Below are positions 1 through 64,000 of a DNA stretch of 64,000 nucleotides, one piece after another. The DNA is from Raja brachyura (taxonomy: Eukaryota). Both the position numbers and the translations under genes were made by a program. Within the stretch, counting starts at the first letter, position 1; each line of letters starts with the position of its first letter. The notes beneath the pieces were generated by a model. That model worked only from the letters and a program-made list of their open reading frames with translations. It did not search any database and had not been told where the DNA came from. The DNA lies in the NCBI GenBank assembly GCA_963514005.1, contig OY740790.1:56048001-56112000 (forward strand). Reading direction: 5' to 3'.

Positions 1-251
1 CAAAGCAGCAGAGGTGCAAGATTGTAGTGCAATCTGAAGTAGGGCAAAAACCATTCATGTATAATAACAGAATAACTAAATGAGGCAGAAATAAGGGTAC
101 GTGACAGCACCTCTACAAAGGGGATATGAAAAAGGTAATTGAGTATGGTAACTGTGGAGATAGTTTTATTAGTTTAAATTTAAATAATTACATTGTACAC
201 AGAGAAATAGCACGGTATCGTGTTCTTGCAAAATGATGTTCGTTATCTAAA

Positions 252-1388
252 CATGGGCCGCGGAACCGCGGGGGCTGGGGGGGCTGCAGCCCCACCTCCC
301 CACTTGTTTAGCAATGTTTCTCCCGGGAGTTAGCGGCCAGGCCAGCGGATGTATTTTAGTGATCGAAACGGACGGTTCAGTGTCTGCAGGAAGCACCTAC
401 CTCACCCGTTACACACTGGAGTGGGTCAGCAACTCAGCGTGCTAGGGGCGGGCTGGCGGGCCGGTGAACGTGGAGGGGGAGGGGGTGGGGTGGAGGGAGG
501 GAGAATAGAGGCTTCCCACACTCACACACGGAGCCGTGTGGAAGCGAGCAACGGGAGGAGGGGCCCGCGCGGTCTGAGGGCAGGAGGTCAAGGGGTCGGA
601 CTAATGGAGAACACTGCTGAACAACCCAACCTTCCTGCTCCCATTTATAGAGGAATCAGGGGCAAAAAACACAGAGAGCTGCCATGCCAAACACTGGGTT
701 AGCCCGGATAGATTCCAGGTGTCAGCTCTAGTCTCACACCTGGAAGGATGACAATAGTTCATAGGGAAGCCAGAAAGGTCTCAGTCATGTGCAGACTCTC
801 GGGCTATTACGTTGCAGGGGAGGGGAGTAGGATACTGAGAGCATGTTCACAATCCTGTGGTAGAACAAACAAGGAGAAGTTGTTCCAAGAGATGTACACC
901 ATGGACTTCGGGCGATCACACCATAGTCAACGGCTGATGACAAACTCAACAGAGAGAACCTTCAGAAAGAGGGCTGGGCCTAGCACTGAAGGGGGAACCT
1001 TGTAAAAGTCTGGGAAGAAGGGCAAAGCAATAGGGGAGGTAGACACAAATGCTAGAGTAACTCAGTAAGGCAGCATCTCTGGTGAAAATGAATGGGTGAC
1101 GTATCGTCTTGGGTCAAAAATAATAATCACCTGCTCCTATCTCTCATGTACGCCCTACATTATCTTAAAATTACTTCAAACAAAAAACATTGAAATCATA
1201 CTTTGACAATGCACTAAAACATGATTTTAATACCTCAAATTTCAAAAAGTCCCTACCGTGGGTGGGTGTGTGCCGCCCTCCCACACCCTCCCACCGCTCG
1301 GTCGCTATGCATGCTCGCCGGGTACCCCGAGGCGGGAGATCAGTGATCGCTCAGCCCCGCCTCTTTCAAAATCGCTCAGCGGCCCCAG
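252..1388. mobile_element. Non-autonomous DNA transposon with 5-bp TSD (hAT5-like)
   Basis: Left end CATGGGCCGCGGAAC matches the reverse complement of the right end, CTGGGGCCGCTGAGC (11/15). CTAAA flanks both sides (247-251, 1389-1393). Subtermini are GC-rich. The family label is inferred from TSD length. Confidence 0.55.
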
Positions 1389-1859
1389 CTAAATTCAGAC
1401 ATCGGCAAAAGTAAATTGATGGAAGGATTGTGAAATGCAAGGTGTTGTTCAGCTTAACCAAATACAGGTGAGTGATTCTTGTCAGCTTTAGTTTGAAGGT
1501 CACTCAGAAAACCTTTCAGCATCTCGGCACTCCAATTCTTTCATCCTCTGCCATTAGGAGCTCCGGACTTCATTACGCTTATGGAACTCTCTTCCACTGT
1601 GGTTCTTTCACTTTGTTGTATTGCTAGGATTTCCCTTGCCTTGATATGTCACTCACACCTCCACTTGCTAGCAGCCCCTTACTTTTTCCTCCTTATTTTA
1701 ATTGGGTCTCTTTGTCTCCGATAACATTTAGATCCTCTCATCTCCCCGTGTCACCCCTGTTCTTCGCCTGGGGTGGCTTTCCCAGTTCCCAGCCAGGTGA
1801 ATGGCTGAGCAAAATCAAAACCGAGCTGCCTCAGAACAAAAAGAAGATGACAGATTGAG

Positions 1860-2385
1860 TCTTACTTGGCTTGGAATGTGTTTCCTGGAATAAGATATGC
1901 GAGGGTGAAGGATACGTGTGGAAGGAGAAACCAGATATAATCAGCTTAGAAGAGAAGCGCAGATGCGAGTTTGGTTAGCAGGGTTTAAAAATGTTTAAGA
2001 AAATAGATTAAGGGAGGGGCAGCATTACTAATAACAGAGGATCAGACAGTCATCAAAAGAGATGATTTATCCTCAAGATGAAAGGACTTCATTTAGTTGA
2101 AAACCAATGACATCAGTGTAGGATGATTTATAATTAGATATCCCTGAATACCTTCAGAACAAAAACATGATTCTGAACTATTTAGCAAACACTGTTAACT
2201 TAGGAGAGGAGAGTGCACTAATTACTGGCAACATTTAATTGCGAAGAAAAATATTGGAATGGTGGTACGTTTTACAAAAGGAAAGTTTTATAAAAGTTTT
2301 ACAAAAGGAACCGTTGCAGGATTTCTTGAAGTTGCCATATTAAAATGGAGATCCAGAAAGAATCTTGTTTGATCTGACAGTTCAG
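1860..2385 (+). mobile_element. Old degraded CR1 LINE ORF2 (endonuclease-region) fragment
   Basis: Purine-rich sequence resembling the CR1 APE region, with a GDFN-like remnant near 2227. Heavily decayed. Confidence 0.4.
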
Positions 2386-2435
2386 CTGTTGACACAAGAA
2401 GCAGGAATTCTGGCCATTGCAGTGTTGTTTTTGGT

Positions 2436-3085
2436 TTTGTTTAGAACTGCAGCATAGAAACAGGCCCTTCGGCCCACTGAGTCAACACTGACTATCGATC
2501 TCCTGTTCATTGTAGTTATATGTTATTCCACTTTCTCATCCATTCCCTACACATTAGGGGCAATTTATGATGGAGGCCATTTTCTGGATGTAGGAGGAAA
2601 CCCAGTACCTGGAGGAAACCCCTGTGGTCACAGGGACAATTTGTAAACTCTAAACAGACAGCACCCGAGGTCAAGATTGGATAGAGTGGATGTGGAGAGG
2701 ATGTTTCCACTTGTGAGAGAGTCTAGGACTAGAGGTCATAGCCTCATAATTAAAGGACATTCTTTTAGGAAGGTGATAAGGATGATTTTTTTAGTCAGAG
2801 GGCGGGTGAATCTGCGTACTTTTTTACCATAGAAGGCTGTGGAGGCAAAGTCAGTGGATATATTTAAGGCAGAGATGGATAGATTGTTAATCAGTGTGGT
2901 TGTAAGAGGATGTGGAAGAAGGCAGGAGAATTGGGTTAGGAGGGAAAGATAGATCAGCCATAATTGAATGGTGGAGTAGACTTGATGGGCTGAATGGCCT
3001 AATTCTGCTCCTATCACTTATGATCTTAAGATCTAGGATTGCACCCAGGTCTCTGGCAGTAGCTCAACCAGCTGTGCCACCGTGT
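2436..3085 (-). mobile_element. HE1/V-SINE interrupted by a CR1 3' fragment (about 2679-3028, + strand)
   Basis: AAACAGGCCCTTCGGCCCAC tail and V-domain core on the minus strand. The insert reads as the CR1 ORF2 end (GAGTCTAGGACTAGAGGTCATAGCCTC...) plus 3'UTR. Confidence 0.8.
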
Positions 3086-3366
3086 TGGCCTAAATGCAAG
3101 CCATCAATTATTTTTTGTAGCCGAAACCTGCAACATTTAGGGCTGTGCTGCTACACTGGGTGAAAATTGAATTGTCCACATGGCATCTTTCAGAATGAGA
3201 TGATTGACCCAGGCTTCATTTCTCCCCCTGGGTGGGTTAAATGATTCCAGGGTATTTTTATTGGTGAGTTCACTGGAGTATCCTGGATGATAGTCACCAT
3301 TGACCGAATGTTGCTAAACGGGATTATCTGGTTGTTAACATCTTGCTAGATTGGGAGCTTTCTATG

Positions 3367-3685
3367 CACCGTTGCGCAGCAGTGGAGTTGCTGCCCTACA
3401 GTGCCAGACACCTGGGTTTGATCCTGACTACAGGTGCTGTCTGTTTGCACATTCTCCCTGTGACCTGCGTGGGGTTTCTCCAGTAGCTCCAGTTTCCGCC
3501 CACACTCAAAAGTGGCAGGCTAATTGGCTTAGTAAAATTGTAAATTGTCTCTAGTGTGTAGGATAGTGTTAATGTATGGATCCTGTTTCTGCACTGTATC
3601 TCTAAACCAAACCAAACTAAACTAAACTAATCTAAACTAAACTAAACCAAACCAAGCTAAGCTAAACACAGCTAACCTAAGCTAC
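3367..3685 (+). mobile_element. HE1/V-SINE with (CTAAA)n tail
   Basis: tRNA-like head (GCGCAGCAGTGGAGTTGCTGCC...GGGTTTGATCC), V core (TTCTCCCTGTGACCTGCGTGGG) and microsatellite tail at about 3602-3685. Confidence 0.85.
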
Positions 3686-3687
3686 AA

Positions 3688-3920
3688 TGGCCTGTTTCCT
3701 TTATCATCCATACTTTTTTGCATATCTTTCATTCATTGTTCTTTATCTCTCCACATCACCATCTATATCTCTCGTTTCCCTGATCCCTAGCCAGTCTGAA
3801 GAAGGGTCTCGACCTAAAACGCCGCCTATCTCCTTCGCTCCTTAGAAGCTGCTGCACCTGCTGAGTTTCTCCAGCCTTTTGTGTACACTCGATTCTCCAG
3901 CATCTGCAGTTCCTTCTTTA
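3688..3920 (+). mobile_element. Penelope-associated terminal repeat (pLTR-like) fragment
   Basis: CTGAAGAAGGGTCTCGACC...GCTGAGTTTCTCCAGC...CAGCATCTGCAGTTCC motif, which recurs many times in the window and adjoins Penelope ORF remnants (e.g. about 32780-33390, 58250-58310). Confidence 0.6.
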
Positions 3921-6477
3921 ACATTTAACCTAAGCTAAATTTGCCTGCCATGTTTCCAGACATTAACTAGTGGGCAGAAGAAAATTTGAAGCACAGACAT
4001 CTTATGAACCAAATCCAGATACAGGAAAAGACTGTAGGATTCTTTGGCCTAGTTTTGGGAGTGAGATAGAAATAAGAGTATGTCAGCCTTATGCAATGGC
4101 TGGATATTGACCGATACAGACCTTGTGGCTGCATTTACTTAACTGGCATCGAAGCATTTTGAGAGACCCTGAGGTTGTGCACAGCCTTATAAAAATCCTT
4201 GTCATTTTTTTTTGCAGTACTGCTCTCAGCTTTAAGTGAAGATGGATCACCCAAATATACGCTGGTTGATTTCACCGTGCTGAAGTCATATCAGCAGGGT
4301 GGATGGAGAAATAACTGTTTCAAAAATAAACCCTTACATTGGAGAAAATACAGAATGAAAGGGGATATGTTAAGTGGTTGGACAGAGTAGAGGAGAGGAT
4401 TTGCAAAAGGAACAATCTTGGAAATTATTTGAAGAAATATAATGCAGAATTGCAAATAGACAAAGACAAAGTAATGAATACTAAGTTGCTAACCGAAAAC
4501 AAATGAAATCGCAGTGGATTTTGGAGGAAGGGGTTTTGACTGCACTCTCAACGTGGGCTATTGCTGCAGCAATTTTACTGCGAAATACAGTTCTTGCCAA
4601 TGCGGCACTTACAGTAATTACCACTTCTTTATATTTTCGATGTAATAGTAAACCTACCTTTAATAGGGTAGTCTTTGTAAGTGAAACCATTTGAGCCAAT
4701 CTTTGGATGGAGAATGATATTTGACTGAATTATTCTAGTATTTTATAATTGGTTTTTCCGAGGGTCAAATTGAATTTAGGAATTGGATTCTTCTGTATCT
4801 TGTTCTAATACTCCTTATCCATCACTTGTGCTATTCTCTTAATTATGAATTTGCTATATGTTGTTTCATTATTTTTCACTACTAACTCATTATTTGATGT
4901 GTATTCCTAAATCAATGGCCATTTACTGAAAAATGGTATGTCATATTTTCTATGATATATTTCTCCTGTGGATGTACTTTGTTACATTGCTTTCTCTCAC
5001 ACAAGGTATGAAACTGGTATTTACAACTCTGTTAAACTGCCTGACCAAGTTTTATTTATCAATAAAGTAAAAATCCTAGATCTGTACCAATGGGCATCAA
5101 ACTCCAGATGTCACACTCTATCGAATTAAATGATAAATCATGGATATAGATACCACAGATAGACACAAAGTGTTGGGGTAACTCAGCGGGTCAGACAGCA
5201 TCCCTGGAGAAAAGGGATGGACGGCGTTTTTGGGTCAGGACCCTTCTTCAGACTGAAAACAGAGGGGAGGGAACTGGAGAAAAGAAAAGGCCAGAACAAA
5301 GCAGGACCGGCAAATGATGACCAAGGAAGGGTGGAGCTCATAATGGCCCATTGTTGGCTGGGAAAGAGGTGATAACAAAGGGATACATGAATGCAAACAG
5401 TGGAACCTTTCTGTGAAGAGAAGGGCCCTGACCCGAAACGACACGCATTCTTTTTAAGGGGAACCACAAATAGAATGTGTTAAACATGGTTTGTGTAAAA
5501 TGGAATACTTTGTAACTTTGTCAGTGCAACTTATGTGGCAACTCTTTGCACACTTTGGGTATGCAAAGCAAAGAATAGCAGCGTGACTTGTCAGTTGCGA
5601 CAATAAAGCATCATTCATTCATTCATTCATCATTCCTGCACTCATTCACCAGAGATGCTGCCTAACTGATGGAGTAACTTCAGCACTTTGTGTCTATCTT
5701 TGGTATATACCAGCATCAGCAGTTCCTTCCTACCCAGAGGCATCACAGTTCTTTGCAGAACTTTGACGGAACTGCAAACAGATGCTTTTATTCCCTTCAA
5801 CCACTTCAAGTTGGTACTCTTCCAACCAACTACTGCTACTCTATCATTATCTCTGATTTCCTTCTGTGATTTTTCTCCCCTCTTCAATATCACCTTCACA
5901 ATCTTTTTGCCATCTCCAATTTTCACGCTTGGATCCTGTTCTCCCACTTATCGATTCCAGCTGGCTCTATTTCTCTTCTTCCTATCGTATCCAGCCACTC
6001 TCTTTCCTTCCACCTTTCCACTGCTGGTTCTCTTCCAACATTAAGTTCTTTTGTTGTCCCCTCCAGCCCTGCTGTTGACAATGCTCGATATTCATTCCAA
6101 CAACGGCTCTGCCGTGATTAAACACCACTACACGTCGGGGCTGGTAATCGTCGAGAGATCAAGCATTTCCAGCCAGCAGCAGAGAGGATCCGCGAGCGAC
6201 GTTGAAGGGGCATACCTTCGGAATAGCAATTAACCTTTGAATGAACTGAAGCACTGTTTAATTAACATCAATTAGATTTTGTAATCTAAACATCAACAAT
6301 TTAACAGCAAAATCATAAATTAGCCTCGAACATTCACTGCCACTTCAAAGCAAATTGGAAGTTTTAACCTGTTAGATCTCGCTCCCTTTTATGCCCATAT
6401 GCAATTTCTTTGGGTGGGACTCAGGAACCAGTGGAATATGTGCAGAACTGTAGAGAAATTAATTATTACTTAGACAT

Positions 6478-6780
6478 TAGACTTTAGAGATACAGCGTGG
6501 AAACAGGCCCTTCGGCCCACTGAGTCCGCGCCGCCCAGCGATACTACGTATACTAACCAACACAAACGAGGGACAATTTGACAACTTACCAAAGTCAATT
6601 AACCACAAACCTGTACCTCTTTGGAATGCGGGAGGAAACTGGAGCACCTGGAGAAAATCCACGTTGTCACAGGGAGAACGCACAAACACCATTCAGACAG
6701 CACACGTAGTCAGGATCAAACTCGGGTCAAACTCTGGTGTTGTAAGGCAGCAATTATCGATGCACCACTATGCCACCCCC
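6478..6780 (-). mobile_element. HE1/V-SINE
   Basis: Near full length. Tail TTTAGAGATACAGCGTGGAAACAGGCCCTTCGGCCC, V core and tRNA-like head on the minus strand. Confidence 0.9.
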
Positions 6781-7029
6781 ATTAAGGAAACAATGCTTCA
6801 TTTTAGATTGTTTCACTACCGGATACATTGACGAATAAATATTGATAAGGAGTCAGCTATGGTGGTAGCTAATTTAAAGTGCTCTAGAATATTTCATTCT
6901 TTACTTTTATTTTCAATTTTAGCTTGTTTATTTCAGCTAGTGGTTAGTGTTACCTGTGTTATACTACCATTGTTTATTGTTTTCTCCCAAGTCTGTAACA
7001 ATATCAAAAATTATGTATGTGAGAATGTA

Positions 7030-7370
7030 AATTGCTCGTTTCTAAGCTACCCCCCAGTCTAGTTTCAGTAAAAACACTAAATCAAGCACTTGAAACAACA
7101 AATCTTTATTTTAACAAAAGCACGTTACAGTTCAACTACTGTACCTATGCCACTGCGGGTTCGATCCTCATATGTGACTGTTCAAGTGCTCTAGGCCTCG
7201 CTCAGACAGAGACAATGTGGAAGTTCATGCAGTCCGAAGTGCTCTCCCAGAAGATTGACGCTGGACCTCGTGGTAGCGGACTTTTATATGTCCTGGGACA
7301 TTGAGGGGTTGAACCACATGGGGGTGGTGTCTTAATAACCCACAGATATGGATTAACCCCCTACATAACA
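7030..7370 (-). mobile_element. Possible solo LTR
   Basis: Minus strand starts TGTTATGTAG, followed by a TATAAAA box (about 7282-7288) and AATAAA (about 7105-7110) in LTR order. The far boundary and TSD are not resolved. Confidence 0.4.
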
Positions 7371-8205
7371 GACATTTCCCTAACCCAATAATACAACAGC
7401 TCAATACATTGCATTCAAACTGGACTTTGTAAGGAAGGCAACTTAGAAACATTTATCCTGATCTGCAGGAAACCCAGACAAGGCTCAATACGTCATGCAA
7501 CCAACACTCAGCAATGTCGAACTCTGCAACATTATTTACAATTATTTACAAGGTGTATGGCTGGTTTGCAGCCATCCAATCCATTCTATGCATTTTGCAA
7601 CTAATTGACAGGGTCTGCAGATGTTCTTAATCTTTGCTTGCAACTTGTATCTAGGCTCTAGACACACTGACACCTCACCACAGCTTGTCCCAGCTCTGCA
7701 GAGAGCAATTCCAAATTGACCAAATCTCCCTGCAGCCCTGAAGCTTTTACCCCATTTTAAAGTCCTATCCTCTAAAATTTAGCCAGGATTAGCAAGAACA
7801 TTTCCCATAAATTCTTCACACTTTAGACACTTTGGTACGTTAATCTGTAAAACATTTGTTTATTTCAAGTGAAAGCATGTAAGGTGAGAAATGGAATCCT
7901 AAACTACTATCTTTTATTCAGTAAAATTACCCTTAAAAGCTCTGTCTATGGTGTGCATGCATATTCATGAGAAAAGTTACTTACTGCAATGTTAGTGAAA
8001 GAGTACATTGCACATTGATGAGGAACATAGAAAGCAGGCGGATCCTGATAAAAAAGGACACAAAGTACTTGAGTAACTTAGCTGGTCAGTCAGCTTTCCT
8101 GGAGAACATAGATAGGTGACGTTTTGGGTCGGGACCTTTCTTCAGACCTTCTGAAGAAGGTTCCTGACCCGAAACGTCACCTATCCCGTATAGTTTAGTT
8201 TAGTT

Positions 8206-8749
8206 CAGGGGTTGGCAACATTGCTCTGCATAGGAGCCAGGACCCATGTCTGTGAGCGGATAGTGGGCCACCATAATTAATAAATAATTAATGATAATTT
8301 TTTTTAAATCGGAACAAAAATGTGACAAAAAAGACAATTAACCCCGCAACAAACTACAACTAAAGTGCAACACTGTGGCCGGAGCAGAATTCCTCACCAA
8401 CCCCGCTGATGCTTCCCTTTCCTCCAGCCCGTCCTCTGGGCTCCCGAGGAAACCGCTCCAGCAACGCCTTGCCGAAGCCGCTCTAAGCCCGCTTCAACTT
8501 CATACATGCCACGGCACCAGGATATGGGGCGCTTTCACTCCGAGTGGTCGGGAGGATGGAAGAGGAGGTGGGAGGGTAGGGACGGAGAGAGAGAGTGAGT
8601 TGACAGGTGTTGCGATATACGATTGTCTGTCTGTGTGTGAGAACTACTCTCGGATAAGTGTCATGTGTATGTTGTGTTACGCCTGGGGGCTGGATGACTG
8701 CGGGTTATGGACCGGATCTGGCCCGTGGGCCGTAGTTTGCCGATCCCTG
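8206..8749. mobile_element. hAT (Charlie-like) MITE
   Basis: TIRs CAGGGGTTGGCAAC and reverse-complemented CAGGGATCGGCAAAC. 8-bp TSD GTTTAGTT / GTTTCGTT (7/8). Confidence 0.85.
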
Positions 8750-9890
8750 GTTTCGTTTATTGTCAAGTGTATCGAGGTACAGTGATAAGCCTTTTTTGTT
8801 GTGTGCTATCCAGTGAGCATAAAAGACTATACGATTACAATCAAGCTGTCCATAGTGTAATGATATAGGATAATGGGAATAACGCAGTGCAAGGTAAGGT
8901 CCAGTAAAGCCTGATCAAAGTTAGCCCAAGGGTCTCCAATGAGGTAGATGGTTGCTCAGGACTGCTCTCTAGTTGGTGATAGGATGGTTCAGTTGCCTGA
9001 AAAAGCTTTTCACTGTACCTCAGTACACATGACAATGAACAAAACTAAACTGAACTGATCTGATAACAGCTAGGAAGAAACTATACCTAAATCTGGTGGT
9101 ATGCATATTCACATTTCTGTACCTCTTGCCTGAAGAGGGATGTCGGGGGTGAGATTCTTTGATTATGCTGGTAGCCTTGCTGAGATAGTGTGAAGTGTAA
9201 ATGGAGTCAATGGCAGGGAGGTTGGTTTGCATGATGGTCTGGGCTGGTTCATGGTTCTCCACAGTTCCTTGCGGTCTTGGATGGAGCTGTTCCCAAACCA
9301 TGCTGTGATGCATCCCAAAAAAGTGCTTTCTGTCGAAGTTGCTGAAAGTTGTTGGGAATATGCTAAACTTCCGAAGCCTTCTGAGGGGGTAGAAGCATTG
9401 GTATGCATTCCTGGACATTGCTCGATATGGCTGGGCCAGAACAAATTGCTGGTGATATTCACTCCTAGAAATGTGAAGCTTTCAACCGTCTCTACTTCAG
9501 CGGCCTCAATGTATACCGGGGTATGTGTTCCGCTTTGCTTCCTGAAGTCGATCACAATCTCCTTTGCCTTACTATCATTGAGAGAAACGTTGATGCCTTG
9601 ACATCAGGTTACGAGGTTCTCAATCTTATTCCTGTTCTCCATCGCTTCATTATTAGATATCTGGCCTGCTACGGTGGCGTTGTCTGTGAATCTGTAAATT
9701 GATTTGGATTTGTACTTGGCTGAGCAGTCGTGAGTGAATAAGGAGTAAAGAATGTGGCTGAGAACATATCCTTGTGGTGCAAGTGTTGAGGATTATCGTC
9801 GAGGATGATCTGCCCCCTATCCTCAGTGATTGTAGTCTGATGGTCAAGAGGTCAAAGATCCAATTGCAGAGATGAATGCTGACTTAGTGA
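8750..9890 (-). mobile_element. Rex1/Babar-type LINE, 5'-truncated and frameshifted RT/3' region with tail pieces
   Basis: Minus-strand ORFs read IDFRK...VETVESFTFLGVNITSNL.W..H, LRRLRKF, SKATSIIK and SSTIILNT, all typical of the Rex1/Babar RT C-terminal half. Confidence 0.85.
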
Positions 9891-9913
9891 CGCTTAGTGG
9901 CTGACCCACTAAG

Positions 9914-10943
9914 TAGGTATGCTACAAAACTTACCTTGAACAGTGCTGCAGTTCTGCCGCTCCCCGTGTGCGTGACTTTGGCGCCTTTCAGAGGGGGGCG
10001 GGCTTAAAGTGCCGTTTTTCAACAGACCTGGAAAATCGATGAATGTCGGGCGATTTCGTTGCGGAAGAAAAATCGCTCCGACATTTCATGAATGAAGGTA
10101 TTTTTAAATTACTCTAAACTATTTATTAACTAGAGTAATTTAAAAATCACCTTCAAAAGCCGTGAGCACTGACAACCGGAAGGATTTTGCGTAGGGGAGA
10201 AAAAAAGGTAGTTTATTTTTATATTAAAAGTTGGTTTTTCGGGAGGCTTTAATAATATTTTTATGTTGCGAAATGGGGTCCCAAAAAATGTATGAACAAA
10301 CAATATTTTTCCTCCCGACTTCACCGCTAACCGCAACGTTCCAATCCACCGCATTCCACTAAAACCCACTCGCTAGTTGATTTAAATGGCCATTAATTTA
10401 CAGGAATCAAACACTAAATTCCTTCCATTTGGCCCAGAAATTCATGAAAATGAGATTTAAAAATTATGTTATATTGTGGATTATTGTGTGAATGTTATTT
10501 GGACACTTAGGCAATTTTAAAAAAGTTTATCTTTTCTTAAGAAATGGATAGATGTTTAGATCTACTCATTGAATGTTGTAATTAGCTACAATTAGATAAC
10601 TAACTAATTATATGCTTTAATTTCAGGTCATCCAAGTAAGATTGTTTCATATTTGTTTCAGAATGCTTCAATCTATAATAACTGAAAATTTCATTGAGTT
10701 CTCTTAATTTTTAAGAAAGTTATGGGCTTTTAACTTTTCCAGATCACAGCTTTTGAGTTAAGTCAATTGAAAGGCAATGGGGAACAAGATGCTAATTTCC
10801 GAGTATGAAAATGGCCATAACTTTCTTAATACTGAAGATATGAAAGTAAATTAGGTGTCAAATTAAACTTCTTTTTATGCTTTATCTGATGGGATAAATT
10901 GCAGACTTGATTTTTTAAATCTCAAAATTTTGTAACATTGCTA
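9914..10943. mobile_element. Unclassified non-autonomous TIR DNA transposon, 7-bp TSD
   Basis: Ends TAGGTATGCTACAAAA and reverse-complemented TAGCAATGTTACAAAA (13/16). CACTAAG flanks both sides (9907-9913, 10944-10950). Confidence 0.8.
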
Positions 10944-11039
10944 CACTAAGTTGTGTCCTTTTACGTAAATCAGCATCTGCAGTTTTCTATTTTTACAGGC
11001 AGATCCTGATACCTGTCAGAACATAAAACTCATTTGTTT

Positions 11040-11930
11040 CATAGAAACATAGAAACATAGAAAAATAGGTGCAGGAGTAGGCCATTCGGCCCTTCGAGCC
11101 TGCACCGCCATTCAATGTGATCATGGCTGATCATCCAACTCAGTATCCCGTACCTGCCTTCTCTCCATACCCCGTGATCCCTTTAGCCACAAGTGCCACA
11201 TCTAATGCCCTCTTAAATATAGCCAATGAACTGGCCTCAACTACCTTCTGTGGCAGAGAATTCCAGGGACTTACCACTCTCTGTGTAAAGAATGTTTTCC
11301 TCATCTCGGTCCTAAAGGAATTCCCCCTTATCCTTAGACTGTGACCCCTTGTTCTGGACTCCCCCACATTGGGAACAATCTTCCAGCATCTAGCTTGTCC
11401 AAACCCTTAAGAATTTTGTAAGTTTCTATAAGATCCCCCCTCAATCTTCTAAATTCCAGCAAGTACAAGCCAAGTCTATCCAATCTTTCCTCATATGAAA
11501 TTCCTGACATCCCAGGAATCAGTCTGGTGAATCTTCTCTGTACCCCCTCTATAGCAACGATGTCTTTCCTCAGATTTGGAGACCAATACTCCAGGTGTGG
11601 CCTCACCAAAACCCTGTACAACTGCAGAAGAACCTCCCTGCTCCTATACTCAAATCCTTTCGCTATGAATGCTAACATACCATTTGCTTTCTTCACTGCC
11701 TGCTGCACCTGCATGCCTACTTTCAATGACTGGTGTACCATGACACCCAGGTTTCGTTGCATCTCCCCTTTTCCTAATCTGCCACCATTCAGATAATAGT
11801 CTGCCCTCATGTTTTTGCCACCAAAGTGGATAACCTCACATTTATCCACATTGTACTGCATCTGCCATGCATCTGCCCATTCACTCAGCCTATCCAAATC
11901 ACCCTGCAGCCTCCAAGCATCCTCCTCACA
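11040..11930 (-). mobile_element. Young 5'-truncated CR1 LINE (ORF2 C-terminus, 3'UTR and (CATAGAAA)n tail)
   Basis: ORF 11334-11963 reads LQGDLDRLSEWADAWQMQYNVDKCEVIHFG...LVRPHLEY...RRLRGDLIETYKI. Continuation RTRGHSLRIRG is in another frame. Octamer tail at 11040-11063. Confidence 0.95.
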
Positions 11931-14229
11931 CCTAACTATAGGACACCTAACTATAGGTTTCAAAGGACAACAATCATACTATTGCCTACTCCTCACCTCA
12001 TTAGGATCAAATATCCATTTAGCTGGTGCGTGAGATGCTATCCAATGCAATTTAAAGTATTCTACCACTGTTTAATTTATGTGGGTTGTGGTACAGTTCT
12101 GCAGCAATATGGTTCTTTCCATAGTTGCTTCTAGTGATCCACTACATTCTCTACTGCCTCCCAAGGATGAGGCGATATCCCTTATCACCAGAATACAGCT
12201 ACCTGAGACTTGCTTCACACAAACTGCACACAACAAGATTAAAAGGATAACCGCACACACTTTGCAGCATAATAAATCCTAATGATAAAAGATTCAGTAG
12301 GCTTCAGACACATATCAAACCATAAGAGATTCAAAGGATCTGACAGAACAATCTATTCCAATTCCAAATGTAATTTTGCTCAATGATATTTCTCTTTTAT
12401 GATGTAGCCTCCAACAGAATCATAGAATTGTTCTGGCAAAGAAGCAGGTCATTTGTGGCACCAAGTCCATGCTGGCTCTTTGTAGAGTCAGTCCCATTCT
12501 GGTCAGTTCCATTCCGCTCTTTCCTCAGACTGTTTTCCCTAAAGTGCCTCTTCAATTCTCTTGTGACTCTATTTGACGCATAACCACTCGATATAATGAA
12601 GTTTTCCATAGCATTCTTCTGCAGATTTATTTGCCCACTTCTTCAAAAAAATGCCCATTCCATCTTTGTTATAAGGGGAATAATCCCAATGTGTCTAACC
12701 TTGCAGATGAAACACCTTACCCCTGATCCATTTCCCTCAGCACCTTCATATTCTTGCTAAAATGTGGTGAACAGAATTTGCCATACTTGTGGCTCAACCA
12801 TTTCTTCACTTATTCCGAGCCGGAGTGGAATCCATAATCTCCATTACTATGAAACAATAGACAATAGACAAAAGGTGTAGGAGTAGGCCATTCGGCCCTT
12901 CGAGCCAGCACTGCCATTCAATGTGATCATGGCTGATCATCCCCAATCAACAAACTGTTCCTGCCAGCTCCCCATATCCCCTGAATCTGCTATCTTTAAG
13001 AACCCTTTCGGGCTCTCTCTTGAAAATATCCAGAGAACCGGCCCCCACCCACTGCCCTCTGAGGTAGAGAATTCCACACTCACAACTCTGTGTGCGAAAA
13101 ACCAGTAAAGAGCCAATTAAGTCACTCAGTGTGGAAACAGAGCCTCAGCCCCACTGTATCAATGTTTGCTCTCGACTTCCCCACTTCCTATTATTCACCC
13201 AAGAGTCTTCCATCCGTGGTGTTACAAGTGCATTAATACACCCAGCAACCTTCAGGCAGTGAGTTCCAGGTTTCAATCTCATCTGGTGAAAACATCCTCC
13301 TTACATTCCCTTGAACAATCCTCCCCTTTATCTTAATCCTATTCCCTCTTCTTAAGGAAAAGCTCACTACCTACACCGTCTGTGCCCCTTATAATCTTGT
13401 ATGTTTCAGTCAAATCACCCCTCACCAAATCGCCATCTCCGTTCCAAAGAAAACAAACTCAGTGTGTCCCGACATTCTTCCTCCAGTTTACGATTAAATC
13501 CATTACAGCTAATTATAATGCAAGTGTTTCTAATTTGAAAAGTTTTGACACTCTATTTATCACATTGGTGTCGGTTAAACTTACAGTATATTGAATTTCC
13601 TCTAAAACATGCAAACTATTTTATGCGTTTGTTCACAAGTTTGACAGAAAAATGCATGGTTTCGATTTTTTACTGTGATCAAACAATAAAAGATTCAATT
13701 ACCTTCAGACTTGTATACACCCATGGAAGACCATAAAGTCTGATGGAAATCTTTCCTGCTTCAAGATTGAGGAGTATTTTTTTAATGAAAACACAAATTA
13801 TTTGAATTTTCTAAGCATCTCTCAAAAAAGGATGGGTTCCGAACACCATGCATGCTTGCAAACATCTTAATGGGTGACGGGAGAGATAGAGGAAGATATT
13901 TTGCCGAAGACACTGAATTGAATGCTCACAGATATCTCTGAGAAACATAAAAGAAGCTCTCCATTGGGTTTATCATGCACAAGTCCTTCCTTTCCTTCCT
14001 TTTATTCCCAACATTTGCCAAGCACTTTCAAATATGCTGAAATACCACAGTCAAAACCCAGTTGAATTCCTCCAATCCACTGCTCTCCGGTGGTCTAAGC
14101 AATTATATGTCATTAAATATGCAATTACTTGATGTTTTATTTCCTTTTTTTATGGGGAGGCAATATAGTGTCTGCAAGGGTTTATTTAAGAACTGAGCGT
14201 ACTGTGCGGTTTGACTTTGCAAAGTGATA

Positions 14230-14560
14230 CAGTGGCATAGTCAGCAGAGCAGCCACCTCATGGTGCCGGGTCAAAGACCCGGGTTAAATCTTCACCTCAG
14301 GTGTTCTCTGTGTTGTGTTTTCACGTTCTCCATGTGAACATGAGAATTTTCTTTGGGTGCTTTGGTTTTGATGTGAAGATTCATAGAATAATTTGCCGTG
14401 TACAATGCCCCTTGTGCGTAGGTGAGCGGTAGAATCTGATGGAAATGTGGGGGGATGAATAGATAAGCTTAATGTAGGATGAGTGTGAATGGATAACTGA
14501 TGGTCAGCACACTCGTGGTCCTAAGGGTCTGTATCCATGCTGTATATCCTCATGACTCTA
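14230..14560 (+). mobile_element. Diverged HE1/V-SINE
   Basis: Degenerate tRNA head, V core and CR1-like tail. Confidence 0.7.
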
Positions 14561-14627
14561 TTATTGTGCCATCACTATTATTTCAGTACTAGTTTATTGC
14601 CTTCAGCAAATAATGTTTTTAGCATAT

Positions 14628-14912
14628 TTTAGTTTTGTTTAAAAATACAGCATGGAAACAAGCCCTTTGACCCACTGAGTCCGCCTTGACCAACAATCTC
14701 CCTTGCACTAGTTTTACCCTACACACAAGGGACAACTTGCACAAGCCGTTTAACCTGCAAACCTGCACATCCTTGGAATGTGGGAGGAAACTGGAGCACT
14801 GAAAACCCACGCGGTCACAGGGAGAACATACAAACTCTGCATTGACAGCACCCATAGTCAGGATTGAACACAGGTCCCTGTGCTGGAAAGCAGCAACTTT
14901 ACTGCTGCACCA
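14628..14912 (-). mobile_element. HE1/V-SINE
   Basis: Tail, V core and head motifs on the minus strand. Confidence 0.85.
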
Positions 14913-14970
14913 TAACTGTGCAGTTGTGATAGCTTTACCTCTGCATTGGCCTTGTAAATGGAAACATTAA

Positions 14971-15211
14971 AGAGCCTGTCCCACTTTCATGACCTAATTC
15001 ACGACCTCTGCCGAGTTTTCCCTTGACTCATACTCACAGCATGGCCGTCACAAGGTCGTATGAGGCAGGTCATAGGTAGGTCATAGGAGGTTGTGATGCT
15101 AGTCATAGGTACTCGTGGCATCAAGTAGGTCGGGGCGTTTTTCTAGCATGATGAAAAATGTCCACGAGTAAAAAAGGTTGTGAATTAGGTCGTGAAAGTG
15201 GAACAGGCCCT
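14971..15211. mobile_element. PIF/Harbinger-type MITE
   Basis: TIR AGAGCCTGTCCCACTTTCATGACCTAATTCACGACC against its complement at the right end. TAA TSD on both sides. Confidence 0.85.
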
Positions 15212-16274
15212 TAAAGAGACTTCAGACAGTTTATGACATAAAAATTGATTTGGTATCTGGCACAGCACACTTATGAACGTCAGCACGCAACAAAAGCTTT
15301 GCCCTGTACCTCGGTACACGTGACAATAAACTAAACTGAAACTGACATTTTGGCAATGTACTCCAGGATGAAAATCATATATGTTGAAAATCTGAAATAA
15401 AAGCAGAAAATGCTGGCTACACCCAGCAAGTCATTGAGCATCTGTGGCAAGAGACGCAAAATAACTGTTTCTGGTTAGAAAGAGTCTTTGATGTGAAGCT
15501 TTAACTTGGTTTCTCTTGCCACAGGTGTTGCCTGATCTGCTGAGTGCTTCCAGCATTTTATAATTTTACCCCATGATGATATTGACGGAAGAATTAATTT
15601 TTTATTAACGATGTTGCCATGGCAGCAGCAGATATAGTTGAAAGGACAAGCATGTGGTGGATTAATTTCTTCTGTTCTTTATATGTGGAACTCTATTCTT
15701 GAAGTTCAGTTCTTCTGAAGTCAATGGCACCATTATTTGGGAGTAATCAATGAGCACATATATATTGATATCCTCAATATAAGATGCTATTGATCGGTAA
15801 CTCAGCCTACACAGCTCTCAAGAGTGCAGAATTTCAAACATTTACTGCCCTTTTGAATTTTCTGCTCATTTCAGTCCTTAATCTCCAACCCCTTATTTTA
15901 TAATTGATTCCCAGATATCTCAGCCAGCTGAAACATCTTCCTTGCATCTTTTCTTTCAAACACTGCAAGAATTTTGTATGTTGGAATGAGATCAAGTCAC
16001 AGACTTTTAAACTCAAAGGAATTTCAGTGCAGCCTGCTCAATTACTCCTCACAAAGCAAGCTTCCCCATCCCAAGAATCACTATGACCAACCTACATTGT
16101 GTTTCTTCCATTTTAAGTATGTTCTTTCTTGGGCAGTTTGGACCAGCCATCAAGAGCCAAGAGTTATGAGTCACGAGAGTCTGATTGGCTTATGAACCAG
16201 GAATGAAGCAAAAAAAAAAATCTTGCTTGCTGCATCTTCACAGGCACATTGTTCCAATAACACAACGATAACAA

Positions 16275-17352
16275 TTTGACGAGGTTCCGCATGGTAGGCT
16301 GCTCTCGAAGATTAGATTGCATGGGATCCTCGAACAGATAGCTGAATGGATAGAAAATTGGATTTCTGGAAGGAAGCAGAGGCTGACGGTGGAAAGTTGC
16401 TTCTCAAACTGGTGGCCTATTTCCTTTGCTCCATAGATGCTGCTGCACCCGCTGAGTTTCTCCAGCACCTTTGTCTGCCTGTGACTCAGGGTTCGGTGCT
16501 GGGCCTGTTACTGTTTGTCATCTATATCAATGATTTGGATGAGAACATACATGGCAAGATTAGCAAGATTGCTGTTGATACAAAAGTTAGTGGTTTTGCT
16601 GATAGTGAACATAGTTGTGAAAAATTGCAGCAGGATTTTGATTGATTGGCCAGGTGGGCTGAGGAATGGTTGATGGAATTTAATACAGAGAAATGTTGCA
16701 TTTTGGAAAGTCTAACATGGGCAGGATCTACACACTGAATGGTTGGTGTCTGGAGAGTGCAGTAGAGCAGAGTTATGAGATACATAACTAGGAGTTAGAG
16801 CTAGAGCATAACTAGAGCTAGGAGATACATGGTTCGTTGAAGGTGGGCAAGAAGGTGTTTGGCACGTTGGCGCCCATCAGTCAGAGTATTGAGTATAGAG
16901 GTTGAGAGGATAATGTTGCATTTGTATAAGACTTTGGAGAGGCCGCATTTAGAGTCTCATGCTTAATTTTGGGCACCATGTTATAGGAAAGATGTTGTCA
17001 AGCTGGAAAGGTACAGAGAAGATTTACAAGGACGTTACCAGGTCTTGAGGGTCTGAGCTATAGGGAAAGGTTGAATAGGCTGGGACTATTCCTTGGAGTG
17101 CAGGGGGATGAGGGGTGATCTTATTGAGGTGTATAAAATCATGAGAGGAATGGATCGGGTAGATGCACAGTGTCTCTTGCCCAGAGTAGGTGTACCGGGG
17201 ACCAGAGGACATAAGGTGAAGGGGATAAGATTTAATAGGAATCTGAACGGTAACCTTTTTCAAAAAGGGTGGTGGATGTATGGAACAAGCTGCCAGGGGA
17301 GGTAGTTGAGGCAGGGACTATCACAACATTTAAAAAACAGTTAGACAGGTAC
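16275..17352 (+). mobile_element. CR1 LINE ORF2 RT/3' remnant with a small internal insertion (about 16412-16475)
   Basis: QGSVLGLLLFVIYINDLD...KIAVDTK (RT YINDL/FADDTK motifs) and RGDLIEVYKIMRG...TRGH. Confidence 0.9.
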
Positions 17353-18162
17353 CTTTCACAATCTGTTTTTTTTCTGTTTTCTACAAGGGGATTACTTCAC
17401 ATTTAATCACATTATATGCACTGCCTGTATTCCTTTGAACCCTTTCTTCACAAGACACACAACCATCCAGCTCAGTATCATCAACAAATTTGGACCCCTT
17501 ATCCAGATCGCTAAGGTGGTTTGTCAAACCTGATCTTTGTTGACTGTGATAAATTCATGTTGACTATCCAATTTTATTCTTATTTTCTATGTTCCTTGTT
17601 ACCCATCATTGAATCATGGAAAGGTGCAGCACAGAAAATAGCTATTTTGTCCCATTCATCCATGTCGATAGCAATGCAAATGTATGCTATTCCAATTTTT
17701 ATATGCAGAAAGGAACTGCAGATGCCGGTTTATATTGAAGATGGACACAAAGTGCTGGAGTAACTCAGATGGTCAGGGAGCATCTCTGGAGAAAAAGGAT
17801 GGCTGACGTTTTGGTCAAGACCTTTCTTCAGACTGAAAGTAGAGGGGAGGGGACTAGAGGTAAAAAAAAAGGCTAGAACTAGGGCCAGAACCCTTATCTC
17901 TCTATGCCATTTCTGTCCAAGCATAAACATTGTAATTGTCTTTGCCTCCACCATCTCCACAGCAACCCTTTCCAGATATTCACCACCTTCTTTGTGATAA
18001 ACTTTCTTCTCCAATCTCCTTTAAATGTCTCCCCTCTCAGTAAATGGTCATAAAAAGCTGGAGTAACTCAACGGGTCAGACAGTATCTGACAGCAGTCGT
18101 CCGACCCGCAGAGTTACTACAGCTTTTTATATCTATCTTTGTATCCAACTGGCTGGCTCACC

Positions 18163-18933
18163 ATACAATAATACAATAATACTTTATACAATAATACTTT
18201 ATTAGCCAAGTATGTTTTGCAACAAAGGAGGAATTTCATTTGCCTAGTCATTCATACAAATAAAAAACAACAGAACACACAAAATACATTTTAACATAAA
18301 CGTCCACCACAGTGACTCCTCCACATTGCTCACTGTGATGGAAGGCGAAAAAAAGTTAAATCTCTTCCCTTCTTGGGTCTCCCGCGATCGGGGGCCTCGA
18401 GCCTTCCGTTGACGGGATGATCTTGCTCTTGTAGCCGGGGGCGAGCCTCCTTATCAGGCCGATCAAGCTCCCACATCGGGAAGATGTCAGCTCCCCGCGC
18501 CAAGCGATCTGACCCTGGGCGGGGCTTGTCGAACCTTCTGTGTCGTTGGAACTCCTGACTCGGCCTCACCCGAGACTGTGAGCTCTCGATGGTAAAGTCT
18601 GCAGGCCGAGGTTGGAGCGATCCCAGGCAAGAGATCGGCTCTGATGTTAATTTCACGCCCCACTGTGGGGTTCAATGTCAATCCGAGCAGGCCTCCAGCT
18701 CCATGATGTTGGGCCGCAGGGCAACTGGAGATACGATCTGGAAAACAAACACATCTTCGGCGAGGTACGAGTTTGACCAAAAGTTTCCCCCGAACCTTCC
18801 GCCCACCCCCCCCATATAAAGCAAACCAGAGAACATGAACATATATTTTTAAAACACATTAAAAATAACAAAAAAAGACGAAAAAAACAGACAGACCTTT
18901 GGGGAGGCTGCCAATCGAGCAGCACCCCTGGTG
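18163..18933 (-). mobile_element. Non-autonomous retroelement, copy 1, without a tRNA head and with a LINE-like 3' tail
   Basis: Homologous to 29415-29870. On the minus strand it ends with ACATACTTGGCTAATAAA plus (TATTG)n-like repeats, similar to the Rex1-type 3' end at about 49140-49190. Confidence 0.65.
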
Positions 18934-19639
18934 GTATATATAGCCATGCTTCCCATGTGATCTCACCTTCCAAAACAGTCTATCACAAGGATTATAATTT
19001 AACTGTAGACCTCTTAAATTTATTTTATTCTCATGTTACAATTCTCAACAATTACTTAGAATCATACATACAGTGTGAAAACATGCCCTTCAGCCCAACT
19101 TGACCACACCGACACTTCTGGAAGGTTTTCTGTTTCTTCTTCCCAGTAGACTGATACAAAATATAATTTAATTCCACTGGCATTTCCTTGCTTCCTCATA
19201 TAATATCTGTAAAACAGCTTCTTGATAATGCATGCAATGGACTTGAAAGGAACATGAGCTAGCGTGTGAAGTTAGTGTTGAACAAGCAGCAAGTCCCTTT
19301 ACTACTGCTGCCGTGAGGTCCACCACTGAGCAAACAGTGGTTGGAAAGCTCTTTCAGTAGACATCCTGATTCCTTTGGGTCTTGACTCCTTTGGGTGTGA
19401 ATCCCAGCTATTCACTATCCTTTGCTTTAATTTTGTGTGTGTTCTTTTGCAAATTCATGCTCTCAATGTAAAACTTACTGTGCACCCTAACGTAGTGCAA
19501 TATACAAATTTGGATATAGTACTCTTTATTTCCTCATCTAAGCTGTTATGTACAAGATCTAGGGCTCAGAAGGGAACCTGGGGAACACCACTTTTTCAAG
19601 TTCTGCACAGCAGATCAGTCATCTGTACAAAAAACAAAC

Positions 19640-20175
19640 ACAGAGTGTTGGAAGAACTCAGCGGGTCAGGCAGTATCCCTATAGATACTCCAGATAGGAG
19701 AAGTTGGATAAGTGATATTTTGAGTCAGGACACTTCTTCAGATTGATTGTAAGGGAGAAAGAAACTCGAAGAGAGGAGGGGCAGGACAAAGCATTGCAGT
19801 AATGGGGGAACTCAGGCAAGTGAGGATTTTGAGGTGTGAGATCAAAGGATTGAAGAGTTGTGAAACAAGAGGAAGGAATGTAGTGGAAGGGAAAAATAGT
19901 TGTCAGTCCCAGGTGGGGCGCAGGGTAGGGGAGGGGAGATAAATGGGAGGCGTGGGGGAGAAAGGGGAGGGGGAGTTGTTAAGGCTACCTACAATTGGTG
20001 AAATCATTGTTCATACCATTGGGTTTTAAGCTTTCACCTGGCGGATTATGGGATGCTGTTCCATCCAGTTTGCGTGTGGCCTTACTCTGGCAATGGAGGA
20101 GGCCCAGGACTGAAAGGTCGCTATGTGAATGGTTAGCAACCGAGAGATTTGTTTGGCCTTGGGGGACCGGGCCTC
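19640..20175 (-). mobile_element. Penelope-like element 3'/pLTR remnant
   Basis: Same terminal repeat motif, a purine-rich tract and decayed sequence downstream of the GIY-YIG domain (GCGTGTGGCCTTACTCTGGCAATGGAGGAGGCCCAGGAC). Confidence 0.6.
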
Positions 20176-20179
20176 AACA

Positions 20180-20880
20180 TTTTCCTTATCAATTGGAATT
20201 TTACTGAATGGCTTTGCAATGTCCATTGTTAAGTCAAACTTACTTTCTCTGAGGAAAAGCATATTGACTCATTCAGATCAGCTCATATATGTTTAAAAGC
20301 TCTTAGATTTGAATAGCCTCTTCAACATTAATATTACATAGAAAAATAGGAGTTACCTGCATTTTTCGTTCTCTTTTCCTTCTTCAGTAATAGAATGACA
20401 TGAACACTTCCACTCTAATGGTGCGATTCCTGAATCAAGAGTGCTTTAAAAAAATAATAACTAACACCTCTGTTGTTTACTCATCTACTTATTACGTTAT
20501 ACTGTGGCATTGGAACCCATTAAGCCTTACACGTTTATTTATCCATCCTAAGTCCCAATATTTTCATTTGTTTTTATCTTATACCGAATCCAATGAATTC
20601 TTCCCCTTGATTCATTTCCTAATCTCCCTTTATATCTCTGAGTATTCTACAGTGGAAATGGAGACAAACTACTTCTTCAATAAATCTATCACTAGGTTCG
20701 GTATTATAGTGTCACATGCATCTTATTCCACTAGACCCATAACTCTTGTACCCACTTTTACTCTTACTATATTTGTAAAAGCTTCGAGTCATAAGCCACA
20801 TTATCTACAGATGTTCCATCATTTTAGCCTTTTTTTGCGGCTTTTATTGTTTTCCTTTTGTGCACTTGCACTAAATCACA
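20180..20880 (-). mobile_element. Ancient CR1 ORF2 remnant (pre-RT region)
   Basis: Minus strand shows decayed YF.S.FT.E, DK...G..G and SLDSG..P.EWK-like motifs. The 167-aa plus-strand ORF is its antisense. Confidence 0.6.
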
Positions 20881-21700
20881 CTAGTGCAAGGGAGAGAATG
20901 TAAGTAATAAGGAGATAATATAGCACCTAGATGCATGTAAGGATTCAAACATTTGCTAATTATTTAATTTACAATTGAGAAGTGGAGAGCCATATGCAAA
21001 GGTTTTCCAAAGGTACAAAGAATAGCAGGATTATAAGCAATGGAGTTAGAGGCTTAAAATTATAAGATGAACTAGAGTCACCGTATCATACAACAGAGAA
21101 CTAGGCCCTTCGCCTCACCATGTTCATGCCACCATTCTACCTATCTACACAAATCCTCTTTATCCACATCATTTCTGCTTCACCTTGTCATGTCCATACC
21201 CTCTTCCATTTTGCCTGGCCCACTTCCAATCACCATGTTCTTCCTGCATCAGTGAGGCCCTTTACCATTGTACTTGGTTAGTTGCCTCTTTTCTCTGTCC
21301 ATCCCTGTTCCTGGTTCGCCCACCATGGTCTTCCCCCTGCCTTCTCCTTTTCAGATCCACTTGAGCTGCACCCTGCCAGGTTCCCAGATCCACTCAGGGG
21401 TCATCCCACTGCCCCTGAGGGTTTCCCCTGCCGTCAGCTAGCCCTGTGATCCTTGTGGTTCACTTCTTGCTTCAGTCTGACTTCCCAGCCCATTCGTGCT
21501 TCACCCTACCTGGTTTACTGGCTTAGTCCCCCTGCACCTCTTCACATTTCCCGGTCAACTTCTATACACCCTCTTCCTCCAGCCTCACTGTGTCGCCAAT
21601 TACCATTGTGCAATGGTGACAAATGGATTTTGAACAAGCCAAGTGTGAGGTTTTACACCTGATATACAATGGATTTGAGCTTTTCTTAAGTGGTATATTA

Positions 21701-22655
21701 GGGCAGCTTAGTGACGTAGCGGTAGACAGCTGCCTTACAGCACCAGACACCCTAAAAGTAGGTGCTGTCTGTACAGAGTTTCTACGTTCTCCCTGTGACC
21801 GGATGGGTCTTCTCCAGATGCACCCTCTCAGACTCCAAAGACGTACAGATTTACAAGTTGGGGAAAGGGGAAGTACAACGGGATCTGGGAGTCGTTGTTC
21901 ATCCGTCAATTAAAGTAAGCATGCAGGTACAGCAGGCAGTGAAGAAAGCGAATGGGATGTTGGCCTTCATAACGCGAGGAGATGAGTATAGGAGCAAAGA
22001 GGTCCTTCTGCAGTTGTACAGGGCCCTAGTGAGACCACACCTGGAGTATTGTGTGCAGTTTTGGTCCCCTAATATGAGGAAGGACATTCTTGCTATTGTG
22101 GGAGTGCACATAGGTTTACAAGGTTAATTCCCTGGAACGTGGGACTGTCATATGCTGAGAGAATGGAGTGGTTGGGTTTATATACTCTGGAATTTAATAC
22201 TCTGGAATACTCTGGATGAGAGGGGATCTTATTGAAACATATAAGATTATTAAGGGTTTGGACACGCTAGAGGCAGGAAACATGTTCCCGGTGTTGGGGG
22301 AGTCCAGAACCAGGGGCCACAGTTTAGAACAAGAGGTAAGGCATTTAGAACTGAGATGAGGAAACACTTTTTCACACAGAGAGTTGTGAGTCTGTAGAAT
22401 TCTTTACCTCAGAGGGCGGTGGAGGCCGGTTCTCTGGATAATTTAAAGAGAGAGCTAGATAGGGCTCTTAAACATAATGCAGTCAGGGGTTATGGGGCGA
22501 AGGCAGGAACGGGGTACTGATTGGGGATGATCAGCCATGATCACATGGTGGTGCTGGCCTACTCCTGCACCTATTGTTTATTAATTGGCTTCGGTAAAAG
22601 TGTAAATTGTCCCTAGTGTGTAGGATAGTGCAAGCGCACGGGGTGATCGCTGGTA
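21701..22655 (+). mobile_element. HE1/V-SINE interrupted by a CR1 3' fragment (about 21856-22580)
   Basis: SINE head and core to about 21855, then LGKGEVQRDLGV...LVRPHLEYCVQFWSP. SINE resumes at TTAATTGGCTTCGGTAAAAGTGTAAATTGTCCC. Confidence 0.9.
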
Positions 22656-22959
22656 CGTATTTGCAACTATCTTTTGCACATGATGAGGGAACCTGGTTCA
22701 ATCACTTGTTTAAATTATGATGTAGGTAAATTTATTAATGGATAAGAGGCAGAATATGAGCACAGAAGTCAATATGACAGGTTTGAAATGCTCCTTTGTT
22801 CCTATATTTCTCTTAGTCCTTTAGATGGCTCCTTTTCCTGTTGCCTGTGCGGGCCATATTTTTTAGGTTTGTACATTTTCTGATGGTTGCTTGGCTGGGA
22901 TTGTCTGTGTGTTTTCTGCTTTTATTTGCAGCTGAAGCCAGTTGAATGTGCTCAGTGAA

Positions 22960-23270
22960 GCTTCACGAGATGGATTCCTGGGTTGGCTGGTTTGTTGTAT
23001 GAGGAAAGATTAAGCAGAGTCAGTCTGTACTCTCTTGAGTTTGGAAGGGCGAGAGGTGATCTCATTGAGCCAAGTAAGATTCTTAAGAAACTTGACAGGC
23101 TACATGCAGAGACGATGATTCCCCTAGACATGATGTCTAGAACCAGGGGTTACAGTTTCATAGTAAGGGGTCAACACTTCAGAAGTGAGGTGAGTTCCTC
23201 ACCGTCTCCCAGAGAGTGGTACATCTTTGGAATGCGCTATCCAGCGAGGTGTGACGGCTCAGAAAATGGG
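22960..23270 (+). mobile_element. CR1 ORF2 3' fragment
   Basis: GLLYEERLSRVSLYSLEFGRARGDLIE...SRTRGYS. Confidence 0.85.
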
Positions 23271-23599
23271 CGGTTTCTTACTTCTCAGTTTGAATGTCTG
23301 GACCCGAAGCATCACCTATCCACGTTTTCCCGAGATGCTGCCAGACCTGCTGAGTTACTCCAGCATTCTGTGTCTTTTTTTGCTCTGCCCTGTTGAAAGC
23401 TGACATAGGCCCAATGGGGTTTTTATGTATTGCAATTAGTAAAATATATTGGCCATGAGAAACAGGACATCAACGGTTAGCTATTAAATGCATCAAGGGA
23501 CTTGAAGCTTCATAAGGGATGGATGGTGTACAAACTTAGTAGGACGACTGGAAACCAATGTGGAAGCAAGGCTCTTGCAGGCTAAACCTTGCAAAGCTT

Positions 23600-24250
23600 A
23601 TTGAAGGTTGTCAGAGTGGATTGCTACCGTGATTCTAATCTTTAAAGAGCTTGGGGACACATTGCTGGGAATTATAGGCCTGTTAGTGTGACATCTATGG
23701 TAAGAAAAATACGAAAGTTCCTTGTAAAATAAACAATCCCAGAGCATTCTGGAATGGCAAACCAATAAATCCAAGCAAATACAGTTTCACAAATGACAGA
23801 TCCCAGCTACAAATTCATTGTTTTATTTTGAGGACATGCAGTGGGAGGATAAAGGCACGATGACTTTCAGAAGTGTTTGCTAACATCCCACAAGATTTGT
23901 GGCAAAAGTGACAGCTCAGGGGACCTGATCTGAAAGAGTAAATTGGATTATTAATTAGCTAGGTTATATGAAACAGGAGGTAGTTATTAATGGTAATAAC
24001 ATTAATTGACTGCTTGTGACCAGAGGAGCCCTCAATGAACAGTCCCAGAAAACTCCATTGTTAACAAATATATTAATATCCGACAGGGTTTTCCGAGAAG
24101 ATAGATTTTCAGATATGCCATTAACAAGAGGACAGATGAATTATAAACTGCACTTATCCTAATGGTTAATGCGTTCAGTACTGTGCTAAAATAATGACTA
24201 TCATCACAATGGGGAATATTCTGAAAGTTGCAAAAAGGTTAAAAAAAATG
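23600..24250 (+). mobile_element. Ancient CR1 RT remnant
   Basis: GGGAATTATAGGCCTGTTAGTGTGACATC (GNYRPVS.TS) and GACTTTCAGAAG (DFQK) remnants. Confidence 0.7.
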
Positions 24251-27200
24251 TTACGACGTGATGGAGCTAAGAATCTATACTGAGTCAGGTCATAGATATA
24301 TTTAATTAAATATTAAACTAGGCCAATGCCATAGGATTTTTTTTTTAATGGACTGAGCCAGCAGTTTCTTATACTGAATTATTGTTTCTGTTGATGAGAT
24401 TACAATGCCATATTGTTCAGTTTGATGCCTTGCGATGTTTTGAAATCTGCCAATAAACTCCACATCTTTTGCAGAATAATGGAACTTCAATTTGGTGAAG
24501 GAATGTAATAAACAACGGAAGCTGTCAGTGGCATGTGGTTTGATTGTGATTGCCTTGTCTCTGTCGAAGGGTTGGAACAAAGACGGGTTTGTGTTCACGA
24601 TAAAGTCAGATGCACATTGAATCAACAACCTCTGATGACTATTCATTAATTCATTCACAGAATATGGGTGTCATTAGGAATGCGGCACTAAATACCTATC
24701 TCCATTTTTACTTGAGCTGTACATCAGTGTGGAATGTGAGCCATCGCCTATTATTGTTTCATTGTCTTATTCATGATGGATCGAGGAAGAGTCAGAGGTG
24801 CTTTAGTTCATACAAATCAATCATTTAGTTCTTCGTTTTATTGATGAGTTGGGACATTTTGACTTTACAACAAAACTGTATCTTATGTAGAAGCAAGGAA
24901 TGGCAGATGCTAGTTAATACACAGAAGGACACAAAGTGCCAGAGTAACTCAGCAGGTCAGGCAGCATCCTTGGAACAACCTTGCAGATTCACCGCCATTA
25001 ACTTTGCACCAATGTAGTGGTGCATGAATAGCTACAAAGTCTGAAGCAGCAGCAGTTCCTTAGACTGCCTTACTAGCCCCTTGATTGCTTTTTTAATCAA
25101 AACCTGATCATTAGGTGTGGTTGGATTTTTGGTTGCACAGTCTTACACATCAGTCCGTTTCTCTGTGGACATGGCAATTATACGTAAGGAAACTACAGGG
25201 CCTATGGATTTAATGGTTATCTATAGTTTCTCTGGATTTCTGAGTCACTGTCTGCTTGTGTTTCATTAATCAGATTGGGGTGGGTGGGACGAAGGGCAGA
25301 TAGAACCAGTGGCAGTGGGATTGGAGATCCAGTAAAATAAGTGTTTGTGGAGGGCATATAGAACCAGGTGGTGCAAGGAAATGGAGGCTGGGGGCAGTTT
25401 TGGACAGAAGGGGAAGGTTGAGAGAAGATAGGGTAGACCAGAAGGAGGGAGAAATTAATGCAGATTCTGGGTCACCTGAAATTGGAACCCTTATTGGTTC
25501 CACCTATTGCCTTTCAAACTTACCAGATTCCAGGATCTGCAGTCTTTTGTCATATCAACATCATATTCAACCTTTGTCTTTACCTCCATCTTCCCCTCCC
25601 ACTATTTAGGTCAAGGGCGGCAGAGTGGCACAGTAGTCGAGACCCTGCCTTATAGTGCCATAAACCCAGGCGCAATCCTGACTATGGGCACTAGAGAGTT
25701 TGTACTTTCTCTCTGTGACTACCTGGGTTTTCTCAGGGTGCTCCAGTTTTCTTCATTGACTACATAGACTATCCATAGTCTCCACAGATGCTCCGTGACC
25801 CAAAGAGTTAGCCCGCAGTTTGTTTTTTGCTCCAGATTCCAGCACCTGCAGCCTCTTTATTCTGCAGGTTTCACTTGTTGCCTACTGGGACATCCATTGT
25901 TGTTTAAACCCCATGCCCACTGCCAGCCTACATGACTGATGCCCTGATCTCATTTCCAACCCACAGTGTTCCTTCCTCCGCAGACCCTTCCACACCTATT
26001 GGCCCTGCCCAAATATTTGCCAAATTGCAATTCTAATGCTCATCCACTACCTGGAGCTCTCCTAACCCCATCATCCTCCCCTACCCATGATCTATGGTCT
26101 ACCTGATATCCTCTACACATATCTTTACCTTTATGAATGACTGAATATTGCTGGTAAGGATATCAGGCAAAACTGATATGCGGCCCAATACAGTGCCATT
26201 TTGACATGGTTTTTCACTGTTAAAAATATTTTTTTATCCAAAATATTTCAGAATTGCATGTAGTCCCAGATTTTATTGATTGGAGCACACTACCTGTACT
26301 TTCTGTTCATATTCCCTATTGCCGAGCAGTCAGGGGCTGTGCAAATAGCTGTGCTACACAAGAGCACACTGAAACTTAGCAGGAAGGCCTCACAATTTGT
26401 TATTGAGCCATGCGAGTGATCAGAACAGTCTCGTTGACAAAAGTGTTGTCTGTAAAAGCCAACAAAATTTTGCAACACGACTGAAACATCAGACAACATT
26501 CAGCAACATTGTGCCAAAAAATGTAGAGCAAGAAGCTTCTGTTGCATTTCCACTCAGGATTCACAAAAAACAATTCCACTCATGGATTTCAGCTTGACAA
26601 TTTCCCAGTTAGTAAAAAATATATTTAGCAAATCTAAAGTATTTAATGTGCATTTTCATAGATGAGTTGCATTGAATTGGTGAGGTGGTTTCCAGAGACT
26701 ATTGCAAGCAGACTGCATCTGATTTTGTCACCAGATGAAATAATAATTTGAATTCTCTCACAGCAGCATGGGACTAAATTAAATTGATGTTCTTTGGCAA
26801 CATGCCCAAAACAGGACAAAATAAAACTCAGTATATATATATATTCAGATTTGGAAGCATGGTGTTTAAATTTGTCTTTGATACAACCCAGCCTCAAAGG
26901 TGACATGAAGAAATGTAATTTTAATTTAAATGCTTATGCCTTGCTGTGTTGACTAGATTTAGTCAAAGAGTCGGAGAACACTGAAACAGACTCTTTGGCC
27001 TTTTCGTCCTGGACAACCATCAAGCACTAATAGTCATTTATGGTACGTTTTTATGCTCCTGGCATTTATATCAACTCCATCCCCCCACCCTCCTGCAAAC
27101 CCCACCAGTCACCACCAGAAATACTTGGAGCTTTGAAGCAACAGCTCTACAACCATGCTGCCCTTAAGAATACCCATGTTCAATTTGCATCAAATAAAAA

Positions 27201-28798
27201 ATCACATGCATAATGGTGATGTTTTCTCAAAGAAGTAATATGTATGAAGTAAATTATAATGGCTTAAGTGGCCACAACCTGAAATATTTGAATGATAAAT
27301 TGCATTTAAATTATTTAGTAACTTGATCACAACTAAAATGTCATAATGATATATTCTATTCAGGCATATTGCTTGTTATTGACTCTAAATTGCATTCATG
27401 GTGTATAAGGATTGGAGAATTCTAGTTATGGAAAAGCAAACAATGAATGACCTTCTTTTAAGAATGCAGACAATTTCTATTAAACTAAAACCGTAGTCAA
27501 TAGAAAAAGCATAGTTTTTTTAAAATAAAAGCTGTATTGTCCTTGAATTGATGAATGCCAATATTAATGTAAACTTTTTTTCTCTGTAGTTCATTTGGCG
27601 AATAATCTTGGTTTAAATTTGAAATGTAATAATGTCACACTATTATTTAAGGAAGGGGGGAGAGAGAAACCAAGTAATTCCAGGCCTGTCAGTTTAATGT
27701 CAGCATTCAGGAAGCTATTGGAATTTGTCTTTAGTTATAAAATGACAGAACTCTTGAAAAATATGAACTGATCACAGGGAATCAACATGATTCTGTAAGT
27801 CTGTAAGTCTTAAGTTCATACGTTATAAGAGGGGAATTCAGGCCATCAAGTCTACTCCGCCATTCAATCATGGCCTCTGAACCCCAGTTTCCTGCCTTCT
27901 CCCCACTAATTGTCTAATTAAGAATCTGTCAATCCCAACCTTAAAAATATTCATTGACTTGGCCCCCACAGCCCCCTGTGGCACTGAATTCCACAGATTC
28001 GCCACCCTCTCTAAATAAATTCCTTCTCATCTCCTTTCTGTACCGCTGTAGGTACAGAGTTTGTACGTTCTCCCCATGACCACGTGGGTTTTCTCTGGGT
28101 GCACAGGTTTCCTCTACTTTTTAAAGGTATGTTCCTTTTATTCTGAGGTCTTGGACTCTGGTCCTAGACTTTGCCACTCGTGGAAACATCCTCTCCACAT
28201 TCACTCTATCCAGGTCTTTCCTTATTCGGTAAATCTAGCTGTTTTCCTTTGAGGAGGTCATTATAGGACAGATATTGGAGTGGGAACACTGCTGAGTTAC
28301 CCCAGTTTTTTGTGTCTATCTTTTAGATAACAGAAAGTACAGTATCTCCTCTCAACAATGGCTGGGACATTCTCCATAGTAGTGCAGTAAGTGAGAAAAC
28401 ACACACACAAGTAATGTACATAAAGTAAATTTCAACCAAGCTGCAGGGTGCTCACTGGGTTTGATCAACAGGAGAATAACCTAATTGTCTCCACTCTGTT
28501 TGGGTGCAATGTTACCACTCATTTGGACATCCAAATTAAATTTGACATAGTTCCACAAACAAGTTTATGAACAAAAATAGGATTCTCTGCAACTCCTCTG
28601 ATAGCTTCCTCTGCCAGCTTGTTCCAGATATGGACTATCCTTTGAGTGAAAAAAGGATAGTGTGAATAGAGTGAAAAAAGTTGCTCGTAAGGTACCTCTT
28701 AAATCTCTCCCTTCTCACCTTAAGCCTATGCCCTTTAGTCTTAGTTTCTTCTACCCTCGAAAAAAGTCTATGAATGTTCACTTCATCCATGCCCCTTA

Positions 28799-29374
28799 AG
28801 GGCCTGTCCCACCAGCATGCGATTCCATGCGGTGAGCGCGACCAAACCGGCAGCGGGGGCCGCGCGGAGGTCGGGTGATCCCCGTACAGGGCCTGTCCCA
28901 CCAGCATGCACCTGCATGCGACAAGCGAGACCAAACCGGCAGAAGTGGCCGCGCAGAGGTCGGGTGAGTGGCGCAACGCGGCGCAAAGTGAGGCGAACTT
29001 GGAGCGAAGTCTTAAAGGTAAGTTCGAGGACAGAGAGGGACACATAGAGAGGGGCACAGAGGCACACACAGAGAGGGCCACGGAGCCACACACAGAGAGG
29101 GTCATGGAGGCACCTACAGATAGGTTCACGGAGGCACGATGTCGAGGCGGTGCGTAAGGTGTCGAGGCGACAGCGAGCCGACAAGCCGTTGCCGCGCGGA
29201 ATTTTTGAACATGGTCAGTTTTTCGGAGCCCCGCGCGATGTCGGGACGAACTCCGCACAATTCCGCACGGCTCCGGCGATCGAAGTGGGATCGGCCCCGC
29301 GACGCCGGACGGCTCAAGCAACCACGTTAGGTCGCGCTCATCGCATGGAGTTGCATGCTGGTGGGACAGGCCCT
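28799..29374. mobile_element. PIF/Harbinger-type MITE inserted in a minus-strand CR1 fragment
   Basis: Perfect TIR AGGGCCTGTCCCACCAGCATGC and TTA TSD. CpG-rich interior. An extra internal copy of the left terminus starts at 28888. Confidence 0.9.
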
Positions 29375-29414
29375 TTATGATTTTGTTTGCTCAATAAGGT
29401 CAGCCCACAGATTC

Positions 29415-29870
29415 AATACTATACAATACAATACAATACAATACAATAATATTTTATTAGCCAAGTATGTTTTGCCAAGCTCCCGATGTCGTTGGAGCTC
29501 CCAACATCTACAGTCTCTACCCGAGACTGCGAGCTCTCGATGGTAAAACCCGCGGTTGGAGCGATCTCAGGCATGAGATTGGCTCCGATGTTAAGTCCAC
29601 GCCCCACGGTGGGGCTCAAAGTCAGTCCGAGCAGGCCTCCAGCTCCAGGATGCTAGGCCATAGAGTGACCGGAGATACGATCCAGAAAACAATTGCATCT
29701 CCGGCAAGGTAAGAGATTGAAAAAAAAGTTTACCCCGACCCCCGACCCCCACATAAAACAAACCAGAGAACATTTACACAAACTTTTTAAACACACTAAA
29801 AATAACAAAAAAAGACAAAAAAACAGACAGACTGTTGGCGGGGCTGCCAATCGTGCGACGCCCCTGATGG
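29415..29870 (-). mobile_element. Non-autonomous retroelement, copy 2 (internally deleted relative to 18163-18933)
   Basis: Clear homology to copy 1. (CAATA)n at about 29415-29450. Confidence 0.65.
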
Positions 29871-31104
29871 AATAACCAGGGACTTTGTCCTACCCTCCAA
29901 AGGACAAAGTCCCAGGCTATCCAACATCTCTCGTAAATTCATTCGTGCATATCCCAATAATGCCCTGAGGAATCTTTTCATGCACCTTTTCCAACTTAAT
30001 GATATCCTTCCTATATATGGACAACCAAAACTGCATTAATACTCCAAGCGTGGTCTCACTAATGACTTGTACAGCCGTATCATGATATTTGAACTCTTGT
30101 ACTCAATACCCTTTCCCATGAAGGCAAGCATGGAAACACAAACATTCTTTGGCAAATGGTACATGTGGGTATATCCAATGTTACACGGTTTTGATACATT
30201 GTCAAAGAAAAATGATTTCCTCTGGTGCCAAACTCAACAGAACAAACATAATCTTGAGCCATTATCTAAACTATTCACGGATATCTGTTCTGACGAATGG
30301 TCTCTGACTTTTTCTTTCTTTGGATGCTAGTTGATTTGCTGAGCGCTTCCAATATTTTCAGGTTTATTTCATTCACTGATAACATTTGGAGCCTGGCTTC
30401 TAGAGGCTGTGCATGTAGTAGATTAGAAAGTGAAGGTCCAGGACAGATGGATTTTCAAGTTCTTAATGTCATTATGTTCCTCAAGATGAAGCAGGCAACT
30501 ACGTGGGGATTCCGTTTAAATTAAAACAAATACTCATGCATAAAAATAAATATAAATTTCATATGGGAAATTTAAGAAAAATTACTATGATAAATCACGG
30601 TAGAAAATTTGTTTGCTCAAATAATATTTTATAACCCTTAGTTGTTTTTTTTAAATTAAACTTGACAAATTACTTGAGTACTAAATGTCACAACCATTTG
30701 GATTCCAAACATGGCTAATTCCAAGTGTTATAAAAAAAAAGTAGAAAAGCAATTATAATGCTACTTAGTTTGTGCACCGTGACTTCCGAACAGTTTCTTC
30801 CCTGCAGCATTGGATGTTCATCATCATGGGCAGTGTTTTTTTTATGGGTGGGGGACATCTGCAATGTTATGGCTAAGTGGTGTAGAAATGCCAAAGGCTA
30901 TTGTAAAGCGAGTTGTAAACTTGAAATTAATTACTTATTGTCTAATTCATAGTGGTAGTTGTTAGCTCAAAGAATATGCAATTTGTACCTGGTTTTGAGA
31001 TATGACTGTTTTATTTTCATTAATTATGTCACATAAAATAATATTAGGGTATTATTTCCAAAATTGATTTAAATATAATTTAAAACATCATTAATGTCAT
31101 GCAG

Positions 31105-31395
31105 TGTATAGTGTAATACGGTAGAGTTGCTGCCTTACAGCACCAGAGACGCAGGTTCGATCCTGACTATGGGTACTGTCTGTATGTACGTTCTCCCCGT
31201 GACCTGCATGGGTTTTCTCCGAGACCTCCGGTTTCCTACCACACTCCAAAAACGTACAGGTTTGTAAGCTAATTGGCTTGGTTAAATTGTCCCTAGTGTG
31301 TATGATGGTGTTAGTGTGTGGGGATTGCTGGTCGGCACGGACTTGGTGGGTCGAAGGGCCTGTTCCCGTGCTGTTCTTTAAACTAAACTAAAAAC
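31105..31395 (+). mobile_element. HE1/V-SINE
   Basis: CGGTAGAGTTGCTGCCTTACAGC...GGTTCGATCC head, V core and (CTAAA)n tail. Confidence 0.9.
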
Positions 31396-32759
31396 TATAC
31401 CATGAATTCTGACGTTATTTTCTGCATGATGCTTCAGTTAGTATTTTTTACATTCTGCCATTGTCCAATAATTTCCATGATAAATTTCCCTGCAAATCCA
31501 CATTGGCAAAATCTGCATCAGGAAATGTGCAATCTGGATGGATGGCCCTGTAAGAAATTACAAACCATTATTCCTAAGGAATCCTGACTTTGCCATTTTA
31601 TGGAGGTTTCCAGTCTTCATCATAGTCTTAACTCAACATATGACAAGTTTTTTTTAATGTTTTTCAACCCAGATATATTGATATTTTTAAATTCAGATGT
31701 TTTTTGTTTACACAGTAATGTTTCCATCCGAGGGGAATTTTGAAATCAATTTGTTTTCTGGAAAGAAAAGAGGTAGAGAGTAAGATGAAGCTCAACAAAA
31801 ATGCATTGTGACACAAGTGAAAACTGGGTTGAATTTTAAAGAACTTAGAGGGGAAGTGAAAAGGGAAAATAAATGAGGAAAGAGAAAATATGAGAATAGA
31901 TCGAAAGGAAATAGTGAAAAGGAAATGACAAGCCAAGTCTTCTGTTGGCACATAAACAGTAAGAGAAAAGGAGGGACCATGAGAGCCTGCAGATGTTGGA
32001 ATCTGGAGAAACAAACTGCTGGAGCAACTCAGCAGGACAAGCCGCATCTATGGGGTCAAAAGGAATTGGAATGACTCAGTGTCTTGCCTGGCTCGTTAAC
32101 AATTCGTTTCCCCTCGCACAAATGCTGCTTGACCTGCTGAGTTCTTCCAGCAGTTTGTTTTTTTGTCTATAACTTTTGTCTAGCTAGACTTTGTCTAGTT
32201 GGACTACCAAACCTGTCCGACAAAACCAACGCATGGCTTTGTCCATGCTGCAAACCTACCCCACCAAACCTCCAACACCATACGTCACCATCCTATCTGC
32301 TCAGCGGCTGCACAGCCTCCTGAGTGATGTTATAAAAGGAGAAAAAAAGACTTGTGTGAATTAAGGAATACAATGCAAGGAAATCATCATTAATTTCCAA
32401 AGATTCTAGAGATTCACTTGGACTTGAACTTTCTAACTCACTGTGACTCTTTGTGTCACCCTTACTGCCATGGTAATCCCACATCTACTGTAAGAGATAA
32501 TGAGATCTGTAGTTTATTTTCAGAATACACATTACTCCCTTCTAAGTGTCCTTATTAACATCACTCTCACAGTAAACAATAGCAATTTGCTTCATCAAGA
32601 TCTACCTGTAAAGATTCAGATTCAGATTCAAACTTTATTGTCATTGTGGAGTGCACAAGTTCAAAGACAACGAAATGCAGTTAGCATCTCACCCAGAAGT
32701 GCGAACACAGAATAATAGAACAGTAATGGAAATGTAAAAGGGATTACCCCATAAGAAAA

Positions 32760-33385
32760 GAAACAAAATGGCAGAGTAACGCAGTGGGTCAGGCAGCATC
32801 TTCAGAGAACACGGAAAGGTGACATTTCGAGTCGTGATCCTTCAGATTGGTTGCAGGAGGCGAGGAGAAAACTGGAAGAGAGGTGGGGGTGGGACACTTT
32901 AGTTCACTCATATCTTCCCACCCAAACCACCTTCTCCCCAGGAACGTTCTCCTGCAATGCAGGAGATGTAACACCTGTCCCTATAACTATCCATCCAGCA
33001 ACCCCAGCAGTCCGTCCAGGTGAGACGGAGGTTCACCTGTACCCGAGAGATGGAGGTTCACCTGCATTTGGTGATCCCTACATTGCCTCCTTTGAATCCG
33101 CCAGACCAAGCGTAGATCATTTGCCAAACACTTGCACTTTTCCACCGAAATTCCTTACATTTCACATCTCTTCTATCTTTATTCTTTTATCTCATACCTT
33201 TTGTTTTTTCAGCTCTGGCCTCTGTCCCATCATCTGCCAATAAGGAATTCCCTCACCTGTATCACCTGTACCCACCTGCCACATGCCAGACTTTGTCTCT
33301 TCCCTATCTTTCTTCCAGCTTTTTCCCCCACTACAATCAGTCTGATAGACTATTGCTTATCCATGTTCTCCAGAGATGCTGTTCT
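32760..33385 (+). mobile_element. Penelope-like element remnant with an inverted terminal-repeat piece
   Basis: LPTQTTFSPGTFSCN motif and CAGGTGAGACGGAGGTTCACCTG (RFTC) preceding the GIY-YIG region. Confidence 0.65.
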
Positions 33386-33668
33386 CCAGGTTAACAAAGT
33401 TAATTCCCGGGATGGCGGGACTGTCATATGCTGAGAGAATGGAGTGGCTGTGCTTGTATACTCTGGAATTTGGAAGGATGAGAGAGAATCTTATTGAAAC
33501 ATACAAGATTATTAAGGGTTTGGGCACGCTAGAGGCAGGAAACATGTTCCCGATGTTGGGGGAATACAGAACCAGGGGCCACAGTTTAAGAATAAGGGGT
33601 AAGCAATTTAGAATGGAGATGAAGAAACACTTTTTCACACAATGAGTCTGTGGAATTCTCTGCCTCAC
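33385..33668 (+). mobile_element. CR1 ORF2 3' fragment
   Basis: RLTKLIPGMAGLSYAERM...TRGHSLRIRG; close to the copy at about 22120-22400. Confidence 0.9.
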
Positions 33669-34834
33669 ACTAGTGACCCCACACACACACACACACACAC
33701 ACTAGAGAGAATGTACAATTATGCTAAGCCAATTAACCTACAAACCTGTTCATCTTTGGAGTGTGGGGGGAAGCCGCAGCTTCTCGGAAAAATCCTACGC
33801 ATGTCACAGGGTGAACGTGCCAATTCCGTACATAGAACACCCGTAGTCAGTATCGAACCTGAGTCTCTAATGCTGTAAGGCAACCACTCTACCATTATGT
33901 CATTATGGCTTCCTTATTCACTTTAGTGACAGTTGTGTGGCAGTGGTCATCGGAGCATAGTGATTCATGCACTCTGTTGGCCAGGTCCTGCTCCTGGTTG
34001 GCAGTCTTGAACATATAAATCTGCCTGATGTTAAAATGATTGACCTTGTCCCTGCTCAAGTGCATTTATCTGTATTAAAAGACATGTGAGCGATGTGGGT
34101 CAATTTCCTTCAATATGATTCTCCTTGCAGACTATTTCATCCTTTCTTTAATCCATAGACGCATACACACACATGTTTGTAATAATCCATGCAATTCATG
34201 GATAATACACCTGTGCTTCACTGGATGTATTCAAGAGAGCTAGATATACCCTTAGGGTTAACAAATCAAGGGATATGATGAGAAAGCAGGAACTGGGTAC
34301 TGATTTTGGATCATCAGCCATGATCATATTGAATGGCGGTGCTGGCTCGAAGGGCCGAATGACCTACTCCAGCACCTTTTTTCTATGTTTCTATGTTTTG
34401 TCTCAGTCCTTTAATAACAAACAAGGAAGAGCTAATGCCAATTTCCATGTGATTCATACTAAACCACCAAGTAGTAACCCCTCATTGTTCATTAATCTGT
34501 TTGGGAATAACTGGTTTTCATGTTCTCTCATCTAAACAATCAATCATAAATTACTTTAATCCATATAATCGTAACACCTCGCATTAATGGCTGGAAATAA
34601 GTGATACACAACACGGGAACTGCTAATAAAGGAAAGGATAACATTGCCACCAATGTCAAATGTTATTACTCATCATGACGAGAATGAAAAATGAAATTGG
34701 AAATGTCATGCTTTTAGACTTTTGACTTTATAGGTAACAGGCTCTTCGGCCCACCGAGCTCACGCTGACCAGTGATCACCCCATACATTACACACGAGGG
34801 ACAATTTACAATTTTGTGTTTTTGAAGCTAATTA

Positions 34835-35455
34835 AGTCAAAGTCAAGTCAAAAGAGTTTCTTGTCATGTGTCCCTGACAGGACAATGAAATTCTTTCCTT
34901 GCATAGCACAACAGAACATAGTAGGCATTGCCTACAATTATACACTTAAATACACACATGAATGAATAAATTGATAAAGTGCAAATAACAGATGGAGGGG
35001 TATTAATGTTCAGAGTTTTGTGCGAGCCATGTTTAATAGCCTGATAGCTATGGGGAAGTAGCTATTCCTGAACCTGGTCGTTGCAGTCCTCAGGCTCCTG
35101 TACCTTCTACCCGAAGGTAGCAGGGAGATGAGTGTGTGGCCAGGTGGTGTGGGTCCTTGATGATGCTGCCAGCATTTTTGAAGCAGCGACTGTGATAGAT
35201 CCCCTCGATGGAAGGAAGCTCAGAGCCATTGATGGACTGGGCAGTGTTTACTACTTTTTGTAGTCTTTTCCTCTCCAGGGCGCTCAAGTTGCCGAACCAA
35301 GTCACGATGAAACCGGTCAGCAGGCTCTCCACAGTGCACCTGTAGATGTTAGAGAGAGTCCTCCTTGACAGACCGACTCTCCGTAATCTTCTCAGGAAGT
35401 AGAGGCGCTGATGAGCTTTCTTAATAATTGCATCTGTGTTCTCGGACCTGGAGGG
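34835..35455 (-). mobile_element. Rex1/Babar-type LINE 3' fragment nested in a minus-strand HE1 SINE
   Basis: ESLLTGFIVTWFGN...RKRLQKVVNTAQSI.G..LPSI...SIIKDPHH. (AGTCA)n-like tail at about 34835. Confidence 0.85.
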
Positions 35456-35574
35456 ATCCGAGAAATTAACCTACAAATCTGTACGTTTTTGTAGTGTGGG
35501 AGAAAACCGGAGCACCTGGAGAAAACCCACGCAATCACAGGGATATTGTACAAACTCCATACAGGCAGTGTTTC

Positions 35575-36106
35575 TTATTGTCAAGCTTGAAAGTTATATG
35601 AAAGATATTGTCAAGCTTGAAAGGGTTCAGAGAAGATGTATGAAGATGTTGCCAGGACTAGAGGGTCTGAGCTATATGGAGAGGTTAAGTAGGCTGGGTC
35701 TCTAACCCTTTGAGCGCAGGAGGATGAGGGGTTATCTTATTGAGGTGTATAAAATTATGAGAGGAATAGATCAGGTAGATGCACAGAGTCGCTTGCCCAG
35801 AGTAGGGGAATCAAGGACCAGAGGACATAGGTTCAAGGTGAAGGGGAAAAGATTTACTAGGAATCTGAGGGGTAACCTTTTCACAGGTTGTGGGTGTATG
35901 GAACAAGCTGCCAGAGAGTGTAGTTGAGGCTGGGACTATCCCAACGTTTAAGAAACAGTTAGACAGGTACCTGGATAGGACAGATTTGGAGGGATATTAA
36001 CCAAGAGCAGGCAGGTGGGGCTAGTGTAGCTGGAACATGTTGGCCGCTGTGGGAAGTTGGGCTGAAGGGCCTGTTTCCACACTGTATCACACTGTGACTC
36101 TATGAC
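35575..36106 (+). mobile_element. CR1 3' fragment with a short duplication at the 5' junction
   Basis: KDIVKLERVQRR...GLSYMERLSRLGL and RTRGHRFKVKG. ATTGTCAAGCTTGAAAG is repeated at the 5' end. Confidence 0.9.
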
Positions 36107-36739
36107 CCCTGGTTAGGATCGAACCTGGATCTCTGGTGCTGTAAGGCAGCAAATCTACCAAAGAGCCACTGTGCTGTCCTCCTCTACATAATGTTTTCTA
36201 AGTTCTTTTAAATATGTTCTGCACGACTGGTACTTGCAGGATCTGTAAACGTTTTGGAGTTGCTGCCCAGCAAGGCAAATAACAGAAGTAGGTCTATCAA
36301 CAAAGGATTATTTGTTGAAGATAATGAGCAGCCGGCAAACTGCCTGGACTAGTACAACATTGTGACTAAAGTCATACCACATTACCTATACGAGGCTTAA
36401 AGAAACAGTCTCGACCCGAAACGTCATCCTTCACTCCATAGATGCTGCCTCACCCGCTGAGTTTCTCCAGTATATTTGTCTACCTTCGATTTTTCCAGCA
36501 TTTGCAGTTATTTCTTAAACAAAGAAACAGTCACTATCACATTTATGCCACACAGCTTGTCAAAGTAACAAAGCCCATGCATNNNNNNNNNNNNNNNNNN
36601 NNNNNNNNNNNNNNNNNNNNNNNNNNNNNNNNNNNNNNNNNNNNNNNNNNNNNNNNNNNNNNNNNNNNNNNNNNNNNNNNNNNNNNNNNNNNNNNNNNNN
36701 NNNNNNNNNNNNNNNNNNNNNNNNNNNNNNNNNNNNNNN

Positions 36740-38033
36740 TGATCTTGTGCTCTTCCGGTTTACGCAGTTTTTCTATTTGCGCAAATATGGTACACAATAG
36801 CACTACAATCTTTCGCCAGGCTACTCACCGTTCTCCCATGCTGTGAGTGCAACAAGTTTCCTTCCTATCGGTGGTATACTGTAAAAGATATCAAGGTTTA
36901 AAAATCTTTAAAAATGCACGTGCGCAGATTCCTTCAGTCAGCGCCACGCAGATTGGTCTCTTCTCCTGTCAGTCAATGCCACGGCCGGGATGGCGATGCC
37001 CCTTCCTGCCCCACTGGCGGCGGCCTGTCCCGTCTCACTCACAAACTCCTATCTCCCCTCCTCACAGTAACTTGTCACAGGCACAGTGGAGGCCCAGTGA
37101 AGACCCTGATCCCATCTCTCTATCCATCATCACTCACCCCTCTCCCCTGCCCACCCTCTGCGGCAATGGCGGTCCCGTCTACCCGTCCCCCGGGTCCGTC
37201 TCCTCCGCCGCCGCCGTTGCGGTAACTCACCCTCACGGCCTTCTAGGAGGAGATCTTCTCCACCAGCTCATCGAAACTTGTGGTGCCCACCGTGACGAAC
37301 ACCGATTCCATTCCCCCCCCTCCCCCCATGCGGCTCGGCAATGGCAGCAAGCAGGCAGGCAGGCAGGCGGGTGGGCAGGGTGGGGACGGGCCAAGCGGCA
37401 GCAACGGGCGGTCGGAAAGGACCGGGATGGGGCAAGTGGCAGCTGAGTCTGAGTGGGCAGAGAGAGGGAAGGAGAGTCGGGTAGCAGGGTGGCCGAGCAA
37501 TTTNNNNNNNNNNNNNNNNNNNNNNNNNNNNNNNNNNNNNNNNNNNNNNNNNNNNNNNNNNNNNNNNNNNNNNNNNNNNNNNNNNNNNNNNNNNNNNNNN
37601 NNNNNNNNNNNNNNNNNNNNNNNNNNNNNNNNNNNNNNNNNNNNNNNNNNCCAATCGTCACGTCAACGGGATCTAAACCACAGCTAATAATGAATGACCT
37701 ATGGAGGAAGGAACTGCAGGTGCTGCTTTTAATGGAGGGAGGTAGGGAGGGACTGAGCGTAGGGGAAAGGAGAGGGAGAGAGAAGTGTGGGAGGGATTGG
37801 GGGAGGGGAGGAGGAGAGGGGAACAAAGAGAGTGAAGAGGAGGGGGAGGGAGTGCTGGGGGATGAGGGGAAATGAGTCGTGCCTGTGCAGTTGGGGGCTA
37901 TGCGTGAGTGGTGGAATATTGCGTTGGGGGGACGGGTTGCGTTGGGGGTACATGTGAGTGGTGGAATATTGCATTGGGGAATGGGTTGCATTGGGGGCCA
38001 GGTCTCCCATGTGACAGGGACCACTAAGTCTAG
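36740..38033 (+). mobile_element. Non-autonomous Helitron-like element, copy 1 (5' end hidden in gap)
   Basis: Colinear with 44400-45908. Ends in GTCTAG (CTAG 38030-38033) followed by T. Internal N gap at 37504-37650. Confidence 0.8.
37231..37311 (-). pseudogene. ALG13: Captured ALG13 exon 1 coding fragment (27 codons, stop at codon 23) with GTGAGT donor
   Basis: Translates MESVFVTVGTTSFDELVEKISS*KAVR, then GTGAGT at 37230-37225. Matches the ALG13 N-terminus (human MKCVFVTVGTTSFDDL..., recalled from memory). Confidence 0.85.
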
Positions 38034-38194
38034 TAGATATTAAATTATACTAGCAGTTTGCTATTTATCAATGTGAAATTATCAAATTAGCTAATTATTT
38101 ACAGGCCCACTCTTGCACCTCATTGCAAATGCAACTAACTACAAATGGAGACTCAAGGAACCACGGATGTTGGTATCTGGAGTCCCCCCCCCAC

Positions 38195-38460
38195 TGTTGT
38201 GGATAGATCTCTCACCCATGTCCCCTCATATCTCACAGTTTTGTTCTTGTTCCCCCTCCCATCCCTACCAGATGGAACGAGGATAGAGCCCCCCTGATCC
38301 TCAGCTTTCACCCACAAGTCTCCACATCCAATACATCATATTCTGCCACTTTCTACATGATCCCACCACTAGTCACATCTTCCCATCACAATATTTTCTT
38401 TCCACAGAGGCAACTCCTTGGTTCACCTATCCTTTTCCACCCATCTGCTTCCATCACTCT
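38195..38460 (+). mobile_element. Penelope-like ORF remnant
   Basis: Homologous to 58591-58911 and 61297-61680 (PLILSFHP...HDPTTSHIFPS). Confidence 0.75.
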
Positions 38461-38464
38461 CCCA

Positions 38465-38812
38465 GAAAGTTAATTCCAGCCACTCACCACGCTCTGCTTG
38501 AAAATGCCCTGAAGATCCCTTCTAAATCACTTACCCTTTATTCTATGTCTGCATCCTATAGTTTTATCTACCTCTGATATGAAAAAACGTTTCTTGCATC
38601 CCATCCTATCTATACCCCTCATAATTGTATCTACTTTAACTTTTCCCCTCTTAACCTCCTCTGCTACAGATAAAACAGAACTATCCTCTCCGTTCTATCT
38701 TCATAACTAAAATGCTCCATCCCAGGGAACATCCGACTGAATCTGCTCTGCGCCCTCTCCAGCACTATTACATCTTTCCTGTAGTGTGGTGACCAGAACT
38801 GCATGCAGTACA
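38465..38812 (-). mobile_element. Diverged CR1 3' fragment
   Basis: GTGTGGTGACCAGAACTGCATGCAGTAC (YC.QFWSP antisense) and downstream CR1 motifs. Confidence 0.75.
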
Positions 38813-40761
38813 GACTTCACAATCCTTAGAAAGTATCACTGAGTCTTGACATAAATGCCTAAAGTTGTGTATCTGTTGGAATTGTGCTTTACTAGGGATC
38901 TGCAGTTATTGGCGAGCAGGATATGACATTAATAGTCTCTCCTTGGCTCATATAATCCTTGTTTTAATGTTTAGGGCTTTATGTTTTTCATGTTGATGTC
39001 ATCAGCAGGCGTGAAAGCTGGTCACATGGAAGTCTATGAGCAAAGATTGCCAAATGGTACTGAATTTACAGCAGAGACTGCAGAACAGTACAGCACAAGA
39101 ATGGGCCCTTCGGTCAACAGTGTTTGTACCAAACATGATGCCAAGTGAAACTGATCTTGTCTGCCTGTACATGATCCATATCCCTTCATTCCATGCTCTG
39201 CCTACCCAAAATAAATGTGTCAGTGGGGTTAGCCTGCCAAGCTCAGCCAGAGGTTAAGCAGACCTACCGTTGATCGCCAAATACCATGTGTTGTGATAGC
39301 AACAGCGTGGTCCCAGCCATCAACGGCACCGTGCAAATGCCAGTCCAGTAAATTGTGTTTTTTTTTAAGAGTGAAACACAGTAGTCAGATTGCTTTGTGT
39401 CACCTTGATAGCTTGACTAACACTACTTGCCCTGTGTCTGCCTTTGCAAACTCAGCATGATTGTGCACCAGGAGCACAGAGGGTGAGATTATTTCCCATG
39501 TGATGTTCTTTTTGGAGTGTTGCAGAGAAACCTGGACGACCCTGGGTGTGACTGTCATTAGTCCCTTCTCAGACACAGATTGTAACCACATAGCACCATG
39601 CTGGATAAATAAAATACTTCCCTGCATTCTTCATGAATGCAGGAAAGTTGCTGCACTAGAATGGTGCACTAGAATATTGTTGGTGCTCTAGAATTTCGAA
39701 GCAGTTAAGTAGAATTTCTTTGTAGAAAAAGAATAGGTGACGTCACCTATTCCTTTTCTCCAGAGATGCTGTCTGACCCATTGTGTTACTCCAGCTTTTA
39801 TTGTGTCTGTCTTCAGTTTAAACCAGCATCTGCAGTTCCTTCCTACACAAGTAGAATTTCTTCCTTGCTTTCCTAATCAGCCACCATACATTCAGCAGAA
39901 GGACGACAGAAGCGCAACTTGACTGAGTATATAGATGCAGGGGTTCTTCGAAGTTACAGAGGCTGATTAGCCATCTCTCCATCACCCCCACTCAGCCGGC
40001 CTTGAGAAAATCCTGGCATCTGTGTTTAACAAAATTCAATCAGAACTTTCTGCTAAGCCATTATATTGATTAATATGAGAGCGTTCACAGTGTCAGGTTG
40101 TAAAATGGAAGAAGGATACGATCTAGCACTGTGCTGGTAAGCTGCAGAATGTCATTTAATCCTGTGTTCAATTCCCAGCTCGGTAAAAGGAGGCTGAGTA
40201 AAGGTGAGATCAGTTGAGGAGGGAAAAAGGAAGCAAAAAATCTCTGAAGATCAACAACTATCAGTCAGAGAAATTCAGCCAAGTAAGTAAAATTATCTGT
40301 GGGGAAAGAGGTGACATTTGAAGGCTATGCAAGCGTAAGGTTGAATCTAATAATCAAATTAGCTGATGCAGCCATTGATACACTTAAATGTTGGTAATAT
40401 CAAATTGAAAAATAATACTGAAGATAATGACAAAACTAAATGAGGTATGGAAAGCACAATAGCTAACAAAGGATGTGTTTTGCTATGGAGATAATTTTAT
40501 CAAGTTCTTATTTGTATTTAGGTTCAATTAAGTCAACTGGTTGAAGTCGAGATCTTGCTCAATCTTTTGTGTATATTATAATGGGCTAAAAAATGCCCTG
40601 ACCTCACAGGGGCAAGCCACTGGAATTAGTACTGTATGTTCTCTGTGCACACTGACCTAACTGTGGTTGTCGGCATATGTGATGAGACTTTTCTAGTCGG
40701 GACAGATTTTATGGGTCTTTGACTACTAACTGGTCAGACTTATTGGACCTGGCTTTATGGT

Positions 40762-40893
40762 GGGGGACAGATTTGAGAAATGTATAGACTATTGAACTAT
40801 TTGTATAGCCTCCGAAAATGTCGGATGAATTTTTTTCACGGTTCACGTATTGTACATATTTATTACTTGAATAAAGTTTATTTTGAAAAAAAA
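40762..40893 (+). mobile_element. Severely 5'-truncated poly(A) LINE (L1/Tx1-like) 3' end
   Basis: AATAAA followed by an A8 tail. 17-bp TSD GGACCTGGCTTTATGGT (40745-40761) / GGATCTAGCTTTATGGT (40894-40910). Confidence 0.75.
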
Positions 40894-41091
40894 GGATCTA
40901 GCTTTATGGTCGCTAATCTCGTACCAGACCAAATTCAGAAGACCTGACCCACGTCACTTGAAAAGAAAACTCACTTCCGAAAGAAAAACTTGAATATTGT
41001 TTCAAAAAAGGGTTTGAGACAAATTTGTAAAATATTTAAGGATAGAAAGTCATTTGAAATAATGACATTGCAAAGGTGTTCTAGAGTTCTA

Positions 41092-41410
41092 GAGGTGGCA
41101 TGGTGGCGATGCGGTAGAGTTGCTGCCTTACAGCGCTTGCAGCACCGGAGACCCGGTTCGATCCTGACTACGGGGTGCTGTCTGTACGAAGCCTGTATGT
41201 TCTCCCCGTGAGCTGCGTGGGTTTTCTACGAGATCTTCGATTTCCTCCAACACTCAAAAGACATCAGGCTTGTGGGCTAATTGGCTTGGTATAAATGTAA
41301 ATTGTTCCCAGTGTGTGTAGGAAAGTGTTAATGTGCAAGATCGCTGGTCGGTGCAGGTTCGGTGGGCTGAAGATCCTGTTTCCACGCTGTATCTCTAAAC
41401 TAAGCTAAAA
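41092..41410 (+). mobile_element. HE1/V-SINE, full length
   Basis: Box A/B-like head, V core and GCTGTATCTCTAAACTAA tail. Confidence 0.9.
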
Positions 41411-41714
41411 GTTGCTCCACTTTATGTTTAGAGTCCCTTACTTCCATTCCAAAAGGCATTACAGAAAAATAAGAACAAAAAATATCCGACTGAATGTTGC
41501 ACAATAATAAAAACATTTTATGGAAAAGCTCGGCAGGTTTGGCAGCATCGGTGATGAGAGAAACACGGTTAATATCTCAAGTCAGTGACTTCCACTAAGA
41601 AAAGATGAATTCTATTATAATGGTCACTCAACCATTTTCTTTGCTTCAACTCAATTAACTTATTTGATGAGGTAGGTATAAGGATGCTGCTCTTGCAAAT
41701 TCAGCCGGCTCTAG

Positions 41715-42012
41715 GATGGCACGGTGGTGCAGTGGTAGAGATGCTGCCTTACAGTTAAGGCAATCCTGAGCACGGGCACAGAGTTTGCACATTCTCCCCG
41801 TGACTGCGGCGTTTTCCCTGGGTGCTCTAGTTTCCTCCCACACACCAAAGATGTACAGTTTTGCACGTTAATTGGCTTTGGTGAAAGATTACAAAATCGT
41901 CCATAGTGTGTAGGATAGTGTTACTGTACAGGGTGATCGCTGGTTGGCGCAGACTCGGTGGGCCGAAGGGCCTTTTTTTTTTAACGCGCTGTATTTCTAA
42001 ACCGAACTAAAA
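41715..42012 (+). mobile_element. HE1/V-SINE
   Basis: GGCACGGTGGTGCAGTGGTAGAG head, V core and GGGCCGAAGGGCC tail. Confidence 0.85.
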
Positions 42013-44387
42013 TAGAATTAAAGCCCGGTAAGTATTGGGTGCAAGGGCTGCTTTCCCCATTCAATAATTCCCCTCTGCTTTTGCTAAGGCTGCTCCCTGC
42101 TGTGATATTTGTTCCTAACAGTGAAGTGCATCATTCTTGTTCTTATCTCAGAATGATTGGGAATTGATGCAAACCTGGGACACAAGCCATGCAAGCGATA
42201 ACACAGAAGGTCGACGTGGAACATCATAAAACTGCTGAACACCAATTCTTGCTGACTGTTAACTGGATGTTCTCTTTCAATAAATCCCTTGCGCTGACCC
42301 TATGCTCTATCTTCTCCTTATCTGCCCCTAACTAACTCTCGGAAGCTGTGAAATATTGTACTTCAGTGATACCCATCTTTTCATTCCAAAACACGACACG
42401 CACTGATAAATCCAAGGGCAATGTGCTTTCATAATTATTCTATTATGTTCTCGGAGCCTGACATGGATTGTCCATGTATTCTGCTCTCTCTGCTTCAAGA
42501 AACTATGATAAACGGATCACTTTCTCTGGCTGACAGCTATTGCCTAACACCAAAAACAAGAACTGATTAGAGCACACTTCCTCGGGTATGTTCTGCGTTT
42601 TTTTTCCCTGCCTTCTTTAACTATTCCTCAGGAGGCCTTGGAATGCAGAGTAATGACCTAATCAGGGATAAAGGGTCATTGTGCCCTCTCGCTGTGATGA
42701 CAAAGACAGAGTAGAATTGGAATAATTTTATCTATTGTCGCATTACTGCCGCTAAAAAGAAATTTGAATTCACAGGTCATTTTCTGTTAATGTGCCACTG
42801 AAGTATGATATTTTAGTTTCAGTGCTGCAATCAATAAGGAGCCCAAAACTACATAAGATGTTCATTGTGTCTATATTTCAAGCTCGGTGTCTCTTTGGGG
42901 GAGGGGACTCAACATACAGCTAAAATAATTTGATTTAAATGTACATCATTTTGTGCAGTAGAACATCTCAATAAGTATGTTTAATTCTGCCTTGAACAGA
43001 GAATTAGATAAATTCTGCCGAACAGAGACTAAACTAAAAATCATTAAATTCACAGGGTTTTGTGAATTGTGAACGGACCTCACTCTGAAAACAAAAATAA
43101 GCAATTAATTTACGCCTGCCGCAACCTCTTCGAAAATATAGCTTGTATGGTTTAAATATTTGGAAATAAATCCTAAGGATACTTCCTGCCATATATCTTT
43201 ACAGAATTGCAATCACCATGGTAATGGCTGAGAAACTATTTTACCCAGTTACTGTGAAGAGTAATATTTGTAAGATTTCATCGATCTGTCAGCTGCCATA
43301 AGCATAAGTTTTATTTTGCATTTATGATAATACCAAAGCCAAAGATATTATAACGACAATGAAAATGTTGTAACATTCAGTGAACGCTCTCCGATGGCAA
43401 CTCAACTATATGGCTTCAGAACAAACTGAACAGCTCGCTGTCTGAAAGGTTTTACATTGCCCCCTTTAAGGATTGTCTCCAGATTAACTGATATTTATTA
43501 ATTGATGCAACACTGAGGCTAAGAGGCAGCATAATGTCTAGCAAGGAATTGTGGATGCTGGTTTGAACCGAAGATAGACACAAATAGCTGGAGAAACTCA
43601 GCGGATCAGATAGCATCTCTGGATAAAAGGAATAGGTGACGTTTCAGGTCGAGGCCCTTCTTGTGTCTTTTGGTGTCTATCTTCAGCATAATGTAGTGTA
43701 GGTCAGGTTTAGAAGAGAGTCTGAATGAATTATCACAGATGTGCGGGAAGGACCTGCTTCCTTAAACAGAGGATTGAGCAACTTGAAGGCTAGATCTAAA
43801 ATGATTCATAGAAGGTAGAGAGAGAGAGATAAGAAAAATGTTTACACCCGGGGCTAGTGGGGGGCCTGCAAAGGGGTTGGTACAGGCCAGAACCTCACAG
43901 AAACTTGGAAACATAGAAAATAGGTGCAGGAGTGGGCCATTCAGCTCTCTCTTTTTTATTCTTAAAAAAAAAAAAAAATTATTAGAAGCAATTGTACAAG
44001 AATAAGACGACCGACAACAGTTATACAATTATTGTACAGCTTCATTTTTAACCTTATAACCTAAATTTAAAAAAAAAAGAAAAAAGAAAAAAAAAGAAAA
44101 CAAAGAAAGAAGAAAAAAAAGTAAAATACAAAAGTGCAGGAAAAAGACCCCTAAGCCACCAAAAAAATCCAACTCTCTCTTGAAAACATCCAGTGAATTG
44201 GCCTCAACTGCCTTCTGTGGCAGAGAATTCCACAGAATCACAACTCTCTGGATGAAATGTTTTTCCTCATCTCAGTCCTAAATGCCCTACCCCTTATTCT
44301 TAAACTGTGACCCCTGGTTCTGGACTCCCCCAACATTGTGAACATTTTTCCTGCATCTAGCCTGTCCAATCCCTTAAGAATTTTATA

Positions 44388-45908
44388 TCTCTGAAACTCT
44401 GATCTTGTGTTCTTCTGGTGTGCGGGGTTTTTCTATTTGCGCAAAAATGGCACACGATAGCACTACGATTTTTCACCAGGTTACTCACCGTTCTCCTGTG
44501 CTGTGAGTGCAGCAAGTTTCGTTCCAATCGGTGGTATATTGCAAAAAGTTATCGAGATTTAAAAATCTTAAAAAGCGCGCGTGCGCAGATTCCTTCAGTC
44601 AGCACCATGCAGATTGGTCTCTTCTCCTGTTAGTCAATGCCACAGCCTGGATGGCGATGCCCCTTACTGCCCCATTGGTGGCGGCCTGTCCTGCCTCACT
44701 CACAAACTCCTCTCTCCCCTCCTCACTGTAACTTGTCTATCATCTTCCCTACCATCTGCAGTGGCCACAGGGCAGGTTCAGTGGAGGCCCTGGTCCCTTC
44801 TCTCTCTCCCTCATCACTCACCCCTCTCCCCTGCCCGCCTTCTGCGGCAATGGCGGTCCCGTCTACCCGTCCCCCCGGGTCCGTCTCTTCTGCCGCCGCC
44901 GGTGCGGTAACTCACCCTTGGAGGAGATCTTGGAGGAGATCTTCGCCACCAGCTCATCGAAACTCATGGTGCCCACCATGACGAACACCGACTCCATCCC
45001 CCCCACCTCTCTCCCTCGCGCCCGGAGGCGGGAGTGAGCAGGCAGGCCGGTAGGCGGGTGGGCAAGGGCGAGGACGGACTGAGCGGCAGCAGCGGTCGGA
45101 CAGGACGGGGACGGGCCGAGCGGCAACTGAGTCGGAGTGGGCAGAGGGAGGGAGGGAGAGTCGGGTTGCAGGGTGGCCGAGCAGTTTGCGCGGGGTTTGA
45201 GTAACTCACACACACACACACCCACACACACACACACAATACAAACTGGTCCAATTTCAAGTCAACGGGATCTAAAGCACAGCTAACAATGAATGACCTG
45301 TGGAGGAAGGAACTGCAGATGCTGCTTTTTATGGGTGGAGGGAGGGAGTGACTGAGGGTAGGGGAAAGGAGAGGGAGGGAGAGGTGACAGAGGGATTGGG
45401 GGAGGGGAGGAGGAGATGGGAAAGATCGTGGGGAGGTGAGGAAGAAGATGGGGGGGTTGAGGGAGAGGAAGGGGTAGGGAGGGAGAGAGGGGTAGTGGGG
45501 GAAGTGAGGAGACTGGGGGAGGAGTGGAAATAGAGGGAGAGGAGGGCAGTGGGGGAGGTGAGGAGTGGGGGAGGTGGGGGATAGTAGGGGGTAGGGAGGG
45601 GAAAGATCGAGGGAGGGAATAACAGGGTAGGGAAAAGGAGAAGGAGGGAGAGGTGAGGGAGGGATTGGGGGAGGGGAGGAGGAGAGGGGAAAGAAGAGGG
45701 AGGGTTAAGAGGAGAGGGAGCGAGTGCTGGGGATTGAGGGGAAATGAGCCATGCCTGCGCAGTTTGGGTCTATGCGTGAGTGGTGCATTATTGCGTTGGG
45801 AGGACGGGTAACATTGGGGGAACGGGTGAGTGGTGGAATATTGCATTGGGGAACGGGTTGCGTTGGGGGACCAGGCCTCCCATGTGACAAGGACCCAACT
45901 TAGTCTAG
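44388..45908 (+). mobile_element. Non-autonomous Helitron-like element, copy 2 (both ends visible, 1521 bp)
   Basis: Begins TC (44388), ends CTAG (45905-45908), lies between A44387 and T45909, with no TSD and no TIR. No intact 3' hairpin is visible. Confidence 0.88.
44916..44997 (-). pseudogene. ALG13: Captured ALG13 exon 1 fragment, copy 2
   Basis: MESVFVMVGTMSFDELVAKISSKISSK with a 12-bp tandem duplication (KISS twice) and a deletion relative to copy 1. GTGAGT at 44915-44910. Confidence 0.8.
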
Positions 45909-46071
45909 TGTTTCTATAAGATCCCCTCTCATCCTTCTAAATTTCAGTGAATACAAACCAGTGAATACAAAATTCCAGTGAATCAGAAAGAAGCAGTATT
46001 TTGAGGTGCTTGTGAAGAAACCTGGACCTGGTTTTGGAAGGTAGCATAGACATGATAGGCTGTCTTTATTG

Positions 46072-46345
46072 GCTTAGTTTAGAGATACAACATTGAAACA
46101 GCCCTTCAGCCCACTGAGCCTATGCTGACCACCGATCTCCCGTTCACACTAATTCTATGTTATCGCAGTTCCTCATCCACTCACTACACCCTAGCAATTT
46201 ACGGAGGCCAATTAACTTACTAACCAGAGCACCCAGAGGAAGCCCATTAGTCACAGGGAGAACATACAGACTCCACACAGACAGTACCCGAGGTCAGGAT
46301 TGAATCCGGGTCTCTGGTGCTGTGAGGCAGCAGCACTACTGGCGA
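46072..46345 (-). mobile_element. HE1/V-SINE
   Basis: Tail, core and head motifs on the minus strand. Confidence 0.85.
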
Positions 46346-46832
46346 TGTGAGTTTATATATGGTCAGTGATTTATATGATGCCAAGTTTGTGAAATCAGTG
46401 TCTGGACTGAATCAGTAAGTGGATTTTAATCAACTATGACTGTTTTTGTTTTGTTAGCTCGTACCTTATCCCTTACGGATTTGAAGCCATTCTTTTCATT
46501 GAGCCAAAGTGTGATAGTGTACAGGACTCAAGCAGGCCTTTCCAACTCCCCCAGGTTCTACCACTCACCAACCAGGGGCAATTTGCAGGGGTCAATTAAT
46601 CTACTAATCCACACTTACTTTGGTATGTGGGAGGAAACTGGAGAACTTTGATTTTTTTCTATTTAGCAGGTTTTCCGTAAACTATTTCTGCCTCTTAACA
46701 TCGAGAGTAAGGCTGAACCATATGTAGAAACACAATAATTTGTAAACAAAGCACTGTGTGTGATCATGTTGTGATTTCTATTAGATAACTGTTCATGTAG
46801 TGTTTGCTGTTAACTAAATCTGGCTCATTACT

Positions 46833-47105
46833 CAGTTTAGTTTAGTTTAATAGTGATACATTGCGGAAACAGGCCCTTCAGCCAACCGAGACTGCACCAT
46901 CCAGCGATCTCAGTACACTTTCACTATCTGACACACTAGGGACAATTGACAAGTTTTTACTGAAGCCAATTAACCTACAAACATATACATTTTTGGAGTG
47001 TGGGAGGATGTACGATCTCCATGCAGACAGCACCTGTAGTCAGGATTGAACATGGGTCTCTGGAGCTGCAAGGCAGCAACTCCACCGCTGTACCACAGTG
47101 CTGCC
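46833..47105 (-). mobile_element. HE1/V-SINE
   Basis: (TTTAG)n tail, GAAACAGGCCCTTC and head motif CCGCTGTACCACAGTGCTGCCC. Confidence 0.85.
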
Positions 47106-48269
47106 CAAAATCGAATACTCTAAATCTTAAGGGCCCATTTGTCTGTTGGTTCAAAATGGTGCTATTTTCAGGAGTGGACAGACCATGGGTTTCATCTGCA
47201 CATTTTGCATGGTAGCTGGGCAGAAGACATTTGAGAAAGCATTTAATTGCAAGAACACAAGGAAATAGAAACAGGAGTAGGGAACTAGGCCCCTCAAACC
47301 TGATCTGCCAATTAATATGATCATGGTTGATCCTATTCTCTGCCAATCCTCCATAATACACATTACTTGATCTTTTAAATATTTATCTATCTCCATCATG
47401 ACTATTTCTGATGATCTAGCCCTTACTATCTTCTGGGATGGAGAATTCCATGAATACTGGGATTTGTAAATAGAGGCAGTAAATAAAAACATAAAGAAGT
47501 CATAATAACCTTTTTTCAAATGACAAATGTTACAACTGAGTATTATTAACAATTTTGAACCAGACATTTTAAGAAGGATGCTGAAGCCTTGGGGAAGGTA
47601 GTACAATTTTACCAGGATAAGACCAGCCAAAAGCAAGATACTATATGTTGAAGTGATTAGAAAGGTCATCCTCGTGGTCCTTAAGGCAGAGAAGTTTAAG
47701 GGGACATTTGGTAGAGGTATTCAAAATAATGAGTGTGATTTTGACAAATAAAAGGAATATCCAGAGAGCATAATTTAAAAAGATAACTTCTAATTGAGGG
47801 GAAATGAGGAGAATTATTTTCATGTATAGAGTCGTGGGAGACAACTACCCAAAGGTGTGGTAGATGCAGAATCCACTGGATCTTTATAAAGGCAATTGGA
47901 TGTGAAGGAAACTAATTGGCAGAGTTGAAGAGGGAAACGTTGGGGCATGGGAGTAACTTGGACTAGTCCTTCAAAGAGTTACATAAATTTGAGTAAATTG
48001 GACTAGTCCTTCAAAGAGTTACATGCAAATTTGCAATCTTCTTGGCTGCTTTTGGATTCCATACTCCCATGAATGCTCAGAGGTTTGCGTTGTAAGTATA
48101 TGTCTACTATTGTGTTGAAGGTGTGGTCCACACCGTCTCATGAAATGTCAACAGTTTCCCCTGTGACTGCTTGGAATTCCTGTTTAAGTATTAGTGAACA
48201 AGGAAAACCTCAGTTTCCCTGTTCTGGTTTGCCTCATGCCACCAAGCACGACACCTAGAGGCTGCAATG

Positions 48270-49190
48270 AATCGTCCGATCAGTGAAGAGAAGGTTATTG
48301 ACTGCAACCTTCCCTCCATTGATGAACTGTACACTGCAAGGGCCAGGAAGCGAGCGAGCAAGATCATCTCTGACCGATCTCACCCTGGCCACAAACCATC
48401 CATCGAACGTGTCCAAAGACAGGCCGCTCAATTTGTTACTAACACCTATGACAGAGAAGCGAGTGTCACCAAACTTCTGAATTCTCTGGGGTGGAACCCT
48501 CTCCAAGACAGACATGAAGCTCACCGTTTGACCTGTTTTTACAAAATATTAAATGGTCAGCTAGACATAGATCACAAGACCTACACCAACCCCAAACCAA
48601 TTAGGAGCAGACAAGGGCATTCGATCCAATTTGTGGTCCCAGCCTCAAAGACAGATGTGTACAGCAATTCGTTCTTTCCACGCACTATTTAAGCATGGAA
48701 TAATCTCCACCAAGCCACGGTTGCCCAGCCACATGCAACTAAATTTAAAGTGGCACTTTCTTCCCAATAACCCTCTCTGGCTAAACCCCTCCCTTCACCA
48801 CCTCCAGTTTAAATTCCAGTTGGAATATTTTGGAGGACCAAGTAACCAAGAACCAAGAACCAAGAAGAACCCTTTGAATCACTTCCTTCTGGAAGGCGAC
48901 TCCAGATTGTCAAAGCTGCCACAGCCAGACATAAAAACTGTTTTTATCCACGAGTAGTTGCTCTGCTCAACAGCCAAAAATCTGTAGCCTCCCTTTGATC
49001 CGGTATTTTGTTTTGTTGGTTCACATGCTTCATCAATGGTGTTTTATCAATAATGTTTTATTATTATTAATGTTTAGTGTTTCTGAGTCATGCGTCACTG
49101 TCACTGTATGTCATGTTGTAACTTGTGGGCGGAGCACCAAGGCAAATTCTTTGTACGTGAATACTTGGCCAATAAACTGACTTACTGACC
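48270..49190 (+). mobile_element. Rex1/Babar-type LINE 3' fragment (host of the nested LINE below)
   Basis: EKVIDCNLPSIDELYTARARKRASKIISDRSHPGH. Resumes at about 48871 (CTTTGAATCACTTCCTTCTGGAAGGCG) and ends AATAAACTGACTTACTGAC. Confidence 0.8.
48396..48870 (+). mobile_element. Divergent CR1-group LINE 3' fragment with (AACCAAG)n tail
   Basis: IERVQRQAAQFVTNTYDREASVTKLLNSLGW.PLQDR...RLTCFYKI...YSNSFFPRTI*AWN, then a short 3'UTR and heptamer tail. Confidence 0.8.
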
Positions 49191-50144
49191 AGCGGTTTCC
49201 TGATGATGTTTTGGTGCTGTTGAACGGCTATCATTCTGCAAGCTCCCAGCTGTTATTTTGGGAATTACTTCGACTGAACCTTGCTTTAGGAAAGATGGTC
49301 CGATGATTCAATTTGCTCCAGTGAATGTATTACTGAAAGGAAGATTAGTTTCTGGTAACTTTCATATTACCAGATTAATGTATTGTCATGCACACAAAGG
49401 TGCAATTATATTCTTTATTTGCATAATGCATTTGCAGCAAGATGGCACTGGAGCCTAGCAACTCTTTACATGGTGGTCCCAGAGGAGGATCTAGTATCAT
49501 CTGATACAATTATTCTACTCTTTTAAATATCTTTTCCACCTGTAAATCTAGCACCGCTTCTAGTTGCTATAAAGCTGAGAACAATATTCTGCACTCTGTA
49601 TCTTACCCTTCACTATTGAATATGACTTGATTGGATTTATTACAACATAAAACATGCAATGTTATTCCTTTCATTGTGTACCTATACACTGTGGATGGCT
49701 CGATTGTAATCATGTATTGCCGTTACGCTGACTGGTTGGCAGGCAACAAAGGCTTTTCACCTCGGTACACATGACAATAAACTAAATTAAACTAAACTAA
49801 AGTTCAGCACAGGTATTTGTCCTTTGGTCCACCAAGTCTGTGCTGAGCAAGGTAACAAGACCAATTCTATTTGTCTGCACCTAATCTATATCCCTCCAGT
49901 TCCTGCATATCCATGTTCCTATCCAAAAGTATTTTAAGTGCCGCTGTCGTGCCTGCCTCTGACAATGCATTCCAGGCAATCACTTCTCAATGTGTCAAAA
50001 ATATCTTGCCCCACAAATTTTCCTCAACTCTGCCCCTCTCATCCTAATGGGCCTGTCCCACTTAGGCAATTTTTTTAGGCCACTACAGGCGACTAGGCTG
50101 TTGCCACATGGTCGCCAGGGTGTCACCTGTATGGGGGTCGTGAG

Positions 50145-51491
50145 CAAAGATTATAGAGGAGCAAGATGCGCCACTCAGTGGAAATCCAATGGACTGGTGT
50201 GTAGTACGTAACGGAACGTCACGGCCGCCATTTTGGCGGACTGCCTCCCCATGTGTAATCCGCTCCAACGCTACAGAGCAGTTGCAAGCAAAGATTACAA
50301 AGATTATAGAGGAGCAAGATGCATTAGAAAGTTATTAGATTTATTTGTAATAGATCTTTACTTACCTCTCGATCCCTCTCTCTCCCCCTCTCGATCCCTC
50401 TTTCTCTCGATCTTTCTCTCCCTCTCTTTCGATCTCCCTCTCTTCTCTCTCTCCCCTCGATCCCTCTCTCCTCTATCTTCTCTCGATCTCCCTCCCTACC
50501 CTCCCCTCTCCCCCTCCTTCCCTCTCCCCCTCCTTCCCTCTCTCTCTCCCCCTCCCTTTTCCCCCTGTTCCCCCATTTCCCTCGCATCTTTCCTCCCCAG
50601 CCCCTCCTTTGAGTAGTTTACCTTGCATTGTACAGCTTCCCTTGTATTGCTTTAACACACACTGTGCACAGAATTACAGGCACACACAAACACACATTCA
50701 TATAAATATATGGTGGGACAGATAGAAGCAAATCTTTGGATAGAAGAGCTTATTAAAATCTTCCTACGAAGACCATTATGTAATTTATTTCTATCCTCTT
50801 TTGGGCCTAAGGCATAGCAGGGCTGCCAATGGGAGGGAGCAAGGGAGAGAGGGAAATCGAGAAGAGAGGGGAGAGAGATAGATCGAGAGCGGAGAGAAAG
50901 AGATCGAGAGGGGAGAGAAAGAGTTCGAGAGGGGAGAGAAAGAGTTCGAGAGGGGAGAGAAAGAGATCGAGAGGGGAGAGAAAGAGTTCGAGAGGGGAGA
51001 GAAAGAGTTCGAGAGGGGAGAGAAAGAGTTTGAGGGGGAGAGAAAGAGTTCGAGAGGGGAGAGAAAGAGTTCGAGAGGGGAGAGAAAGAGTTCGAGAGGG
51101 GAGAGAAAGAGTTCGAGGGGGAGAGAAAGAGTTCGACAGGGGAGAGAGAGCGATCGAGAGGGGAGAGAGAGCGATAGAAAGAAGAGAGGGTGAGCGAGAG
51201 AAGAGAGGGGATAGAGAGGGATCGAGAGGTAAGTAAAGATCTATTACAAATAAATCTAATAACTTTCTAATGCATCTTGCTCCTCTATAATCTTTGCTTG
51301 CAACTGCTCTGTAGCTTTGGAGCGGATTACTGAGCGGGAGATCGAGAGACAAAGATCATAGAGAAGCTCAGTTTCCCAGCAGACGCCATAGTCGACGCCA
51401 TCTCTGGTCCGCTAATATGGCGTCGACAATCACACACGTGATACTACGCCTTTTCCACTTAGTGGCGCATCTTGCTCCTCTATAATCTTTG
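50145..51491. mobile_element. Non-autonomous P-element-like foldback transposon
   Basis: 40-bp TIR CAAAGATTATAGAGGAGCAAGATGCGCCACTCAGTGGAAA (39/40 match). Perfect 8-bp TSD GTCGTGAG (50137-50144, 51492-51499). CAWRG terminus. Superfamily is inferred. Confidence 0.8.
50880..51140 (+). repeat. 21-bp minisatellite (AGTTCGAGAGGGGAGAGAAAG)n inside the P-like element
   Basis: About 12 near-identical tandem units are visible. Confidence 0.9.
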
Positions 51492-53621
51492 GTCGTGAGT
51501 AGTCTCCTCAGTCACCCAAAGAATCGTAGCGTCTTTCTGGTTGCCGCTGAATTTTCAACATGTTAAAAAAAATTCTGAGACAGTCAGCGACAGTGGATTT
51601 GAGCGTAGCTTGACTTCTCCTGATGTAGGTGCTGTCGTAGTTGTCGCCTGGTGACTTAGGTTGTCGTTGGTGCTGACTTCAGTTTTTTTTTGTTGTTAAA
51701 GTAATGATTCTATTTCAAATTTTATGTCGAAAGGGGGTCCAGTCGTTGGTTTTTCGGTGACCTGCTACTAAGACAGTCGCCTAAAAATAGCTTAAGTGGG
51801 ACAGGCCCATGAAGCTGATAGGGTGATGCGTAGCATTATCTGATTTGATTGGAAAAAAGAGTACGGTGCAATTATACTTTAAAGCCGAGGTAGAATTAAG
51901 AGTAAGAGTACATGGCCGTACCTTCAGGAGAGGTTGTGAAAGAGGTGATTTGTTCAGGAATCTGATATTCATGAGGGGTTAGCCTTTCTTATGTCTGGAT
52001 GACCAGAAGATCATGTATCTTCTTCCAGAAGGTAGAAGAGAAAAAAAGGAATGGGCCAGGGTGGCAGGCATTCTTGATGATATTTCGAACCTTTGCTTAT
52101 AGAACACTTCCCGCCCCTCCCACCTCCTACACCACTCCCAACATTAATGCTATCACTTACAGGCATAAAATCAGAGGGTCATGCAACATGGAAACTGGGC
52201 CTTTGGCGCAACTCATCCATACCAACCAAGATGCTCCATCTAAGTTAGTCCCAATTACCCGCAATTTTCCCACATCCCTCTAAACCTTTCCGATCCATGT
52301 ACTGTATCTGTCCTTGGAAATGTCTTTTAAATACTTTATTATGCCTGCCTCAACTACTTCCTCTGGCAGGTCAATCCATACACTCACAATCCTCTGTGCT
52401 CCAAGGAGTAAAGTCCTAACCTGTTCAACCTCACCGTATAGTTCAGGCCCTTGAGTCCTGGCACCGTCCTAATAGCTCTTGTCTGAAACCTTCTCTGAAC
52501 ACTAATCTCATTGTTTTGAGATATTGTCCTTTAAATTAGAACTTCACGGCCTATATATTTATCTTCTATTGTGTTCATCCACTGTATGAAAATCCCTCAG
52601 TAAATCTTAGGAGTTTATAGTGGACAATATCTGTTATTGCAGCTAATATTGAGTTTTACCCGAATTTTCAGTTTATCGTGTCCGATATTTTTTTGGGTAT
52701 CCAATTTTGCTTATTCATCTTTGGGACCAGCCAAAAATATTACTCAGTTGGAGGAGGACTTTAGAAAAAGACGTGAAAATGGATATTAGCTCAGTAAATG
52801 TGGATGGGAAGGTAAGCATACTTCATTCCATCATTTTGAAAACAATTAATATTTTAAGGAACTATATTCCCTTATGCATTATGTAGGCAGATTCTTCTTC
52901 AATGCTATTTAATTGACTTAAGGATCATAGAACATCGAACATTGAACAGTACAGCAGAGGAACAGGCCCTTAGGCTCTCAATATCTGCGCCGAACATGAC
53001 GCTTACTTAAACAAATCTTTCTGCCTGCACCTACTCTCTTAACCCTCCATTCCTTGCATTTTCATATGTTCATGTAAAAGCCTTTTAATTGCCACTATGA
53101 TATACACCTCCATCAACACACTTGGTGGTGCATTCCAGGCACCTACCACACTCTATACATTAAAAAAACTCTCCCGTACATCTCTTTTAATATTTCCCCC
53201 CTCTGACCTTATAGTTACATCTTCTAGTATTTAACATTTCCACCCAGGGGAAAAAAGGTTGTGATTGTCTATCCTATCTAACCTTTCCTTATAGCTAATG
53301 CCCTACTTGAGACAGCACCCTGGAATTCGTCTTGTAAAATAGTCATTTTGTCCTTCAGTTTACTTGCCACTATCTTATTAAGAACATCCATTTCAATCTT
53401 TCATCTATCAATATACCTTTTTCAGTTATCTATTAATTTGGATCACTGTTTCTTCCACTTTTAAAGTTTCTTCTTCATATCTACGTTTAATTGCTTTCCA
53501 TAGAAAATGGTACCCTCTTCTGTCTCCCTCCTCTGTTACTTGAATCTGGTTTGTTTTACTTTCCCATTTTTAGCCCTTTAATTCAAGTAGCCATGTTTTC
53601 AGGATGCCTTGGTCATCCTTT

Positions 53622-53945
53622 AGGGTGGCACAATGGCGGTGCTGGTATACCTGCTGCCCCATAACACCAGAGATTAGTGGTCTATCATAACCTTGGGTGC
53701 TGTCTGTGTGAAGCTTGCACGTTCTCCCTGTGAACATGCGGGTTTCCTCCGGGTGCCCCCCGGGTTCCCCCCACATCCCAAAGGCGTGCGGGCTTGTAGG
53801 TCAATGGACCTCTGAAAATTGCCCCTTGTGTTTAGGGAGGGGATGCGAGAGTGGGGGCAACACAGAAGCTGTACAAACAGGTGATGGACAGTTGATGAGG
53901 ACTTGGTGGGCCAAATGGTCTGTTTCCATTGCTGTATCCCCAAAC
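53622..53945 (+). mobile_element. HE1/V-SINE
   Basis: GGGTGGCACAATGGCG head, V core and tail. Confidence 0.8.
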
Positions 53946-55053
53946 ACGTCTTGGAGGAATTGGCATTTATTGAAATAGGTTTGAAGTGTGGTCATTGTTG
54001 AAGTGTGGTCACGATCCCTATTTGCAACTAACCTACAAAGACCATAAGCGATAGGAAGATAGGTAGACCATGCTTCCATATTCTGTAAGGTCATGGCTGA
54101 TCTGATCTTGTTCTCCCTTATTGAGACCTTGTCTTCTTTTCTGTTCTCCAGAAACCTAGAGGCCAAAAAACAACCTTTCTCAGCCTTGAACACAGTCAAT
54201 AAGTTACTCCAGCACTTTATATCTATCTTTGGTATATACCAGGATCTGCAGTTCCTTTCTACACAATGTGAAGGAAGGAACTGTAGATGCTGGTTTGCAC
54301 CAAAGATAGACACAAAACTGTCGGGTACTGATTGGGGATGATCAGCCATGATCACATTAAATTGTGGTGCTGGCTCGAAGGGCCCAATGGCCTACTCCTG
54401 CACCTATTGTCTATTGTGTATTGTCGAAAATGCTGGAGTAACTCTGCGGGACAGGCAGCATTCTGGATAAAGGAATGGGTGACGTTTTGGGCCGAGACCC
54501 CTCTTCAGACTCTTTTGGGCCAAAACCCTTCTCCGGAGAAGGGTCTCGACTAGAAACCTCATCCATTCTTTCTATCCAGAGATGCTGCCTGTCCCGCTGA
54601 ATTACTCTAGCATTTTCCTGTTGATTTACTCCAGCATCTTCCTTTCTACACAAACCATGTTTAGTTAGTGGCCAATTCATTTTACTATCGTTAGCATATG
54701 GGAAAAAAGAAAGTAGAATTTGAAATACAAAGACATTCTTGGCAGCATCTCCTTATTGCCCCTGTACTATTCTTTATTCAGCAATAGAATAGGCCTGGAA
54801 ATAAAAGGTTACATTTCATGGGTCTGATTTAATATGCACGGCAGAAGTAGCTCAGGGCAAACAAAATCAATCTTCTGGTTGATCTTCCCTTTTCTCTGTG
54901 GGCCGTCTGGAGATTCACTGATGTAATAGCTCAGGGAAGAAACTGCAAAACCCACCCTTTGGGATAAGTAAATATCCAACTGCAGCTATGAGTGGAAGTC
55001 CTGATTGAAAGTTATGCTCTAGTACACTGTCATCAGTATATTTTATTGTACTC

Positions 55054-56326
55054 AGGGAGGTACAGTGGTGCAGCGGTAGAGTTGCTGCCTTATTGCGCCG
55101 GAATGACCTGGGTTCGATCCTGACTGCTGGGTGCACATAAGATCATAAATTCTAGGAGCAGAATGAGGCCACTCGGCCCATCAAGCCTACTCCGCCATTC
55201 AATCATGGTTGATCTACTTTCCTTCTCAAACCCATTTTCCTGCCTTCGCCCCATAAACCCTGACACCCTTACTAATCAAGAATCTGTCAATCTCCATCTT
55301 AAAAATATTAAGGGGCCTGTTGCACTTAAGCGATTTTTCAGCGGACTGCCGGCGAGTGTCAAGAGTGGAACACACACAAACACATCGCAAAAGTTGGGGC
55401 CAGGGAAAGCGGGGGGGTGCAGTCTGAAATTCACACGATCCAAAGCCATGGTGATACAGACACACACCGCGAGAAACAGGAAGGTTAAAACGGCTAGCAC
55501 AGTGTACGGTAAGTCCTTTAAAAGGGCGAGGAGGGGGGGGAGAAGGGGGGGGGGGGGTGGGGAGAATGGGGAAGAAGGAGTGTAGACACTTTTAAGAAGC
55601 CAGGCAACTTTTAATAAGCCAGAGATACACAGCTGTGAAGATTGGCGGGCATTTAACATTACTGGTCGGTTTTCCTTGGTTCTGAAAACTTGTGCTTACG
55701 TTTTTTTTCCCCCCAATGAGCCAGTGAAAATGCCCGGTCAGCAAAGGAGATTAACTAAAACTACCTACAACTACCTCGACTACCTACAACTACATGGCGA
55801 CCCCACTACAACTGCACCTACGACTACAAAAGTATCAATTTTCTCCATGGCGAAAATGTTTCAACATTTTGAAAAATTTGCTGCGACCATACTGAGGCCG
55901 CGACTAGTCCCCATGTGAGAACTCCTCGCGACCATGAAGGAGATTCACCAGAGACCACCAGAGTCTCCTGCACTCGCCTAAAAAGTTGACTAAGTGGGAC
56001 AGGCCCTTAATTGACTTGCCTCCACTGAATTCCACAGATTCACCATCCTCTGACTAAATACATTATTTCTCATCTTCTTTCTCTACTGCTATCTGTATGG
56101 AGCTTGTACGGTCTCCCTGTGACTGTGTGGGTTTTCTCCAGGTGCTCCGGTTTCCTCCCACATTCCAAAGAGGTGCAGGGTTGTAGGTTAACTGGCTTCT
56201 GTAAGTTATGCCTAATGTGCAGGATAGAACTAGTGTATAGGTGATCGCTGGTCGGCGCAGATTTGACGGGCCGAATGGCCTGCTTCCAGGCTGTATCTCT
56301 AAACTCTGAACTAAACTAAAACTAAA
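55054..56326 (+). mobile_element. HE1/V-SINE split by a minus-strand CR1 3' end (about 55136-56083), itself split by a MITE
   Basis: SINE head at 55054-55135. Core and tail resume at about 56085. Confidence 0.85.
55312..56007. mobile_element. PIF/Harbinger-type MITE
   Basis: GGGGCCTGTTGCACTTA...TAAGTGGGACAGGCCCT ends with a TAA TSD. Confidence 0.85.
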
Positions 56327-57936
56327 TAATCAAAATTGATCATCAAGGCATATGCTCAGGTTGGAGACACAAGGACTGCAGATGCTGGAATCTTGAGCAA
56401 AATACAAAATGCTGGAGAAATTCAACAGATTAGGCAGCATCTGCGGAGGGAATGGTGAGTTGACGTTTTTGGTTGGGCCTTCATTCTGCAGTCCCTGTTC
56501 AGCCCGAATATTGGTCTCAACCCAAAACATCGCTTGCCCATTCCCTCCACAGATGCTGTCTGACCCATGGTTTTACTCCAGCACTATGTATTTTGGTTGG
56601 TTGGAAAAAATAGCAGTAACCTTGTTGTAGTCTCATTTGTTTAAAAGTGAACAGAGAGACGTACAAAACAATCTAAAAACACTAACCTGCCAGTACTTTG
56701 CTGGAGTGATCGCCTACACAGATTTATGGAACATGACTCTGATGTCATGGGCCTTAAAAAAGGGAACTGCTTGAAATATTTAATGATGGTTAAAATGCTC
56801 CATGAAAGTGGAAGAGTGACTAATTTCTGTTGCTCTATTGTCAGGAGCTCAGAGGGAGAGAGGGAAGGGGAGAGGGGGAGAGAGGGAGAGAGAGAGGGAG
56901 GGAGAGAGGGAGCGGGAGAGGGAGGGCAAGGGAGATGGGTGGCACCAGATTGAGACCGTGCTTCAGAGTAATGGAGTAGAAGCGAGAAAGCTGATAAAGA
57001 GAGGGAGGTGCGGGGCAAAACCTGGCAAGTGATAGGTGGACACAGGTGAGGATGGGGGATTGGCACAAGGGTGGAGATTATGATATGATACAATACGATA
57101 GAACTTAGGACAGGAGGGAAATTTAATGTATCCCAGGAGGGAATGAGAGGTGAAAAGGAGACAAAGGGATGGCAAATAAGGAAGGGAGGGGGGAGGAAAT
57201 GAAAAGCCGCAGGGAAGGACATTGAGGTGGAAGGGAGCATAGAGGGAAGGATAACAGGAAAAAAATAGTGGACTCAGTGTAGGGAGGTTTGGGGAATAGC
57301 CAGAAACAGATGGGCACAGGGTGATAGGGGGTGGTGGGAAAGGGGTGTGTGCATGGGATGAGGAGGAATGAAAATTGGGGTTGGTGTTCTCATTGAAATT
57401 GAAGAATTCATTTCATGCCATTGGATCACAGGCTACCCATGCAGAATGTAAGTTGCTGTTCTTCCAGGTTGCACGTGGCTTCACTCTGGGAAGGGGAGTT
57501 ATTCCACTTGGGCAGCCTACCACTCAATGCATGAACAATGTCAAGTAAATCCACGACGGTGTCAAGTAAGTCCCCACCAACCCCCCCCCCCCCCCCTTCA
57601 TGTCCCTCCTTGTCTTGTTATCCCCCCCCTGTGCACACATTTCTATTTTATCATTGTCAAACTGTTCCTCCCTCCTCCTTTCACTCATCTCCGAGCCCAT
57701 TTTTCTTTTATTCACACCTCTTGCCCTTCCCCTCCGTCTCCTTCTACCCTCTGGGTTTACATTTCACTCCTCATTCCTTCCTCATCTGACACCTTTAAAT
57801 CTCCGTTTCCCCTTAAGGCTTTGTTACTATCTCCACCCATCTGCGAAACACTCCTCCTCCTCATCTGCATCTATTAATTGCTTGCCAGGTGTTATCCCAC
57901 CCCTATCTCTCTCTACCAACTTTCTCCCCTCTATCT

Positions 57937-58245
57937 GGCACTGTGGCACAACTGGTAGAGCTGCTGCCTCATAGTGCCAGAGATGCCGGTTCGATCCTGA
58001 CTGCGGGGTTTCCATGTGGACTATCTCCTTGTGACTGCATGGGTTTCCTCTGGGTGCTCCGGTTTCCTCCCACATCCCAAAGACGTGCAGGTTTGCAGGT
58101 TCATTGGCCTATGTAAATTACACGTAGGGTGGAGAGACTGGTTGTGAAAGTGGGATAACATGGAAACTAGTGTGAATCGGTCATCAATGATCTGCATTGA
58201 CTCGGTGGGCCAAAGGGCTTATTTCCATGCTGTATCTTTACACTT
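57937..58245 (+). mobile_element. HE1/V-SINE
   Basis: Head, V core (GGGTGCTCCGGTTTCCTCCCACATCCCAAAGACGTGC) and tail. Confidence 0.85.
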
Positions 58246-58304
58246 GACTCCATCTCTGAAGAAGGTTCCCCAAGCGAAATATGAGATGCTGTTTACCTTC
58301 ACTC

Positions 58305-59142
58305 CTCCTATGGAGGAGACCGAGGACAGAAAGGTCTGTGTATTAAAGTGTCCAGCAACCGGAAGATCAGGTTGGTATAACGCAGGCTGAGCGAAAATGT
58401 TCCGTGAACCGATCGTCCAGTCTGCGTTTGGTCTCGCCGACATGTAAGAGTCCACATTTTGAACAATGGATACAGTAGATGAGGTTGGAGGAGGTGCAAG
58501 TAAACCTCAAACTAACATAAAAGGGACTCTCGCGGTCCCTGGACAGTCGAGGGAGGAGGTATAGCGACAGGTGTTGCATCTTCTGTGGTTTCAGGGAAAG
58601 GTTTGGGTGGGAAGGGATGAGTTAACAAGGGAGTTGCTGAGGGAATGGTCTCTGTGGAAGGTGGAAAGGGGTGGAGATGGGAAAATGTGGCTAATGGTGG
58701 GATCCCGTTGGAGGTGGTGGAAATTTGGGAGGATTAGGTGTTGTATGCGATGGCTGATGGGGTGGAAGGTAAGGACTAGGGGGGGTCTGTCTCTGTTGCG
58801 ACTATGGGGAGGGGGAGAAAGGGCAGAGCTGCGGGGTACCGAGGAGGCACGAGTGAGGGCCTCATCTATGATGGGAGAGGGGAACTCCTGTTCCCTAAAG
58901 AATGAGGACATCTCATTCTCATACTAGATGTTCTAGTATGGAACACCTCATCTTGGGCACAGATGCAACGTAGATAGAGGAATTGGGAGTTGGGAATAGA
59001 GTCTTTGCAGGAAACAGGGTGTGAAGAAGTGTAGTGGAGGTAGTGGAACTTGTGGGAGTCAGTTGGTTTATAACAGTCAATAGTCTATTTCTTATCATGG
59101 AGAATGCGAGATCAAGAAAGGGGAAGGAGGTGTCAGAGATGG
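58305..59142 (-). mobile_element. Penelope-like retroelement, RT C-terminal/linker and GIY-YIG endonuclease remnant
   Basis: MSSFFREQEFP...PLVLTFHP...IFPSPPL...RDHSLSNSLV and RFTCTSSNLIYCIHCSKCGLLHVGETKRRLDDRFTEH (GIY-YIG signature). Confidence 0.92.
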
Positions 59143-60084
59143 TAACGATTGAATGGTGGAGTATTGATGGGCCAAATGGCCATATCTGCTCCTTTCACAT
59201 GTGTTATGAACCATTATGTAGTAAGTCAGCTAAAGATAATTTGTTCTATATTATGAAAAATGAAGCAAATGAAGCAAAGATTTCTTCCACTTGATGCCTT
59301 TTACCATAGGAACAAGCAACCAGGAGTGCCTCAATAAAACATAAAGTTATAAGATTAGATCTAAGTGATGAGGTTGTGTGAAAAGGAGTTTATACTGTAT
59401 GATTTATCGGGCCATGGACTTGACCTGAGACCAGGGTCTTGACCAGAAATGTTTTCCTCCCACAGAGGCTACTTGACCCACTGAGTTCCTTCAGCATTTT
59501 GTTTTATGCAACACTTTATGTTTTCATACCTGTTCCCAGTTATCATCAGAAAGGAAAATCAATAATAGCTGAAAAACAACTTCGCGAGAAAACTGTCCGT
59601 TCATCTGCTCCATCGGCCTTGAATTGAATTGTAGTGTAACATTTTACTAGGAATTGGCAACAGTGATGGGTATTCTTTATGAAGCTAGAGAGCCTTTTCT
59701 CTGTGTTGGGCCATTGCATATTTCAATCCCTTTGAGAGAACAACAACACATGCTGGAAATGTGCAGTACATCAGCAAGCATCTGCAGAAGAATACAGGTT
59801 ATTAACCTTAATCAATCTCTTCATCTCAGATAATCCAATTTATGCAGTTAATTAAAACATGTGCATTCACATTGAGAATAGACTATGTTAAATTGGACAA
59901 AATAAATCACAATTGAGGTGAAATGGTACAAAAGCAAAATAATGTGGGTACTACCATTTTTTAATTTGAATGCAACAAGTCAATAGGCTCGGCGACTCTT
60001 CTGAGGAGAGAAATATTTCTGACATTTTGTAAATGTTTTAGAAAATTGAGAAAAAGTTGGTGATGAAAGATGGGATGAAGTACC

Positions 60085-60446
60085 TGATTGAAGAGTGCAA
60101 AGGCATATGAAATTACAAGAGGCATAGATGGCAGACAGTCAAAGTCTTTTTTCTCAGTGTGGAAATATCAAATAGAGGGCATAGCTTTAAGGTGAGAGGG
60201 ACAAAGTTTAAAGGAGATGCCTAGGGCAAGATATTTACACACAGTGGTGGGTGCCTGGAATGGACTGCCAGAGGGGATGGAGGAGGCAGATACAATTATG
60301 GCATTTAAGACGCTTTCAGCTAGGCAGATAGATATGCAAGGAATGGAGGGGTGTGGATCGCGTGCAGACAGAGGAGGCTTTATGTTTGGCACGGGCATAA
60401 TGTGCCGAAGGGCCTGTCATCTGCTGTATTGTTCGATATTCTATGT
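60085..60446 (+). mobile_element. CR1 3' fragment
   Basis: VVGAWNGLPE...EADTIMAFK and GCCGAAGGGCCTG 3'UTR. Confidence 0.8.
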
Positions 60447-60679
60447 AAGGAACAATAGGGAAGTTGTGATTGCCTGCAAGACAGGTGTAATTAAATGCAA
60501 AAAGAGATGACTGTGCAAGGCAAAATAAGGTGTTAATGGAACCAGTAAAGGACCAGGAAGATAAGAACAATTCCTTGAGTTAATGTTCCTCTGTTCAGTC
60601 TGCAACCACGTCCCAAAGCTTACATGCACGTCGCATTAATTGTTCAATTTAATTATCAGTTTAATTATTCAAAATCAGA

Positions 60680-61200
60680 AACACAGAAGTGCAGCCCAGT
60701 TAACTTAACATCTGTCACTTGAGGAATTTTAGAATCATTTCCCACAGATGTTGCAACAAGACATTTTGAATTTTTTAAGGGAATCGGGCAGAGTTAAAAT
60801 GATGTTATGAAGGAGAAATTGTGTTTGACCAATTTACTGGAGTTCTTTGAATAAGTAATATGCAGTGGATAAGGGGGGTCTGATGTATGTATTTCTGCAG
60901 AAAAATACCAGAAGGCATTTGATAAGGCGCCACATCCAAATTATTGTGGTAAATGAAAATGACCAATGAACAGTGTAGGAGGTATCATTGGCTCTGGGGA
61001 GAATATTGGCTGGTTAAAAGGAAACAGTGAGTAGGCACAATGAGCTTTTTCTGGTTGGCACGATGTAATGGTTGGTGTGCCCCAGGGATCAATGCTTTTT
61101 ACCATTTATCTCAGCTTTTTACCATTTATATAAACGACGTGGATGAAGTTTGCAAGAAGTGCGAATGCCACAAAGATTAGTAAGAAAGTATTCAAAAAAA
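60680..61200 (+). mobile_element. Old CR1 RT remnant
   Basis: CLTNLLEFFE, KAFDK.PH, GVPQGS and IYIND.D motifs are readable. Confidence 0.8.
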
Positions 61201-61213
61201 TGACATAAGGAGC

Positions 61214-61680
61214 CTACCAATAGATTTCCCCATGGCTATCTGGACTACACTTCTTCCAACCCTGCTTCCTCCGTCTACGCCGCATCTGCACCCAGGATGA
61301 GGTGTTCCAAACCAGGGCATCAGAGATGTCCTCATTCATTAGGGAATGGGGGTTCCCCTCTTCAACTACAGATGAGGCCCTCACCAGGGTCTCCTCTATA
61401 TCCTGTAGCTCCACTCTCATTCCCCATCCCCCCCACTCGTAACAAAGGCAGAGTCCCCCTTGTCCTCATCTTCCACTGCACCAGCCGTCACATACAACAG
61501 ATAACCCTCCAAAATTTTTGCCACCTCCAACATGATCCCATCACTGGCCACATCTTCCCATCTCCTCCCCTTTCGGCTTTCTGCAGAGACCGCTCCCTCC
61601 GTAACTCCCTGGTCAATTTGCCCTTCCCACTTAAACCACCCCCTCCCCTGGCACTTTCCCTTAAAACCACAGGTAATGCT
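61214..61680 (+). mobile_element. Penelope-like ORF remnant
   Basis: LRLRRICTQDE.F, RVPLVLIFH and IFPSPPLSAFCRDRSLRNSLV. Confidence 0.88.
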
Positions 61681-61694
61681 ACACTTGTCGCTTT

Positions 61695-62172
61695 ACAACT
61701 GGCCTCCACTGCCCTCTGAGGCAGAGAGTTCCACAGACTCACAACTCTCTGTGTGAAAAAATGTTTCCTCATCACCATTCTAAATGGCTTGGCCCTTATT
61801 CTTAAACGGAGGTCCCTAGTTCTGGACTCCCCCAACATTGGGCCCTTGTTTCCTGCCTCTAGTGTGTCCAAAACCTTAATAATCTTATATGTTTCAATAA
61901 GATCCCCTCTCATCCTTCTAAACTCCAGAGTGTACAAGCCCAGCTGCTCCATTCTCTCAACATATGACAGTCCCGCCACCCCGGGAATTTACGTTGTGAA
62001 CCATGCTGCAGTCACTCTCCAACACCAACATGTCCTTCCTCAGATATGGGGCCCAAAACTGCTCACAATACAGTCTGTATTGCAGTCTATAAATGCAGTC
62101 TGACCAGTGCCTTATAAAGCCTTTGCATCCCATTCCTGTTTTATACACTAGTCCTCTTGAAATAAATGCTCT
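61695..62172 (-). mobile_element. CR1 ORF2 3' fragment
   Basis: GLSYVERMEQLGLYTLEFRRMRGDLIETYKII...RVVSLWNSLPQ. Confidence 0.9.
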
Positions 62173-62269
62173 AAGCACTTCTTGATGGGGGATGTCAAGG
62201 CTACTGGATGGTAGTCGTTAAGGCACAAGATCTTGTTTTTCTTTGGCATTGGGATTACATTGGAAGCAG

Positions 62270-62680
62270 TTCAGATTTACTGGACTGATACCTGGGATGG
62301 GCAGATTCTCCTGTGTTGAAAAGCTGGATAGGATAGGCTTGAATGGAGTTTAGGAGAATAAGAGGTGATGTGATTGACAAGATCTTGAGGTAGAAGTGGA
62401 GAAGATATTTCCTGTTATGGAACCTGGAACAAAGGTTCTCAGATATAAAAATAGAGGTACATCTATGTAAAACAAGGTTGAGACAGTATTTTTGTCTCAG
62501 AGGGTCAAGAGTCTTTGGAGCTTTCTTCCTCAAAGGACTGTGGAAAGATAAATATTTTAAGATGCAGATTTAAATAGATTTTTGATTAGAAGCAACATCA
62601 CAATCAGATCAGCCATGGATGGTAAAACTCCTAGAGGGTCTGAGTGGCCTATTCTTGATCCTAATTTGTTTGTTCCCATG
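62270..62680 (+). mobile_element. Diverged CR1 3' fragment
   Basis: TCAGATTTACTGGACTGATACCTGGGATG and GGAGAATAAGAGGTGAT motifs. Confidence 0.7.
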
Positions 62681-63617
62681 TGTGTTTGCATGTTGATGTC
62701 CCATTCCTACTTCCCTACGTTGTGCTTTGTTTTAAGGTTTTGAAATTTCTCTGCATAAAAGGTGGCAAATTCAATATTTTCTTCTTTAAACTGATCTCTA
62801 TTGCTCCTAATGAGCTCAGGGAAAGCACAGATGGAACAAGAACTGCTGATGGCGAAATATATTTAACGAGTAGAAAGCATGAGACATTCCGGTGAAGAAA
62901 TCACTTGAAAGTCATTCAAAGGTTGTATAGTAAGTGAAACAAGTATTGAGATTTCATTCAAATGCATGATGAAAGTTGTTGAGAAGTCGGACTGCATTTC
63001 CTATGAAACTTGAAATTTGAGCAGTGAACAAACTTTTCCTTTTCGTTTTGTAAGTTTGCTTTTGTTGACAAAGGTAAGACGTGTGCATTAGATTGGTATT
63101 GTGGTCTGATTCAGTTAGGTGAAATGGAAACCATCTCCTATTATCCTGCCTATGATAGATTAAAATAAATAACTTTTTCCATAATATGAAAGTTTTATCA
63201 CCGTTCGTTATAAAATGTGATATGCCCTCTGAAATTGTTCAGGGAAACCTCAGTTTTGAAAGTAGTTTCGAGACGGATGTTGCAAGCTGGAAAAGTCTCA
63301 ATAATAAGAAAACGTAGCACCTGAAGATCAAATGAATCAAAGTCCTTATACTGGGAGGCAGCTGTGCAACACGATAAAAATAACTAAGCAATTCCAGTAT
63401 TCTTATCAAGAGTCTCTAAAGTTGTTCCACGGAAGAAAGCTCAAAGTTGAATAAATCTTTTTGAGGAAACATTTGACAGTAATTAAAGCTGGTTCAGAAA
63501 TGATTTCTTGTAGGAGTAATTTTGAGGGTCCTTCTCTCAGTATGGGTCTTGTAAGGGAGAGGCAGTTTTGGAATGAGTTTATACCATTATAGCCTTATCA
63601 TGTTATACAAGATGATC

Positions 63618-63818
63618 CAAGATGGCGCCCAACCCAGGTGGCTCTTTGTGTGCTAATCACGGAAGTGGATCTACAATCGTTCCACTCTTTTAAATCTCTA
63701 CACTGTGGATGGCTCATTTGTAACCATGTATTGATTTCTGTTGACTGGTTAGCACGCAACAAAAGCATTTCACCGTATCCCGGTACACATGACAATAAAC
63801 TAAACTCAAACTCAAACA
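63618..63818 (+). mobile_element. Short bipartite retroelement (CAAGATGGCG head plus Rex1-type 3' tail)
   Basis: Tail is homologous to about 49686-49800 (TACACTGTGGATGGCTC...GGTACACATGACAATAAACTAAAC). Confidence 0.6.
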
Positions 63819-64000
63819 GTGGATTGCACCATTGTTTTAATCTTGTGGAACTCTTGCCCAAACTGATGGTCTCTCTGCATTATTTACAAAGTAGCATTTT
63901 TCAAAATATTACATTAAAAGAAAAGTTTGGCATTCATGTTGAACGTTTAAAGATCTTGGTGTGTCTCAGATAACTATATCGATTATTAAGCACGTTTGAA

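Follow-up and report, generated by a model that had tools for sequence, protein, structure and literature searches.

A non-coding Helitron-type repeat of Raja brachyura probably carries a DNA-captured ALG13 exon 1 with its splice donor

In the present study, we analyzed a 64,000-nt stretch of the Raja brachyura genome (assembly GCA_963514005.1, contig OY740790.1, positions 56,048,001 to 56,112,000 of the forward strand; hereafter, the window) and found ALG13 exon 1, together with its splice donor, as the cargo of a non-coding Helitron-type repeat that was present in two copies (A and B). According to our analysis, the 5′ end of skate alg13 was likely taken as DNA and the element was likely spread by a RepHel transposase, while both copies are broken, and it is likely that they are decaying and have no role. 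We assign this reading a probability of about 0.8. The capture of exon 1 with its donor at the DNA level appears well supported by the sequence comparisons, and the flanks are putatively homologous to the native intron and promoter.

The original prediction described 81 nt (27 codons) running from an ATG at 37311 to an AGG/GTGAGT donor, and our results confirmed this arrangement on the minus strand. The coding part of exon 1 in copy A occupied 37231..37311, antisense to the element, and was followed by a GTGAGT donor (37225..37230, minus strand) at the putative native exon 1/intron 1 boundary. Its translation was identical to the ALG13 protein of the little skate (Leucoraja, P0002) at 24 of the 27 residues, and only 3 of the 18 residues past the donor (residues 28–45) were identical, indicating that the similarity ended at the donor. 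We fetched 82 proteins, left out 21 that lacked the anchor motif, and scored the remaining 61 ALG13 homologues. Leucoraja was the best of these (24/27) and the next best score was 21; over the same 27 residues, three other batoids reached 20–21, six sharks 18–20, and platypus 21. Past the donor, none of the 61 exceeded 5 of 18 residues. The coding part of human ALG13 exon 1 presumably also comprises 27 codons. The profile match of the copy A exon peptide to PF04101 was weak (E 0.13), the copy B exon peptide gave no match in the Pfam profile search, and a PDB search with a 22-aa exon peptide gave none. With the two strands of the window taken together, 72 of approximately 128,000 positions carried GTRAGT, a frequency of 0.00056 per position, and a donor at the end of homology was therefore not expected by chance. 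An extra in-frame ATG was observed at 37329, 18 nt upstream of the ALG13 start, in copy A only and was absent from copy B.

On the minus strand of copy A, the exon was flanked by GC-rich sequence on both sides. The sequence after the donor (37117..37230) is likely the start of ALG13 intron 1, with its limit lying between about 36990 and 37230, and the stretch upstream of the ATG (37312..37503), which is common to copy B and is cut by an N gap, is likely the 5′ UTR and proximal promoter. In copy B, also on the minus strand, the exon (44916..44997) was 82 nt long and frameshifted, with a GTGAGT donor at 44910..44915 and an upstream GC-rich sequence (44998..45238) that ended in a CA repeat (45207-45238).

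The carrier was an element of 1.3–1.5 kb on the plus strand. Copy A (36740..38033) was 83–90% identical to copy B in three blocks and ended with CTAG (38030..38033) followed by T, where the similarity to copy B stopped. Its first approximately 12 nt, including the 5′ end, fell inside an N gap (36583-36739), and a second N gap (37504-37650) lay within it; the window contained no other N gaps, and both affect copy A, the first at the 5′ end and the second at the place of the CA repeat of copy B. Copy B (44388..45908) was complete, running from a 5′ TC (44388) to a 3′ CTAG (45905-45908) between A (44387) and T (45909), and it split an older interspersed repeat into a left half (44167..44387, plus strand) and a right half (45909-45960). 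Four paralogous repeats were continuous across 44387/45909, providing empty sites at 61889/61890, 33502/33501, 22240/22239, and 11420/11422. Since these paralogues run straight across the site without the insert, the limits of the insert were fixed at 44388-45908, and the four empty sites indicated that copy B entered an A/T site and duplicated no target sequence. In the excerpts of PMC4778049 used here, TC and CTAG ends and an A/T target are given as Helitron hallmarks, and the 3′ palindrome is described as not absolutely required. An imperfect inverted repeat with a 6-bp stem (38001..38022, plus strand), which stopped 11 nt short of the 3′ terminus of copy A, may be a decayed terminator hairpin; in the two copies compared, both of them aged, the subterminal hairpin folded no better than shuffles (z 0.33 for copy A and 1.76 for copy B). 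The element frames of at least 70 aa gave no Pfam match; thus, the element would be non-autonomous. No RepHel partner was observed. Short predicted proteins from the element were looked for and none were found. Many loose contig ends at 36929-36935 and 36971 resembled the stretch 36920-36990, so that a variable tandem subrepeat is likely in this part of the family.

The element was also detected in public sequencing runs. Part of copy B was found in 20 of the 21 listed public runs, representing 8 organism labels, and the copy B share was at least 0.23 in 17 of these runs (7 organism labels); three small-share runs were counted only where contigs were aligned (X18, X20), and none of the runs listed as containing the element was labelled as RNA. 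At 80% likeness, 3736 contigs of run X1 and 5606 contigs of run X11 matched the 764-nt stretch 36740-37503, most of them less than 95% alike, and one variant inside the exon (37279) was common to 101 contigs of X1 and 111 of X11. These results showed that many diverged copies of the element exist. The summed depth over the exon in X1 was approximately 8000, compared with 4–12 for single contigs, which would fit around a thousand copies, a summed contig depth being no copy number. A depth hole at 37340-37384 was an artefact of skipped repeats and was not read as biology. We infer that the capture took place in the skate lineage from the skate-type residues of the exon, one skate protein having been compared. 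In run X20, which is probably RNA, a 1948-nt contig (depth 88) carried a different 154-nt middle that replaced 36949-37116, and this variant shared 37117-37317 with copy A. It represents a second subfamily, possibly inside a transcript.

The position of the native exon junction was addressed by two contigs of run X18, which stopped matching exactly at 37231; the RNA status of this run was guessed, and its organism label differs from that of the best holder. The blended continuation of the two contigs comprised 30 letters with an agreement of 0.62, as expected for two unrelated continuations. Given a tie rule under which the alphabetically first letter is reported, the blend was compatible with all 10 codons of native ALG13 residues 28–37; this rule was deduced, and the letter counts (15 A, 10 C, 3 G, and 2 T) fit it. 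As controls, random blends gave the same fit in 354 of 100,000 cases and shuffles in 456 of 100,000; among other ALG13 10-mers, 76 of 3168 did so. Accordingly, one X18 contig is likely to represent native exon 1 spliced to exon 2, and since the blend fits native exon 2, native alg13 intron 1 likely starts at this very donor base (37231/37230). Among the run contigs listed, there was no identifiable contig of native alg13 DNA, and an exon-derived pattern had no matches in metagenome contigs.

It had been proposed that the cassette stands out as CpG-dense sequence in a CpG-poor window. The enrichment itself was observed: 37140-37503 contained 27 CpG in 364 nt, with an observed/expected ratio of 0.67 versus 0.40 for the whole window. 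The upstream flank of copy A (37312-37503) was 69% GC with 11 CpG and a ratio of 0.53 alone, its donor-side part (37140-37230) also held 11 CpG, and the upstream sequence of copy B (44998-45200) was 72% GC with 20 CpG. However, this richness was not special to the cassette, because the ratio of the element's own 5′ part (36741-37139) was also 0.67 and a 200-nt CpG-island-style scan of the window yielded 14 CpG-rich patches. Of these, the richest patch, at 28691-29430 (61 CpG, ratio 0.99), lay in an unrelated element. CpG density therefore does not demonstrate capture, and we rejected it as proof. The position 37140 failed as the edge of the cassette, as the similarity between copies A and B continued to the gap at 36740. 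With regard to other elements of the window, the CpG-rich element of the richest patch, at 28797-29378, had terminal inverted repeats of approximately 25 nt, TAA/TTA-like flanking triplets, and an internal 89-nt duplication; it looks like a non-autonomous cut-and-paste transposon, which we take to be PIF/Harbinger-like. Inverted arms of 90 nt at 50298-51296, 99% complementary and 819 nt apart, enclosed a region with a CT-rich tract on one strand and a 21-nt purine-rich tandem array on the other, and this is likely a young foldback-type element.

Both exon copies were damaged. An in-frame TAG was present at codon 23 of copy A (37243..37245, minus strand), and the last codons of copy B were replaced by a 12-nt tandem duplication (44917-44943). 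Because of this stop in copy A and the frameshift and duplication in copy B, neither could give a normal ALG13 N-terminus. With a CpG position defined as a CpG in either copy, which inflates the contrast between CpG and non-CpG positions, the two copies differed at 39 of 143 CpG positions versus 115 of 999 other positions (p = 2.5e-6); within the captured part only, the differences amounted to 15 of 71 versus 32 of 301 (p = 0.027). This excess is as expected for germline methylation decay. At codon 11 (37279 in copy A and 44965 in copy B), copy A differed from most matching contigs, and relative to this majority the two copies were changed at opposite bases of one CpG, a pattern of independent CpG decay on both strands. 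Divergence was lower in the donor-side block (37117-37230 in copy A and 44800-44915 in copy B), where 7 of 114 columns differed compared with 147 of 1028 elsewhere (p = 0.014, post hoc) and 2 of 24 CpG positions had changed. Chance, mosaic subfamilies, or constraint may each account for this low divergence.

The original prediction further suggested that each insertion could seed chimeric transcripts. Such an effect is of a known kind, having been shown for HelibatN3 and NUBPL, but it was not borne out for copies A and B, in which both exons are broken, CpG decay has occurred, and a coarse scan revealed no host gene. This Pfam scan covered 227 of the 228 stop-to-stop frames of at least 70 aa in the window (one frame starting in an N gap was left out), and it detected no host gene beyond PF09004; exons shorter than 70 codons escape such a scan, so an intronic position of the copies stays compatible with it. 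The PF09004 (ALKBH8_N) match at 35093-35470 (E 4e-11) was the only one above the cut-off, with three weak matches below it. Reverse transcriptase frames of the LINE type presumably often end in this domain, and 35093-35470 is likely a retroelement piece.

Among the alternatives to plain decay, the strongest holds that the family is a working exon trap, in which many copies keep the ALG13-derived promoter and splice from the donor into host exons. The donors are intact in both copies, the reduced divergence of the donor-side sequence described above would suit this possibility, and exon trapping has been shown for the bat element HelibatN3, as reported in the excerpted text of PMC4778049. The expected trace would be reads spliced from 37231 to downstream exons. 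Both X18 contigs broke at that base; one probably continues into native exon 2, and the other, which leaves 37231 into sequence unlike the first, is one unproven hint that may equally reflect native alternative splicing, genomic truncation, or misassembly. Exon bins were approximately 6-fold above the intron-side bins in X18 and approximately 1.6-fold in the DNA run X11, which carries the same organism label; native mRNA also explains this excess, however, which contig depth measures poorly. The 1948-nt contig of X20 carries the cassette unspliced and counts against plain decay, contigs giving neither strand nor transcript start. In addition to the broken exons of the window, the CpG decay reaches the captured part, a weak search found no chimeric protein among 5 matches of 66 candidates, and, according to the part of PMC4778049 considered, the bat insertions gave only 3 transcripts starting inside them. 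Taken together, we regard a working exon trap as unlikely, though less so than the other alternatives. In its widest form, a skate Helitron family would have spread the alg13 promoter, exon 1, and donor to approximately a thousand sites, some of which would splice into host exons and have rewired skate genes, as an independent replay of the bat exon trap in a fish lineage. We consider this scenario doubtful; its first traces would be the conserved donor-side sequence and the second X18 contig at the donor.

A second functional alternative, also raised in the original prediction, is an effect in trans, in which small RNAs that silence the element would act on alg13 exon 1 or the alg13 promoter as well. 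Many copies at 80–99% identity and an exon lying antisense to the element would suit such an effect, and an epigenetic-conflict model is discussed in the sections of PMC12001565 consulted. On the other side, an Rfam search over 44300-46000 (copy B) returned no matches, and the X18 contig was compatible with a normally spliced native mRNA, so we consider an effect in trans improbable. Decay of both copies without a role remains the reading that we prefer.

The arrangement of the element points to how the capture may have occurred. Along the element, the 5′ part was followed by the intron side, the exon, the upstream sequence, the CA repeat, a purine-rich tract, and the 3′ end. Based on this succession, with the intron side and the exon read as alg13 intron 1 and exon 1, we propose a read-through starting from intron 1. 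The Helitron 5′ end would have lain antisense in alg13 intron 1, and rolling-circle copying would have run through exon 1 and the promoter and stopped at a later terminator, a route that we slightly favor over capture by repair or template switching. Bypass of the 3′ end has been shown for Helraiser in the portion of PMC4778049 examined. The chimeric element would subsequently have spread through the action of a RepHel transposase supplied from elsewhere. By analogy with the bat HelibatN3, copies inserted into an intron in the matching orientation are predicted to act as exon traps, though this would apply to a minority of insertions.

DNA-level capture is likely because a consensus donor marks the end of the protein similarity, the X18 contigs break there, and the fragment lacks exon 2, a poly(A) tract, and a flanking duplication. 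The proposal of a DNA-level first-exon cassette was thus upheld as to the donor at the end of homology, the Helitron ends, the empty sites, and the X18 breaks, but its CpG argument failed and both exons are broken. The point that the retained donor argues against a retrocopy was likewise upheld, as no exon 2 follows codon 27, the donor is kept, and no poly(A) stands beside the fragment. A different RNA route, in which an alg13 transcript that had not been spliced, or had retained an intron, entered the element by reverse transcription or as the template for repair, deserves separate consideration. The upstream part seen (about 190–210 nt) could be 5′ UTR only, and retroposed mRNAs occur inside bat Helitrons according to the sections of PMC4224331 available to us. 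Nevertheless, the missing exon 2, poly(A), and duplication also weigh against this route. LINE-type retrocopies are truncated at the 5′ end and retain the 3′ end, and the fragment, which keeps the 5′ end, shows the reverse. We therefore judge an RNA route to be quite improbable.

Even less probable, in our view, is that only the exon derives from ALG13, with the GC-rich flanks belonging to the element itself and the donor having arisen by chance. The 5′ part of the element is as CpG-rich as the cassette (ratio 0.67) and holds 7–8 donor-like hexamers on its minus strand, which would be consistent with this explanation. Against it, the donor stands at the exact codon where the protein similarity ends, the approximately 6 GTRAGT-type sites per 1.3–1.5 kb give a chance of less than 1% at one given base, and the X18 contigs break at the same base. 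Finally, a processed retrocopy was rejected, given the absence of exon 2 (at most 5 of 18 residues), the kept donor, and the lack of poly(A) and flanking duplication, and the native alg13 locus itself was rejected, given no exon 2 nearby, the Helitron ends, and two broken copies.

Previous studies have reported comparable captures in other vertebrates. In the parts of PMC4224331 considered, HelibatN3 of Myotis lucifugus is described as a non-autonomous element of about 1 kb that carries the NUBPL promoter, 5′ UTR, exon 1, and the start of intron 1 in the "−" orientation, with 2745 copies (Table S2). Exon trapping by HelibatN3 was shown in HeLa cells, and 3 bat transcripts start inside its insertions (PMC4778049, in excerpt). 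The ALG13 element resembles HelibatN3, as far as these excerpts describe it, in its start codon and splice donor, antisense cargo, TC/CTAG ends, and A/T target. It differs in the gene and the length of the coding piece (ALG13, 27 codons, versus NUBPL, 6 codons) and in the host (likely skates versus bats). Moreover, promoter activity and trapping have been shown for HelibatN3, whereas the ALG13 copies are known from sequence, with both exons broken; native homology has been mapped for the bat elements, whereas the ALG13 flanks were assigned from the sequence of the element. The available sections of PMC4224331 also report a bias of bat Helitron captures to 5′ gene ends, with such elements reaching higher copy number, and further first-exon captures (HelibatN217.1-TMBIM4, HelibatN211-SRPK1, and HelibatN301-STK24). 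These belong to one mammalian family, and the bias to 5′ gene ends is a likeness to the ALG13 element. In Xenopus laevis, Heli1Xen1 is reported in the passages of PMC12001565 consulted to comprise non-autonomous Helitrons with host coding fragments, a cross-species skew to 5′ exons is noted, and the capture is described as rare and little amplified. Compared with this description, the ALG13 family looks abundant and is common to several organism labels. In the literature searched, we found no report of a Helitron with ALG13 or of such a capture in skates or cartilaginous fish, a family that Repbase or Dfam may catalogue; ALG13 was absent from the 4 bat supplementary files searched (PMC4224331). 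The portable first-exon cassette is thus of an already published kind, and the ALG13 case in skates is new as far as the literature searched.

Helitron capture of promoters and first exons, together with the higher copy number of the elements concerned, has been documented mainly in vesper bats, and an abundant skate family of this design would add a case that arose independently in a vertebrate lineage far from bats. With such a family, one could ask whether a CpG-rich gene start favors the spread of a Helitron and how often its copies start host transcripts. In skate genomes, the many look-alikes of ALG13 exon 1 can lead to errors in gene annotation, read mapping, and the calling of CpG islands.
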